In this document: positions 1 to 64,000 of the stretch, in pieces | Position numbering within the stretch: the stretch's first letter is position 1 | Layout: every line of letters begins with the position of its first letter | Source of the DNA: an uncultured candidate division Zixibacteria bacterium | Lineage (GTDB): Bacteria; Zixibacteria; MSB-5A5; GN15; FEB-12 | Assembly: GCA_963735035.1 (NCBI GenBank) | Contig: CAVTJJ010000005.1 | Location: forward strand, 1-64,000 | Reading direction: 5' to 3' | DNA: 64,000 nucleotides | The notes under the pieces: generated by a model | The model's input: the letters and a program-made list of their open reading frames with translations, nothing else | Database searches by the model: none | Told to the model about the DNA's origin: nothing | Position numbers and translations under genes: made by a program

Positions 1-12
1 AGACTCACGCCG

Positions 13-420
13 ATGCGCTCGACCACCGTCGCCGCTGCTCTCCTCGCGATCGCTTTCGGCCTGCTCACCGCGGGCTGCCTCGACGGCACCGAGACGACCG
101 CGACGCCGGACACCGTCGTCGGCACCGTGCCGACGTCGACGACGTCCGCCGCTGACCTGCCGGCGCTCAAGCTCAAGGGTGACGCAACGGCCGGGAAGGC
201 CGTCTTCGCGAGCGCCGGATGCGGCGGCTGCCACACCCTCGCCGCGGCCGGGTCGACGGGCAAGGTGGGCCCGAACCTCGACCAGGCAAAGCCGGACACT
301 GCGCGGGTCGTGTTGCGCGTCACGAAGGGCATGAACGCGATGCCGCCGTTCGGCGACGAAGCGAGCGCCCAGCAGATCGCGGATGTCGCCGCGTACGTGA
401 CCCAGTCAACCGGCGGCTGA
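13..420 (+). CDS. Lipoprotein c-type cytochrome (single heme)
   Basis: Lipobox-like LTAGC after a hydrophobic signal; CGGCH heme motif; GPNLD and MPPF motifs of class I cytochrome c. Confidence 0.85.
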   Translation: MRSTTVAAALLAIAFGLLTAGCLDGTETTATPDTVVGTVPTSTTSAADLPALKLKGDATAGKAVFASAGCGGCHTLAAAGSTGKVGPNLDQAKPDTARVVLRVTKGMNAMPPFGDEASAQQIADVAAYVTQSTGG

Positions 421-1240
421 CACTCCCACCCTCCTTTCCGCCCGACGTCCAGGCCTTTGCCTGTGACCTCGACCGCACGCTCGTCGGTCGCGACGGCGTG
501 CTGCACCCACGCACACGAGCAGCGATCACGCGATCGCAGGAGGCCGGCATCCCCGTAATCGTTGCGACGGGCAGGATGTTCCGGTCGGTGCGGCCGTACC
601 TCGAGGATGCGGGGATCGGCGAGCCGGTCGTCTGCTACCAGGGCGCCGCCGTCGCCGACCCGGCGAGCGGCGAATTCCTGCTCCACGAGCCGATCGAGCT
701 CGAGACGGCTCGCGAGGCCGTTGCGCTGCTGGCAGAGCTCGGCCATTCGCCGAACTGCTACGTCGACGACCGGCTCTACGTCGAACAACACACCGAGTAC
801 TCGCGGATGTACGCGGAGTTCCAGCACATCCCGGTAGAACCGGTCGGACCCTCGCCGCCTGGCTCGAGCAGCGCCGCCGACCAAGCTCGTCGCCGTCGCC
901 GACCCCGAGGACGTGCCCGGGCTCCGGGAGGCCCTCGTCGCCTCCTTCCACGATCAGTTCTTCCTGACGACGTCCCTCCCCTACCTCCTCGAGGTCGGAA
1001 ACCCGGCCGTCTCGAAGGGCACGGGCATCGCGTTCGTCGCCGAGCTGCTCGGCATCTCCACCGATCGCGTCGTCTCCTTCGGGGACGGTGAGAACGACAT
1101 CGAGCTGATCGCCCACGCGGGGTTCAGCACGCCCATGAGGACGCCAATCCACTCCTCCTCGAGCGCGCGGACTGGGTGTGCCCGAGCGCCGACGTGGAAG
1201 GCGTCGCCACCGTGATCGAGGCCTACCTAGAATCACGTGC

Positions 1241-1244
<4 letters not shown>
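417..1244 (+). CDS. Cof-type HAD-IIB hydrolase, reading frame broken near 850 and 1140 (start approximate)
   Basis: DLDRTL, ATGR, SKGTG and FGDGENDIEL motifs spread over three frames; final frame ends at TGA 1242-1244 overlapping the serS ATG. Confidence 0.8.
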
Positions 1245-3295
<2,051 letters not shown>

Positions 3296-3378
3296 CCCGT
3301 TTGTCCCAAGGAGTTGAGATTGGCAGGCCGGGAGAGGGCGGTCTAATTGTTCGGTCAGAACAGGTTCGCCAAAAAAAG

Positions 3379-3406
3379 TTGACAAGGCTCGGATCCGATG
3401 TATATT
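3379..3406 (+). promoter_or_regulatory. Sigma70-type promoter for the tRNA pair
   Basis: TTGACA-16 nt-TATATT about 40 nt upstream of tRNA-Gly. Confidence 0.55.
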
Positions 3407-3447
3407 GATGGCGCCCGAGTAATCGGGTGCCGTATATTGTCTGAAAG

Positions 3448-3523
<76 letters not shown>

Positions 3524-3532
3524 ATTCATTTG

Positions 3533-3604
<72 letters not shown>

Positions 3605-3735
3605 CTTAATTGCACTTCCAAAATATCACCAAGTCAGTCGTAATTTCTGGGGCCGTTCTTGCAGAGTCTGCTCCGACTAGTGTTTCCGGATTAGCTTCAG
3701 CCGTCTAAAGATAGTCAAATTTGTCCAGAAATGGC

Positions 3736-3764
3736 TTGACACCCACACAGTCCGCTTCTATCAT
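3736..3764 (+). promoter_or_regulatory. Sigma70-type promoter
   Basis: TTGACA-17 nt-TATCAT upstream of the 3930 gene. Confidence 0.55.
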
Positions 3765-3929
3765 TTAATCGAGAATCACGCATCTCGTTCTGTTATAGTC
3801 TTTCACGCATTGAAGTTCCTGCACTGATCGTCAAAGATCGCAATCAAGTATTTGGTAGAGCGTCTCAATAAGACGCCCATACAAACCTACTTAACCGTGT
3901 CTCTTGGTCCGAGAGACAGGAGCGACTCT

Positions 3930-6740
3930 ATGTCAAGAACTCTGTTCGCACTCGCTCTGGGGATGGCACTGGTGTTAGCCGGCGTGCCCGCATTGGCTGA
4001 TTGGTCTCCCCAGGATGGTCACAAGATGCATTTCCCCCAGTTACCTGACGAGCAGGGCTGGGATGTCAATGCCGGCAACCCGGTAGTCCTGGCCGACGAC
4101 TGGCGCTGCTCAGAATCGGGAGCGGTAACAAAGGTCCATTTCTGGGGCTCATGGCGTGACGTCAACGGAGACGGCAATGGGGACGTCGGCACGATTACGG
4201 CATTCCTGGTTCGTTTCTGGTCGGATGTTCCCGACCCGGATGGCGCCGGGCCATTGTACAGTCACCCCGGCTCGATGCTTTGGCAGGGCGAATTCAGCTC
4301 GTTCGCGGTAGTCCCGATCGACCCGCCGACTCTCGAAGCCTGGTTTGATCCCTCGAAAGATCCTGACGTGGTCGTACCTAATGACCATCATGAGTACTTT
4401 CAATACAATCTCGATTTGATGCAGACCCCGCAGATGCCTTTCATCCAGACAGCAGGGCAGATATACTGGATGAGTGTGACGGCCATTGTCCAGCCCGGCG
4501 GGCTGCCGTATGAGTGGGGCTGGAAGTCGACCATCGATCACTTCAACGATGACGCCGTTTGGGCGATGGACGGCCTGTTCAATTGGACGGACATTTACGA
4601 ACCGCCCCGAGTGAACGAATTCAACGTTACCTTAAACCCGGACGGAACGTTCGGCGGCGGTGGTGGCACCAACGCCTATGGACAGGGGTGGTACCAATAC
4701 CCGCAGTCCGGGTGGTGGAATATCTGGTTTTACGATAACCCGTTCACCTACGAACACACCAAAGTTGGAATGGTTCAGGGAATGATCATGCCGGTTGACC
4801 CCGGACAGCCGTCGCTGGTAACGGTGGCGATAAACTGGTCTACGGACGCCTGGTCGTTGCAGCAGCCGCCACCGTCGGGCCCGCCCTTGCCGGGCATTGA
4901 CGAGAGCCTGTATATCGGGCGTCAGATCATCTACTCGGGACCGGTCCCGCTGACGGGGATTGAGATTTACGAGCCGATTCAGCTCGCATACAACCCCGAG
5001 TGGATCTCAATTGATGTGATGGGCAATAATTTCGTGCTCGGCAATGGTAATATCTCGCACGAATGCTACCGCACCTCGCTCGACCTTGCCTTCGTGATTC
5101 AGGGCAATCCGCCGACGGGCTCGTGCTGTTTTCCGGATGGCACCTGTCTCGTTATGACCCAGGTCGCTTGCCTGGCGACTACGGGGAATCAGTACGCCGG
5201 GGACGGAACGACCTGCCTGGGCGACAACAACGGCAACGGAGTGGACGATGCCTGCGAACAGTTTGTCCCGACCGGGGCATGCTGTTTTGACAATGGCACA
5301 TGCCTGGTTCGCACCCAGTCTGCTTGCGCTGCGGCCGGCGGCACATATTCTACCGACGGTTCGGTTTGCCAGGGAGATGCCAATCAAAACGGCGTTGATG
5401 ACGCCTGTGAGGGTACGGTTCAGATGGGCGCCTGTTGCTACGGTGATCCGACCAATCCGAGCTGTGTGACAACGACCTCAACCGTATGCGGGCAGCAATA
5501 CAACGGTACCTGGTACAGCGGGCAGAATTGCGCTACCTATACTTGTCCGGTCTCGCCGGAGCCGATCAAGTGGGAGCAGCCACCCGACCTTAGCCCCAAC
5601 GGTGTAGATGTCAAAGCGACTTCGCCCTTACTTCTGGCGGACGATTTCCTCTGTGTGACAAAGGGACCGATTGTCAAGGTTGACGTATACGCGTCGTGGT
5701 ATCACGACGTTCTGCCGGGTGCCAACCCTCTTAGTGTCAACTTCACCCTCAGCCTCCACACTGACATACCGGATCCGGACGGCGCTGGCCCGGGGTACAG
5801 TATGCCTGGACCGCCGCTCTGCATTCGCCACTTTATGCCGGGCGAATTCACTGCGGTGCCGGTGAACATGGTTGAGATTCCGGAAGGGTATTATGATCCG
5901 TCGCTGCCGTATTTCGAGACCCCGGCCGACTTCACCTGTTGGAAATACACGTTCCAGATTATGGATCCATGCTGGGTTCAGAGCGGGACGGAACAACAGC
6001 CGGTGGTGTACTGGCTCGATGTTCAGGCCCAACCGTTGACGCAGGACGCGACCTTTGGCTGGAAGTCGTCGCGGAATCATTGGAACGACGATGCCGTTTG
6101 GACACAGGGCCCTGAGCCGTCACAGGGGCCGTGGGGCGAGTTGCGTTATCCGCAGCCGCATCCGATGTCACCGCAGTCTATTGACCTTGCTTTCGCCGTG
6201 TACACCGTCAAGGATACTTGTGCGAGTCAGTACCCGGGTGACTTCGACAATAGCGGTACGATCACTATTAGCGATCTGAGCGCTCTCATCGCATTTGTCC
6301 AGGGCGTCGGCGGCCCGCCGTCGGTTCACGCCAACGGCGACTTTAACGGCGATTGCCGCATCAACGAGTACGACATAACTGATCTGACCAACTACCTGGC
6401 CAGCGGTTCACCGTTGCCGGTGGATTGCACTTGCCAGGAGCCGTATCCGCTCAGGAGTTGCTGTATCGGCAAGATCGGCAATGCCAATTGCTCTCCCGAC
6501 AGTGAGTCCCCGACTATCGGCGACATCAGTGTGATGATCGACGCCAAGTTTATCACCGGATCCTGTATAGAATCGGGACCGGGGGCCAACATCCGCTGTA
6601 TTGCTGAGGCGGACGCCAACCTATCCGGCGGCGCCAGTCCGACCTGTGTAGATATCACGATCGGCGACATTTCGATGCTGATCGATTGTTTGTTCATCAC
6701 CGGTGAGCCGCCTTTTGTTCGCAATGACTGTGCCCAATAG
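3930..6740 (+). CDS. Large secreted multidomain protein: duplicated beta-rich domain, three Cys-rich G(A/S)CC repeats, two dockerin-like C-terminal modules
   Basis: Signal peptide after a GGAG RBS; internal duplication (LADD..C...G; D.PDPDGAGP.YS.PG; GWKS...H.NDDAVW); GDFDNSG/GDFNGD and PTIGDIS..ID/DITIGDIS.LID EF-hand-like pairs. Confidence 0.75.
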   Translation: MSRTLFALALGMALVLAGVPALADWSPQDGHKMHFPQLPDEQGWDVNAGNPVVLADDWRCSESGAVTKVHFWGSWRDVNGDGNGDVGTITAFLVRFWSDVPDPDGAGPLYSHPGSMLWQGEFSSFAVVPIDPPTLEAWFDPSKDPDVVVPNDHHEYFQYNLDLMQTPQMPFIQTAGQIYWMSVTAIVQPGGLPYEWGWKSTIDHFNDDAVWAMDGLFNWTDIYEPPRVNEFNVTLNPDGTFGGGGGTNAYGQGWYQYPQSGWWNIWFYDNPFTYEHTKVGMVQGMIMPVDPGQPSLVTVAINWSTDAWSLQQPPPSGPPLPGIDESLYIGRQIIYSGPVPLTGIEIYEPIQLAYNPEWISIDVMGNNFVLGNGNISHECYRTSLDLAFVIQGNPPTGSCCFPDGTCLVMTQVACLATTGNQYAGDGTTCLGDNNGNGVDDACEQFVPTGACCFDNGTCLVRTQSACAAAGGTYSTDGSVCQGDANQNGVDDACEGTVQMGACCYGDPTNPSCVTTTSTVCGQQYNGTWYSGQNCATYTCPVSPEPIKWEQPPDLSPNGVDVKATSPLLLADDFLCVTKGPIVKVDVYASWYHDVLPGANPLSVNFTLSLHTDIPDPDGAGPGYSMPGPPLCIRHFMPGEFTAVPVNMVEIPEGYYDPSLPYFETPADFTCWKYTFQIMDPCWVQSGTEQQPVVYWLDVQAQPLTQDATFGWKSSRNHWNDDAVWTQGPEPSQGPWGELRYPQPHPMSPQSIDLAFAVYTVKDTCASQYPGDFDNSGTITISDLSALIAFVQGVGGPPSVHANGDFNGDCRINEYDITDLTNYLASGSPLPVDCTCQEPYPLRSCCIGKIGNANCSPDSESPTIGDISVMIDAKFITGSCIESGPGANIRCIAEADANLSGGASPTCVDITIGDISMLIDCLFITGEPPFVRNDCAQ

Positions 6741-6781
6741 AGGGCCGAACTTGAGCTAAGAAGAGGCTACCGGGCCAAAGA

Positions 6782-6813
6782 AAGGCCGTCCCGCCGCAGG
6801 GTGGGACGGCCTT
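6782..6813. terminator. GC-rich hairpin, probable terminator
   Basis: AAGGCCGTCCC...GGGACGGCCTT inverted repeat downstream of the 3930 gene. Confidence 0.6.
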
Positions 6814-6961
6814 AGTGTGCGGCGGTCTGGAGAGAAGCCCGTAAAAACCTTTGACAAGCGTTGTTGCGGAGCGTATGTTCAGGATGTCGACAGGGACATA
6901 CCTGTGTGTGTTCTCACATTTCGCGTGCGGTCGTGTCATGATTCTACTCAGGAGATGAGCC

Positions 6962-7816
6962 ATGAAGGCCTTAATCGCATCTACCGTCATATCAGTGTTG
7001 GTTTTGGTTGGCAGCGTGCTGGGACAGGCATCGGTGACCATTGAAAGCATCACCAACCTTGATCACGATTCCGTCCTGACCGGTGGTTCTCACACAATTA
7101 CTTTACGCTTCGATCTTACCGGCGCTCCGGCGGGCATGAAGTATCTTACTTCCAACGGTTTCAAAATCTATTCGCCGGACGGCGCCGACTGGGGCACAGT
7201 TCAGGGCGCGGCTCTGGCGCCGTACTCCGGGATAGTCTGGGACAACCTGTTTGTTAATCATTTTCATAAGACGGGCGGAAGCGGCAATTACGGTCTGCCT
7301 CTGACAGAGGCGGGCGGCAATGCCACGGGCCGGGACACGGTAGCGGTCCTGCTCGCGGGTGTGAACGTGGAACCGGGAAGGGGCTTGCCCGCCGTTTTCA
7401 ACGATTTGGCGCTCAGCATTACGTTCAATACCAGTCGCGGGGATGCCGGTCTTCATCTTTGTTTCGATACCTGTCAACAGGCCCCCGGGGCTGCCTGGGA
7501 ATGGGCCAATTCGGACAATCTTCTCGACCCGCTCTGGAGTGGCACTCGCTGTTTCCTCATCAATTGCTGTAGCGGACGTACCGGCGATGCCAATGGCGAG
7601 GGAGGCGATGAGCCGACTGTCGGTGATGTCGTTGCTCTAATCGGTTATCTTTTCGTAGATGCCCCTCAACCAGATTGCCTGGGTGAGAGTGATGTCAACC
7701 AGTCCGGCATCACTTTGAATCCGCCGCAAGGTTGGGAAGATGTGACTATTAGTGACATTAGCTATCTGATTGACTACTTGTTTGTCAGCCATCCGACGCT
7801 CCCGACTTGTCAGTAG
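6962..7816 (+). CDS. Secreted protein with C-terminal dockerin-like domain
   Basis: Signal peptide; CC.G.TGDAN...EPTVGDV..LI.YLF and ESDVNQSG...DVTISDISYLIDYLF repeats. Confidence 0.75.
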   Translation: MKALIASTVISVLVLVGSVLGQASVTIESITNLDHDSVLTGGSHTITLRFDLTGAPAGMKYLTSNGFKIYSPDGADWGTVQGAALAPYSGIVWDNLFVNHFHKTGGSGNYGLPLTEAGGNATGRDTVAVLLAGVNVEPGRGLPAVFNDLALSITFNTSRGDAGLHLCFDTCQQAPGAAWEWANSDNLLDPLWSGTRCFLINCCSGRTGDANGEGGDEPTVGDVVALIGYLFVDAPQPDCLGESDVNQSGITLNPPQGWEDVTISDISYLIDYLFVSHPTLPTCQ

Positions 7817-7978
7817 GCGGCGTTAACCGGTATTTTGGGTTGGGTCGACCGAATTTGGCTGATTCCGGGGGGACCTTATTATTATTGAAATATGTTCTTG
7901 ATCGGGGGCTTGCTTTGCATATATTGGCCCGCGAATTTGGTTGCAAGCTGAAAGAACTTTGTCCTGGAGGATAATGCT

Positions 7979-8167
7979 ATGGCGATGTCAATAACCGACG
8001 AGTGCACGGCCTGCGGGCTGTGTCTGCCGGAATGTCCCACGGAGTCAATCAGTGAAGGTGATATTTATATCATCAACCCTGATACCTGCAACGAGTGCGA
8101 CGACCAGCCTGATGGTCCCCACTGTGTTGAAGTTTGCCCCGTGGACTGCATCGAGAAGGCCAGCTAA
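7979..8167 (+). CDS. 2[4Fe-4S] ferredoxin (YfhL-like)
   Basis: CTACGLCLPECP and CNEC...CVEVCPVDC motifs; GGAGG RBS. Confidence 0.92.
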   Translation: MAMSITDECTACGLCLPECPTESISEGDIYIINPDTCNECDDQPDGPHCVEVCPVDCIEKAS

Positions 8168-8188
8168 AATCTGCGCCTAACGAGAACG

Positions 8189-8217
8189 GGCCGCCCTGAA
8201 GAGAGGCGGCCTTTTTT
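8189..8217 (+). terminator. Rho-independent terminator
   Basis: GGCCGCC-loop-GGCGGCC followed by a T run. Confidence 0.8.
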
Positions 8218-8374
8218 CTGTCCTTATCAACTTAACGGAAAAGAGAGAGGGTGCTGCTCTGAAAAGGTAGTGGGGGCTGAATACTACCCTGCGGTTTCAG
8301 AGATACACCCTCGTGATAGTCGATCTGCACCGGGTGAGCGGTCCAGAAAATTTCGGATTTGTTTCTAATATCGG

Positions 8375-9076
8375 TCAGTACCTGACGACCTTTACCGGAA
8401 TTGTAATACGAAGTGGGGGTACATCCTGATGAAGATCGATTGTCATAGTCAGGTTGCTGACATGAGTACCGGCCTCCAGGGCGGCCCTGGGCGTTAATTC
8501 CAAATCAAGGCTCTCGCCCTTGGCGGCTTCACTCCGAACGGGCTTTATGTCTACGATGTCGCTTTCTAAGTATATGTCTTTCACCGAGATCTTGTCCAGG
8601 GCGTGATTCATTATACTGGCTGTTCGGACGTTCTGGTTAGGCAGGAAAAAGACACTTACCGGCTTCGGCTCGAGTTTCATCAGCCACTGTCCCACGTTGG
8701 CGGAATAGTAGGCCTGGACCGAGGAAACTTTGGCATCTGAAGAATGAGCCCGGATATTCTTATCGATCGGACCGTAGAAGTTGGCCGTGCTGAAGATAAT
8801 TTTCACGTCGGCAGTATCACCGGGGGCGAGGGTGGAATCGACGAACCGGACCTCGGTACAATCGCAATGACCGGAGACCGTATCGATATGGATTGTCGTG
8901 GTGCCCTCGTTGACCAGTTTGAAAGTGTGGAGGATTTTGAAATCAACCCCCACGCAGCCGAAATCGAATCGCTCTTCGGTGAACTTCAGATCGGCCGTCT
9001 TATCTCCGACGGCTGCAGCTCCGGCGCTGATACAACCGAACAAGATTATCGCCGAGATGATGACGAGAGAACTCAT
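8375..9076 (-). CDS. DUF1573/Ig-like domain exported protein
   Basis: Signal peptide; FDFG...F.L.N.G...I..V...C.CT.......LAPG pattern; start overlaps the stop of the upstream gene. Confidence 0.75.
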   Translation of the reverse strand: MSSLVIISAIILFGCISAGAAAVGDKTADLKFTEERFDFGCVGVDFKILHTFKLVNEGTTTIHIDTVSGHCDCTEVRFVDSTLAPGDTADVKIIFSTANFYGPIDKNIRAHSSDAKVSSVQAYYSANVGQWLMKLEPKPVSVFFLPNQNVRTASIMNHALDKISVKDIYLESDIVDIKPVRSEAAKGESLDLELTPRAALEAGTHVSNLTMTIDLHQDVPPLRITIPVKVVRY

Positions 9077-10065
9077 GACCTGACTTCCTCCGCGGCAGGC
9101 AGAAAACCCTGTTGCCGCATCCAACGATCGTTAAAACATTTGCTCAAATAACGGATACCCCCATCAGCAAAGATTCCTACCATCAGGGAATCGGATCCAA
9201 GACCGGCCGCAACCCGCTCCATCGCGACCGCCACCGTGCCGGATGAACCACCGGCAGAGATTCCTTCGGTACGCGCGATTTCACGGATACGCTGGAAGGA
9301 ATCGCGGTCGGAGACGGTTATGACTTCGTCGACATATTGGGGGAGCAAGGCCTTGGTGATGACGTCGGAGCCGATCCCTTCGACTTTGTAAAGTGTTCCT
9401 TCGGTGATCCGCCGCGTGCGGATATACTCGGCGAAAATGGATCCCTCGGGGTCAACCGCGATAGTCCGGATGGCGGGATTCTTTTCCTTTAGAAACTTGG
9501 CTGCACCCGAAAACGTCCCACCGGTGCCAATGCCGGCCACAAAGTGGGTAACTCGACCGTCCGTACCTTCCCAGATCTCCGGGCCGGTGCTGACGTAATG
9601 GGCTTCGATATTCACCTGATTGTCGTACTGGTCGAGGTCGAAATAGCCCTGTTCCTTAGCCAGGCGGCGGGCCATCATGTAGCACCCTTCCGGGTCGTGA
9701 TGCCCGGCTTCGGTAGGGGTGATGATAACTTCGGCTCCGTACGACTTGATGAGGTCGACCTTCTCCTGGCTGGTCTTTTCGGGCGTGACTATGACCGCCT
9801 TCAGTCCCATCAATGCGGCCACCATGCCCATGGAGACACCGGTATTGCCGGAGGTATTATCGACGATCGTGTCGCCGGGGCGAAGCCGGCCTTCCTGCAT
9901 AGCCTTGCGCACGACATGCAGCACCATCCGGTCTTTGACCGAACCGGTGGGGTTAAGAAATTCGAGTTTGACGTACGCTTTCGGGCCGTTTTCGGGAATG
10001 CCGGTTCTGAGACGCACCAGGGGGGTGTGTCCGACCAGCTCCTGAAGATTTTCATGTAGTTGCAT
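9073..10065 (-). CDS. cysK: PLP-dependent cysteine synthase / cystathionine beta-synthase family protein
   Basis: VG.TPLV, KLEFLNPTGSVKDR (PLP lysine), TSGNTG, GIGTGGT, VEGIG. Confidence 0.85.
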   Translation of the reverse strand: MQLHENLQELVGHTPLVRLRTGIPENGPKAYVKLEFLNPTGSVKDRMVLHVVRKAMQEGRLRPGDTIVDNTSGNTGVSMGMVAALMGLKAVIVTPEKTSQEKVDLIKSYGAEVIITPTEAGHHDPEGCYMMARRLAKEQGYFDLDQYDNQVNIEAHYVSTGPEIWEGTDGRVTHFVAGIGTGGTFSGAAKFLKEKNPAIRTIAVDPEGSIFAEYIRTRRITEGTLYKVEGIGSDVITKALLPQYVDEVITVSDRDSFQRIREIARTEGISAGGSSGTVAVAMERVAAGLGSDSLMVGIFADGGIRYLSKCFNDRWMRQQGFLPAAEEVRS

Positions 10066-10242
10066 ATTCATTTCTCTATTAAACGGATATTTTAGCACAA
10101 GCGGGGGGCGTTATCAAGGCAATAGTTTCTAACCCCTTCTCTTATATTGTTGACACGACCGCCTCATCCCTGATTTATATGCGGAGTGAGATTGGTGGTT
10201 CCCGATTCGGCAGAACGAAATTCCGGTTGATGCGGAGGTAGT

Positions 10243-10827
10243 ATGAAGGTTCTTCTTACGCTGGCGTTGGGTGGGCTAATGTTGTTTGGCCCGGTGGGCT
10301 GCTCCCAGAAGCAGAAAGATGCCGCCCAGATGGAGAAAGAAGTCAAAGATCTAGAGACTTCGGGCGATTCTACCTCGGTCGTTCGGGACTCGGCCACTCC
10401 CGTTGAGGCTGCCCTCGACACGGTTCGGAACGCTGCCACGGAGAGCTCAAATCCGGCTGTTGATCCTTCGGCGGTTCCGCCGGAATCTCGCCCTGCCGGT
10501 GAAGCGGCTCGCCCTTCCGCAGTACCCGAAGCTCCGACTCAGGTTCAGGCCCAACCGGAAACCCCGGCGGCCATGCCTCGGGCTCCGACCGGGGTTGGTT
10601 ACACCGTGCAGATTGCATCGTGTGAGAGCGAAGCTTTCGCCAAGCGTCTCGTAAGCCTCTATACGGAGCGCGGCTACCAGCCTTTCGTGACGACGATCAC
10701 TTACACCAATCAGGAATACTATCGCGTTCGCGTGGGACATTTCCAGAAGGCCGCCGAGGCTCGCGCTTTGAGAGACGAACTGGCTGACCGCTACTCTATA
10801 AAGCCGTGGGTGGACCGCACGGAATAG
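10243..10827 (+). CDS. SPOR-domain lipoprotein
   Basis: Lipobox PVGC, Pro/Ala-rich linker, YTVQIAS...YYRVRVG.F SPOR motif. Confidence 0.85.
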   Translation: MKVLLTLALGGLMLFGPVGCSQKQKDAAQMEKEVKDLETSGDSTSVVRDSATPVEAALDTVRNAATESSNPAVDPSAVPPESRPAGEAARPSAVPEAPTQVQAQPETPAAMPRAPTGVGYTVQIASCESEAFAKRLVSLYTERGYQPFVTTITYTNQEYYRVRVGHFQKAAEARALRDELADRYSIKPWVDRTE

Positions 10828-10866
10828 ACCCGGGCCCTGAGAGTCTTCGATAGAAGTTGGCCTTCG

Positions 10867-11034
10867 CGTCATTGCGGGCGGAGATGATCCGCCGCCAGGT
10901 GGTTTATCGTAGCGTGGCAATCTCAAATCAAAGTGGGCGGCACACGTCCCGTGTGCCCCTGAGGGGCAGACCAGGAGGTCTGCCGCCCACCAAGACGAGT
11001 TCGCCACGCCCGCTATAGCGGGCTCGCGTTGACG
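10867..11034. repeat. Paired-arm CGTC-type palindromic element enclosing a 58-bp cassette (10933-10990)
   Basis: CGTCATTGCG...GCAATCTC arm, cassette GTGGGCGGCA...TGCCGCCCAC, inverted arm GAGTTCGCCACG...CTCGCGTTGACG; related copies at 24441, 53734, 58145 and 60512. Confidence 0.85.
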
Positions 11035-11147
11035 GACTCGGGGGCCTGTCTGTCTCATTCAGGATGGGGGCGCGAAAAAATATCTTTCTCCGGCGCGCCA
11101 GAGTCGTAGTTTGACGTTTCAAACGGCTATTGAAGGACCGAAATGTA

Positions 11148-12599
11148 ATGGGCAAGAATGACAAGAAGAAACCGCAGCGAGTCAATCCGCAGCTTCTAAA
11201 GGGTTTCCGCGACTATCCCCCGGATCAACAGGCGGCCCGCGAGGCGATGATCGGCAAGGTACGCCTGGCGGTCGAACTGATGGGGTTCAGGCCGTTGCAG
11301 ACGGCTTCGGTGGAAGAGGCTGAAGTCCTGCTTGGGTCGCATTATTCTTCTGATTCCCTGACCCAACTGTTTGGTTTTCCCGGTCCCGATGAAGTCAATA
11401 TGGCGCTTCGTTACGAATTCACACTGTCTCTGGCCCGCTTTGTGGCCTCGCAGCCGGACCTGCCGCTCCCGTTCCGGCGCTACCAGTACGGCAATGTGTG
11501 GCGAGTGGATAAGCCGGGGCCGGGCCGTTACCGGGAGTTCATGCAGTTTGACATCGATATCGTGGGTACGAGCAACATGCTGGCCGACGCCGAGATCATT
11601 GCGGCCATGGTCAGCACTATGGAGCATTTGGGGGTCGAGCGATTCAAAGTTCGGTTTTCGAATCGAAAGATTCTCAACGGTCTGATTGAGTGGGCTGGGA
11701 TTCCGGCGGAGCGCGGACCCGATGTCATGCGGGTCCTGGACAAATACGAGAAGCAGGGCACCGGTGCGGTGCTGGCCGAGCTTGGACCGGGAAGGAAAGA
11801 TGAGTCCGGCGCGGACATCCCCGGGCTTCGACTGGAGAGTGGACAGATCGCCCGGGTGAAGGAGTTCCTGGATGGTGCTCTGGCATCCGAGGAAGGCCCC
11901 TTGCGGTGGATCGATGACCATTTGAGTGCTGTTACGGTGGCGCAGGAGGGGAAAGCCGACCTCCTGCAAATAGAGCGGCACCTGGCTGACATGGGGGTCA
12001 CACCCGGCCGGGCCGAAATCGATCTCACGATTGTGCGAGGTCTGGGATATTACACCGGGACAGTCTTCGAGACGACCTTGCTCGATCTCCCCGAGTTCGG
12101 CTCGATGTTCTCCGGAGGGCGGTATGATAACCTGGTGGAGCGGTTCCAGACCCTGTCGGTGCCGGGAGTGGGGTCATCGATAGGGGTCGATCGGCTGATG
12201 GCGGCTCTGATTGAACTTAAGGCGCTACGGCTGCCGCGCTCGACTTCACAAGTGATAGTGACTGTTATGGATCGAGACCGGCTGACGGATTATCTCAAGA
12301 TGTTGCGGGAATTGCGGGAGGCCGGGATCCCCTGCGAAGTGTATTCCGGGGATACCAAGAACCTTACTCGTCAGATTAAATATGCTGACAAAGTCGGTAT
12401 CCCGCTTGCGCTTATCGCGGGGTCTAACGAATTTGAGTCCGGTGTTATCCGCATCAAGAATCTGGCTGCCGGGTCCTCCAAAGCCGATGCCAGCGCTGAT
12501 CGCGAGGAATGGCTGAAGGCCGAGGGGTTCCAGGAAGACATCCCGCGCACCCAGTTGGTGTCCCGAATCAAAGCCTTGTTAGATCAAATTAATTCATAG
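11148..12599 (+). CDS. hisS: Histidyl-tRNA synthetase
   Basis: KGFRDY, LRYEFT.SLAR, GRYREFMQFDID, VRGLGYYTG, GGRYDNL motifs. Confidence 0.95.
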   Translation: MGKNDKKKPQRVNPQLLKGFRDYPPDQQAAREAMIGKVRLAVELMGFRPLQTASVEEAEVLLGSHYSSDSLTQLFGFPGPDEVNMALRYEFTLSLARFVASQPDLPLPFRRYQYGNVWRVDKPGPGRYREFMQFDIDIVGTSNMLADAEIIAAMVSTMEHLGVERFKVRFSNRKILNGLIEWAGIPAERGPDVMRVLDKYEKQGTGAVLAELGPGRKDESGADIPGLRLESGQIARVKEFLDGALASEEGPLRWIDDHLSAVTVAQEGKADLLQIERHLADMGVTPGRAEIDLTIVRGLGYYTGTVFETTLLDLPEFGSMFSGGRYDNLVERFQTLSVPGVGSSIGVDRLMAALIELKALRLPRSTSQVIVTVMDRDRLTDYLKMLRELREAGIPCEVYSGDTKNLTRQIKYADKVGIPLALIAGSNEFESGVIRIKNLAAGSSKADASADREEWLKAEGFQEDIPRTQLVSRIKALLDQINS

Positions 12600-12603
12600 G
12601 CGT

Positions 12604-13716
12604 TTGACTAAGATCAAACCGGAGTCGGATCGAAAAGTCGATCTTGACCCCATGATCTCCGGAGTCGTCAAAGCGGTGAAATCCGGCGGGCACATTCTCA
12701 ATAGAAAGGCCCGCAAGGGTCGCGGGGTTCAGGGCCTGCGCTTCTGGGCTCAATTATTCTCGTTGGGAATCAATGTCTGGATCGGGGTACAGTTCTATTA
12801 CTGGGTGACGTACATCCAGAGCCACGGGACCGCCTGGCAGGTGTCGCGTCCCCCCGGTGTGGAAGGCTGGCTGCCAATCGGATCGCTGGTCTCATTGCGC
12901 TATTGGTGGCAGACTGGCACTGTGAACGATATCCACCCGGCCGGACTGTTCATCTTCGCGGCCATTCTGCTGACGTCATTTCTGTTCAAGAAGGGGTTCT
13001 GTTCGTGGGTCTGCCCGATAGGTTTCATTTCAGAAATGATTGGGGCCTTGGCCGACAAGCTATGGGGGCGCCGATTGCACCCTCCCAAATGGCTGGATTA
13101 CCCGCTTCGTTCTCTCAAGTATCTATTGCTGGCGTTCTTCATCTGGGCGGTCTTGATATCAATGACTCCGGACGGAGTTAAGAATTTCCTTTATTCCGAT
13201 TACAACATCGCGACTGATATTCTGATGCTTCGTTTCTTCACCGATGTCTCGGTCTTCGCCTTGGTCGTACTAGTCGCGCTGTTCATATTGTCGTTTGTAA
13301 TTCGCGGTTTCTGGTGTCGCTACTTGTGTCCTTATGGGGCGTTGCTGGGACTTATCAATTTCGTATCGCCTACCCGCATCAGGCGCGAAGCTGCCACCTG
13401 CATCGATTGCACGGCCTGCCGGAAAGTCTGTCCCGCCTTCATCAAAGTCGATAAGGTGACTGAGGTTGTTTCTGACGAGTGCCTGGGCTGCATGGCGTGT
13501 GTCGATGTCTGCCCGGTGGAGAAGACGCTCGAGGTCAAGCTGGTCTCGAAACAGGTCACTCTTCCCACTTGGAAATGGGCTGCCGCTCTGCTACTTGTCT
13601 TCTGGGTGACTTTGCTGAGTGTAAAGTTGTTCGGACCGTGGCAAAACAGCATTCCCGATACACAGTACATGGAGCGTATTGACGATATCAGCCGGGGTGG
13701 ATATGTGCACCCGTAG
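12604..13716 (+). CDS. Polytopic membrane 4Fe-4S binding protein (NapH/MauN/YccM-like)
   Basis: FCSWVCPIG and WCRYLCPYG motifs, two ferredoxin Cys motifs, several TM helices. Confidence 0.85.
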   Translation: MTKIKPESDRKVDLDPMISGVVKAVKSGGHILNRKARKGRGVQGLRFWAQLFSLGINVWIGVQFYYWVTYIQSHGTAWQVSRPPGVEGWLPIGSLVSLRYWWQTGTVNDIHPAGLFIFAAILLTSFLFKKGFCSWVCPIGFISEMIGALADKLWGRRLHPPKWLDYPLRSLKYLLLAFFIWAVLISMTPDGVKNFLYSDYNIATDILMLRFFTDVSVFALVVLVALFILSFVIRGFWCRYLCPYGALLGLINFVSPTRIRREAATCIDCTACRKVCPAFIKVDKVTEVVSDECLGCMACVDVCPVEKTLEVKLVSKQVTLPTWKWAAALLLVFWVTLLSVKLFGPWQNSIPDTQYMERIDDISRGGYVHP

Positions 13717-13724
13717 GAGCAACA

Positions 13725-14477
13725 GTGAAGACAGAATCAGTTTTCGAAAAGTATGCTCATGAGTATGACATCCTGACCAACGCCCCGGGCAGGACCGCCA
13801 ATCATCGTCTGGAAGTCAGGGCGCTGATTGACCGCTTTCATCCCACATCGGTTCTTGACGCCGGATGCGCGTCAGGTTTGACCGCGACCCTCTTTGCCGA
13901 GGAAGGTGTTCGCGCGGTTGGGCTCGATCGATCTAAGCGAATGATCGCGGTGGCCAAGTCCAAATACTCCGGGAAGAACCTTCCGGTTTCTTTCAAGGTG
14001 GGAAGTTTTGAGAGTCTGCCGGAGGGGTTGAGCGGCAAGTTCGATCTGGTCGTCTGTTTGGCCAATTCAATTGCCGGAGTCGGAACGGTTCCGAATCTCA
14101 AACGCAGCCTTGTTGGTTTCAAGCGCCTGCTGCGACCGGGGGGCGTTCTCGTTCTCCAGATGCTTAATCTTGCGGCCCTCAAAGTAGGCGAGGTCATGCC
14201 GGTCAAAGCGACCCGGTCGGGCGATGTCGGCTATCTTCGATTTGCGCGTCGCCGGGGGAGTCGGATGGAAATCACGATAGTTCGCCTTGACTTCTCTCGG
14301 GAACCGTTCGGGTTTGAACCGTTTGTCGATGAGATGGAGAGTTTCTCACCTACCGTTCTTACAGGAGAAATCAAAACGGCCGGTTTCTCGAAGATATCTC
14401 GCTTCGGGGACTTGCTCCTGACGCATCCCTTCGAGAGAGCATCACGTGATATCATCATAACCGCCCTAAAGCCATAG
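13725..14477 (+). CDS. Class I SAM-dependent methyltransferase
   Basis: VLDAGCASG, GLDRS, FDLVVCLANS, LRPGG. Confidence 0.88.
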   Translation: MKTESVFEKYAHEYDILTNAPGRTANHRLEVRALIDRFHPTSVLDAGCASGLTATLFAEEGVRAVGLDRSKRMIAVAKSKYSGKNLPVSFKVGSFESLPEGLSGKFDLVVCLANSIAGVGTVPNLKRSLVGFKRLLRPGGVLVLQMLNLAALKVGEVMPVKATRSGDVGYLRFARRRGSRMEITIVRLDFSREPFGFEPFVDEMESFSPTVLTGEIKTAGFSKISRFGDLLLTHPFERASRDIIITALKP

Positions 14478-14546
14478 TTTGGCCATCGGGTCAATAAGGG
14501 CCCTGCTTTTCCGACAATAGTCATATATCCGGGCGGAGGTTGCAAC

Positions 14547-15290
14547 GTGATTGGACTAATCAGTGCGATGGAAGAAGAACTGGTCAGGTTTCGTGATAAT
14601 GTGGAACTTGACCAGACGGTCAGACAAGCTGGAATAGATTTCTATTTTGGTCGTTTGGCTGGACAGAAAATAGTGCTTCTCAAATGTGGGGTGGGGAAAG
14701 TCAACGGCGCGGTGGCGACCCAGCTTCTGATTGACCGATTTGGCGTCGACGCCGTTATCTTTACCGGTCTGGCCGGAGCACTTGTTCCGCATTTGAAGCG
14801 GGGAGACGTGGTCGTTTCAAACTATGTCGTTCAGCACGATATCGATCTGACGGCGTTCGGCCGGCGTCCCGGAGAAATCCCCGACCTGGCGCGCATGATC
14901 GAGGCACAGCCAAGACTCGTTCACCTGGCGGCCGATGCGGCCGAAGAAGCTTTGCGTGAAGACAAACGTCAGCGGAACATGATTGTCGGGACCATTGCCA
15001 CCGGGGATTCGTTTGTGGCCGACCCCGACAAGATTCGCTGGCTCCAACGGGAGTTCGGAGCCGTGGCCACCGAGATGGAAGGCGGGGCGGTGGGGCAGGT
15101 CTGCCAGATGAACCGGGTGCCGTTTGTAGTGGTGAGGGTGATCTCCGACGGCTCCGGCGGCGGTGCGGCCGGTGAATTCATTATGTTTCTCGACGAGGCC
15201 TCAAGCCTGACTTTCAGAATCGTTCAGACTATGCTTTGTCGTTGGGAAGTGACTGTGCCGGTTGCAGCTCTCCAGCCGAGTCTGATTTAG
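14547..15290 (+). CDS. mtnN: 5'-methylthioadenosine/S-adenosylhomocysteine nucleosidase
   Basis: IGLISAMEEE, GVGKVN, TGDSF, EMEGGA, RVISD. Confidence 0.92.
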   Translation: MIGLISAMEEELVRFRDNVELDQTVRQAGIDFYFGRLAGQKIVLLKCGVGKVNGAVATQLLIDRFGVDAVIFTGLAGALVPHLKRGDVVVSNYVVQHDIDLTAFGRRPGEIPDLARMIEAQPRLVHLAADAAEEALREDKRQRNMIVGTIATGDSFVADPDKIRWLQREFGAVATEMEGGAVGQVCQMNRVPFVVVRVISDGSGGGAAGEFIMFLDEASSLTFRIVQTMLCRWEVTVPVAALQPSLI

Positions 15291-15327
15291 TTTGACTGAC
15301 GGGTGATTTGGCCTAGATTTGAACCCT

Positions 15328-16909
15328 ATGAAACGTATTCTACTTTTCCTGACGATAATGCTCTGGTTCACTCCGACCCAGGCCCAGAAGAAAGATGCGC
15401 TTCCCAAAGGGACGGTGGCCGAGCGGTCCGTGGCGGCATCACCGAGTGTCGAGAGTTTTCGCCCCGTCGGCGATTCCCGAGGCTGGTGGTTCTTTTCTCG
15501 TCAAACGACGTTTGGCGACTTCACGTCGATCGTGACCGGCCGAAAGGACGCTGGGGAACTATCGGGGCTCGTGCTCAAAGAGTTGCTCCAGGTGGATTTC
15601 AAGAAGATCGGGCAGGAAAATCGACAGTATGTCTCTGGAGAGAGTTACGTTTCCCAGCGCGGCTTTTTTGCCGGCTGTGACTATCAAATCGGCCCGCCGG
15701 ATACTTCCGAGCAGTTGTCACTCACTTCCGAGCCAACCCGGCTTACCGGATTCTACACCAATCTGGGGGCCAGGGCGGACGTCGATCTTCCATGGAAGGC
15801 CGCGCCATTCTTCTGGGATGCTTTCATGGTCGATCAACTCGAAATCTATCTGGCGATGCATGACCTGAAGATTGGCGCCATTCTCGACGATTCGGCGCTG
15901 TGTCCGCAATCGCTGGTCTTCTCACACATAAGAGGTCAGGTAACCTCGTTTATGTGGCAGGAGATCTACAAGGGGAAGCTTGATTCAGTATTTGTCATAC
16001 AGCTTACTGAGCCGGGGCGATGTCAGTTATTCTTCACCCCCGACAAACGACTGGTCAAAGTAGACTTTCAGGACATGGATATCCGAGTCTATCAGAACGC
16101 AGTCAGGCAGGTAAGTCAGTCAGCATCGGCCGAGGCGAACAAAGCCAACCCGTCGACTTCGCGATCAACGGAGTTTTCCGTTCGCGCCCTAATTCTAAAA
16201 CTGCCGCATTATGTAGCGTTTCTCGTGATTACCGGGGTAATGCTCCTGCTATTCGCCGCCAAGGCTTTCAAGTGGCGTGACTCATATCTGGCGCTCGGCT
16301 CAGGGATTGTGGTTTATCTCGTAATGCCCCTGGTAGTGTACCCTCTGCTGTTGGTACTGGCGCGGGATTGGTTAGGCATGGGAAGCGCCACTGCGAGCGG
16401 ATTCTATGTGCGTGGTGCGGTCTTCTCGTTTGTATCAGGCCTGATCCCCGCGGCACTGATTCTGGCAGCAATTATGTCGCTGCAACGCATGACCAAATTG
16501 CCTTCTTATAAGATCGCCGGCATAGGAGCTTTCGTGGGGGCGGGGTTTGCTTTGGCTGAGGCGGCTTATGTCTCGGGAATGGAAATAACGATCCTCTTTA
16601 GCAGGCCACTGCTCGAGCGGGCCGGCTTTATAGCCCTCGGTGTAGCCACTGGGGCGCTGATCGGTCGCCTTCTCAAGGAAAATATGGTGTTTACCGTCTG
16701 GGGTGTGTTGGGATCATCGGTTCGTCATCGGTGTGGCGAGGTTCTTCCCAATGCTGGTGCAGGGGCGACTGGTTGACATTCAACTGATGCATTTCATCCT
16801 GGCGATCTGGGTGGCCGTCTTCATGGTGGTGGTGCTGATGCTTTCCCGGAAGACATTTGAGCAACCGGCTGAGGACGAAACACCCGAAAGCCCCGACCTT
16901 CAATCTTGA
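15328..16909 (+). CDS. Exported N-terminal domain fused to a multi-TM C-terminal domain (YhfC/PrsW-like); single-base frameshift near 16716
   Basis: Signal peptide; TM region with G.FVGAGF..AE and LLER; ORF 16703..16909 continues the TM pattern after one extra G. Confidence 0.55.
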
Positions 16910-17016
16910 CGTTTAGAACTTGTGACCGCTATCATTACCTGCTTTGTATAACAGCAAGTGCGCCTCATTGCAGGCGCAACAACCGTGTTTGACTCGACGT
17001 TTTGGAAGAGTATTGA

Positions 17017-17985
17017 ATGGCTGACAATCAAGCCTTCGCCGGAATAGATATCGGCGGAACCAACATCAAGTACGGGCTCACCGACCTGAAGGGACAGGTT
17101 TTGTTCAAAGAGCAGCGCCCGACCATGGCCGAGAAGGGGCCGGAGCCGCTCTTGCATCTCATAGGGAACATCGGCGAACGGCTTCTGCTGCATGCCGCCG
17201 AAGAGGAACTTGACGTGCGCTGGCTCGGTGTCGGCACACCGGGCACGGTAGACTTCAAAGACGGCCGTATCACCGGCATGACACCCAATATCGTGGGCTG
17301 GAAGGGGACCGCCATAGGAGAGTTTCTCGGAGAGCGCTTGAATGTCCCCGTCTGGGTCGACAATGATGTCAACGCTGTTGCGCTGGCCGAACACCGGTTC
17401 GGAGTCGCGGCGGGGTTCTCGTCGCTGGTCTGCGTAGCAGTAGGCACCGGCGTGGGCGGCGGGATAATCCTGAACAACAAGTTGTGGCGGGGAGCTAATT
17501 ATGCCGCCGGCGAACTGGGGCACATGTCGATCGATCCTGACGGCCCTGCCTGCGGATGTGGCAACAAGGGTTGTGTCGAAGCCTATTGCTCGTCTTCCGC
17601 AATTATTGCCCGATGCCGCGAACGTCTGAAGAAGGGTCTGACCCCGACGTTCGAAGAAGTCCTATCCGGAGATCTGGACGGATTGACGATCAAGAAACTG
17701 TTTCAGGCCGCGCGACAGAAAGATGAGATTGCGCTCGAAGTTATTTCCGAGACAGCCCGGTATTTGGCTATTGGTTTGGCCGGGGTAGTGAATCTTTTGA
17801 ACCCGGAGATGGTAGTAGTAGGTGGAGGTGTCGCCGACGGCGGCGCCGGGTTTGTCGAGTCGGTGGCTCAGGAACTGCGTCCCCGAGTCTGCGATTCGGC
17901 CGCAGAAAAACTCCGGGTCGTCAAAGCGTCCCTGGGAAACAACGCCGGTTTTATCGGAGCCGGAATTCTGGGTGAAGAAAGGTAG
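17017..17985 (+). CDS. ROK family sugar kinase (glucokinase-like)
   Basis: GIDIGGT, VDNDVN, GTGVGGG, GELGH, C.CG..GC.E motif. Confidence 0.92.
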   Translation: MADNQAFAGIDIGGTNIKYGLTDLKGQVLFKEQRPTMAEKGPEPLLHLIGNIGERLLLHAAEEELDVRWLGVGTPGTVDFKDGRITGMTPNIVGWKGTAIGEFLGERLNVPVWVDNDVNAVALAEHRFGVAAGFSSLVCVAVGTGVGGGIILNNKLWRGANYAAGELGHMSIDPDGPACGCGNKGCVEAYCSSSAIIARCRERLKKGLTPTFEEVLSGDLDGLTIKKLFQAARQKDEIALEVISETARYLAIGLAGVVNLLNPEMVVVGGGVADGGAGFVESVAQELRPRVCDSAAEKLRVVKASLGNNAGFIGAGILGEER

Positions 17986-17987
17986 AC

Positions 17988-18371
17988 ATGATGGAAGAAC
18001 AGTCATCGGGATCAGATCAGGAGAGGCCGCCATTGACCTTTCTGGCCGCCAAGTGGTACGGATATGTCCTGGCCCTTGTTTTTCTCCTGTACGGCGGCGT
18101 AAGCCTGATCCTGAGCTTTCTAGATCGGGACTACACCCAGACTGGCAAATTCCTGGTATTCCTGGCGGTCGGGATCGTACTTGCGATGATTGCTCTGGCG
18201 TTCCGTGACCGAAGGGTCTGGGGCTGGTACGGGGAAGTGAGCCTTCAGGGACTGGTTATCCTCCTGGCCCTGTTTCACCCTACGAATCCGTTCAATTGGA
18301 TACTGATCATTCTATCCGCTATTACTCTTTTTCTGCTTTGGTCTCCTCGGACGAAGGGGGAGATATTCTGA
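17988..18371 (+). CDS. Hypothetical 4-TM membrane protein
   Basis: Four hydrophobic segments; directly follows the ROK gene. Confidence 0.7.
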   Translation: MMEEQSSGSDQERPPLTFLAAKWYGYVLALVFLLYGGVSLILSFLDRDYTQTGKFLVFLAVGIVLAMIALAFRDRRVWGWYGEVSLQGLVILLALFHPTNPFNWILIILSAITLFLLWSPRTKGEIF

Positions 18372-18441
18372 TCGGGTCAATTAACCGTTGACACGGTAAG
18401 GTTTCTGGGTAAATTTCCGAGTCTTTGTAGACAGGATCATT

Positions 18442-18514
<73 letters not shown>

Positions 18515-18566
18515 TTTTTTATTGACCCTCTGCTGACGAATCAGCCGCCAAACGAGATAGACAATA

Positions 18567-18599
18567 AAGCCCCGCCGGACCGGAGTCCGCGGGGCTTTT
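18567..18599. terminator. Bidirectional terminator-like hairpin
   Basis: AAAGCCCCGC...GCGGGGCTTTT between converging tRNA-Phe and the 18633 gene. Confidence 0.7.
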
Positions 18600-18632
18600 C
18601 CCTCACGTCGAGGATAAACCGGGGCGACACTC

Positions 18633-18998
18633 CTATGCGGTTGGAGGGTGGCTGCGCCCCTGTCTTTCGAGTTGTTTCAGCTTGCGCTGGGCAATCGGGT
18701 AATAGGCCAACATCCCAAGGCCGGCCATGAGAAACATCAGGCCGAATACGGTCTCGTCCCGCCAGTAGTAGGGCATCCAGCGCGAGACCATCCAGGCCAA
18801 GCCTATGCCTACCAATACCATACCCCACTTGAGGCTGGATAGGTTGGCGAGGTCCGGATGGGTCAAAAGAGCCTGGGCGGCTTGGGGATCGGAAATCGAC
18901 TTCTCGAGAATGCGTCTCTTGATGGTGTTGTCAGAGATGATCTTGACGATCGCTACGACCGAGAAGAAAATTATGCCGACAATCAATGCGTCTTCCAT
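18633..18998 (-). CDS. Small membrane protein (DUF6249-like)
   Basis: TM helix, charged linker, SLKWGMVLVGIG, two further TM helices; GGA RBS. Confidence 0.7.
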   Translation of the reverse strand: MEDALIVGIIFFSVVAIVKIISDNTIKRRILEKSISDPQAAQALLTHPDLANLSSLKWGMVLVGIGLAWMVSRWMPYYWRDETVFGLMFLMAGLGMLAYYPIAQRKLKQLERQGRSHPPTA

Positions 18999-19030
18999 AG
19001 CCAGTCCTTTCATCTACGTGTCTGTTGCAT

Positions 19031-19097
19031 TAGACCGGGCGTAACCCCAAAAGTTGCAGCTGGAAAGATGCAACTTTTGCCTTCCCGGACCAGTCTA
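19031..19097. promoter_or_regulatory. Two back-to-back ECF-type promoters
   Basis: TGCAACTTTT...GTCTA on + (19069-19097) and on - (19058-19031). Confidence 0.7.
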
Positions 19098-19104
19098 CTA
19101 TGGT

Positions 19105-19692
19105 ATGGAAAGCCAGGTTATCCAACAGACCCGCCTTTTGGTCGACCGGATCATGACCGGTGACCCGAATGCTTTCAAACAACTGGTCAAAGACAACGAG
19201 CGGCTGGTCGGGCAGATAGTATTCCGCATGATCCCTTGCGAATCGGATAGGGAAGACGCCTGCCAGGATATTTTTGTCAAAGTCTACCAGAACCTGGGTA
19301 CGTTCCGGTTCGACTGCAAGCTCTCCACCTGGATTGCCAGAATTACTTACACTACCTGCCTCAACTACCTCGACAAGAAGAAGCTGCCGCTCTACGAGGA
19401 CACCAATCTCGACGGGCATACGGTCGATGATTGCGCGTCCGAAGGAACCGGTCCCGAACGATGGACCCACGCCCGGCAGTCATCGGTGCGGATTTGCGAA
19501 GAGATCGATCAGTTGCCGGTTATCTACGGCACGATACTAAGCCTGTTCCATCTTCATGATATGAGTTACGCCGAGATCGGCCAGATTCTTCACCTGCCCG
19601 ACGGCACAGTGAAAAGCTACCTCTTCCGGGCTCGCAAGCTGCTCAAGGAGCGGCTGCAAGTACGTTTCAGCGCGGAGGAGCTATGCGCGTAA
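19105..19692 (+). CDS. ECF RNA polymerase sigma factor (SigW/RpoE-like)
   Basis: EDACQDIFVKVY, STWIARI, MSYAEI...LP.GTVKSYLFRAR. Confidence 0.93.
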   Translation: MESQVIQQTRLLVDRIMTGDPNAFKQLVKDNERLVGQIVFRMIPCESDREDACQDIFVKVYQNLGTFRFDCKLSTWIARITYTTCLNYLDKKKLPLYEDTNLDGHTVDDCASEGTGPERWTHARQSSVRICEEIDQLPVIYGTILSLFHLHDMSYAEIGQILHLPDGTVKSYLFRARKLLKERLQVRFSAEELCA

Positions 19693-20300
19693 GACACCTG
19701 ACCGATATCGAAATCCAGGCGTTACTGGATCGCCGTACCCTTGAATACCCCGGGAATGTTTCTGGCGAGCGTTATCGCAAGGATCTGGACTCGCAGGAGC
19801 ACCTTGACAACTGCGTGAGCTGCCGCGAAGAGTTGGAATTGTACCGTGAGCTTTACGGCGAGTTGGGGCGGTCGTCCACTACGACGCTGCCCAGAAATTT
19901 CGCTCGCAAGGTGACCTTTTCGCTTCCGCCGTTTAGGGCGCGTCGAACCAAAATGCGCTTGCAGTTAGCTGCGGCCTGGGGTGCAAGTCTGTTAATCAGC
20001 CTGTTCTGGCTCCTCGGGCAGATAAGTTTGTCGATCCCGCTGACTCGCTTTGCAGCTTTGCTATCCGATTCGTTACGGATGGCGGGTCTGCTTAAGAGTC
20101 TCATGTTCACTTTTGTGCCGTCGCCCAATCTGGCGGTAGCCTGGAGCATGGCGAGGGCGACCGAGTTGATGGGGTCGATTCATCGGGCGTTTTCTTCGCA
20201 TCTTGTCACCGTCAACCTGGTTATGTTCGCCGGTTTGGTGATCGTGATGTTCATCTGGTTTGACAGCCTCTACCAGTCGGTCTTACGCCAGAAGCGCTAG
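19683..20300 (+). CDS. Membrane anti-sigma factor, zinc-binding type
   Basis: H...HLDNCVSC motif, TM helices, overlaps the sigma gene stop. Confidence 0.8.
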   Translation: MRVRHLTDIEIQALLDRRTLEYPGNVSGERYRKDLDSQEHLDNCVSCREELELYRELYGELGRSSTTTLPRNFARKVTFSLPPFRARRTKMRLQLAAAWGASLLISLFWLLGQISLSIPLTRFAALLSDSLRMAGLLKSLMFTFVPSPNLAVAWSMARATELMGSIHRAFSSHLVTVNLVMFAGLVIVMFIWFDSLYQSVLRQKR

Positions 20301-20340
20301 CTGGCGGCTTCATCTCATAGCCTTCCGCACGTGATAGTCT

Positions 20341-20780
20341 TGTAGGGCGGGTCCGCTTCGAACCCGCCAGGAACCGGCAGATGTGGACATCTGCCGGGCA
20401 CGCTGTTTGGTGGACTTGTCGCGGCGGGCCGGGCACATGGTAGAGTGGGCGGCAGATCTCCTGAGGCTGTCTTATAAGTTAAGAATGTTGTGTCAGGTCC
20501 TGTCCCCGGTCCACCGGAGGTGGGGCGGGGATGTGACCTGACACTGCAACTCATTCGCATTGAACGGCGTCAGTTCACACGCCCCCGATTGAAATCGGGG
20601 GCGCAGGAACTGACGCAACTTAGTTAGGCCTTGTGGGACAGCCTCTCCAGGCCTGCCCCTCAATGTTGGCTCAGATCGTGGCATTTCGTACCTGATGGTG
20701 AGTCCCTAAGTTGCTGCAACGCGTCAGGTCACACGCCCCGCGGCGGGGCGCAGGACCTGACGCAACGACATTCGGGAGGT
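20341..20780. repeat. Cluster of REP-like palindromes
   Basis: GTAGGGCGGG...CCCGCC; GGCAGATGTGGACATCTGCCGGGCAC; three GTCAG(G/T)TC...GA(C/A)CTGAC hairpins (20490-20544, 20567-20616, 20721-20763). Confidence 0.85.
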
Positions 20781-20827
20781 TTTTCAAAAGGCCCTCCACA
20801 GGTATGACGACGTGACGGCCGTCGTAT

Positions 20828-21706
20828 TTACGCCGGTCGGAAAGATTGTATGCGGTCGAGGCGGAAGGTGCGTTCGGCCTGAGCCTTCTCGCAATAGGCG
20901 GTCACGTAGAAAACAGTTCGCAGATTGTGTACGCGCTTCGGCCAAATGATACGAGCTTGCGGCGGCTGGCCGTTGGACGCATAGACGATTTCGAGCGCAC
21001 GGCCCTCTTCGGCGGCCTGAGAAATCCCTCGATACTCATCCGGCAGTGGCCGTTCGTCGCCGCGCCATTGCGACATGGAGTAGAACGTCATGGCCCGCTT
21101 GAATTCACTGTGATTATGAAACACGGGGAATTCCTGTGCGACCATAGCGAATAATTTCCACACCAGCGCAGCATCGTCGCCCGCCCGATGATTCTGATCG
21201 CTCCCCAGACCGAACTTTCTCATCAGCGATTGAAGCGCGTATGAATCAAGCCCGGGGCGATACTGCTTGAACAGATCGACCGTATCGATGATCTGGTTTT
21301 CCAGCAAAGGCAGGCCGACCCGATCGGCCTCACAGCCGACAAACGAGATATCGAAAATCGCGTTGTGGGCGATTAAGATCGAATCGGGGCCGCAGAAATC
21401 GAAGAACTTCTGAAGGACCGGCTTGATGGTCTCAGCGCTCTGCACCATGCCGTTGTTGATGCCGTGAATTTCGATAACTTCAGCCGGAATCTCCCGCTCC
21501 GGATTTACTAACTCCTGAAAACGATCAACCCGGTTGGCACCCAGACGAAACTTCACTGCGCCGATTTCGACAATCCGGTGTGCCACCGCCCAAATGCCGG
21601 TGGTTTCGGTGTCGAAAGCTACGAAGTCGAGTTTCTGGATATACTCATCGTCGGTCTTTTGCCATCTCATAGGGTCGATTATCGCAATTTTCAAACCAAT
21701 TGACAA
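20828..21706 (-). CDS. DEDDh 3'-5' exonuclease (DnaQ-like) fused to a WYL domain (start may be 21670)
   Basis: FVAFDTETTG, AHNA.FD, HRAGDDA; C-terminal I.Y...R.I.P...YV.AYC.....RTFRLDRI. Confidence 0.88.
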   Translation of the reverse strand: MSIGLKIAIIDPMRWQKTDDEYIQKLDFVAFDTETTGIWAVAHRIVEIGAVKFRLGANRVDRFQELVNPEREIPAEVIEIHGINNGMVQSAETIKPVLQKFFDFCGPDSILIAHNAIFDISFVGCEADRVGLPLLENQIIDTVDLFKQYRPGLDSYALQSLMRKFGLGSDQNHRAGDDAALVWKLFAMVAQEFPVFHNHSEFKRAMTFYSMSQWRGDERPLPDEYRGISQAAEEGRALEIVYASNGQPPQARIIWPKRVHNLRTVFYVTAYCEKAQAERTFRLDRIQSFRPA

Positions 21707-21948
21707 ACAGCTTTTGTGCCTTAGATTTCCCTCAGAGGCTGACTATGACAGAGCGCTTGGAAACCAGGTCGATCAGAAAACCGGTGATCACATCGCCGGT
21801 GAGGTCGTTTGCTGCCCGCTACAACGCTCTACTGGCCTCCGGTCTGCAGGACGAATAGATTTCGTCTCAAAATCCAGGACCCGTTTGCGGTCAACTCCCT
21901 TTGAACAATGACGCCCGAAAACCGGGCTTAGCGAAACAGGTGAAGGTT

Positions 21949-23472
21949 ATGGCTATTAAGTTGGATGGATCAGGACTGACGATTGACAAGCTGGTCGCAA
22001 TCGCCCGTCATGGCGAGAAAGTAGAATTGACTTCCGAAGCGGTCGCACGCATCAAGAAATGCCGGGGCATGCTGGAGAAGAAACTCGACGCTCACGAGAT
22101 CATGTACGGCGTCAATACCGGTATCGGCGAGTTCTCAGAAGTTGTTCTCAACGATGATCAGATTCAGCAATTCCAGAAATATTTGGTTTACAATCATTCG
22201 GCGGGGATCGGCGATCCGGCTCCTATTGAATATGTCCGTGGCGCCATGGCGGGGCGAATCAACGTCCATGCCCACGGCAATTCGGGGGTACGCCCTGAAG
22301 TTACACAGACGCTGGTGGAGATGCTCAACAAGGGGGTAACGCCATTTGTGTGCCAGAAAGGTTCGGTCGGGGCATGCGGTGACCTTGCGCCAATGTCACA
22401 AATCGCGCTGTTGCTGCTGGGTGAAGGGAAGGCGTACTACAAGGGTGAACTTCTGCCCGGCAAGACGGCTATGGAACGGGCCGGAATTCCGATCCCGGGC
22501 CTGAAAGCCCGCGACGGGCTCGCCACGATCAACGGATCGAATGTTCTCACGGCGATGAGCGCCATCTTCCTGTACGATTCATTTCGCTGGTTGAAGCAGG
22601 CCGAGATTGCGACCGCCATGTCGCTCGAAGCCCTCAAGGCCAACATGCGGCCGTATACGTCGAGACTGCACGAAGTGCGCGGATTCAAGGGTGCGATTCG
22701 TTCTGCTGAGTCGATCCGCAAAATGGTGGCCGGGGGCGACCTGGCGGAAGGACGGATCAAGTGCAAGGTGCAGGACGCCTACTCGATGCGGTCCACACCG
22801 CAGGTGATCGGCGCTGCCCGCGACGCTTGGGAGTATGCTCGGTCTCAGGTGGAAATTGAACTGAACGGCGTGGGCGACAACCCGATCTTCTTCCCCGACG
22901 ACAACACCCAACTCTCCGGCGCAAACTTTCAAGGCACGCCAGTGTCGCTACCGATGGACATGATGAGCGCGGCGATTACGATGGTTTCGGTTATGTCGGA
23001 ACGTCGCATGAATCGGTTGAACAACCCGGCGCTGTCGGTCGGCCTGCCGCCGTTTCTGACCAAAGGGGCAGGAATGTTCTCCGGTCTGATGTTGATTCAG
23101 TACACCGCCGACAGCCTGATAGTCGAGCAGAAGATTCTCTCAGCCCCGGCGTCGATTCAGTCGATCCCGGCGGCTGCGGATCAGGAAGATTTCGTCTCGA
23201 TGGGCATGAACACGGCGATCAAGAACATGCAGATTCTGGATAACGCCTACGGTGTGCTCGGGGTCGAGTTCATGGCGGCGGCCCAGGCGCTCGATTTCCG
23301 CGAGTACAAGTTCGGAGCGGGGACAATCAAGGCGCGAGAGGTGGTGCGCAAGTATGTCGATTTCCTCGAGATCGACCGGCCGCTCTATCCCGACCTGACG
23401 GCACTGCACGGTTTGGTGAAATCGGGTGAGATTCTCGACGAGGTCGAGAAGGTGGTGGGGAGTCTGGGGTAG
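21949..23472 (+). CDS. hutH: Histidine ammonia-lyase-like (HAL/PAL/TAL family)
   Basis: YGVNTG.G, GSVGACGDLAP, NG, VQDAYSMR..PQV.GA, DNP, GANF, QEDFVSMG. Confidence 0.8.
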   Translation: MAIKLDGSGLTIDKLVAIARHGEKVELTSEAVARIKKCRGMLEKKLDAHEIMYGVNTGIGEFSEVVLNDDQIQQFQKYLVYNHSAGIGDPAPIEYVRGAMAGRINVHAHGNSGVRPEVTQTLVEMLNKGVTPFVCQKGSVGACGDLAPMSQIALLLLGEGKAYYKGELLPGKTAMERAGIPIPGLKARDGLATINGSNVLTAMSAIFLYDSFRWLKQAEIATAMSLEALKANMRPYTSRLHEVRGFKGAIRSAESIRKMVAGGDLAEGRIKCKVQDAYSMRSTPQVIGAARDAWEYARSQVEIELNGVGDNPIFFPDDNTQLSGANFQGTPVSLPMDMMSAAITMVSVMSERRMNRLNNPALSVGLPPFLTKGAGMFSGLMLIQYTADSLIVEQKILSAPASIQSIPAAADQEDFVSMGMNTAIKNMQILDNAYGVLGVEFMAAAQALDFREYKFGAGTIKAREVVRKYVDFLEIDRPLYPDLTALHGLVKSGEILDEVEKVVGSLG

Positions 23473-23782
23473 ACTTGTAGGTCAGGCCTACTCGGGGCCT
23501 GACACTTTCGCCTCCTCAGGCGTCAAGTCCGCCTGACCTACGAACTATTGTGCCGGGCACGGATCGGGTGTTTCGTGGTTGGCGGACATCCTCGTCCGCC
23601 AACGTAGAAGTGTAGGGCGGGTTTGCTTCAAACCCGTCTTCCGGTACGGAAATAGCGGTCAAATGCCCCGAGATCGCCACTTGGATCCTTATCAAATGTT
23701 AAGGGTGTGAACACGCCATATCGGTCGGTCGTCTTGTGGGAGTGCATCGAGAACAGATACAACTATCCAAGAGGTGACATCC

Positions 23783-24331
23783 ATGAAAGCACGAGCAGCG
23801 GCGATAATTATCGCATTGGCACTAGTAATTGGAGGTAATCTGGTGGCAGGTACGACTGACATCGAAGCTGAGAAGGTGGCCATCGAAAAGACCATCAACG
23901 ATTGCATCATGTGGCCGTTCCCCGCGAAGAACGTCGATCGACTCCTTAGCTCACTAAAGCAGGATTCATCGTTTCTTATGTTGATGCCCGACGCACGGGA
24001 AACGATGCGCAGCTACGCCGATTTCAAAGTGATGATAGACAACGTCTACATGAATCCGAAGCTCCAGCCGATCAAGTCCGTTCTCAGGGACATGAGGATT
24101 CAGCTTTCCAAGTCGGGCGACGTTGCCTGGTTCTACTGCCTGCTGGACGACTATGGTCACTGGGAAGACCAGTACTGGGTCTGGCTGAATTCTCGATGGA
24201 CGGGGGTACTTGAGAAGATTGACGGGAAATGGAAGCTCGTTCAGATGCATTTCTCTATTCCGACCGACAACGACCCTGCTGCCGTGGCGAAGGCGGTAGA
24301 TTCGCTGAAGGCGGCAAACGTCAAGAAGTAG
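23783..24331 (+). CDS. Exported SnoaL/NTF2-like protein
   Basis: Signal peptide; S.SGDVAW...RWTGVLEK.DGKWKLVQMHFS. Confidence 0.8.
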   Translation: MKARAAAIIIALALVIGGNLVAGTTDIEAEKVAIEKTINDCIMWPFPAKNVDRLLSSLKQDSSFLMLMPDARETMRSYADFKVMIDNVYMNPKLQPIKSVLRDMRIQLSKSGDVAWFYCLLDDYGHWEDQYWVWLNSRWTGVLEKIDGKWKLVQMHFSIPTDNDPAAVAKAVDSLKAANVKK

Positions 24332-24440
24332 ACTTGTTCTGGCTGGTCGTGTGAGAAATGTGGGGCGGGTCCGTCTTCGAACCCGCCCTTCTGCTATTGT
24401 CGTAACTGCGGCGACGGGAGTGTTGAAGAAGTCCCCTCCC

Positions 24441-24571
24441 CGTCATCGCGAGTCTCGACCGCGCTTCGCGGGGGAGACGTGGCGATCTCAAATGGCACTG
24501 CCGCAACGATTGTGAGATTGCCGCGCTACGCTGTCCCGCCTGGCGGCGGGCCATCTCCGCTCGCAATGACG
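24441..24571. repeat. Paired-arm CGTC-type element without cassette
   Basis: CGTCATCGCGAG...GGCGATCTC, 24-nt spacer, GAGATTGCC...CTCGCAATGACG; near reverse complement of 60512-60642. Confidence 0.85.
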
Positions 24572-24635
24572 ATTAGACAGGCTTCTTCAACAGGCCCCGA
24601 CGCAGGGGTGACGGACCTGCGTCCGTCTTCTATTG

Positions 24636-25619
24636 TTACTGCTTCAGAATCTTATCAATCACTTCGGGTTTGTTCGGAAGAAGCTCGGTACCTACCAGGC
24701 GCTGAATCACTGTTCGCCAGACCGGTTCTCTCTGGAAGACCTGTTTGAACAAAGGGAGTGCCCGATCCACTTGATCAAGGCCGACCAGGTTGAGGGCCTG
24801 CCAGAATGGAATTTCGACATTCTCGGGATAGAGCGCCGCCGCTTCGGCATAAGCCGCCATAGCTTCGTCGAACTTGCCCGCCGTCGCTAAGGCGTCACCT
24901 TCCTGGGACCTGTTCGCGGAGCGAGTGATGTTGAGTAGTCGCTTTAGATCGGCAATGGGCTGTGGCGAGTCATCAACTCGAATGTCAACTATGACGTCAC
25001 GACGAGGATCACCGGTAGGTTTGGCAGTTACGACTATCATGGCGGCGGACTGCATGCCTCTGAGGTCACCACCCTCGGCCTGGGCGGCGTCAAGCGCGGC
25101 CATCATGCGGGTAGCGAGATCGCCGGTGGTTTTCTCAAAGGCGTTTGCCATGGCGTCCCACACCGTATTCTTAGCCATAAGGCTGGCCTGGACGGCATAG
25201 CACGAGCCCTTGCGCCCGCCCCCCTCTACTAAGCACTTGGCCCCGGTGTGAGTGGCCGAACCGCCTCGTATATCAACCATGCCTACCTGGCGATAGTCGG
25301 GGTACTTGTCGGAGGCCAGAACACCGGCCAGCGCCTGTTCTGCGGATTTCCCAGTTCTCATCATCTCGATGCCGAGGACGGCATAGCGATAGTCCGCAAA
25401 AGACTGCGTGGCGACCGCGCCTACACCAGGTTCTGCAGAGATTACTTCGACGGCGCGAAAAGCGTGCGATTGCACCGCCGCGCCGATCTGTCCCGAGGCC
25501 GAATCGTAGCAGACGATCGAGAAGGTGTGAGTGGGGGGCAAGTGCAGACGGTCGGTCTGCTCCTGTGCCATCGCCGTGCCAGTGGCCAGCACGAGGGCCA
25601 GGGTGAGTATCTTCTTCAT
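24636..25619 (-). CDS. DUF1028 (Ntn-hydrolase-like) protein with C-terminal TPR, paralog 1
   Basis: Signal peptide; HTFSIV, GVGAVATQS, GGDLRG.QSAA, DIRVDD. Confidence 0.85.
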   Translation of the reverse strand: MKKILTLALVLATGTAMAQEQTDRLHLPPTHTFSIVCYDSASGQIGAAVQSHAFRAVEVISAEPGVGAVATQSFADYRYAVLGIEMMRTGKSAEQALAGVLASDKYPDYRQVGMVDIRGGSATHTGAKCLVEGGGRKGSCYAVQASLMAKNTVWDAMANAFEKTTGDLATRMMAALDAAQAEGGDLRGMQSAAMIVVTAKPTGDPRRDVIVDIRVDDSPQPIADLKRLLNITRSANRSQEGDALATAGKFDEAMAAYAEAAALYPENVEIPFWQALNLVGLDQVDRALPLFKQVFQREPVWRTVIQRLVGTELLPNKPEVIDKILKQ

Positions 25620-25894
25620 GGTAAGTCCTCCAAAGATGCCCGCCGAAGTCGAACTTCCTGTTCGACCACAGCGTGTATGAATAGTGTCGAATTTGTCATT
25701 CCTGGCACCCAAATGGGTGGCGGCCGATATCGGCGTAGCCAGACTCAGGACGAGCGAGAGCCCGGGTCTGTTTGGTCTCGGTACGGCACAATCGTTGGTG
25801 AATCAGTGCAGAACCGGCAGATGTGGGTCCGTAGCGGCAGACCGAGTACAGATCAGGTGTAGGGCGGGTGTGTCTCAAAACCGCCCCACGTAAC

Positions 25895-27070
25895 TCATTC
25901 GTAGTACAGTAGATGCTTGAGCTGGCCGACTGTTGGGCCGTGCGCCAGATTGCCGTAGAGTAGGCAGACTGAGATGGCGTTGCCCGACAGATCTGATCCG
26001 CCCTCGGTGCCGTACTTAAGCCAGTTGTACTTCCCCTGTAAGCCGATGTATCTGGTTCGGGTCTTGTTGATGAAGATTCTCGGGGTGATACTGATGTTCA
26101 GATTGGCTGTCTTGACGGTCTTGCGATAATTCTTATCGGAGTTGAACGCTTCGAACCCATCCCATCCAACACCTCCGAGCAAATCAATGGCGATGCGATT
26201 GCCGCGGATGCACTCGTACCCGCCTTCGAAGCCGAAGTATCCTCCGGAGAAATATTCTGTGATCTTTGCTTTGCCGTTGACACCTACCTCGTAAGGTTCC
26301 GCCGAGTTGAGGAATCGGAACGCACCAACGAGATCAGCGATGTAACGATGCTTGTGGATGCCGGCGCGACCGACTATTTCCATCTTATTGCCCAGCTGAC
26401 CCGCCGCAGACTGTGGAGACCAGACTCCAACTCCGAGCGCCCAGTGACCCAGAACCCCGGTTTTAAGGCGTTGTTCCAAACTGTCAACTCGGTTCTGGTA
26501 GGCCAGACCCAGGCAGGTTTGGGCGTAATCGCCGCTCTTAAGGTGTTCAAGAATGTATTGGTCATCTCCCTTGATGTGTTTGCAGTAGACGTGGGCAAGG
26601 GAGAGGGGATCGGTAGTTTCAGACAGGCTGGTCGCAAGGCTTTGAACCAAACTCTCGAACCTGGATGCGTCTGGTTCGCAGACTCTGGAACTCATCCCTC
26701 TCATAAGGAAATCATCGAAAGGGAAACTGTAGTAATAACGCCAGCCGAGGATTCCGTCGATGAACTCGATTCCACACAGGGGATCATTGAACGTATTGGC
26801 CTCAATGGCCAGCAGTTTCTTGAAGGGCTCGAACTCGAATGCACAGTTGGAGCAGGCGCTGTCTAGAAAATTCAAGACGGCGTCGATCGAGTCCATTTTG
26901 CCCGATTCGTAATATCCGGGGATCAAGCGCTTGGCGTTCAGAATGTAGGTGGGGCAGTCGGTCGGCCTATCTCTGGTAAGAAGCCTGAATATGGTACTGT
27001 CAGTCTGGGCGGAAACAGCTCCGGCGAGCAAGAGGGCGGCGATCAGTGGAACAGACATGCGACGGATCAT
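25895..27070 (-). CDS. Exported hypothetical protein, C-terminal half beta-barrel-like
   Basis: Signal peptide; Cys-containing helical N-half; alternating aromatic/Gly strands in the C-half. Confidence 0.6.
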   Translation of the reverse strand: MIRRMSVPLIAALLLAGAVSAQTDSTIFRLLTRDRPTDCPTYILNAKRLIPGYYESGKMDSIDAVLNFLDSACSNCAFEFEPFKKLLAIEANTFNDPLCGIEFIDGILGWRYYYSFPFDDFLMRGMSSRVCEPDASRFESLVQSLATSLSETTDPLSLAHVYCKHIKGDDQYILEHLKSGDYAQTCLGLAYQNRVDSLEQRLKTGVLGHWALGVGVWSPQSAAGQLGNKMEIVGRAGIHKHRYIADLVGAFRFLNSAEPYEVGVNGKAKITEYFSGGYFGFEGGYECIRGNRIAIDLLGGVGWDGFEAFNSDKNYRKTVKTANLNISITPRIFINKTRTRYIGLQGKYNWLKYGTEGGSDLSGNAISVCLLYGNLAHGPTVGQLKHLLYYE

Positions 27071-27234
27071 GTGTGATACCTCCGAATGTTATACATCAGA
27101 CAACCTCCAAAAGACTGACGCATGGGCGCAAGAAATGTTTAGATGATCGATGTATTGTGAGGTCCGGTGCGGCGGGCACGGAGGCCTGCCGAGCAAGATT
27201 TCAACCGTGTCAGGTTTCAAGTCCGCTTGACCTA

Positions 27235-28230
27235 CTACTGTTTGAGAATCTTTTCGATTAGCGCAGGGTCGTTCGGTAGCAACTCGGGCTTTACCAGGCG
27301 GGGGACAAGCTCGCGCCAGATCGGGGCCTTCGCAAAGACTTCTTTGAAGATCGGCAGCGACTTTTCCACCTGGCCGTTGTAGGCGAGTGTTACAGCATGC
27401 CAGAACAGGATCTCGACATTGTCCGGTTGAAGGCGAGCCGCCTCAGAGTAGGCCGCTTCGGCCTCGTCGAATTTCTGTAGTGTGACGAAATTGTCACCCT
27501 CGTCCATCTTCGCATAAGCGCGGGTGATATTGAGCAGTCGGCGGAGTTCCGGCAGCGGCTCGGGGGAGTCATCGACTCTGATATCAACAATCTTGTCCTG
27601 CCAGGGGAGGCCCGACGGTTTCGCGGCAACCACGATCATAGCCGCCGACTGTCTACCACGGATGTCGCCGCCTTCGGCCTGAGCAGCTTCGAGTGCAGCC
27701 ATCATTCGGGTAGCCAGATCGCCGGATGTGGTCTCAAAGGCTTTCGCCATGGCATCCCAGACGGTGTTCTTGTACATCAGATTGGCCTGCACCGAATAGT
27801 TCGGCCCGGTGTGATGTCCGGCCTCGGCTATGCACTTGCTGCCCGTGTGCACAACGACGCCGCCATGAGTGTCGATCATGCCCACCTGACGGACGGCTTC
27901 GCCGGGGTCGCTGGCGAGTAACCCGGCCAGCGTCTCCTGAGCGGTCTTGCCGGTGCGCATCATTTCGAGACCGAGCAGACCGTAACGATAGTCCGAAAAC
28001 GATTGAGTGGCGATGGCGCCGACACCAGGTTCGGCCCAGATGACGTTGGCCACTTTGAAATAGTGTGACTGCACCGCCGCCCCGAACTGTCCGGTGGTGG
28101 AATCATAGCATACGATTGAAAAGGTATGTACCGGACGAAGTGGCGAAGGTTCGGTTGGCGTTTGAGTTTGCGCCGAGACTGCGCTCCCAATGAATGAGCT
28201 GATAACTAACACGGCAAGTATCCTGTTCAT
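27235..28230 (-). CDS. DUF1028 (Ntn-hydrolase-like) protein with C-terminal TPR, paralog 2
   Basis: Same motifs and same ending (KILKQ) as 24636-25619. Confidence 0.85.
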   Translation of the reverse strand: MNRILAVLVISSFIGSAVSAQTQTPTEPSPLRPVHTFSIVCYDSTTGQFGAAVQSHYFKVANVIWAEPGVGAIATQSFSDYRYGLLGLEMMRTGKTAQETLAGLLASDPGEAVRQVGMIDTHGGVVVHTGSKCIAEAGHHTGPNYSVQANLMYKNTVWDAMAKAFETTSGDLATRMMAALEAAQAEGGDIRGRQSAAMIVVAAKPSGLPWQDKIVDIRVDDSPEPLPELRRLLNITRAYAKMDEGDNFVTLQKFDEAEAAYSEAARLQPDNVEILFWHAVTLAYNGQVEKSLPIFKEVFAKAPIWRELVPRLVKPELLPNDPALIEKILKQ

Positions 28231-28258
28231 AGTCGTTTCTCCGATACAATTTTGGTCC

Positions 28259-28342
28259 TGTAGGGCGGGTTTGAGGCAAACCCGCCCTACTATCTTTCCT
28301 GCGTTGAGCTAACGGCGGGCAGGCGAAGCGGACCCGCCCTAC
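28259..28342. repeat. Inverted pair of GTAG-type REP-like palindromes
   Basis: TGTAGGGCGGGTTTG...CAAACCCGCCCTAC and GGCGGG...CCCGCCCTAC. Confidence 0.75.
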
Positions 28343-28347
28343 CTAAC

Positions 28348-29088
28348 TCAGCTATCATTCTTGTGATCGTCCAACATCCGTTTGATCTCGTCTTCACCGA
28401 GTGGAGTCTTCTCTTTGACTCTGAGGCTGTCCGCCCATTCCCGAGCGAAATCGCGCTGGAGATACATGTTTATACCGGCCGTCACGAGCATGGCCACCAA
28501 CGCCCCGAGAGATGCCATTAGCATATCCTTTTGTGCATCCCATATGTCGCCCTGGGTGCCTAAGTAAGCGACTCCCAAACCGCCGCCGAAAAACTCGGCC
28601 GCTAGCCATTCGAACAGCTCAAAGAGCATCGATGTGGCCATCGTAAATTCCAGCGGGAGAAAGTATCCCCAGAAACCCCGCGCCTGAGCGACGCGATGGA
28701 AGAGTTCGCGGATAGGATAGGCCAGGAGCAGCCCGTAGGAGAAATGAACTACCCGGTCGAAATTGTTGCGCTCCCAACCCACAAGCGAATTGAGCGTCCG
28801 CCCGAACACCGCCTCAAACCAGCGGTCGTAGGGGACCTCCGCGTAAGTGTAGTGAGCGCCGACTTCGTGAAGACAGAGAAAGACGAACAGCAGAGTATAC
28901 GAGAGGCGGGAAAGGGGGAACCGTCGGGCGGTCAGAACGAGATAGATTACGGCGACCACGGCAATGAGGTTTTCGAGGGCCCAATCCTTGCGGTCGGAGG
29001 GGTTGATGGCGAGAAAGATCCACCAAACCAGGAAAATGGCGCCCAGGATGAGGGCGTAGCGGCGATGTTCGTGACCCGTCTTTTTCAT
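28348..29088 (-). CDS. DUF2238/YjdF family membrane protein
   Basis: DWALEN, GAHYTYAEVP, RNNFDRVVHF, YLGTQGDIWDAQKDM. Confidence 0.9.
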   Translation of the reverse strand: MKKTGHEHRRYALILGAIFLVWWIFLAINPSDRKDWALENLIAVVAVIYLVLTARRFPLSRLSYTLLFVFLCLHEVGAHYTYAEVPYDRWFEAVFGRTLNSLVGWERNNFDRVVHFSYGLLLAYPIRELFHRVAQARGFWGYFLPLEFTMATSMLFELFEWLAAEFFGGGLGVAYLGTQGDIWDAQKDMLMASLGALVAMLVTAGINMYLQRDFAREWADSLRVKEKTPLGEDEIKRMLDDHKNDS

Positions 29089-29182
29089 TTGACCTAAGGC
29101 CAACCAAATAAATAACTTACCGGCACGCAACCAGAAAGAAAGCGGATCGTATTAACCTTGAATATTCCCCGGATCGGCCGGT

Positions 29183-29752
29183 ATGACTTCTAAGAAGGAT
29201 GTAGAATCGATGGAATCCGATTCCGCTCTGGTTATGAGTATAGGAACTGGCGACAAGACCGCTTTCCGTGATCTCGTAGAACGGCACAAGAAGTCGGCCT
29301 ACAGCATCGCGCTCGGGCTGGTCGGCAACAGGGACGATGCCTACGATATCTCGCAGGAGGCGTTTCTGCGCGTGTATCGCTCGGCCAAGACCTACGACAA
29401 GAGTCAGCCCTTTCAACCCTGGTTTTACACGATCATCGCGAATCTCAGCCGCACCTGGCTGAAGCGTCGCACCACCCGGGATAACCGGATGGTCGATCTC
29501 GATGATGCGTCGTATCTGCTCGTCAGCGATGATGACCCCGAGGTGACCATGGTCCGTAAGGAACAGGTGACCCGGCTGCGCGAGGCGCTGAAACAGCTAA
29601 CATTTGATGACCGCGAGATTATTACGCTTCAGCATTTTCGCAACATGTCATACGACGAGATTGCGGACCTGCTGGATATCCCCCGAGGGACGGTTATGTC
29701 GCGGCTCTACTATGCGCGGAAACGGTTGGCCAAGCTTATGGGGACCGTGTGA
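29183..29752 (+). CDS. ECF RNA polymerase sigma factor (start may be 29210)
   Basis: DAYDISQEAFLRVY, PWFYTI..N, MSYDEIA....IPRGTVMSRLYYAR. Confidence 0.93.
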   Translation: MTSKKDVESMESDSALVMSIGTGDKTAFRDLVERHKKSAYSIALGLVGNRDDAYDISQEAFLRVYRSAKTYDKSQPFQPWFYTIIANLSRTWLKRRTTRDNRMVDLDDASYLLVSDDDPEVTMVRKEQVTRLREALKQLTFDDREIITLQHFRNMSYDEIADLLDIPRGTVMSRLYYARKRLAKLMGTV

Positions 29753-30195
29753 TGATAGAAAGATATCGTGAACTGCTGGCAGGGTATGTCGACGGTGAAT
29801 TGACCGACGACGAACGACTCGATTTCGAGCGCGAACTGTCCCACTCCGCCGAGCTTCGCTCCGAGCTGCAGGAGTTCATGCAACTCAAAGAGGTGACCGA
29901 CGTGATGCGCTATGCCGACATCCCGGACCAAGTCTGGGATTCTTACTGGGAATCGATGTACAAAAAGACCGAACGGGGTCTGGGCTGGATTTTCTTTTCG
30001 GTCGGGGCGATTCTGGTGATTGCTTTCGGACTGTATCAGGCGTTTCATAAGTTGTTTACCGATCCGACCGCGCCGCTCTGGCTTCAGATCGGTCTGCCCC
30101 TGGCCACGCTGGGGCTGGCCATTCTACTGGTGTCGTACATCAGAGAGCGGATTTTCGCCTGGAGAAGAGAACGATATTCGGAGGTTGAGAAGTGA
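29749..30195 (+). CDS. Putative membrane anti-sigma factor
   Basis: LL.GY.DGEL...E...FE N-terminus, two TM helices, overlaps the sigma gene. Confidence 0.75.
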   Translation: MMIERYRELLAGYVDGELTDDERLDFERELSHSAELRSELQEFMQLKEVTDVMRYADIPDQVWDSYWESMYKKTERGLGWIFFSVGAILVIAFGLYQAFHKLFTDPTAPLWLQIGLPLATLGLAILLVSYIRERIFAWRRERYSEVEK

Positions 30196-30512
30196 TCATA
30201 ACCACATCGGAGAACATTGTCGGGAAGAGGATAGTCCGGACGATTGGGCTGGCCAAGGGGAACACGATTCGGACCCGTCACGTCGGGCAAGGTCTGGCAG
30301 CGTTTGTCCGGAGTCTGGTGGGTGGCGAGGTCACTAACTATACCAAGTTGCTGGCAGAAGCGCGTGAACAGGCGATTGACCGAATGGTCGAGGATGCGCG
30401 CGCGATGGGTGGGAACGCCGTGGTGATGTGTCGTTTCTCGACCGCTGAGATCATGCAAGGCGCCGCGGAGATTATTGCTTTCGGCACCGCGGTTGTGGTG
30501 GAGGAGGAGTAG
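30192..30512 (+). CDS. YbjQ/UPF0145 family protein
   Basis: IITT...I.G..I...G...G; GGE...Y..LL..AR..A..RM...A...G.NAV; AFGTAV. Confidence 0.9.
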   Translation: MIITTSENIVGKRIVRTIGLAKGNTIRTRHVGQGLAAFVRSLVGGEVTNYTKLLAEAREQAIDRMVEDARAMGGNAVVMCRFSTAEIMQGAAEIIAFGTAVVVEEE

Positions 30513-30539
30513 GGGGGCGGGGGAAGGCAAGAAGGCAGA

Positions 30540-31214
30540 TCATTTTTCGGTGTCTTCCTTTGACTGCTGATCCACCCAAGTCTTGCCCTTCAATTCATCC
30601 AGCAACTGCTGTAATGATACTTTCGCTTGACCCGCCGCAGAAGGAACTAGCCAATCAAATTTCTCCATGGATGGATTTGCACTATCCGCAATCCCCATGA
30701 GTGTCGATAGAGACCCGCTGGTATGCTGAATCGTGGCCAGAGTCTTGGCATCAAACGCAGAGGGTATCGAGACGGTAACGCGTTGCTCGGACTTCGATGC
30801 CAACTCTTTGACCTGTCTTTCTAGGTTTGAAAGGTTCATCTGTAGATTCTCTTTCTCCTTCTTCAGCGACGCCATCTTCAGAGAATCCTGACTTCCCTGC
30901 TGCTGAGCCTCCTGAATCAGACACTCCAACTCTTCGACTCGATTATGGGCCCCCTTCAGCTGCTCTTTGAGGTGTTCAATGTACTCTTCAAGCTGCAACT
31001 TAACACTTTCAAAATACTCACGGATGCGCATCGGCGTCAATTCCCGAAGATTGTCAACCTGTTGATGGAGCGATGCTATCTGTGCGTCCTTAGCCTCGAC
31101 CAATTTCTCTTGTGCCTTCTGATGTTCTTTACCCCACCAGAGCTTTGCTGCCCAAGCCAGCGCTGCTGCGAGTGCACTTGCCAAGGCTGACAAGCCGTAG
31201 ATCCACTCTACCAT
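30540..31214 (-). CDS. Hypothetical protein: N-terminal TM helix and long coiled coil
   Basis: 224-aa ORF with Q/E/K/L-rich heptads; appears more AT-rich than neighbours. Confidence 0.65.
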   Translation of the reverse strand: MVEWIYGLSALASALAAALAWAAKLWWGKEHQKAQEKLVEAKDAQIASLHQQVDNLRELTPMRIREYFESVKLQLEEYIEHLKEQLKGAHNRVEELECLIQEAQQQGSQDSLKMASLKKEKENLQMNLSNLERQVKELASKSEQRVTVSIPSAFDAKTLATIQHTSGSLSTLMGIADSANPSMEKFDWLVPSAAGQAKVSLQQLLDELKGKTWVDQQSKEDTEK

Positions 31215-31390
31215 ATTTCCTCTGATCTTACATTACCGAATGTTTCCGACACCTCAAGGTGCTCAATTAAGGACAGACGTCAAACATAGACTACGGCGCG
31301 TTGCACACGAACGCAACTGGTATTTCAGTCTCAAGCCGTCAGTTCATTATTTGCGGCCTCTTTAGAAGGAAACACCGATCGTGGATATAC

Positions 31391-31420
31391 CTGTCTTGCC
31401 CCGCTTCAGGCGGGGCATCC
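31391..31420 (+). repeat. Left palindromic flank of the GIY-YIG gene
   Basis: CTGTCTTGCCCCGCTTCAGGCGGGGCATCC, 29/30 reverse complement of 31773-31802. Confidence 0.92.
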
Positions 31421-31426
31421 AGTCTG

Positions 31427-31711
31427 TCACGCGATCTCTGAATAGAGATCGCGCCATTGCGGATTGGACTCCTCTATGAGCCGTATCTTCCAGACGCGCT
31501 TCCATTTCTTCAGCCGCTGCTCGCGCCGGATTGCCTCGTACATGTCATTGAATACCTCGTAATGGACCAGCATGTGAACCTTATACCGTGAAGTGAAACC
31601 GTCAATGAAGTCGTTCCGGTGCTCATAAACGCGCCGCAAGAGGTCGTTCGTGACTCCAATATAGAGAGTGCCGTTTTTGGCACTAGCGAGGATGTAGACA
31701 AAGGCGGTCAT
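31427..31711 (-). CDS. Small stand-alone GIY-YIG nuclease
   Basis: FVYILAS..NGTLYIGVT.DL.RRV.EH...FT.RY.V..LVHYE...AI.RE..LKKW.R.WK..LIE..NP.W.DL. Confidence 0.93.
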   Translation of the reverse strand: MTAFVYILASAKNGTLYIGVTNDLLRRVYEHRNDFIDGFTSRYKVHMLVHYEVFNDMYEAIRREQRLKKWKRVWKIRLIEESNPQWRDLYSEIA

Positions 31712-31772
31712 GGAATATAGAGTAGGTGTATTCACTGACAGGGGCTGTCAGCGAATATTGTAATCTGAAGAT

Positions 31773-32111
31773 GGGTGCCCCGCCTGAAGCGGGGCAAGAC
31801 AGAGAGGGGAGCGGGGAAAGACAGAATTGGGGCGGCTTATCGGAAATTGGAGCGAGAGTGACACAATCAGTTGAGAATAGATTTCGGGGACCCGGGTGCC
31901 CCGCCTGAAGCGGGGCAAGACAGTGAGGGGAGCGGGGAAAGACAGAATTGGGGCGGCTTATCGGAAATTGGAGTGAGTGTGACACAATCAGTTGAGAATA
32001 GATTTCGGGGACCTGGGTGCCCCGCATGAAGCGGGGCAAGACAGAGGTGGGAAGCGGGGCAAGACAGAGGGGGAAGCGGGGCAAGACAGAGAAGGGGAGC
32101 GGGGCAGACAG
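31773..32111 (-). repeat. Right flank: three palindrome copies at 121-bp period plus a half-repeat ladder
   Basis: Copies start at 31773, 31894 and 32015; (GA)AGCGGGGCAAGACAG half units at about 32051, 32073 and 32097. Confidence 0.92.
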
Positions 32112-32298
32112 AGTGGACGGGGATTTACACAAGTGGCCGTTGAAAAGAGGGGTAGGTCTGAATAAGTTCAGATCGGTCAAGTATCCTAATGGAGTGCTGT
32201 TTTGGCTCCAATAGGACTCTTTGAGGGTACCTGTCTGGGGTCACTAGAGCGGCATTTGAGGCTTGACTAACGCGGACCTCTAATACGAAATTGACACC

Positions 32299-32502
32299 AT
32301 GACTACCAAACGTCTTTACAGATCAAGAAGCAGCCGGATGATCGCCGGCGTGTGCGGCGGAATCGCCGACTATTTCGAAGTCGATCCGACCATCATTCGC
32401 CTGGGCTGGGTTATCCTTATCCTGGCTTTTGGGACCGGCATCCTGGCTTATCTGCTGGCGCTGATTATTATACCCAACGAGCCGATCCAGCCGGCGCCGT
32501 AA
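32299..32502 (+). CDS. pspC: PspC domain protein
   Basis: KRLYRS...RMIAGVCGGIA.YF.VDPT.IRL; one TM helix. Confidence 0.9.
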   Translation: MTTKRLYRSRSSRMIAGVCGGIADYFEVDPTIIRLGWVILILAFGTGILAYLLALIIIPNEPIQPAP

Positions 32503-32538
32503 TCGCGTCTCAGATCGCGGGCAGGTGTCGGGTCATCC

Positions 32539-32910
32539 GGTACCCCACAGCTTGCTGTGGGTTCGTCGGTTTCGACCTATGCAAGATTGGGGATAATCCC
32601 GTTTCGCGTCGGGTCACATCCCTCCCTCGCCTTCGGCGAGTTTGGGACAAGACCCCCGATCTTGTCGGGGGCAGGCTCTGACGCAACAAACGTTCGAGAT
32701 CGCCACGGCCCCGATAAGATCGGGGCCTCGCGATGACGGATTCGAGGGTTTTGTACTCCTCCAAAACTGTTGCCAAGCGGCAAACAGACGCGTAGTTTCC
32801 ATAAGAAGTAAAATGCACTCGCCGGCAGATGTAGGCATCTGCCGGGCACGGGATACTCAATGGCAGATGATGCCCCGCAGTCAACTCGGGGGCAGGCATC
32901 TGCCGGGCAC
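32539..32910. repeat. Mixed cluster of REP-like palindromes
   Basis: GGTACCCCAC..GTGGG (32539); 40-nt match to the 54778 element (32647-32687); lone CGTC arm (32696-32738); GGCAGATG..CATCTGCCGGGCAC (32821-32849, partial at 32891). Confidence 0.8.
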
Positions 32911-32929
32911 AAGTAAGGAGGGCCGCAGG

Positions 32930-35080
32930 ATGCGCGCTCGGATTATTCTCGTCTCAGTACTAACTCTGTTGGCTATTCTTGTTGGCGTCGCTGTGGTCGA
33001 AAGCGCCACACTCGCGACTTTCGAGAAGCATGATCTTCGGATCACGCTCGATGTCCCCAACCAGCAAGCGACAATTTCTGACAAGGGCACCGTCCGCGTG
33101 AACGCGGGATGGAACTTCTTCTATCTGAACCAGGACGCCAAGGTCGGCACGCTGTCAGTAGGCGGCACTTCGGTTGACTATCATGTGGTCGGTTCCGGTG
33201 ATACGGCCCAGTTGCCGGTTGACATCAAGAAGGAAATGCCCAAACTGGAGACCGCAGGAAACCCGCTGCTGGTGTTCTTCCAAACAAAGCAGGCGACGTC
33301 GGTGCCGTTCGAAGTTGTCCTTACGGCGAAACTTCACGACTCGGTGGAAAATGTCCAGTTCTCGCGGGAATCGGTAGGCAACGAAGTCAGAGCGACGATA
33401 GGGGAGCAGGGCGCTTATCTGAGTCCGGCGGCGTATTTCTATCCGATAGGTGACGAGAAACTGGTGCAGTTCAGCGTGACGGTCGATATGCCGGGGAACT
33501 GGCTCTCCGTATCCGATGGCAACCCGGGGACTTCAACTGTTGAAAACGGTCGTCGGATCGAGACATTCGCGAATCCATACGTGAATGACGGCCTGAGCGT
33601 GATGGTGGCGCCGTTTGTGTCGCGCATGGAGACGCGTGACGGGGTCGAAGTGGCCTGCTACTTCTTCGAGGCTGATACGTCACTGGCCCAGGGATATCTC
33701 GACGCAGCCGCGGGGTATATCAAGATGTACTCCGATCTGATCGGTCCGTATCCGTTCAAGCGGTTCACGATTGCGGAGAATTTCTTCCCGACCGGCTATG
33801 GCTTCCCGGCCTGGACGCTTCTCGGACAGCAAGTCCTAAGACTGCCGTTCATTAAGACCACGTCACTTGGCCACGAGGTGCTCCACAACTGGTGGGGGAA
33901 CAGCGTGTATGTGGACTATGAAAAGGGGAACTGGTGCGAGGGGTTGACGGTCTACGGAGCCGACTATCGCTACAAGCTGATGGAGTCGGAAGCGGCGGCG
34001 AAAGATTATCGCAAGGATATTCTCAAAGAGTATGTCAGCTATGTCAACAAGGGGAATGACTTCCCGCTGCGCGAGTTCAAGTCGCGCACGAGCGCCGAGA
34101 CCCGCTCGATAGGCTACAACAAGGCGATGATGGTCTTCCACATGATTGAGCAACAAATAGGCACGCAGGCGTTTTTCGACGCCTGGAAACTGGTGTACAG
34201 CCAGTATAAGGCGAAGCAGGTTTCATGGGAGGACTGGGTTGCGGCGTACGAAAAGACGAGCGGACAGAAATTGTCGTGGGTGATTCCGGAATGGATCGAC
34301 CGGGCCGGCGCGCCGGTGATTGGATTGGATTCGGCCGTGCTCTCACAGGCAGGCTCAATCAGTCAGGGTGTAATGTTGAAGCTTTCACAGCGAGGAAAAG
34401 AGCAGTATCACCTAGCTGTGCCAGTTCGGGTTGAACTGTCGAGACAATTCACCTCAAACCCGAACGTCGATACCGTGTTCGATACTTCCGTGGTGCTGGA
34501 TAACAAAAGTCAGCTCTTTGGAGTGACAACTCAGATGGGGCACGGTGTCGTAGAAGTCGATCCCGATTATCATCTCTTCCGCAAGCTGTACCCCGAAGAG
34601 ATCGAACCGATCATCTCGGGTGTGATGGGTGTAGAGAAGAAGCGGCTGGTAGCGTATGATGCGTCAGATGCGAACAAATCTCTTTATGAAGCGTTCGGCA
34701 GCAGCCTGACTGAAGGTGGTGGGTTGGTCGAGACGGCGGCGATTCTCGATGAACCTACGAAAGACTTCGCGCCGGTGCTGTTGAATCCGAAAGAGATTCC
34801 GGTCGACATGGCTGCGATGATTACGACAACTGACACTTCACTGACGATCAACGGCGTGGCGTACCTGCGCAAGGGCCACACGTTTCTGCTGGCTGGTCGC
34901 AACTGGAACGGATTCGAGAAGTATCTGGTCGTGTTGAGTGATGATCCGGCGTCGTTGCCGCGGATCGGTCAGCTCGCGCCGCATTACGGTAAGTATTCGT
35001 ATCTGGTGTTCGAGGGTGCGAAGAATGTCGGCAAAGGGCAGTGGCCGACCGTGGGTTCGCCGTTGAAGAAGACGTTCTAG
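32930..35080 (+). CDS. Exported M1-family (gluzincin) aminopeptidase-like protein
   Basis: Signal peptide after AAGGAGG; GPYPF, HEVLHNWWGN...NWCEG (HExxH-18-E), GYNK..MVFHM. Confidence 0.88.
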   Translation: MRARIILVSVLTLLAILVGVAVVESATLATFEKHDLRITLDVPNQQATISDKGTVRVNAGWNFFYLNQDAKVGTLSVGGTSVDYHVVGSGDTAQLPVDIKKEMPKLETAGNPLLVFFQTKQATSVPFEVVLTAKLHDSVENVQFSRESVGNEVRATIGEQGAYLSPAAYFYPIGDEKLVQFSVTVDMPGNWLSVSDGNPGTSTVENGRRIETFANPYVNDGLSVMVAPFVSRMETRDGVEVACYFFEADTSLAQGYLDAAAGYIKMYSDLIGPYPFKRFTIAENFFPTGYGFPAWTLLGQQVLRLPFIKTTSLGHEVLHNWWGNSVYVDYEKGNWCEGLTVYGADYRYKLMESEAAAKDYRKDILKEYVSYVNKGNDFPLREFKSRTSAETRSIGYNKAMMVFHMIEQQIGTQAFFDAWKLVYSQYKAKQVSWEDWVAAYEKTSGQKLSWVIPEWIDRAGAPVIGLDSAVLSQAGSISQGVMLKLSQRGKEQYHLAVPVRVELSRQFTSNPNVDTVFDTSVVLDNKSQLFGVTTQMGHGVVEVDPDYHLFRKLYPEEIEPIISGVMGVEKKRLVAYDASDANKSLYEAFGSSLTEGGGLVETAAILDEPTKDFAPVLLNPKEIPVDMAAMITTTDTSLTINGVAYLRKGHTFLLAGRNWNGFEKYLVVLSDDPASLPRIGQLAPHYGKYSYLVFEGAKNVGKGQWPTVGSPLKKTF

Positions 35081-35101
35081 GATTTGGTGTTGTGCGATGT
35101 T

Positions 35102-35239
35102 GCGGCAGGTCCTGCGTCGTCGAAGGCGGCGTGTGACCTGCCGCTTTTCTATGACACGTGGTGGCGTCAGTACTTCCTGACAAGCAACGGTCAGGTCACA
35201 ACCCGCCTGGTCTTCGCCCAGCCGGGTCAGGACCTGACC
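35102..35239. repeat. Two CAGGTC...GACCTG hairpins between converging genes
   Basis: 35102-35144 and 35189-35239; same family as 20721 and 61250. Confidence 0.7.
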
Positions 35240-35334
35240 GAACCTCGTAAGACGTCTTTCCCGTACAATAGCCGTCAGGCAGAGACGCCTGACGGCACGA
35301 AGCTTACAACGGGCGTTTGAAAAGAAAACCCTAT

Positions 35335-36090
35335 CTATCCGCACAAGACGGCGCCGCCGTTGACGTTCAATATCTCGCCGGTGATGAAAGTCGAAAGGTC
35401 GGACGCGAGAAACAAAATCGGTCCGGCCAATTCTTCAGCCGTTCCCGCACGTCCCATCGGAATCTTGCTCAAAATGTCCGCTCGCTCCGGTCCGATCAGA
35501 GCATCATGTGACATATCAGTATCGACCCAGCCGGGAGCGACACAGTTCACCCTGATATTGTATTCGATCAATTCAGGCGCGAGGGACTTGGTCAGGCTGA
35601 TGATCGCGCCCTTGGTCGCAGCATACGGAGAATGAAACGCTTCGCCGCGCTGCCCCGCAGTCGATGAAATCAATATGATATTGCCACTGCGCTGACGCTT
35701 CATGTACGGCACCACCGCCATGGTGGGGTAGAACGTTCCGAGGATGTTGACGTCCAGGGCACGTTTCAGGCGGGCGTCGTCCATGCCATCAATCGGATTA
35801 TGCTCCCAGATGCCGGCGTTGTTGACGAGGACATCGATGCGGCCGAATTCCTTTATCGTCTTGTCAACCATGGTGTCGACTTCGGAGCGGTTGGAGATGT
35901 CGGCCTTAGCGAGCGTAGCTTTCACGCCGTATTCGAGACACTGGCGTCTGATTTGCTCGGCGGCTTTCTCATCAGCGCGGTAGTTGATGATTACGTGACT
36001 GCCGGCTTTGGCGAACATGACAGCCGCCGCGGCGCCGATACCGCGCGATGCGCCGGTGATGAGGGTGACTTTGTTCTTGAGTTTGATCAT
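35335..36090 (-). CDS. SDR family oxidoreductase (FabG-like)
   Basis: TGASRGIG, NNAG, YAATK, VNCVAPG, ITGE.L.VNGG. Confidence 0.92.
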   Translation of the reverse strand: MIKLKNKVTLITGASRGIGAAAAVMFAKAGSHVIINYRADEKAAEQIRRQCLEYGVKATLAKADISNRSEVDTMVDKTIKEFGRIDVLVNNAGIWEHNPIDGMDDARLKRALDVNILGTFYPTMAVVPYMKRQRSGNIILISSTAGQRGEAFHSPYAATKGAIISLTKSLAPELIEYNIRVNCVAPGWVDTDMSHDALIGPERADILSKIPMGRAGTAEELAGPILFLASDLSTFITGEILNVNGGAVLCG

Positions 36091-36105
36091 TGGATTCCTC
36101 CGTGC

Positions 36106-36318
36106 GTCGGCAGATGTGGGCATCTGCCGGGCACGTATTCAAATGCCGTAGTAGGGCGGGTCCGTCTTCGAACCCGCCATGGTGCCCCACCGCTTGCGGT
36201 GGGTTAAGATTTCGGCGAACGATGTCGGGTTGCTCGTCGTTCGCTCTGCAAACGACTCGTGAACCCGACCTACATTTCTCCAAACGAATGTCGGCAGATG
36301 TGGACATCTGCCGGGCAC
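36106..36318. repeat. REP-like cluster
   Basis: Two GGCAGATG-N4-CATCTGCCGGGCAC copies (36106, 36291), GTAGGGCGGG..CCCGCC (36151), GGTGCCCCAC..GTGGG (36181). Confidence 0.85.
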
Positions 36319-36352
36319 GGTTCAAGTATGTAAGGTGCCGAGTCCGTCAGAC

Positions 36353-37489
36353 CTACAACCCTTTCGGTTTCAAATTCTCCTTCGAGAATGACTGCTCGAT
36401 CTTCGGATCGGTGAACACACCGTCCTTGCGGATCAGCTTGTCGTCAAACCAGAGCTCGCCGCCGCCGTAATCCTTGCGCTGAATCAGCACCAGGTCCCAA
36501 TGAATATTCGATTGGTTGCCGTTGTAGGCTTCGTCGTAGCACTGGCCGGGTGTGAAATGAATCGAGCCGGCGATCTTCTCGTCAAACAATGTGTCTTTCA
36601 TCGGCTTCATGATGAATGGATTGACGCCAATCGCGAACTCGCCGACATAGCGCGCACCGGGGTCGACATCGAAGACTTTATTTATCGCCGCGGTATCGCC
36701 GTCGAAAGTCGCCTTGACGATCTTGCCATTTTCGAATGTCAGCGAAATATTGTTGTACACGACACCTTCATGGAGCGAAGGAGCGTTATACGTAATCGTA
36801 CCGTTGACGGAGTCGCGCACGGGAGCGGTGTAGACTTCGCCATCCGGAATGTTGCGGAGGCCATCGCATTTGACGACCGGTATACCTTTGAGCGAGAATG
36901 TCAAATCGGTGCCGGGGCCCTTGATATGGACCTTATCAGTGCGATCCACGAGCGCGACGAGGTCGTCCATGGCCTTCGACATCCGCTCGTAATCGGCGCA
37001 GCAGACGTCGAAATAGAAATCTTCGAATGCTTCCTGCGAAGTCTCAGCGAGTTGGGCCATGCCATTGTTCGGATAGCGCAGCACTACCCAGCGGGTACGT
37101 TTGACACGCTGCTCCAGATGCACCGGTTTGTAGAAGTTGGCGTTCCAGAGATCCATCTGGCTTTTCGGAATGTCGGCCAGGTCAAAGGGATTGTCCGAGC
37201 CGCGGAGGCCGATATAGGCGGCGGCACGTTTCATGAGTTCCATGTGAAGCTCGGCCTGTTTCACATGCTGTTCTTTGGTCGCCTTTCCGAGATACTGGCG
37301 CAGGAGTGATTCGTCGTTGTAGAACCAGAACGGGATGGCGCCCTTCTCGGTGGCGATGCGGATGATCTGCTTGCCGAGTTCGAGCGTCTCTTTACCCTTG
37401 ATTTCCAGATAGAGAATTTCGCCCTTCTGCAGTTTGGTGGAATAGTCTATCAGTTGGCGGGCGAGTATTTCGTTGCGCTTGTCTTTCAT
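36353..37489 (-). CDS. M29 family aminopeptidase (AmpS/AmpT-like)
   Basis: NIPDGEVYTAP, GEFAIG.N, LFDEKIAGS.H..PG, S.IHWDLV. Confidence 0.92.
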   Translation of the reverse strand: MKDKRNEILARQLIDYSTKLQKGEILYLEIKGKETLELGKQIIRIATEKGAIPFWFYNDESLLRQYLGKATKEQHVKQAELHMELMKRAAAYIGLRGSDNPFDLADIPKSQMDLWNANFYKPVHLEQRVKRTRWVVLRYPNNGMAQLAETSQEAFEDFYFDVCCADYERMSKAMDDLVALVDRTDKVHIKGPGTDLTFSLKGIPVVKCDGLRNIPDGEVYTAPVRDSVNGTITYNAPSLHEGVVYNNISLTFENGKIVKATFDGDTAAINKVFDVDPGARYVGEFAIGVNPFIMKPMKDTLFDEKIAGSIHFTPGQCYDEAYNGNQSNIHWDLVLIQRKDYGGGELWFDDKLIRKDGVFTDPKIEQSFSKENLKPKGL

Positions 37490-37615
37490 ACATTCACCTC
37501 ATGAGTCGGGTACGGCGTCTTTTGAGGAAAAGATAACAAATTGGGATGCGCTTGGCAACGGGCTCTATTTGTCCAGGAAGGTGAACCAAGGCCGAAAGTG
37601 GTTGTTACATTCACC

Positions 37616-38386
37616 ATGGCGCAAGGCAAGGTTTACATCGGCACAGCAGGGTTTAGCTACCGCGACTGGCTGGGCAACTTCTATCCGCAGTTTTGCCCGG
37701 CGGCTGATTTCCTCCAGTGCTATGCGATGACCTTCAATACGGTGGAACTCGATTCGACGTTCTATGGCATACCGACCCGTAAGGTCGTGGAGAAATGGTC
37801 TGCTACAACACCGGCCGGATTCCAGTTTGCGGCCAAGTTTCCCCGGACCGTTACTCACGAAGGGGAATTGAAGGCCCGCATGGAAGATGCGGAGAAGTAC
37901 CTCGCGGTAATGGCTGCCATGGGTGACAAACTCGGACCGCTGTTACTTCAATTTCCTCCGAGCTTTCAACCGTGCAGCCGGAAAGACCTCTGTGAGTTGC
38001 TCAGTCTGATTCCGCGCGGGCTAAGGGTGGCGGTGGAAGTCCGGTGCCGGAGCTGGCTTACGGAAGAACTCTACTCAATGTTGAAAGCCCGCGAGATAGG
38101 CTTGTGTCTGGCCGAGCTTCCAGGCATGCCCCGGCTGAATGTGCGCACCGCCGACTTCATCTATCTCAGGTTTATAGGCGATCACAAGGGCATCCCGGAT
38201 GATTTCAGCTACGTTCGCGAACCCCGCCTGGATGAACTTGACTACTGGACCGATACATTGGAACATTTTGCCGGTGAGAATGCCGATATTTTTGCCTATT
38301 TCAATAATCAATTTTCGGGTCATGCCCCATCTACAGCCCTTGATTTTCGTAATCGAGTAGGGGGCGGCAAGGGACGCGCGACGTAA
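37616..38386 (+). CDS. DUF72 (YecE/YunF) family protein
   Basis: IGTAGFSY..W...FYP, VELDSTFY, LLQFPPSF, YLRF.G, YFNN..G.AP. Confidence 0.92.
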   Translation: MAQGKVYIGTAGFSYRDWLGNFYPQFCPAADFLQCYAMTFNTVELDSTFYGIPTRKVVEKWSATTPAGFQFAAKFPRTVTHEGELKARMEDAEKYLAVMAAMGDKLGPLLLQFPPSFQPCSRKDLCELLSLIPRGLRVAVEVRCRSWLTEELYSMLKAREIGLCLAELPGMPRLNVRTADFIYLRFIGDHKGIPDDFSYVREPRLDELDYWTDTLEHFAGENADIFAYFNNQFSGHAPSTALDFRNRVGGGKGRAT

Positions 38387-38640
38387 CACCTTACATCATA
38401 AGTAGTTCTATCTCTCGGGGAGGGCTGTGCATGGTTTGGACAGAAATCCGACCGGGTGGTCGATCTTACTCAACTAAAGTAAACCGGATTCCGATAGACT
38501 ACTCAGGTCGGTCGGCGTAGTCCTGGATGGAACAGAGGACGTGAAGACCACGGTGGAGAGGGAGCTCCGATCAAATCTACGCGATCGGACAAAGCAACGC
38601 GACGACAAGAGACATATCATAAAAGGATGGGACGTTCTCG

Positions 38641-39132
38641 ATGCACAAAGAAATCACTAACAAACAGGAAAGCGCCGGTATGGCGGCTTCTGACGAACTG
38701 CAGTTGGTGTCCTTTAACATAGGCACCGAGGAATTCGGCGTCGATATCCTGAAAGTCCAGGAAATCAACCGGATGGTCGAGATCACGCGCGTACCGCAGG
38801 CGCCGCACTATGTGGAAGGTGTCATCAACCTCCGTGGGAAAGTGATCCCGATTGTTGATTTGAGAAAGCGCTTCAATCTGGAACTCAAGGAACACGACAA
38901 GAATACCCGAATCGTGGTGGTCGACATCGGTGGCAACATCATGGGCATGATTGTAGACTCCGTGTCGGAAGTTCTCAGACTGCCGGCCAATACTATCGAA
39001 CCGCCCCCGGAAATCGTTACGGGTGTCAACTCGGAGTACATCAAGGGCGTGGCCAAGCTGGACGACCGGCTGCTGATCTTCCTCGATCTCTCCAAGGTCA
39101 TCGACATGGCCGAAATAGCTTCGGTAAACTAG
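38641..39132 (+). CDS. cheW: Chemotaxis coupling protein CheW
   Basis: LVSF.IG.EEFGVDI..VQEI, ITRVP.AP..VEGVINLRGKVIP. Confidence 0.95.
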   Translation: MHKEITNKQESAGMAASDELQLVSFNIGTEEFGVDILKVQEINRMVEITRVPQAPHYVEGVINLRGKVIPIVDLRKRFNLELKEHDKNTRIVVVDIGGNIMGMIVDSVSEVLRLPANTIEPPPEIVTGVNSEYIKGVAKLDDRLLIFLDLSKVIDMAEIASVN

Positions 39133-39152
39133 GCGAAAACGAAGTTTGATAT

Positions 39153-39182
39153 AAGGACCGGTCAACGACCGGTCCTTTTTTT
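39153..39182 (+). terminator. Rho-independent terminator
   Basis: AAGGACCGGTC-AAC-GACCGGTCC followed by a T run. Confidence 0.85.
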
Positions 39183-39233
39183 GTCTGGTCGTCAGGGTTT
39201 GACAGGTCACCGGCGACCTGATACATTTGCGAT

Positions 39234-40418
39234 GTGACTTCTCCTCAAAAGATCTGCTTTCTCTATTTGAATATTGGGCGCGGCCATCCGTTCTATCTCG
39301 ACGGCATAAATGAAGCCATGATCGCTGCCGGAAGCAGGCCCGTCCAGATTGTCATTGAGGATGCTCGATCAGTATGTTCTTCGATCCCACGTCTGATGCT
39401 GGATTCCATGTCACGGTTATATCGTCGCGGCGGGTCCAGAGGACCGTGGGGATGGCTCTACGCGCTGTTCAGGAAGGGTGCTGAAGCGGGGGGACAAAAC
39501 TTCAGTAGCGCAATACTTCGTCGGGCGTTTGAGAACTATCCATCTGACGAGTTGATCGAGACGGTTGTGGTTTCGCATCCGATTTTGGTTGGCGTCTTAC
39601 CCAGGCGACTGAAGATCATATATCAGCACGGCGAACTGGTAGCTCCGAGGGGGGCTTTGGTAGAAGGCGCGGACGAAGTCCTGGTGCCGACCGAAAAGGT
39701 TGCGGAGATGTTCGTTCAGGCCGGATACTTGCGTGAGCAGATTTTTGTATCCGGGCTTTGCATCGAGCCGGGAGCCGTAGGTGTTGCAGTCGAGGCCTAT
39801 CGCAGTCGGCACGAGCGGATCGATCAGACGGTCCCGTTGATTGGTCTCTTCGTATCATCTGGTGCTGAGCCGTACCAGCATGTTAAGGCTATTATCTCAA
39901 GCGTTACTTCATGTAATCGTGTCGGTATACGCACGATTGTTCTCGCCCGGCAGGGCGGAAAACTGGAGACTGAAGTAAAACGGATGGGCCACAAGACCGG
40001 ACTTCAGATTACCGACTTGCAGGGAATCAGCTCCGGAAATTTGGACTGGGGGGAATGCTCTGTGATAGCCTTCCGTTCGAATCTCGAAGAGTCGCAGGCG
40101 ATAGGATATCTTCTTCCGCAGATCGATTTCTTCGTTGGTCCGCCGCACGAGCGCACGAATTGGGCGCTCGGACTCGGGTTGCCCATGTTCGCGTTGACTC
40201 CATGTATAGGACCGTTTGCTCCGCTAAATATGCAACTATTGGAAAGCTCCGGGACAACCGTCACGCTCGGATCGAGCCGAGACGCCGAATTTCTGGGGGA
40301 GACGGTGACCGAACTCCGCCGCACAGGTCAACTAGGTCGGATGGCCGAATGCGGGTGGGGGAACTTCTCGATCAACGGGTTCGAGCGAATCGCCGAACAC
40401 CTGCTCAAGTCCGCCTGA
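39234..40418 (+). CDS. Hypothetical protein, possibly GT-B glycosyltransferase-like
   Basis: N-terminal IGRGH, VVSHP and ALGLGLPM resemble GT-B lipid glycosyltransferases; weak match. Confidence 0.5.
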   Translation: MTSPQKICFLYLNIGRGHPFYLDGINEAMIAAGSRPVQIVIEDARSVCSSIPRLMLDSMSRLYRRGGSRGPWGWLYALFRKGAEAGGQNFSSAILRRAFENYPSDELIETVVVSHPILVGVLPRRLKIIYQHGELVAPRGALVEGADEVLVPTEKVAEMFVQAGYLREQIFVSGLCIEPGAVGVAVEAYRSRHERIDQTVPLIGLFVSSGAEPYQHVKAIISSVTSCNRVGIRTIVLARQGGKLETEVKRMGHKTGLQITDLQGISSGNLDWGECSVIAFRSNLEESQAIGYLLPQIDFFVGPPHERTNWALGLGLPMFALTPCIGPFAPLNMQLLESSGTTVTLGSSRDAEFLGETVTELRRTGQLGRMAECGWGNFSINGFERIAEHLLKSA

Positions 40419-40463
40419 CATTGGCCTTGCGAAGGGGGAGAGTGACAATATATTGGCCGGAAC

Positions 40464-41693
40464 ATGTTTGCCCGTCCACTTGCATACGTCCGCCAGTTCG
40501 AGAGCAATCTCTGGATTCTTTGTGTGGGGTGGTTCGTGGGGGCGTTGGGGTTCGCAGCGGCTATTCCGTTTCTGTCGATATATTTTCACGATCGTCTGGG
40601 CCTTTCGATAACTGAAATAGGCTTGTTCTTTGGGGCGATGGCGATAGTTCGGGCCGCTTTCCAGATAGTGGGCGGGGAACTTTCGGATTTCATGAGTCGC
40701 AAGACGCTGCTAGTCCACGCCCAGATTCTGCGAGCGGTGACGTTTCTCCTGCTTGGCGTTGCTATCGACTACAACATGGGTTTCTGGTGGGTGGCTGTAT
40801 TCATGTCGCTCAATTCACTGTTTGGAGCCATTTACTATCCGGCGCAGCATGCTTTGGTTTCGGACATCTTGAAGGAACATCAGCGTCTCGACGGCTACGC
40901 CCTGACGAGGTCGGCCGGCAATCTCGGCTGGGCGGCAGGGCCGGCCATAGGCGGTTTCATGGCGCACAGCTCATATGCGCTTCTGTTCTACATAGCGGCT
41001 GCGATTCTTATGACTTCAGGACTGATTTTCCATTTTGCTTTCCGCGAGCCGAAACAGCACCGACGGGAAGAAGGATTTCGACTGGCCGATCTGATGACAA
41101 TCAAGGATGATCGTCGTCTTGCGGTTCATTGCGTGCTGTCTCTTGCGCTCTACCTGGTGGTGGCGCAGTTGATTTCGCCCTTCTCGATCTACGCGGTAGA
41201 GATGGTTGGAATTTCAGAAGTGCAATTGGGCTACTTATATACCGTCAACGGGTTTCTGGTAGCGGCGGCTCAGATTCTGGTCACACGTGCGCTCGGCAAG
41301 ACCCGTTTCAGTACGCAACTGGCGGTAGGCTCACTGATATACTTCATAGGCTACGGGTCGATGGGTTTCTCGGGTAACTACGGCTACATGGCCTTCGTGA
41401 TGGTTATCGTGACGACCGGGGAGATGATCATGTCGCCGCCATCGCTGACTTTGGCATCGCGTTTGGCCCCGCCGAATCGACTCGGACGATATATGGGAGT
41501 CTATACGTTCTTTACGACAACGGGTTGGTCACTCGGCCCGCTCTACGGTGGATGGTTCCTCGACCACTTCGGTACTCAACCACAATTGGCATGGGTGATG
41601 ATTGCGTCGCTGGCGCTGGTGTCGTGTGCAGGCTATATCTGGTTCGGTCGTCATCTTGACGACTCTGTGAACGGACTGCCGAAGACTACTTGA
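40464..41693 (+). CDS. MFS transporter
   Basis: 12 TM pattern; GG.LSD..SRK, NLGWAAGPAIGG, GRYMG. Confidence 0.92.
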   Translation: MFARPLAYVRQFESNLWILCVGWFVGALGFAAAIPFLSIYFHDRLGLSITEIGLFFGAMAIVRAAFQIVGGELSDFMSRKTLLVHAQILRAVTFLLLGVAIDYNMGFWWVAVFMSLNSLFGAIYYPAQHALVSDILKEHQRLDGYALTRSAGNLGWAAGPAIGGFMAHSSYALLFYIAAAILMTSGLIFHFAFREPKQHRREEGFRLADLMTIKDDRRLAVHCVLSLALYLVVAQLISPFSIYAVEMVGISEVQLGYLYTVNGFLVAAAQILVTRALGKTRFSTQLAVGSLIYFIGYGSMGFSGNYGYMAFVMVIVTTGEMIMSPPSLTLASRLAPPNRLGRYMGVYTFFTTTGWSLGPLYGGWFLDHFGTQPQLAWVMIASLALVSCAGYIWFGRHLDDSVNGLPKTT

Positions 41694-44268
41694 TCACTAC
41701 AAATTTGCCGATCTGTGTGCGCTCGGCCGATTCTACCACCCAATAGTACAAGCCCGAAACGACGGACTGGGAGTTGCGTGTGATCATGTCCCAACTGTCG
41801 TGCTGTGAACCGGGATCGCCGACCGAGTAATGGTGATCGATTTGGCGTATCATATCCCCGTCGAGAGAGAAGATGCGTATGACACACTCGGCCGGAAGAT
41901 TGTAGAACTGAATTCGTCGTCCTCGCTCAGGATCGGGGATGTCGCGCGACCTGTTTTCGAATCCGGCGGCCGCGTAGTCGGCGTCGATGCGATACGGATT
42001 TGGAAGGACGTAGACATCAAGTTTGTGTTCCGCAACCTCGGTGGTGCCCGGCTGAGGGAAGTCCTGAATGAAGTTGTTCTCCGGTTTTGTTTCGAGCGAT
42101 TCAAGACCGGAGCGAGGCGAACCATAGTCAAAGGCCGTTACGGCCGCACAGTAGGACAAGGTAGGAAGCAGGGAATCGAGCACGTACTCATATTCGAAAT
42201 ATTTCGGGAGCGGTTCGCCGTAGTCGAATACCAGGTCTTCATCCTGCCACTTGGACGTGTCGGTTCCCGGATTGACGGCGTCAGGGTAGACCTTTCTGAT
42301 GCCTCGAGGCTCGGTCAGGCTGGACTGATTGAAATCCTGCTTTTGGAAATAGGCCATTTGGCCGTCGAGATTGACCGGATTGACCCGGGTGTACTGCAGG
42401 GGGGCAAAGGATGGGTTACGGTAGAGAACACGTAATGAGTCCAGGGTGTAAGGCACTTCGTCTTGCACCCAGCTCATTCGTTCATTCTGTGACTGCCAAA
42501 CAAAACGGCTGTAGTCGTCCAGATCGTAGGTACGGGCGATACTGAAACTCGACGGTCGGTCGTCGAGCCCGACATAGATACGGTAACCTTCGAAATCGAC
42601 CCGGTTCGTGAATATGTCGCGAGTGTTTTCAGAGTAGTAGCCGTTGAAGCGGATCGCCAGCTTTCCCATCGACGATACGACGCGCATCCTTGGGGCGGGC
42701 GGCGGTCCAGCACCTCGAAAGTCAGGGACGCCGTCACCCTCGTACCACAACGAATCTTCGGGGGTGGTGTCGGTTGTTCCCGGTGGCAGGCAGACTCGGG
42801 CTTTGCCTTTGTAGCCGTCGCCATCGGTATCGACGCCCGGGTTGTCGTAAATCCAGGAGGCCCATCGGGCGTTTACCGCCAGATTGTTGAAGTTCAGGCG
42901 GTCATAGTAATTTTCGGGGTTTTTGGGATCGAAGTATTTATAGTAATCGTCGGGTGCCTGGTGGAAATCCTCACCGCCTACCCAGACAAACGTAACCGGT
43001 AAAGACTGGCCCGGTTCAATGTCGAACGGTCCAAAAGAAAGCAGATAGCGGCAATCGTATCCCTTTGCGTAAGTATCGGCCAGAGTCGGCGGCGAGAGCC
43101 AGCCATCGGGAGAGTGATCCTTAGCCGTTTCCATGAGATCATAGTCAAACTCGGGCTTTCTCATGACGTAGTATTTGTTCTTATCCCCCAGCGGGGTGCC
43201 CAACCGGTCGCCGAATGATCGAAAGGGGTATGTTTCCGTGCTCTGCATTCGGGGACCAAAGTCGTAGAGCGGCTCGCCGTAGATCCACCAGTTGAAAGAG
43301 TATGCCAGTGAATCGGACGGCGTCCTGACGACACGTGTGCCTACTACTCCGGTGCAGGAACGATAGTCCCACTGCGTCGGATTTGCCTTGGGCATTGGAT
43401 CGCCGTCATTATCGGCATGCCAGGCGATATTCACGGTGTCGATGAACCCGCACCCTTCCGGAGCCGGATTGGTTCGATAGAAACCGGAAATGTCGTCGTT
43501 CCAGCCTTCTTCAGAATTATTGCGTGAGACATGCCAGGTATCACCGTCCACCCACAAGCCGATGTACACTTGACGAAGGCGTTCCTTACCAATGTTCTTG
43601 ATATCCAGGTCGAAAAGGATGAAATCGTCGGCGTAGGAGTAGCTCCAGGCCATCGTTCTCTGTTTGATCTTTAGGCCCAAAGGGATGTGGCCCCGGGCAT
43701 CGGTTTCATCCTGTCCGACCAGACCCGGTTTCGTGATTGTGTCAGTAAACTCGGCGAGAATGTCTTCTTCGGAGTAGGCTTGCACGTCCGGATTGTAGTA
43801 TTTGGAATTGATGTCAATCGAACCGTAGCGGAAATTGCCGCCGAACTCGGGAAGATCGGGCCAGAACTCACTGGTTCTATAGACATCTTCGTCGCCGCAC
43901 GACACGAGTGTGTCACTGTTCACCACCGCTCCGATCCAGTAGGCTGCGACGTAGAGAAAGACTATGTCGGAGCCGCGTGGGTACTCACAGGAAACCAGAG
44001 GTTCGTTAGTGAAGGGATCGATAATGGTCTCGCCGGAAGTTCCGAAAGTGCCGTTGTTGGCGACGGCAAGGCGGATATTGCCCCGACCATGGGCCGTATG
44101 CTGTACTTTGGGATCTTCGGCGCTTGATTGGTACGGTTGTACGCGGCGCGCGGCCTCGGCCTTGTAATTGCCCTGTAGATCACGGGCATCAAGAACGCCT
44201 GGCAACGAAAGCAAGAGAATGATCAACGGTGCGATCAGAAATGTGAGCGAATGCAGACGCTTTACCAA
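41686..44268 (-). CDS. Large secreted protein with T9SS/FlgD-like C-terminal domain, paralog 1
   Basis: TTG start after GAGG; signal peptide; AWSYSYA.DF, SFGPFDIEPGQ, DFEGYR, PNPY...I.F.NLP..C.IRI.SLDGD...WD.ITRN.Q.VVSGLYYW. Confidence 0.75.
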   Translation of the reverse strand: MVKRLHSLTFLIAPLIILLLSLPGVLDARDLQGNYKAEAARRVQPYQSSAEDPKVQHTAHGRGNIRLAVANNGTFGTSGETIIDPFTNEPLVSCEYPRGSDIVFLYVAAYWIGAVVNSDTLVSCGDEDVYRTSEFWPDLPEFGGNFRYGSIDINSKYYNPDVQAYSEEDILAEFTDTITKPGLVGQDETDARGHIPLGLKIKQRTMAWSYSYADDFILFDLDIKNIGKERLRQVYIGLWVDGDTWHVSRNNSEEGWNDDISGFYRTNPAPEGCGFIDTVNIAWHADNDGDPMPKANPTQWDYRSCTGVVGTRVVRTPSDSLAYSFNWWIYGEPLYDFGPRMQSTETYPFRSFGDRLGTPLGDKNKYYVMRKPEFDYDLMETAKDHSPDGWLSPPTLADTYAKGYDCRYLLSFGPFDIEPGQSLPVTFVWVGGEDFHQAPDDYYKYFDPKNPENYYDRLNFNNLAVNARWASWIYDNPGVDTDGDGYKGKARVCLPPGTTDTTPEDSLWYEGDGVPDFRGAGPPPAPRMRVVSSMGKLAIRFNGYYSENTRDIFTNRVDFEGYRIYVGLDDRPSSFSIARTYDLDDYSRFVWQSQNERMSWVQDEVPYTLDSLRVLYRNPSFAPLQYTRVNPVNLDGQMAYFQKQDFNQSSLTEPRGIRKVYPDAVNPGTDTSKWQDEDLVFDYGEPLPKYFEYEYVLDSLLPTLSYCAAVTAFDYGSPRSGLESLETKPENNFIQDFPQPGTTEVAEHKLDVYVLPNPYRIDADYAAAGFENRSRDIPDPERGRRIQFYNLPAECVIRIFSLDGDMIRQIDHHYSVGDPGSQHDSWDMITRNSQSVVSGLYYWVVESAERTQIGKFVVIK

Positions 44269-44482
44269 CGTTTCCTCGATCAAATAAATCACTACCGACA
44301 ATCCGAAAAGTCTGCGACCCACATCGACTTCGCCAGCCCGGCTTCCATTCGTAACCGTCTGTCGGTGGTCCGCCTACCTGACCGGATCACCGACAAACCA
44401 ATAGTACACAAAAAGAGGGATATATGCAACGTCCGATACGACTAGACGCTTCCGGTCCGGGCCGCGTAGAGCGCCTCAAACA

Positions 44483-44513
44483 AAACGACCCCGGCGAACT
44501 GCCGGGGTCGTTT
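44483..44513. terminator. Terminator hairpin
   Basis: AAACGACCCCGGC-loop-GCCGGGGTCGTTT downstream of the 44559 gene. Confidence 0.8.
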
Positions 44514-44558
44514 CAAACTAACTCGGTTCTATCATAGACAGGATCAGGATCAAGCCTC

Positions 44559-47295
44559 TCAGAGAATGATCGCCAATTTTCCCATCTGGATGTTGCCTTT
44601 TTCGTCCTCTACGGTCCAATAGTACAGACCGGAAACGACCTGTTGCATGTTACGGGTAATCAGATCCCAGCAGTCTTCGTGGACTGTCTCGGCGCAGCCA
44701 TAGGCCGAATTAATGGCCGGGTGCGGCAATTCACGAACCAGGTCGCCGTCGAGCGAGTATATCCTGATCGTGCATTTTTCCGGCAAGTTGGCGAAATGGA
44801 TCAGACGAACGCGATCGGCAGGTATGGCACTCAACCCACGGCCCTCATAACCGCTCTCACGATAGTCGGCGTCTCCACGGTATGGATTCGGCCAGATAAA
44901 GACCGGGGCGTTCGACGCGTCACCGGCAGCAGGCTCATCGAGCGGGTAGCTGACTTCAGGCAGAAGGGTGGGACTCGTCTCGAGCGCTTCCAATCCGGAC
45001 TTAGGCGAACCGTAGTCAAAAGCAGTAACGTTGGCCCAATACGGTACGGTCGGCAGAAGCCCGTCAATCGTGTACATATACTCGTAATACTTGATGAAGC
45101 CTTCGTTCGTCAGGTAATCTGACCAGGTATCGGGGTACCTGGCGCGAATCGAATCTGGTTCGAGTACGGGCGGTTTCGGGGCGTCCGGCCAGGTCTTCCG
45201 GATTTCGGTCAGAGCGCCGTCCTCATTGCCAAGCACAGACCGGTTGAAATCCTGCGGAGTAAAGTAGTAGACGCCTACTCCTGGAACATTGAGCGGGTGA
45301 CTTCGAGGATAGCTGGCCGGATCCCAGGTAGTGCTGTTGCAACTGTCAGGCGCGTAGAGACAGCGTAATTGCTGAAGCGTGAATGGTGACGTCTTCAACC
45401 TGAAAGCCTTGGCGGATTCATCGTATTCCCAGCGGTTATAGTCTTGAATGTCATAAGATGCGATGGTTGAGTAACTGCCACCCCGGTCGTCGCGCGCTAC
45501 GTAAACCCGGTACCCTTCAAAATCAATCAGGCGCGAGAATACATCCGGCGTGTTTTCCGAGCGGACTCCGTTCCACCTGACAATCAACTGCGACACACTG
45601 GCTTCGAGCCGAAGGCCTTTGTGGCGAACCCCATTAGCATCGGTGGTGCTATAGCTTGAAGGTGCTGGCGGGGGAGTGGCACCCATGAAATCCGGTACGC
45701 CGTCACCTTTACGCCAGACCGTGTCATTGATTTCGTAATCGTAGAAGCATTGGGTGATGGGATTGGGCGGATGAGCTGTGTCCCAACCGATGGTATCGCA
45801 GTGATTGAGGGTGGAGTCGCCGCCCTGGCAGAGCGTAAATTCACCAGCGTAACCATCGCTGTCAGTGTCAACACCGGGATTGTCATAAACCCATTCCGCC
45901 CAGGTGGCGTTGGAGCCAAGGGAATCGAAATTCAGGCCCTCATACCAACCGTCGGGATTGAAAGGTAAGTTGCTGAAGTTCTGGCCAGTCTTATGGAAAT
46001 TCATCCCGGCAACGTAGGCCAAAGAAATCGGAAGAGTTTGACCGGGCTCGATATCAAACGGGCCAAAAGACAGAAGGTAACGGGTGTCCAGCCCTTTCGC
46101 CCACAGAGTGTCCTCGGGAGAGGGCGGCTCAAACCACGTGGAATCGGTGTTAGAAATCAAGGCAGTCCTGGCCTGGTCAAAATCGAATTCGCCGTTACTG
46201 AGGAGAAAGTACTTGTTATTGTCCCCTGTCGGGGTTCCCGTTCCACCATGTCGGTAGACTCGACGGTGGCCAATCGACTGTGGACCATAGTCCAAGCGGG
46301 TGTCTTGATTGCTAACCCACCAGTTGAAAGAGACTTCGAGTGAATCGGACGGTGTCCGTACAATACGCATCGCTGTCACGTTGGGGACAGTCTGGTATAC
46401 CGGAGTCAGCTGGTTCAGGTCGCCGTCGTTATCAGCAGTCCAGGCGATATTGACAACGTCTGAATCTGGTTTGCAGGGAGGTTCAAGATAGAGCGCGGGC
46501 TGCTTTTCGCGGAAACCGTTCAAGTCGTCCTGGGCGCCGTTATTTTGATTGGCTTCATCATGGATGTCAGCGTCAACGTAGAAGCCCATAAAGACGCGCC
46601 GGAGGCGGTCCTCGCCAATGTTCTTGACGCCAAAGTCAAAAAGCACGAAGTCCTGAGCGTAAGAGTATGACCAGGCGTAGGTGCTCTGAGAGACCTCAAG
46701 ATATAGCGGGCGGTGTGCGCTGCCGGATACCTCATCGGTGCTAACACCGAAGCAGCCAGTGCCAGCGCCGGAGCACGTGTCGCGGTACTTACAGATATAG
46801 TCTTCCTCAGAAACAGCTCCGTCGTAGATGTCGCTGGTTGGATCAATAGTTGAACGACGAATCATCTTGCCGCCAAACTCAGCGAAGTCGGGGTGCCATT
46901 CGTTGCCGGCAATTGTAACCAGCCGTCAGCTCCGGTGGAGACCAGGGTATCGTTTCCCAAAATGGCGCCAATCCAGAGCGCTCCACCAAAACAATACCTG
47001 GTACGGCTTCCTTTGGGGACTTCACAGTACGGCAATGTGACGCTGGTAAAACAGTCAGTTGACGTACCAACGTTCAGTCCGGTGGCAAAAGTGCCTGAGT
47101 TTGATATACCCAGCGACATCCGGCCAATGTGATGATAAGTGTTACAGTACGCCGGAGTACCCACAGTCAGAGTGCTCGGCTCGGGGAGTTGGGTTCTGGA
47201 GAGCATTCGCAGGTTCGTCCTTCAACTACGGAAAAACCGCACATCAGCACCAGGCATCCTATGACGCTGGCCTTGGTAAGAAAGTTTCTTGCCAT
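44559..47295 (-). CDS. Large secreted protein, paralog 2; frame broken near 47170-47210 and near 46910
   Basis: MARNFLTKASVIGCLVLMCG signal at 47295; ORFs 46862..47206 and 44559..46865 align in order with paralog 1 motifs. Confidence 0.75.
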
Positions 47296-47599
47296 TACCT
47301 AGTCCTTGAAAGTCCTTGATAGCATTGATCTAAGAACGTTTTGCCACCACATTCTGTGCAAAACATCCACACCGTAATTCTGTAATAGAACTACCGCTGG
47401 GACAGGAAAGCAAGCCTTTTTTGACGACAGATCGCACCACCCGGTTCACTATGTCTCTGAGGGGGTTACCTCATGTCGCCAAACGTCAAAATGTCAGGCA
47501 TTCGGGTGGCGCGGATGGTCCACCAAGAATCTTTACCTGCCAGCCCTAATTATGAGGCGGCACACTGTGCGATGTCTAACCTGACGTTTTCGGCGGACG

Positions 47600-49034
47600 C
47601 TATTTCTGCGCCGGGATAGCCACGTCAATTCTGGTCACGGCTCCAAAACCGAGCGAATCGAGCGGGATATCGAAATCCTTGGCGTTGCCGACTACCAATA
47701 TCTTGAGGGCGTCCGGGTGCAGGTTCTTCTTGGCCGCCGCTTCAACGCTTCCAGCCGTCACGGTCTCGACCCGCTCTTTGACAGTCTGGAGGAAGTTCTC
47801 CGGAATACCGTAGAAGTCATATTCCATTATCCGATTGACTATTTCTGACCGCGAGTCGAACTGGAAGACAAATGAGTTCAAGTAGCTGTCCTTGCCCTGA
47901 CTGAGTTCTTCGTCAGTCGGTGGTTCGGTTTGCATGCTCTTGATGACCTTGGTCATCTCCTGAATCGCCTTTCCGGTAGAACGTGATTTGGTCGCGGCGT
48001 AACTTCGGAAAGTGCCCGGGCGTTCGAGCCCGGCGGAATAGGCCGAAACCGTAGAGTAAGCCAGTCCTTCCCGCGATCTGATTGCGTCGACCATCCTGCT
48101 GCCGAAGCCAACACCCAGTATATTGTTCATTACGATGAGGTCGGCGTAGTCGGGATCGGTCATGAAGCCACCGATGTGACCGATTAGAACCTGTGATTGG
48201 TTAAGGTCGGGCTTATCGACCAGGTACACTCCGGGCTTATATTGGTAATCAACTTTCGGAGGAGCAGGGACTTTTGTCCCACCGGCTTTCCAATTGCCAA
48301 AGCGCTGCTCCAACAGTTTCAGGATTGAGGCCTTATCGAAATCGCCCCAGATGGCAATTTGGATGTTCTCCGGGTGGAACCAGGCTTTGTGAAACGCGAG
48401 CAAGTCGTCCCGGGTGATGGCGTCGACGGTCGCATACTCCGGGTACCGGGCGTAGGGCGATTCAGTTCCGAACATCAGCTTTGCGAATTCCCGACCGCCG
48501 ATCTGCGCCGGCTGGTCGTTTCGACGGGCGATACCCGACCTGAGGGCTACCCGCGACAGTTCCAGCTTGTCGGCATCGAAGATCGGGTTGCGAAGCACGT
48601 CGGAAAGGACCTCAATTCCTATGCGGAAGATTGTCGCTCAGCACCCGGACCGAGGCGCCACAGGCGGTGGTTCCGCCGTAGGTCTCGACACTTCCGCCGA
48701 TACTTTCGAGCAGCTCGTCGAGGGCGTCACCGGTTCGAGTGGAAGTTCCGCCGGTGCGGAGAACCTCACCGAGAATCGATACCAGGCCGATTTTGTCGGC
48801 CGGTTCCAGATAGGCGCCGCAGTTGATCCGCACTGACATCCGGAACAGGGGCAGTTCATGGTCTTCCACCATGTAGAGGCGGAGTCCGTTGGCGAAGGTG
48901 TGTCTGGTTACATCCGGAATAACGACGTCATGAAGTTTGGGATACTTGAGCTGGGCAATTTCGGTCGGGGACTGGGCGTTAACAGAGGAAATCAATACCA
49001 GCGTGACGGCCACAATAAGAAGTAGTTTTTTCAT
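47600..49034 (-). CDS. M16 peptidase, non-catalytic subunit; single-base frameshift near 48623
   Basis: NGLRLY.VEDHELP, GGT, IRSREGLAYS; no HxxEH; frames join after removing one base (NLP/IGIEVLSDVLRNP). Confidence 0.85.
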
Positions 49035-49049
49035 ATCAGCCAACCTCTA

Positions 49050-50552
49050 TTAACTCTGTTTCGTTTCCAGCATGACCACTGTACGGTTCTGCCGAGTGAG
49101 ATATTTGTTAGCCACGCGCATTATGTCTTCGGTCGTGACGGCGTTGATGCGATCGAGTTGGCGAAACATCTTCCGCCAGTCACCGAAGTACTGCTGGTTT
49201 GTCGTCAGTTGCCTGGCAATACCGGAGTTTTCGGAGAGCCGACTAATGAATGAGGCGCGGGCCCGGGTCTTGACTTTGTCCAGATCGGCCGCCGTCATGG
49301 GGACTGTCTTAACTTTCTCGATTTCAGCCATAATCGCCGCTTCACATTCCAAATTCGAATGACCGTTGGAAGGCTCAGCCTCGGCGACTATAAGAGTGGG
49401 GTATTTCCAGCCGACACCGCCACTGCTGATATCGACACTGGTCGCTATCTTCTTTTCTTTGACCAGGCTCTTGTACAAGAGAGAAGTGCGCCCGCCTCCG
49501 AGATAGTCACACATCGCATCAATAGCAGCTACGTCCGGATGCGTAATATCCGGCATGTGCCAGGCGGCCATATACTGAGGCTGCGACGGGTCCTCAATCA
49601 CCATGCGGCGTTCGCCCAACTGCGCCGGTTCTACCGTGACGATTCGTTCCGGGGCGGGGCGATAGGGAATGCGACCCCAGTATTTGTCGGCCATCTGGAA
49701 GACTTCGTCGGCCTTGACGTCCCCGACTATCGCGGCAACCAGATTCGAGGGGCCATAATACTTCTGGAAGAACTGGACGGCTGCCGCGCGGGTAAGATTC
49801 TGGATATCGGACATGTGTCCGATTCCCCGGATGCCGTATGGATGCGCTTTGAAGGCGAGGCCAATCAATTCCTCGTACATCTTTCCGGAAGGGCTGTTTT
49901 CCACGCGCATGCGACGTTCTTCGGCTACGACATCGCGCTCTTTGTACATCTCGCGCAGGACCGGGTGCAGGAACCGTTCGGAATCCATTGCCATCCAAAG
50001 TTCGAGCTTGTTCGATGGCAGGCTATAATAGTAGCTGGTATTGTCCGGGCCGGTGCCGGCGTTAATCCCGGTAGCTCCCTCGCGTCGGAGAATCTCCTGG
50101 TAGGCGTTTGGCTCGACCTGTTCGAAGGCCGCCTTGCGGGCAGATTCGAAGGCCTTGGACAGCGTCGCCAGACGCATCGAATCAAGCAACGGCCCTTTAA
50201 GGCGCTCGGCGCGCAATTCCATGGCGAGAGAATCCTCGACCGCCATCAGCTTGAGTTCGAGATCGATGTTCTTGCTTCCGAGGGTGGTTGTGCCCTTGAA
50301 TGCCATGTGCTCAAACATGTGAGCCAGGCCGGTAAACTCTTTGGGGTCGTCCACCGATCCGACATTGGCCAAAATCACGAACGAGACGACCGGGGCATCG
50401 TGTCGTTCCAGCACAATGAATTTCATCCCGTTTTCCAAAGTGTGCTCTTTGACCGAGTTCTCCAGTTTGCCGAGATCGAAAGACTGGGCAGCAAGTAACG
50501 TGGGGAGGGTCAGAACAGCGGCGAGTAAGAGAATCCAATTCCTGCGAACCAT
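49050..50552 (-). CDS. M16 peptidase, catalytic subunit
   Basis: LENG, TGLAHMFEHMAFKG (HxxEH), NAGT, ERDVV.EERR; signal peptide. Confidence 0.92.
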   Translation of the reverse strand: MVRRNWILLLAAVLTLPTLLAAQSFDLGKLENSVKEHTLENGMKFIVLERHDAPVVSFVILANVGSVDDPKEFTGLAHMFEHMAFKGTTTLGSKNIDLELKLMAVEDSLAMELRAERLKGPLLDSMRLATLSKAFESARKAAFEQVEPNAYQEILRREGATGINAGTGPDNTSYYYSLPSNKLELWMAMDSERFLHPVLREMYKERDVVAEERRMRVENSPSGKMYEELIGLAFKAHPYGIRGIGHMSDIQNLTRAAAVQFFQKYYGPSNLVAAIVGDVKADEVFQMADKYWGRIPYRPAPERIVTVEPAQLGERRMVIEDPSQPQYMAAWHMPDITHPDVAAIDAMCDYLGGGRTSLLYKSLVKEKKIATSVDISSGGVGWKYPTLIVAEAEPSNGHSNLECEAAIMAEIEKVKTVPMTAADLDKVKTRARASFISRLSENSGIARQLTTNQQYFGDWRKMFRQLDRINAVTTEDIMRVANKYLTRQNRTVVMLETKQS

Positions 50553-50745
50553 CGGCTACCTCCAAAAGAGGGTTGTCTATCATTTCAGGTTCATGAAGGA
50601 ACAGACAGGAGGCATGACCGTCAAGTGTCAAATGACCCAAACGGGGACCGAGAATTCTGTGAGAGACAATATTTTGTGGGAAGAAATTGCCTGGGTGGCG
50701 GTAACCAGGGTGAAGAATCGAATTGATACAGGAAAGGAGCATACC

Positions 50746-52717
50746 ATGAGCCCCCGGTCTATCGTCATCAGTCTGTTGGCGCTGTCATTGTTCATATTTT
50801 CCGCCGTCCAGGCAGGGGAGAAGTCCAAAACCGGCAGCATCAGTGGCTGCATTACCGACCCGGTTACGGGACTTCCGGTGATCAACGCCAAGGTTACTAT
50901 TATAGAAACGTATCAGGAAGCGACGACCGACTCATCCGGCTGCTTCGACTTTGTTGGTGTCGCCCCCGGTCAGTACCATCTTTCAATTACTCATGCCAAT
51001 TTTGGCACTATTAAAGGTCTGGTCGAGTTGACGGTCAAAGTGAGTGCTGAAAAGACCTCGAAGCTCTCGCTCTCTTTGGCCTCACAGAGTGTGAAGCAGG
51101 GAGGCATAGTACAGGACTCGCGCGGTGATATGAACAAGACTATAGACGTTTTGGGTGTCGACCGGTTACCGAGCACATCCCCCAAACTTAGCGCGCCTCA
51201 GTTAGAATCATTCGATAGAGTTCCACAGGGTAGTTCTTATGCTCCGAAGTGCGCTCCGGCTCCATATTACGAACCCCCGATGGATTACAACCAGCCGCCG
51301 CAGGACATGTTCTTCCGCGACTATGGCACCAACGGGTTTGTCGACACGCGGCGGGATCGGTTTTCGACCTTCGCGATCGACGTGGACGACGTCTCATATA
51401 ATATCGTCCACCGCTATCTCCAGGACGGCCTGATGCCGCCTTCGGACGCAGTCCGGGTCGAAGAATTCATCAACCATTTCAATTACGGCTACAACGGACC
51501 GGTCGATGAAACCTTCCGCGTCTTCACCGAAATCACCAATTCCCCGTTCGAACGCGATCGTTACATCATGAAGCTGGCTGTGAAAGGTCGGGAAATCGCA
51601 AAATCCGAGCGGAGCCCGTTGAATATCACTTTCGTCATTGACGTTTCAGGCTCGATGAACGAAGGTGACCGTTTCGATCTCGTGCGCGAATCTATCAAGA
51701 CCCTGGCCCGGCAGCTCAATAGCCGCGATCAAGTGGGAATCGTGGCCTACGGCAGTCAGGCTTATGTGGCCCTCGACCCTGTTTCGGGCAATCGCAGCGG
51801 TGAAGTCTGGTCGGTAGTCGACCGTTTGGAACCGGGCGGATCGACCTATGCCGAGGCGGGGATTCGCCTCGGGTACGAGATGGCCAACAATCAGTATGTG
51901 AACGGACATAATAATGTGATCGTGCTGTGCAGTGACGGCGTCGCCAACGTTGGACGCACCAGCCCTGAAGCCATCATGAACGAAGTTCAGCGTTTCGCCC
52001 GTAAAGGTATCACTCTTTCAACGTTCGGCTACGGCATGGGTAACTACAACGATGTCTTGCTCGAACAACTCGCCACCAAAGGCAATGGTCGTTACGCCTA
52101 CATCAACAACGATGAGGATATCCGTACTGCCATGGTTGACAATTTCGTGAGCAATCTTCAGGTGCTTGGCACGGGACGTCAAGATTCAGGTCGAATTCGA
52201 CCCGAAGAGTGTGGCCGCTTATCGTTTGCTTGGTTACGAGAACCGCGCCGTCGCAGACAGCAAATTTCGCGATAACCGTCAGGACGGCGGGGAAGTCGGC
52301 GCCGGACACGAAGTGACCGCGGTGTACGAACTTGAACTGAACCACGGAGCCAAATCAGGTTCACTGGCTACAGTCAATGTGCGGTGGAAGAACGCCGAAG
52401 GCACCGAAGTATTTGAACTCGCCCGCGAAGCCCGGATGAACGAACATTATACGTCATTCGACCAGTCCCGTCCGGAACTCCGGCTGGCGGCTGTAGCGTC
52501 AAGGTTTGCCGAGATGCTCAAGGGCACCAAATACGCGGACAATACTTCGTTTGAGACGCTTTCCCGAATGGGTGAATCGCTTCGACAGGACCTGCCAGGT
52601 GAACAGGCCGATGATTTGCTCGATATGATTCACCGCGCAGGTAGTCTATCTGACCGTCACGCCGAACGCGATGACCGGGACGACGATGACTACGGCGACA
52701 TCAACTACAAACGGTAG
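50746..52717 (+). CDS. vWA domain protein (YfbK-like) with N-terminal carboxypeptidase-regulatory-like domain; single-base frameshift near 52168
   Basis: [39 protein letters not shown]; continues as [10 protein letters not shown]...YRLLGYENR in the next frame. Confidence 0.88.
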
Positions 52718-52852
52718 AGTTCTGGCGATTGCTGCTTTCCTGTCGCGGCAGGTTTCTCGTCACCCGAGGTGGTGTGAGACCTGCCGCTTTTCATTTGCTC
52801 ATCATACCGGTTGTTGCGTATTCTTCGATGAACGCACGAAGGAGAATTAGTT

Positions 52853-53200
52853 ATGCCGATATTCAAGTATGAAAAGATCAGGCTCCAGAATATCCAGATG
52901 GACGGAGTTGACCGGACCTCCAAGGCGAACGTAATCGGCCCACAAGAGGGCTGGAAAGACCACACCTTGCGCGTCTTCCGTATAGCCCCAGGTGGATGTA
53001 CCCCACTTCACCAGCACGACTGGGAACATTTCAATTATATCATCAAGGGGAGGGGGACTTTGACAATTGGAGAGGAGACGCACAAAGTTAAGGAACATGA
53101 CTTTGCGGTCGTGCCGTCAAATACGATGCACCAGTTCCGGAACCCGTACGAACAGGATTTCGAGTTTATCTGTATCGTGCCCGACCGCGGCGCGTATTGA
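52853..53200 (+). CDS. Cupin domain protein
   Basis: PGG.TP.HQH.WEH...I..G.G and VP.N..HQF.N. Confidence 0.9.
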   Translation: MPIFKYEKIRLQNIQMDGVDRTSKANVIGPQEGWKDHTLRVFRIAPGGCTPLHQHDWEHFNYIIKGRGTLTIGEETHKVKEHDFAVVPSNTMHQFRNPYEQDFEFICIVPDRGAY

Positions 53201-53211
53201 GTTGTAGTCGT

Positions 53212-53616
53212 TTACAGCTTCTCGACTCGAAAATTCGCTGTGCCGTCAAAATCGCTGAAGATAATTCGTATCTTCCAAGTCCCGGCCACTCCGAACGCAC
53301 TCTGCTCGGTACCACTGGCCTTCAGAGAGCTTGTATAGACCTGCTGATTGTTGGCGTCGAATATGGTAACCACGGCCGTACCGCCCGTAAGAGCGGTCGC
53401 ATGATTGATAGTGCCTCGGGTACCCGAATTCACCCAGGAATAATTGAGCGTGGTGCTGACATTCTTGGCGTGGGTGATCTGGAACTGGAAAGCATCGGCG
53501 TGGTTGACGACCTCGGGTTGATACGAGGCAATCGGATTTGTCTTGTCACTGCAGCCGCCGAGGACGAAGATGGCGATCAAGGCCGAGGCTATGATTGAGT
53601 AGATTTTCACTTTCAT
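53212..53616 (-). CDS. Hypothetical lipoprotein
   Basis: Lipobox VLGGC; GGAG RBS. Confidence 0.75.
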   Translation of the reverse strand: MKVKIYSIIASALIAIFVLGGCSDKTNPIASYQPEVVNHADAFQFQITHAKNVSTTLNYSWVNSGTRGTINHATALTGGTAVVTIFDANNQQVYTSSLKASGTEQSAFGVAGTWKIRIIFSDFDGTANFRVEKL

Positions 53617-53733
53617 GATTGGTTCTCCTGTCGTCACAAGTCATAGCTTAAATGATATCATAATTCATCTATTTTAACTACAAAAGCTGTCCGGCGGTTC
53701 CTTTGATTCATGGGGCTCTCTCGGCTATCGAGC

Positions 53734-53906
53734 AGTCATCGCGAGGCTCCGACTTGTTTGGGGCCGCGGCGAACTCGACTTCGTGGGCGGCACACGTCCC
53801 GTGTGCCCCTGAGGGGCAGACCAGGAGGTCTGCCGCCCACTTCACTTTGAGATTTCCGCGCTACACTGACCCGCCTGACGGCGTGCCATCTCCACTCGCT
53901 ATGACG
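53734..53906. repeat. Paired-arm CGTC-type element with cassette (53783-53840)
   Basis: Cassette identical to 10933-10990. Confidence 0.88.
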
Positions 53907-53948
53907 TCTTGGTGGATTTCTTCGACAAACCCTATGCGGTTCACGCAC

Positions 53949-53977
53949 AAAAAAAGACCGGGTCGAAACCCGGTCTC
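53949..53977 (-). terminator. Rho-independent terminator of the RRM gene
   Basis: AGACCGGG-TTTCGA-CCCGGTC plus a T run on the minus strand. Confidence 0.8.
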
Positions 53978-54025
53978 TTGTCTTGGCAGGTCGGCTTAAG
54001 GGCCGACCGATCTCGTTACTAATTA

Positions 54026-54325
54026 TTAGTAACGACGGCTGCCGCCGCCGCTGCCGCCACGATTACCGCCGCCACCGCCTTCGGTTTTCGGGCGCGCTTC
54101 GTTGACGTTCAACGTGCGACCGTTGAGGTCCTGACCGTTGAGGCCTTTGATGGCCGCAATCGCTTCAGTTTTTCCGGCCATTTCAATAAAGCCGAAGCCT
54201 CTTGATTCGCCGCTGAATTTGTCCTTCACGATGCTGGCGCTGGTGACTTCACCGTACGCACCAAACATCTGACGCAATTGATCTTCGGTCGCTTCAAACG
54301 ACAGATTGCCTACGTAGATATTCAT
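54026..54325 (-). CDS. RRM RNA-binding protein with Gly-rich tail
   Basis: IYVGNL (RNP2), RGFGFIEM (RNP1), L.VNEARP. Confidence 0.95.
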   Translation of the reverse strand: MNIYVGNLSFEATEDQLRQMFGAYGEVTSASIVKDKFSGESRGFGFIEMAGKTEAIAAIKGLNGQDLNGRTLNVNEARPKTEGGGGGNRGGSGGGSRRY

Positions 54326-54724
54326 TCTACACTCCATGTTCGTTTATCCGCGGGGAGCATCTCGTCCGTTAGGATTCGCGCTAGTCGCGATAAACCTGTT
54401 GTTGCGCAATATTGCGCTGCGGTTCCGAGATTGGGCTTATGAAGATTTGCGTGAAACAACAAAGTCTAGACAAGAGAACCAGGGAAACCAATCGTAACTA
54501 CTTACTATATCGGCGAAAGTTGAATAAGTCAATACATATTATCGACATTCAGGTACTATGTTTCGATCACACAAAGAGACCGATTCGAACCAAAAGAGCT
54601 TCATAGTGCGGGTTTATGGGCCGAAAGCGGCGTCGCGTGCTGTCGGGTGTCCCTGCCTGATGGCTGTTCGACAACGGTCCGTTCCGTCATTTCGCTCACT
54701 TCTCGTTATCCCCGTTCCCACAAA

Positions 54725-55050
54725 CGTCATTCCCGGCTTGACCGGGAATCCAAAGGTTGTCGCGAAGGACTACGTCCGTTGCGTCAGAGCCTGCCCCCGA
54801 CCAGATCGGGGGTCTTGCGCCGCCAAAGGCGGCGTGTGACCTGACGCGTGCAGATCGCAGCGAACCAAAATACGTCCCGAGTGACGCGACGTATTCTGCG
54901 GCCACGAGTGGTCATGGATGCCCGACGGAATCGGGCATGACGGCGAAGGGGCTACCCGGCATGTTGTCTCAGAGAACCGGCAGATGTGGACATCTGCCGG
55001 GCACTTTGTACGCAGGCGAAATCTAATCCCACCCGAAGGGTGGGGCACCC
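54725..55050. repeat. Short CGTC arm pair (54725-54752, 54915-54942) enclosing a GTCAG-family hairpin, followed by two other REP-like palindromes
   Basis: CGTCATTCCCGG-CTTGA-CCGGGAATCCA and reverse CGTCATGCCCGA-TTCCG-TCGGGCATCCA; 54778-54847; 54976-55004; 55028-55050. Confidence 0.82.
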
Positions 55051-55067
55051 AGCGAAGGATCGTCGGT

Positions 55068-56237
55068 TTACTTACCGGCGCGCCAGTCGGAGAGTTTCTT
55101 CTCGAACCAGATAGCGGTCGGGTCAAGTGCGAGAGATTCATTGGCCAGCTTGATTGCTTCGTCGGCTTTACCACGCGTGTAGCAGAGTTCGGCCAGCACC
55201 CGAAGATGCGCCGCGCGAAACTTGTCTTCAGTCGCTTTGTCGGTTGCCATGCGAATATAGCGCTCGGCCTCGTCAATATTGATGCCGCGTCGGAAACACC
55301 ATTCGCCGAAACGAAAATAGCGCGCCGGATCAGTCTCCCAGCCGTCGCCAAGTGCCAGCTTCTTGATCCGCAGCGCCTCGGTGGTATCGTTCAGAGAATG
55401 AAGTGCAAAGTCGGCCTGAAGATCGCGATTCACATCGATCTCGGCAGATTTCTTCGCTTGGGCGGTCGCGTCGATTCCAGCCTTCAGATATTTCGCAAGA
55501 CGGTTGGTATTGCCGGTCTTGCGGGCAACCTGCGCCATCGTTTGTCCCATCTCGCCAAAGTAGTACCGAGTGCCTTCGGGATTGGCGAGCATGTCATCCG
55601 CCGCCGCAGTCAGACTATCGAACGGCAGCATGTCGCTCCAGACCGCCTCCGCAGTCAGCGAAAAGACACGGTAGTACAGATTGACGCCTGTCTGCAAGGT
55701 CTGTAGTTGGCGCAAGTACGACAGGGCCTTCACGTACTCACGGGAATCCGCATAGTAGTTGGCGAGAAACTGCACGTCGGCATCGCTCGGGGCGTTCTGA
55801 CACTTGATCACCCGCTGATCAATCGTCATCCGATCGGCCAGGGCTTTATCCAACAACGTCATGAAACGGTCCGAGCCGGTGTATCCGGTCCAGCGCGTGA
55901 TAACGTTTCCGGTCGAGTCGGTCAGGATGAATACCGGGAAGGACGTTCCGATGCGAAACGTTTCAGCCATCGCCGTACCTTCGCCCTGAAGAACACTAAT
56001 GCGATACAGCACGACCGCCTGCAGCTTGGCGATCAGTTCGGGGATTGAATCAAATTCGCGGGTCGCCTGCTGGCAATGGATGCAATCATCGTGATTGAAT
56101 TCCAGCAGGACCGGTTTGCCGGTCTGGACCGACAGAGCTTTGGCCTGCTCGAACGATTCGGCCTTTTCAGCCCGCACTGAGCAAGCAAGCAAGACGGTGA
56201 CAGTCGTTATCGCAGTAATGAACAGTCTGAATTTCAT
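55068..56237 (-). CDS. Exported thioredoxin-fold protein with TPR region
   Basis: Signal peptide; GKPVLLEF...CIHC; FP.F...D..G; helical repeats. Confidence 0.8.
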   Translation of the reverse strand: MKFRLFITAITTVTVLLACSVRAEKAESFEQAKALSVQTGKPVLLEFNHDDCIHCQQATREFDSIPELIAKLQAVVLYRISVLQGEGTAMAETFRIGTSFPVFILTDSTGNVITRWTGYTGSDRFMTLLDKALADRMTIDQRVIKCQNAPSDADVQFLANYYADSREYVKALSYLRQLQTLQTGVNLYYRVFSLTAEAVWSDMLPFDSLTAAADDMLANPEGTRYYFGEMGQTMAQVARKTGNTNRLAKYLKAGIDATAQAKKSAEIDVNRDLQADFALHSLNDTTEALRIKKLALGDGWETDPARYFRFGEWCFRRGINIDEAERYIRMATDKATEDKFRAAHLRVLAELCYTRGKADEAIKLANESLALDPTAIWFEKKLSDWRAGK

Positions 56238-56257
56238 AGATGATACCCGATTGTAGT

Positions 56258-57994
56258 CTAAGCTTGTTCAGCCTTCTGTATCTTCGCCCAGGTGTCGCGC
56301 AACGTAACGGTGCGGTTGAACACCGGTCGTCCGGGAGTCGAGTATTTCGTATCGACACAGAAATAACCCATTCTCTCAAATTGATACCGCACACCGGGCT
56401 GAGCGTTCCGAAGGCTGGACTCCAATTTGCACCCGGTCAATATTTGCAGTGAGTCGGGATTGATATAATCCGTGAACTGCTTGCCTTCTTCGACAGCCAT
56501 CGGATTTTCCTGGGTGAACAGATTGTTGTACAACCGGACTTCTGCTTCGATCGCATGCGGCGCGGATACCCAGTGCAAGGTCGCCTTTACTTTGCGACCA
56601 TCGGGGGAGTCGCCGCCCCGCGAGGCGGGATCGTAAGTGCAGCGAACTTCGACAACTTCGCCGGTCTTCGGGTCTTTGACCACCGACTCACACTTGATGA
56701 AATAGGCGTAGCGCAGGCGAACTTCTTTGCCGGGGGATAGACGATAGAACTTGTTCGCGGGAACCTCCATGAAATCTTCCCGCTCGATAAACAGCTCACG
56801 CGAGAACTGTACTTTTCTTGTCCCGGCGTTCGGGTCTTCAGGGTTGTTGACCGCGTCCATCGCTTCGACCTGACCTTCGGGATAGTTCGTTATGACTACC
56901 TTGAGCGGCTGCAAGACTGCCATCACGCGCAGTGAGGTCTTGTTCAGATCTTCGCGTACGGAATGTTCGAGCAGGGCGATGTCCACCATCGAGGCCCGTT
57001 TGGCCAGACCGATCGCCTCGGCGAAACGGCGTATAGCCGCCGGGGTGTACCCGCGCCGACGCATCCCACTGAGTGTGGACATGCGGGGATCGTCCCAACC
57101 GTCGACGATACCGTTTTCCACCATCTGCATCAGCAGCCGCTTGCTCATGACCGTGTAGGTCAAATTGAGCCGGGCAAATTCGATTTGTTGGGGATGGTGT
57201 ACGCCGAGCTGGTCGAGGAACCAGTCGTAGAGCGGTCGGTGATCCTCAAAGCCCAGGTCGCAAAACGAATGGGTGATCCCTTCAATCGAATCGGACACGC
57301 AATGCGTGTAATCGTACATCGGGTAGATGCACCACTTGTCGCCGGTTCGATGATGATGCGCGTGCAGGATGCGATACATGACCGAGTCGCGCATATTCAG
57401 ATTGGGGGAAGACATATCGATCTTGGCGCGAAGCGTCCGGGACCCGTCGGGGAACTCGCCTTTGCGCATGCGTTCGAACAGGTCGAGGTTTTCTTCGACC
57501 GAGCGGTCGCGGTCAGGGCTGTTTCGTCCCGGCTCTGTCAGGGTGCCACGATACTCGCGAATCTGATCGGCGCTAAGATCGCAGACGTATGCTTTGCCCA
57601 TCTTGATTAGACGGACGGCGTAGTCATACAACTTTTCGTAATAGTCTGAAGCGTAGAAAAGCTTGTCTTTCCAATCGTAACCCAACCAGCGGATGTCGCG
57701 CTGGATGCCGTCGACGTAACGGGTGTCTTCTTTGACCGGGTTGGTGTCGTCGAACCGAAGGTGATAGACGCCGCCGTACTGTTCGGCGATGCCGTAATCG
57801 ATCGTAATCGCCTTGGCGTGGCCTATATGAAGGAACCCGTTCGGTTCGGGAGGGAACCGGGTTACTACTTTACCGCCGTTCTTGCCGGCCTTGATGTCCG
57901 CCTCGACGATCTGGCGTATGAAATCGGTTGGGGTGGATGGACCGCCGGAACCGGTATCGTTCGATTTCTTGTCTTCGGGATCTTCTTTGCCCAT
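56258..57994 (-). CDS. glnS: Glutaminyl-tRNA synthetase
   Basis: [43 protein letters not shown]. Confidence 0.96.
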
Positions 57995-58144
57995 ATCTGC
58001 GCTTTCCAAAAGGTTATACACTGAGACTACGGGGGCCAATTAGAAGCCGGGACGGCGGATTCGCAACAAGAAAAGGCGGGACAGTGCAATGCGTCAGGTC
58101 ACACGACCCGTCCGCCAAGGAGCCTGTTGAGAGACCACTGAGTA

Positions 58145-58318
58145 TGTCATCGCGAGGCCCCGACTCGGTCGGGGCCGTGGCGATCTCAATTCCGTGGGCG
58201 GCACACGTCCTCGTGTGCCCCCGAGGGGCAGACCAGGAGGTCTGCCGCCCACTTCACTTTGAGATTGCCGCGCTACGATGACCCGCCTTACGTCGGGTCG
58301 TCTCCGCTCGCAATGACG
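58145..58318. repeat. Paired-arm CGTC-type element with cassette (58194-58252)
   Basis: Same arm order as 53734; cassette nearly identical. Confidence 0.88.
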
Positions 58319-58470
58319 GGGAAAGGGTCTTCTTGGCGGCGCTGTTTTACCTTTCTTGCCGGACCGAGCGGCGGCTATATTCGCGGCGAATCCGGCCGCC
58401 AAGGGATATCGATTGGAACCCGATGGCAGTCGACGAAACCGATCGCTGTTTATGGAGGAATCTGGCTTTT

Positions 58471-59553
58471 ATGAATCGACAGACTCATCGCATTTCGCAG
58501 AAAGCGGGTCTGAGCCCCGGCAGCGCGGTCTATGTCGGTCCGGACCGGACCGGCAAGGTCAACATTGACGTTATCGATTACGATGCCACCAGCCTGACTG
58601 AAAAGCGGGTCGGGGGGCCATCGGATTGCGCTCCTTTTCGCGAAACGACGACAGTAACCTGGATCAATGTCGATGGACTTCACGAACCGGCGGTGGTCGA
58701 GGGGCTGGGCAAGATTTTCGGGATTCATCCGTTGCATGTCGAAGACATCGTCAACAGCGGTGGTCGCCCCAAGGCTGATGACACGCCGGACTATGTCTTT
58801 GTCGTGCTCAAGATGTTGTACGGGAACCCGGAAACCGGCGAGCTGGTGGTCGAGCATGTCAGCGTGGCGTTTGGTCGTAACTGGGTGCTGACTTTTCAGG
58901 AGCCAGGACGCGATGTGTTCGATTCCGTGCGGCAGCGTATCCGCAAGACCGATCCGAGAGGACGTCTGCTCTCTACCGACTATCTCGCGTATTCATTGAT
59001 CGACGCCGTGGTGGACAATTATTTTATCGTCTTAGAAGATGTGGGGGAGGCAATTGGGAAGCTGGAGGACGAGATTGCCCTCCAACCCAAGACGGAAAGT
59101 CTGGCGGCCATCCGGGAATTGAGGAAGAAACTCATACTTCTACGCAAAGCGGTCTGGCCTTTGCGTGAAGTTATCGGCAGCCTTGAGCGGATGGAAACGG
59201 AGTTGATTCATCCGGCCACGGAACCTTACCTGCGCGATCTGTACGAGCATTCGGTTCAGGTCATCGATTCGGTGGAGACCTATCGCGATATGATGGCGAC
59301 CATGCTCGATCTGTATCATACTGCTGTGAGCAATCGTCTCAACGAGATTATGAAGATGCTCACGATCATCGCTACCATTTTCATTCCCCTCGGTTTTCTG
59401 GCTGGAGTCTACGGGATGAATTTCGACACCGGCGCCGGCCCGCTCAATATGCCCGAGTTGCGCTGGAAGTACGGCTACCTGTTGTTCTGGGGCATGGCGT
59501 CCTGTGTGGGCGGCGGGTTGCTGCTGTTCTTCCGTCGGAAGAAGTGGCTCTGA
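58471..59553 (+). CDS. corA: Magnesium/cobalt transporter
   Basis: WIN.DG, HPL..EDI, YLRDLY.H, YGMNF, MPEL.W.YGY. Confidence 0.95.
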   Translation: MNRQTHRISQKAGLSPGSAVYVGPDRTGKVNIDVIDYDATSLTEKRVGGPSDCAPFRETTTVTWINVDGLHEPAVVEGLGKIFGIHPLHVEDIVNSGGRPKADDTPDYVFVVLKMLYGNPETGELVVEHVSVAFGRNWVLTFQEPGRDVFDSVRQRIRKTDPRGRLLSTDYLAYSLIDAVVDNYFIVLEDVGEAIGKLEDEIALQPKTESLAAIRELRKKLILLRKAVWPLREVIGSLERMETELIHPATEPYLRDLYEHSVQVIDSVETYRDMMATMLDLYHTAVSNRLNEIMKMLTIIATIFIPLGFLAGVYGMNFDTGAGPLNMPELRWKYGYLLFWGMASCVGGGLLLFFRRKKWL

Positions 59554-59559
59554 TGTACT

Positions 59560-60492
59560 ATGAAGAAACGTGTCGCATCTGTAAGTAACGTCACGCTCGC
59601 GACCACTGAGGAATATCTCCGTAAGTTGGGGCGCTGGGTATGGTACTATATCGGTGGGCTAAGCCATCGTATGGGCGAGCATCACGCCTTCCTGATGGCC
59701 GGCGGACTGGCTTTTTCGCTCTTTGTGTGTGCTGTACCGCTGGTTTTGGTGGTTTTCTCCGTATCGAGCGGGCTCTTTGCGCGACCCGCGGTAACCGCCG
59801 AGATTCAACAGATGGTTGACCGGCTCGTACCGTATCCGGAATATGCGGTTTCGGTAAAAGCGTTCATTGTCGAACGTCTGACGGCCATGGCTGATGTCAA
59901 GCAAGTGGCCGGGATTGTCGGTGTGGTCGGTTTGCTGGTAGCAGCGAGCGGTCTTTTCAGCAGTCTCAGGACAATTCTCAAAGCGATATTCAGGCCTGAA
60001 AAGAGGGAATGGGTGCTTATCGGCAAGCTGTGGGATCTCGGGCTGGTTGTGGTCGCGCTCAGTTTCTTTGTGCTGCTCATTGTGGCGCTGCCGACCTGGG
60101 AGGCAGCATTTCAACTGGCGCGAAACACGGGATGGCTGAATCAGCTGCCTTCCGCCCTGACACGCGGCTTCAGCATGTGGTTGATCTCGTTGGTCACGCT
60201 GTTCGTAGCGTTCTCGGGTATCTATTGGCTGGTGCCGGTGCGAAAGCCGACTCGACGGGCGGTGCTGACCGGGGCGCTCTGGGGGGCGGTCCTTTGGCTG
60301 CTGGCCAAAGAGGCGTTTGGTTATTACATCGCCCACATGGCCACGCTCAAGCAGGTGTACGGAGTGTATACGTTCCTGATCGTCGCGGCGTTCTGGGTTT
60401 ATTATTCCGCGCTGGCTTTGATAGTTGGGGCGGAGATAGGGCAGCTTTCATCCGAGCGGCACAAGACGCGAGCCCAGCACAAGAAGGAATAG
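59560..60492 (+). CDS. YihY/BrkB family membrane protein
   Basis: A..LAF..F....P; YG......W.YY.....GAE. Confidence 0.88.
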   Translation: MKKRVASVSNVTLATTEEYLRKLGRWVWYYIGGLSHRMGEHHAFLMAGGLAFSLFVCAVPLVLVVFSVSSGLFARPAVTAEIQQMVDRLVPYPEYAVSVKAFIVERLTAMADVKQVAGIVGVVGLLVAASGLFSSLRTILKAIFRPEKREWVLIGKLWDLGLVVVALSFFVLLIVALPTWEAAFQLARNTGWLNQLPSALTRGFSMWLISLVTLFVAFSGIYWLVPVRKPTRRAVLTGALWGAVLWLLAKEAFGYYIAHMATLKQVYGVYTFLIVAAFWVYYSALALIVGAEIGQLSSERHKTRAQHKKE

Positions 60493-60511
60493 TTGAATAA
60501 GTCTGTCCAAT

Positions 60512-60642
60512 CGTCATTGCGAGCGGAGATGGCTCGCCGTCAGGCGTGACATCGTAGCGCGGCAATCTCAAGCTTGTTGTGGTAGCGTCATTTGAGATCG
60601 CCACGTCTCGCCCGCGAAGCGCGGTCGAGACTCGCGATGACG
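60512..60642. repeat. Paired-arm CGTC-type element without cassette
   Basis: Near reverse complement of 24441-24571. Confidence 0.88.
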
Positions 60643-60688
60643 AGGTAGGAACTTCTTCAACACTCCCAAGAAGGCGTAGGCTGGCGGA

Positions 60689-61042
60689 TCAGGCTTCGGG
60701 GTCGTCGGTTTCGAGATAGACGATGTCGAGTTCGTACCCCTGCTCGATCACCGGCTTGCAGGTGTGGCAGGCGGGGCAGATGAAATCAGGCTGATCGACT
60801 GTCCACCGGTGGCCGCACATTTCGCACCGAACGGCGGCGGGCACCCACTCGATTACCAAACGAACTCCGTCCATGGGCGTATCTTTGCAGACGCACGTGA
60901 AACCGAAGGTCAGGGCGTCGGGGTCGACCGCGCTGAGGGCGCCTATGCGGACTCCGACGGCGCGAAGGTTCTCGAGGTGTTGTCGAGTAATCTCGGCCTG
61001 AACGCGTTCGACGATTTCGGTGGCGATGCCTAGTTCGTGCAT
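60689..61042 (-). CDS. hypA: Hydrogenase maturation nickel chaperone HypA/HybF
   Basis: MHEL.IA, CEMC...CPAC, G.EL. Confidence 0.92.
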   Translation of the reverse strand: MHELGIATEIVERVQAEITRQHLENLRAVGVRIGALSAVDPDALTFGFTCVCKDTPMDGVRLVIEWVPAAVRCEMCGHRWTVDQPDFICPACHTCKPVIEQGYELDIVYLETDDPEA

Positions 61043-61232
61043 AAAGTACCCGTATGAGTACCTGATAACACACGGGTGGAGGGATGTCAAGGGGGGCGGT
61101 GGGTAGGGCGGTTCCGCCTTCTCGGGTGGCCCACCATTTATGGTGGGGGATACTTAATAGTTGTCACCCTGAAGGCTTGTTGAAAGAGTCTATGTTGGCT
61201 CAATTCGTGGCCTTACGCTCGTGACGGCGAAT

Positions 61233-61309
61233 TCCTAACTCGCTGCAACGCGTCAGGTCACACGCCGCCTTTGGCGTCGCAAGACCTGACGCAACAACAT
61301 TCGGGAAGT
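61233..61309. repeat. GTCAG-family hairpin with conserved flanks
   Basis: Matches 20705-20780 including CTAA...GCTGCAAC and CAAC.ACATTCGGGA.GT flanks. Confidence 0.8.
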
Positions 61310-61346
61310 CCTTCAACTTGCCCTAAGTGTCGGGCCACCCATCTTC

Positions 61347-62705
61347 TCACCGCTGCTCCACCGAGTATGTTATCAACCGCGCGCTGCGGTTGCGGGTGAA
61401 ATAGTTCCAGGCCCACTGGATGAACACCAGCAGTCGGTTGTCGAACTCCACCAAATACATCAGGTGAACGAACAACCACAAGAGCCAGGCCGGATAGCCG
61501 GTCATGCGCATCCAGCCAAAATCGGCCACCGCCGAGGCGCGCCCGATCACCGCCAGATTCCCTCGATTGCGATAATGATATGTCGGCGTCGTCTTACTCT
61601 GTATACGATTGTCAATCAGGTGAGCCACGTACCGCCCTTCCGACATCGCTACCGGCGCCACACCGGGCAACGGACTGCCGGTCTGATGACTGAAATTGGC
61701 AAGGTCGCCGATCACAAATATCTCTGGGTGGCCCGGCAGGCTGAGGTCCGGCTCGACTAAGATGCGGCCGGATTTGTCGAGGCTGGCGGCGTTGTTGTCG
61801 GCGAGAAGGCGACCCAGAGGCGACGGTCTTACGCCCGCGCTCCAGATGACAGTGGCGGAATCGATACGGGATTGGTCTGAGCCAGTCCGCACCGTGGCCC
61901 CGGTTGGGTTAATATCTGTCACTAAACATGACGTCCGAATTTCGACACCCAGCCGCGTCAGGTCACGAGCCGCCGACTGCGCGAGCTTTTCAGGGAAGGC
62001 GGGCAGAATTCTCGGACCGCCTTCTAAAATGACAATGCGCGCTTCGGCCGGATCAATCGAGCGGAAATCCCGTTTGAGCGTGATGTGGGCGATCTCACCC
62101 ATAGCGCCGGCCAGCTCGACTCCGGTCGGACCGCCGCCTACGACCAGAAAGGTCAGCAGGCGACGCCGTGCTTCGGGATCGGCGGTAATTTCGGCCTCTT
62201 CAAAGGCCTGGTACAGGCGGGCGCGAATCCTGACCGCATCCTCGATCCCTTTGAGGCCGGGCGCAAACGGCTGCCACGAGTCGTGTCCGAAGTAGTGATT
62301 TTCGGTCCCGGCCGAGACTATTAGACTGTCGTATGGAATGCGGCGTTGCGCTAAGACTACCTCGCGATTCTCGCGGTCGATCCCGATAACCTCGCCCAGC
62401 ACGACTGTCGCATTCTTCTGACGGCTTAGCACCCCGCGCAACGGCGACGCTATATCGCCGGGGGAGAGGCCGCCGGTAGCAACCTGGTACAGAAGCGGCT
62501 GGAAGAGGTGGAAATTGCGACGGTCGATCAAAGTCACGTGAACCGGCGCACGACGAAGCGATTTGGCCGCATACAGGCCGCCGAACCCGCCGCCGATTAT
62601 GACCACCCGGTGTGGGGCAGTCTCGGATCGAGGGTGGCTGTCTCTACCGGTTGAAACAGTCTCATACGTTCCAGAAGTTGAATTGTCTTCCAAAGTAGCT
62701 CTCAT
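61347..62705 (-). CDS. ndh: Type II NADH dehydrogenase-like FAD oxidoreductase
   Basis: VVIIGGGFGG, FQPLLYQVATG, VVGGGPTGVE.AG, IFVIGD. Confidence 0.9.
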   Translation of the reverse strand: MRATLEDNSTSGTYETVSTGRDSHPRSETAPHRVVIIGGGFGGLYAAKSLRRAPVHVTLIDRRNFHLFQPLLYQVATGGLSPGDIASPLRGVLSRQKNATVVLGEVIGIDRENREVVLAQRRIPYDSLIVSAGTENHYFGHDSWQPFAPGLKGIEDAVRIRARLYQAFEEAEITADPEARRRLLTFLVVGGGPTGVELAGAMGEIAHITLKRDFRSIDPAEARIVILEGGPRILPAFPEKLAQSAARDLTRLGVEIRTSCLVTDINPTGATVRTGSDQSRIDSATVIWSAGVRPSPLGRLLADNNAASLDKSGRILVEPDLSLPGHPEIFVIGDLANFSHQTGSPLPGVAPVAMSEGRYVAHLIDNRIQSKTTPTYHYRNRGNLAVIGRASAVADFGWMRMTGYPAWLLWLFVHLMYLVEFDNRLLVFIQWAWNYFTRNRSARLITYSVEQR

Positions 62706-62872
62706 TTCAGCAACCTGCCGTCTACGTCTGCGCCATCATGCTGTGTAACAGTGGCGAGATTCATCTGTTCGCGGAATCTGTCCATGATGTGGATCGCCCC
62801 GTCGCAAAACTATGCTTGATATGATAAGTGGTTCTGAGTAGAATGACCGGTACGCTTTGGAAAGGGGATCAA

Positions 62873-63259
62873 ATGCATTACGTCTTTACATTTACCACGT
62901 CGAAGTTTGATGTTACTAAAGAGGATGAGAACCCGATCAATCCTATTTACGGTCAGTCTCTGCTGCTGTGGCTCAAAGAACGAGTTGGGGATGCCGTTGA
63001 GATTGGCAAGCCGGAAACCGAGGACTGGGGTTGGTATGTTGACATCAAGTGGAAGGGTCGGAACTACATGCTGGGTGCGAGCACGCAAGATGAGGACATA
63101 GTGAATGGAGAATACTACTGGTTCTTCCAAATACACTATCATCGCTCGCTCAAGAATTGGTTCCTGGGTCGCGGAAAAGGCCCGGAAGACGAATGCGTTC
63201 AGTTCTTCAAGTCAGTTCTTGAGGGCGAGCCGGAGTTCCATGACGTGAGTCTGGAGTAG
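62873..63259 (+). CDS. Hypothetical protein
   Basis: AAGGGG RBS; EDWGW motif; compact ORF. Confidence 0.65.
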   Translation: MHYVFTFTTSKFDVTKEDENPINPIYGQSLLLWLKERVGDAVEIGKPETEDWGWYVDIKWKGRNYMLGASTQDEDIVNGEYYWFFQIHYHRSLKNWFLGRGKGPEDECVQFFKSVLEGEPEFHDVSLE

Positions 63260-63401
63260 AACCGGGGCGTCACATCCTGCTTGCTCTAGCCAACAATAAT
63301 GGGTATGTTGATAGACAAAGGCTGGTATCAGCGATTGAAAGCCCAATTCCGCGCGGATGTCTATCATTTGACGTCTACGCCCAAGGGAAAGGACCACTGA
63401 T

Positions 63402-64000
63402 ATGCTCAAGAAGATCCTGCTGGCTATCGCCACACTAATCGTAGTCGTACTCGTGACCGCCTATTTCGTCCGCAATGTGCTGGTCAAGAAAGCGGTCGAG
63501 AAGGGTTCCACTTACGCCCTCGGTGTCGAAACCGATCTCGGTTCGGCCAATCTAGCCATCACCGGCGGCAGTCTCGAACTCAGCGACCTCAAGATTACTA
63601 ATCCAAAGGGTTTTTCCGCCACGGATTTCCTCACGTTACGTCGGGGCATGTTCAGTGTGGACGCCGGGTCAGTACTGGACGACGAAGTCGTGGTGGATTC
63701 GTTCATCATCGAAGGGATCACGCTGAATCTCGAACAGTCCGACCGAAAAGGGAATTTCCAGGAGTTGATGAACAACATCAAACGTCTGGATATGACCTCG
63801 TCCGGGCAATCTCAGAAATTCCGCATCGGTCTGATCGCAGTGCGGGACGTCAATGTCAACGGCTCGCTTAGCATACTCGGAAAGAAGTCCGAGAAATCGT
63901 TCAAGCTCGACAATTTTGCTCTGCGCGATGTTGGAAGCAGCAGTGGCGCGACGATCAGTCAGGTTACTTCGACTGTCGTGAAGGCGCTTGTCGCAAAAGC
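63402..64000 (+). CDS. AsmA-like protein, runs off the window end
   Basis: AGGA RBS; N-terminal TM anchor MLKKILLAI; L.I.NPKGF motif; no stop seen before 64000. Confidence 0.65.
   Translation, partial: MLKKILLAIATLIVVVLVTAYFVRNVLVKKAVEKGSTYALGVETDLGSANLAITGGSLELSDLKITNPKGFSATDFLTLRRGMFSVDAGSVLDDEVVVDSFIIEGITLNLEQSDRKGNFQELMNNIKRLDMTSSGQSQKFRIGLIAVRDVNVNGSLSILGKKSEKSFKLDNFALRDVGSSSGATISQVTSTVVKALVAK

Follow-up and report, generated by a model that had tools for sequence, protein, structure and literature searches.

The closest described system is the Ssn family of small single-domain GIY-YIG nucleases, whose genes are flanked by Ssn-related hairpin motifs (SRMs; Chenal et al., Nat Commun 2025, PMC11893778). 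In the sections of that paper drawn on here, SsnA of N. meningitidis (94 aa, CAX49033.1) binds its hairpin solely as ssDNA and cuts a few bases 5' of the tag, ignoring the reverse strand, and residues Y6, Y17 and E64 are required for cutting. SsnA lowers the integration of NTS-bearing transforming DNA, and the discussion of the paper calls the NTS-ssnA-NTS arrangement IS-like and likens it to the IS200/REP-associated transposases. Criteria for assignment to Ssn include an SsnA BLAST match of E<1e-10 over 75% of its length and cd10448 as the top CDD match; the published SRM pattern captures both flanks in merely 42% of homologs. 'Zixibacteria' went unmentioned in 13/14 supplements of PMC11893778 searched. 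The initial annotation of the present locus had hinted that a GIY-YIG nuclease framed by palindromic repeats might be new; this hint fails, as both the Ssn family and the IS200/REP analogy appear in the published sections cited above.

The second relevant system is that of the CGTC-tagged REPs (Di Nocera et al. 2013, PMC3733652), of which families 3-4 have a 9-bp stem and a 5-nt loop. That study, in the parts used here, found neither a RAYT gene with CGTC repeats on its flanks nor a dedicated enzyme.

The nuclease gene and its flanking hairpins

The window (the whole stretch of 64,000 nucleotides that was analysed) contains at 31427..31711 on the minus strand an open reading frame for a 94-aa GIY-YIG nuclease, P0001. 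The gene lies between inverted repeats at the coordinates originally proposed, and a profile search returned GIY-YIG (E 1e-15) as its sole Pfam domain. The protein falls under the 150-aa ceiling for small single-domain GIY-YIG proteins, its predicted structure has the GIY-YIG fold (pLDDT 83.7), and Y6, Y17 and E64 are present, being invariant and identically numbered in 9/9 aligned rows. P0001 is 59% identical to an NTS-flanked homolog in N. dentiae (E 5.7e-34, residues 3-93) and 67% identical to a homolog in Dehalogenimonas BL-DC-9. In the parts of PMC11893778 used here, N. dentiae is scored as ssnA-positive in Supplementary Data 4, in a different assembly, and Dehalogenimonas BL-DC-9 is among the 29 SRM-defining genomes. 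Judged by these two homologs and the three catalytic residues, P0001 belongs to the Ssn/SRM family. The initial annotation had pointed to SLX1-type enzymes, which cut branched or hairpin DNA; the relative that matters here is SsnA, which acts on ssDNA. The closest solved structures, UPF0213 and Slx1, are 27-29% identical to P0001 versus 56-59% for the Neisseria Ssn homologs.

The genome carries four Ssn-like genes, one of them interrupted by an internal stop, and each is paired with its own hairpin type, present in 15-49 copies. Homologs P0002-P0004 are 81-90% identical to P0001 and were not among the matches of the metagenome scan, in which the best match was 69%. P0001-like genes (52-54% identity) were also found at three loci on viral contigs, and no phage carriage of the present hairpin variant was seen at these three loci. 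A more distant GIY-YIG gene at G000 C3:441862-442059 (L005), 35% identical to P0001, is flanked by repeats with a short GC-rich palindrome that look tRNA-like by eye and are of no SRM type.

The left tagged hairpin, of SRM type, lies at 31391..31421 on the plus strand (TGTC tag 31392-31395; stem 31397-31404/31410-31417; loop 31405-31409) and the right one, inverted, at 31772..31802 on the minus strand; the left CCA tail and the right tail both point toward the gene. The inverted repeats, originally given as 30 bp, were confirmed as arms of 31 nt that are 97% complementary, and the stop codon of the nuclease gene lies 6 nt from position 31420. Folded as ssDNA, each arm forms a stem of 8 bp closed by a loop of 5 nt (z -3.96 for one and -3.82 for the other, equalled by 0/200 shuffles); the loop and the outer TGTC tag stand as first described, and the stem, originally put at 7 bp, is one pair longer. 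On the upstream side of the gene the hairpin is reiterated on the minus strand, in two 121-bp tandem units (31773..32014) that are 97% identical and contain one full hairpin each, and in a third full hairpin followed by an array of 22-23-nt half-hairpin units (32013..32110). The extra full copies are at 31894-31923 and 32013-32044 and the half-hairpin units at 32051-32089. The half-hairpin units are cut at the loop, and the array is found on one side of the nuclease gene only.

Across the genome the hairpin repeat occurs in 49 copies at ≤3 mismatches; the shuffled genome contains 0, and the repeat is therefore not a product of chance. The strict published SRM pattern gave 64 matches in the genome and 0 in the window, since the flanking hairpins deviate from it at one position; they match when that position is relaxed, and a structure-based finder (tag, stem-loop, C after the stem) detects both arms. 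By the description in the parts of Di Nocera et al. 2013 used here, the sequence is that of a 9-bp-stem/5-nt-loop CGTC REP with its outer A-T pair broken.

Coupling to the hairpin, insertion site and genome-wide copies

The initial annotation had asked whether homologs are flanked by inverted hairpins, and whether these co-vary with the protein tree. Inward-facing tagged hairpins surround the Ssn gene at 17/33 loci of the same order and at 43/70 metagenome loci (10/80 were left out because their flanks were too short), and outward pairs number 0 and 4, respectively. Control flanks of recA and WYL genes with both hairpins were 0/48, after 12/60 had been dropped as short, giving a pooled association of 60/103 Ssn loci versus 0/48 controls; among Neisseria-type loci the inward layout was found in 1/10. 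Hairpin class follows the protein clades: all rows of a 12-row clade (support 98) have the 9-bp-stem type and 5/6 rows of a second clade (support 97) have a long-loop type. These two clades come from a quick tree search over 93 columns that left 79/120 forks open, and only well-supported (starred) clades were used. The coupling of the Ssn gene to a tagged hairpin thus holds among homologs. Together with the published activity of Ssn, this makes recognition of the flanking hairpins by P0001, as the initial annotation proposed, a well-supported prediction.

The insertion site is marked by two conserved neighbours, a ybjQ-like gene on the left (30192..30512, plus strand) and a pspC-domain gene on the right (32299..32502, plus strand). 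The gap between them is ~1.8 kb here versus ~70 bp in congener G002 and ~170 bp in congener G001, and neither congener has the nuclease gene at the orthologous position. An empty site is thus present as regards the gene; the exact ends of the insertion are unalignable, because the congeners are merely 66-77% identical, and the block gained here also contains a 224-aa coiled-coil-like ORF (30540..31214, minus strand) that lies outside the hairpin pair and is absent at the site in both congeners. The ORF, which has a weak PIN_8 match below cut-off, is orphan-like, with homologs in 2/200 class genomes. Neither of the two fetched homolog loci has an Ssn gene beside it, leaving joint travel of the ORF and the nuclease unsupported.

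The hairpin variant has expanded specifically in this genome, with 67 matches versus 0-2 in each of 60 relatives. Among 59 copies there is one inward pair within 3 kb, and it is the pair that frames the nuclease gene. Target-site duplications in these 59 copies showed no excess over permutation at ≥4 nt, and 3-nt duplications were in excess (22 versus 12.5). No transposition chemistry was found for the hairpin-nuclease unit. In the two sequencing runs with matches (shares 0.05-0.06), no joint was seen in the assembled contigs, which do not span the hairpin-gene unit. Several copies of the hairpin, at G000 C3:987064, C4:851350 and C5:82724, lack the usual tail and instead run into one common sequence of ≥50 nt, the start of which has 10 matches in the genome and which resembles the end of a larger repeated element.

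Repeat counts were compared among relatives using a relaxed SRM pattern with one gap fixed and one position widened. The median excess of SRMs over control was 15 in the 31 relatives with Ssn versus 5 in the 29 without, and an excess of ≥25 was seen in 11/31 versus 0/29 genomes, kin among which are not independent. The excess was small in 20/31 of the Ssn-bearing relatives. The second half of the original proposal, that the nuclease spreads its palindromes, is supported by correlation alone (the empty site and the expansion). Both observations bear on what it is that spreads CGTC REPs, a point that had been left unsettled in 2013.

A recA-type promoter and a candidate regulator

Between the right hairpin and the ATG of the nuclease gene lies the sequence TGACA-N5-TGTCAG-N10-TA-N3-T. 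It comprises a palindromic box, CTGACA-N5-TGTCAG (31735..31751, minus strand), which is a predicted WYL-activator site common to the recA, comM/yifB and WYL-regulator promoters, and a predicted -10 hexamer, TA-N3-T (31719..31724, minus strand), 10 nt after the box. Since 7 nt separate the end of the hexamer from the ATG, the transcript is predicted to be leaderless. The half-site TGTCA in this box is identical to the commonest SRM tag (31392-31396). The box has 9 occurrences in the genome. Three of them are upstream of Ssn genes, of which there are four in all, and one is upstream of a RAYT gene; the others precede recA, yifB/comM, a DUF433 gene, an ORF resembling RNase H (weak matches to RVT_3 and RNase HI) and, in a tandem pair of WYL-type regulators, the second gene. 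The sites at G000 C3:167447, C4:653854 and C4:882488, before yifB/comM, the RNase H-like ORF and the DUF433 gene, point to further candidate members of a regulon.

The arrangement recurs upstream of recA in relatives. In genomes of the same family the box was exact in 20/30 and within ≤1 mismatch in 27/30, versus 0/30 for control spacings N3, N4, N6 and N7 and 0-1 for downstream flanks. In other families it was present at ≤1 mismatch in 10/10 genomes of f2 and f4 and in 0/10 of f3, in which the box-less recA sits inside an operon. In 31/36 training promoters a TA-N3-T hexamer is located 10 nt downstream of the box, and a scan of spacings placed 24/28 hexamers at spacer 10 and 0 at 6-9, 11 and 14; the hexamer of the genome's own recA is imperfect. 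A promoter matrix built from 36 recA promoters taken from relatives, with the present genome left out, ranked the nuclease promoter 6th genome-wide, and 1/1500 random windows exceeded its threshold. Upstream matches above threshold were found at 9/32 Ssn loci of the order and 0/75 metagenome Ssn loci. At held-out Ssn loci the figures were 7/19 upstream and 1/19 downstream (1/20 was dropped as short), and at held-out RAYT loci 10/29 upstream and 0 downstream. In these two sets of the order together, the box precedes 16/51 Ssn loci and is absent from 35/51, and in 5/9 loci examined it lies outside the hairpin pair. Eight of the 10 RAYT promoters (L389-L418; G000 C3:433819, L270) are at a near-equal distance from the HUH motif, and the ATG of the local RAYT gene is 5 nt after the hexamer position.

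The box resembles sites of known DNA-damage activators, and together with its hexamer it has the PafBC geometry. In the parts of the literature used here, the PafBC motif is given as tGTCgg(N10)tA(N3)T (PMC8635444), the DdaA palindrome as CGWCA-N5-TGWCG (PMC12392091), and the WYL activator DdaA is described as also controlling RM and CRISPR defence genes (PMC12392091); DriD is a further WYL activator of the DNA-damage response (PMC12392091, PMC13010146). At G000 C4:1624924-1626651 (L269:425-2152) the genome encodes an HTH-WYL-WCX protein (C4:1624924-1625886) in tandem with a shorter HTH partner, with a recA-type box between the two genes; this pair is a candidate PafBC-like DNA-damage activator. 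The HTH-WYL-WCX gene is found in 51/61 genomes, and where it is adjacent to its partner the box lies between them in 7/8 loci. Exceptions to this association are G030, in which the WYL gene occurs without any match to the box, and three f3 genomes, in which the box is matched 8-11 times and no hit to the WYL protein was obtained. The lack of recA boxes in f3 parallels the loss of the WYL gene, a parallel for which operon structure and shared ancestry are confounders. It is likely that the HTH-WYL-WCX protein, as an ssDNA-sensing activator, reads the box. LexA is disfavoured as its reader, since lexA is present at a locus without the box at ≤1 mismatch. That gene (G000 C6:540250-540533, L314) has an upstream GTTC-N5-GAAC palindrome, which may be the LexA box of the lineage.

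Expression of the nuclease is therefore predicted to follow DNA damage. The predicted promoter link of Ssn to a DNA-damage regulon appears to be unreported: we found no published description of it or of a WYL regulon in Zixibacteria, in a search that mostly covered papers available without subscription, and the parts of the main text of PMC11893778 used here contain no WYL or promoter analysis. The shared promoter names a condition, i.e. DNA damage and ssDNA, under which to seek Ssn and RAYT activity, and with its box it outlines, for an uncultured lineage, a DNA-damage regulon of WYL type, of which our literature search found no earlier description.

Proposed mechanism and comparison with known systems

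The family features, layout, empty site, genome-specific expansion and shared promoter sequence, all of them observed, lead us to consider it probable that the locus is a hairpin-framed Ssn unit, absent in two congeners, whose nuclease nicks ssDNA 5' of TGTC and whose recA-type promoter is likely to be induced by damage. P0001 would nick ssDNA immediately 5' of the TGTC tag. As there is one hairpin per strand in the orientation that could be cut, the two nicks would lie immediately beyond the ends of the unit, one on either strand. GIY-YIG enzymes hydrolyse DNA with no covalent intermediate and leave free ends, and P0001 would thus be unable to join ends itself. Any role in spreading, of the whole unit or of the bare hairpin, would then depend on host recombination or repair, which would be consistent with the nuclease being induced together with RecA and ComM by a WYL activator that senses ssDNA.

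The strongest rival is that the nuclease has a host function only, as an ssDNA restriction enzyme or recombination tuner, with the repeats multiplying by local duplication and gene conversion. This would agree with the limit that SsnA places on NTS-bearing transforming DNA (in the sections of PMC11893778 cited above), with the box common to recA and yifB/comM, with the control of RM and CRISPR defence genes by DdaA as described in the sources above, and with the 121-bp and 22-23-nt tandem duplications, which represent enzyme-free copying beside the gene. However, the gene is patchy (32/61 genomes) and its site is not conserved, one paralog has an internal stop, the four Ssn-like genes go with four different hairpin types, and the hairpin copies are mostly scattered across four contigs rather than in tandem. 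An exclusive host function is quite conceivable without being likely; a host-serving role, as in Neisseria transformation, is in any case compatible with mobility of the unit.

Less probable, and in our judgement improbable, is that the hairpin is a passenger of mosaic repeats mobilised by RAYTs, the Ssn gene merely marking the point at which the variant entered. Pfam detects 6 RAYT genes in the genome and NCBIfam 7, located elsewhere with other repeats, and 37/59 hairpin copies lie ≤70 nt from motifs that flank these genes, versus 2.8% of random windows, which were not restricted to intergenic DNA. Those motifs, however, come from four or more unrelated families, a mixture to be expected if repeats simply collect in the same intergenic sites, and no hairpin lies closer than 4.9 kb to any of the RAYT-like genes (7 tblastn matches). 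RAYTs are moreover present in 57/61 genomes, yet the large SRM excess is confined to those with Ssn, and the parts of PMC3733652 used here report no CGTC-flanked RAYT gene. A chance landing of a repair-type UPF0213/SLX1-like gene between two common repeats, suggested by its closest solved structures, is refuted by the homolog-flank test and made very remote by the higher identity to the Neisseria homologs and the single inward pair.

Beyond the hairpin-framed, damage-induced unit favoured above, a wider proposal can be made more tentatively, and we think it rather unlikely to hold in full: Ssn enzymes may be the missing mobilisers of CGTC REPs, and in this order both selfish hairpin-cutting enzymes, Ssn and RAYT, may have come under a PafBC-like ssDNA-sensing activator, which would confine their production to times when ssDNA, RecA and ComM are available; the joining step, which a GIY-YIG enzyme lacks, would fall to host recombination.

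The layout of the locus has already been published, and what it adds to the Ssn system is one further specificity pair of nuclease and hairpin. P0001 is like SsnA in its 94 aa, single domain, Y6/Y17/E64, hairpin-framed gene and many genomic hairpin copies; it is unlike the Ssn/SRM set of the paper in having the 9-bp-stem/5-nt-loop variant, with a broken outer pair that the published pattern misses by one position, and in its host, which is of an uncultured lineage. The hairpin is like CGTC REP families 3-4, as described in the parts of PMC3733652 used here, in its TGTC tag variant, 5-nt loop and CCA tail, and unlike them in that its outer A-T pair is broken. The promoter is like that of PafBC in lying upstream of recA and in its GTC-N10-TA-N3-T spacing, present here at a nuclease gene; it is like that of DdaA, in the parts of PMC12392091 cited, in having a palindrome with a 5-nt spacer; and the genome, like the hosts of PafBC, DriD and DdaA, encodes an HTH-WYL-WCX protein. 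It differs from all three in combining the palindrome with the PafBC spacing, a combination known here from its sequence alone. From REPtrons the locus differs in that the Pfam search found GIY-YIG alone between the hairpins and no HUH/Y1 transposase, i.e. a hydrolase with no HUH/tyrosine motif and no covalent strand-transfer chemistry. It is nevertheless like REPtrons in that the enzyme gene is set between two inverted hairpins cognate to it, with non-coding copies of the hairpin dispersed in the genome, and like the RAYT loci of its order in having the same promoter, which is found at 10/29 of them.
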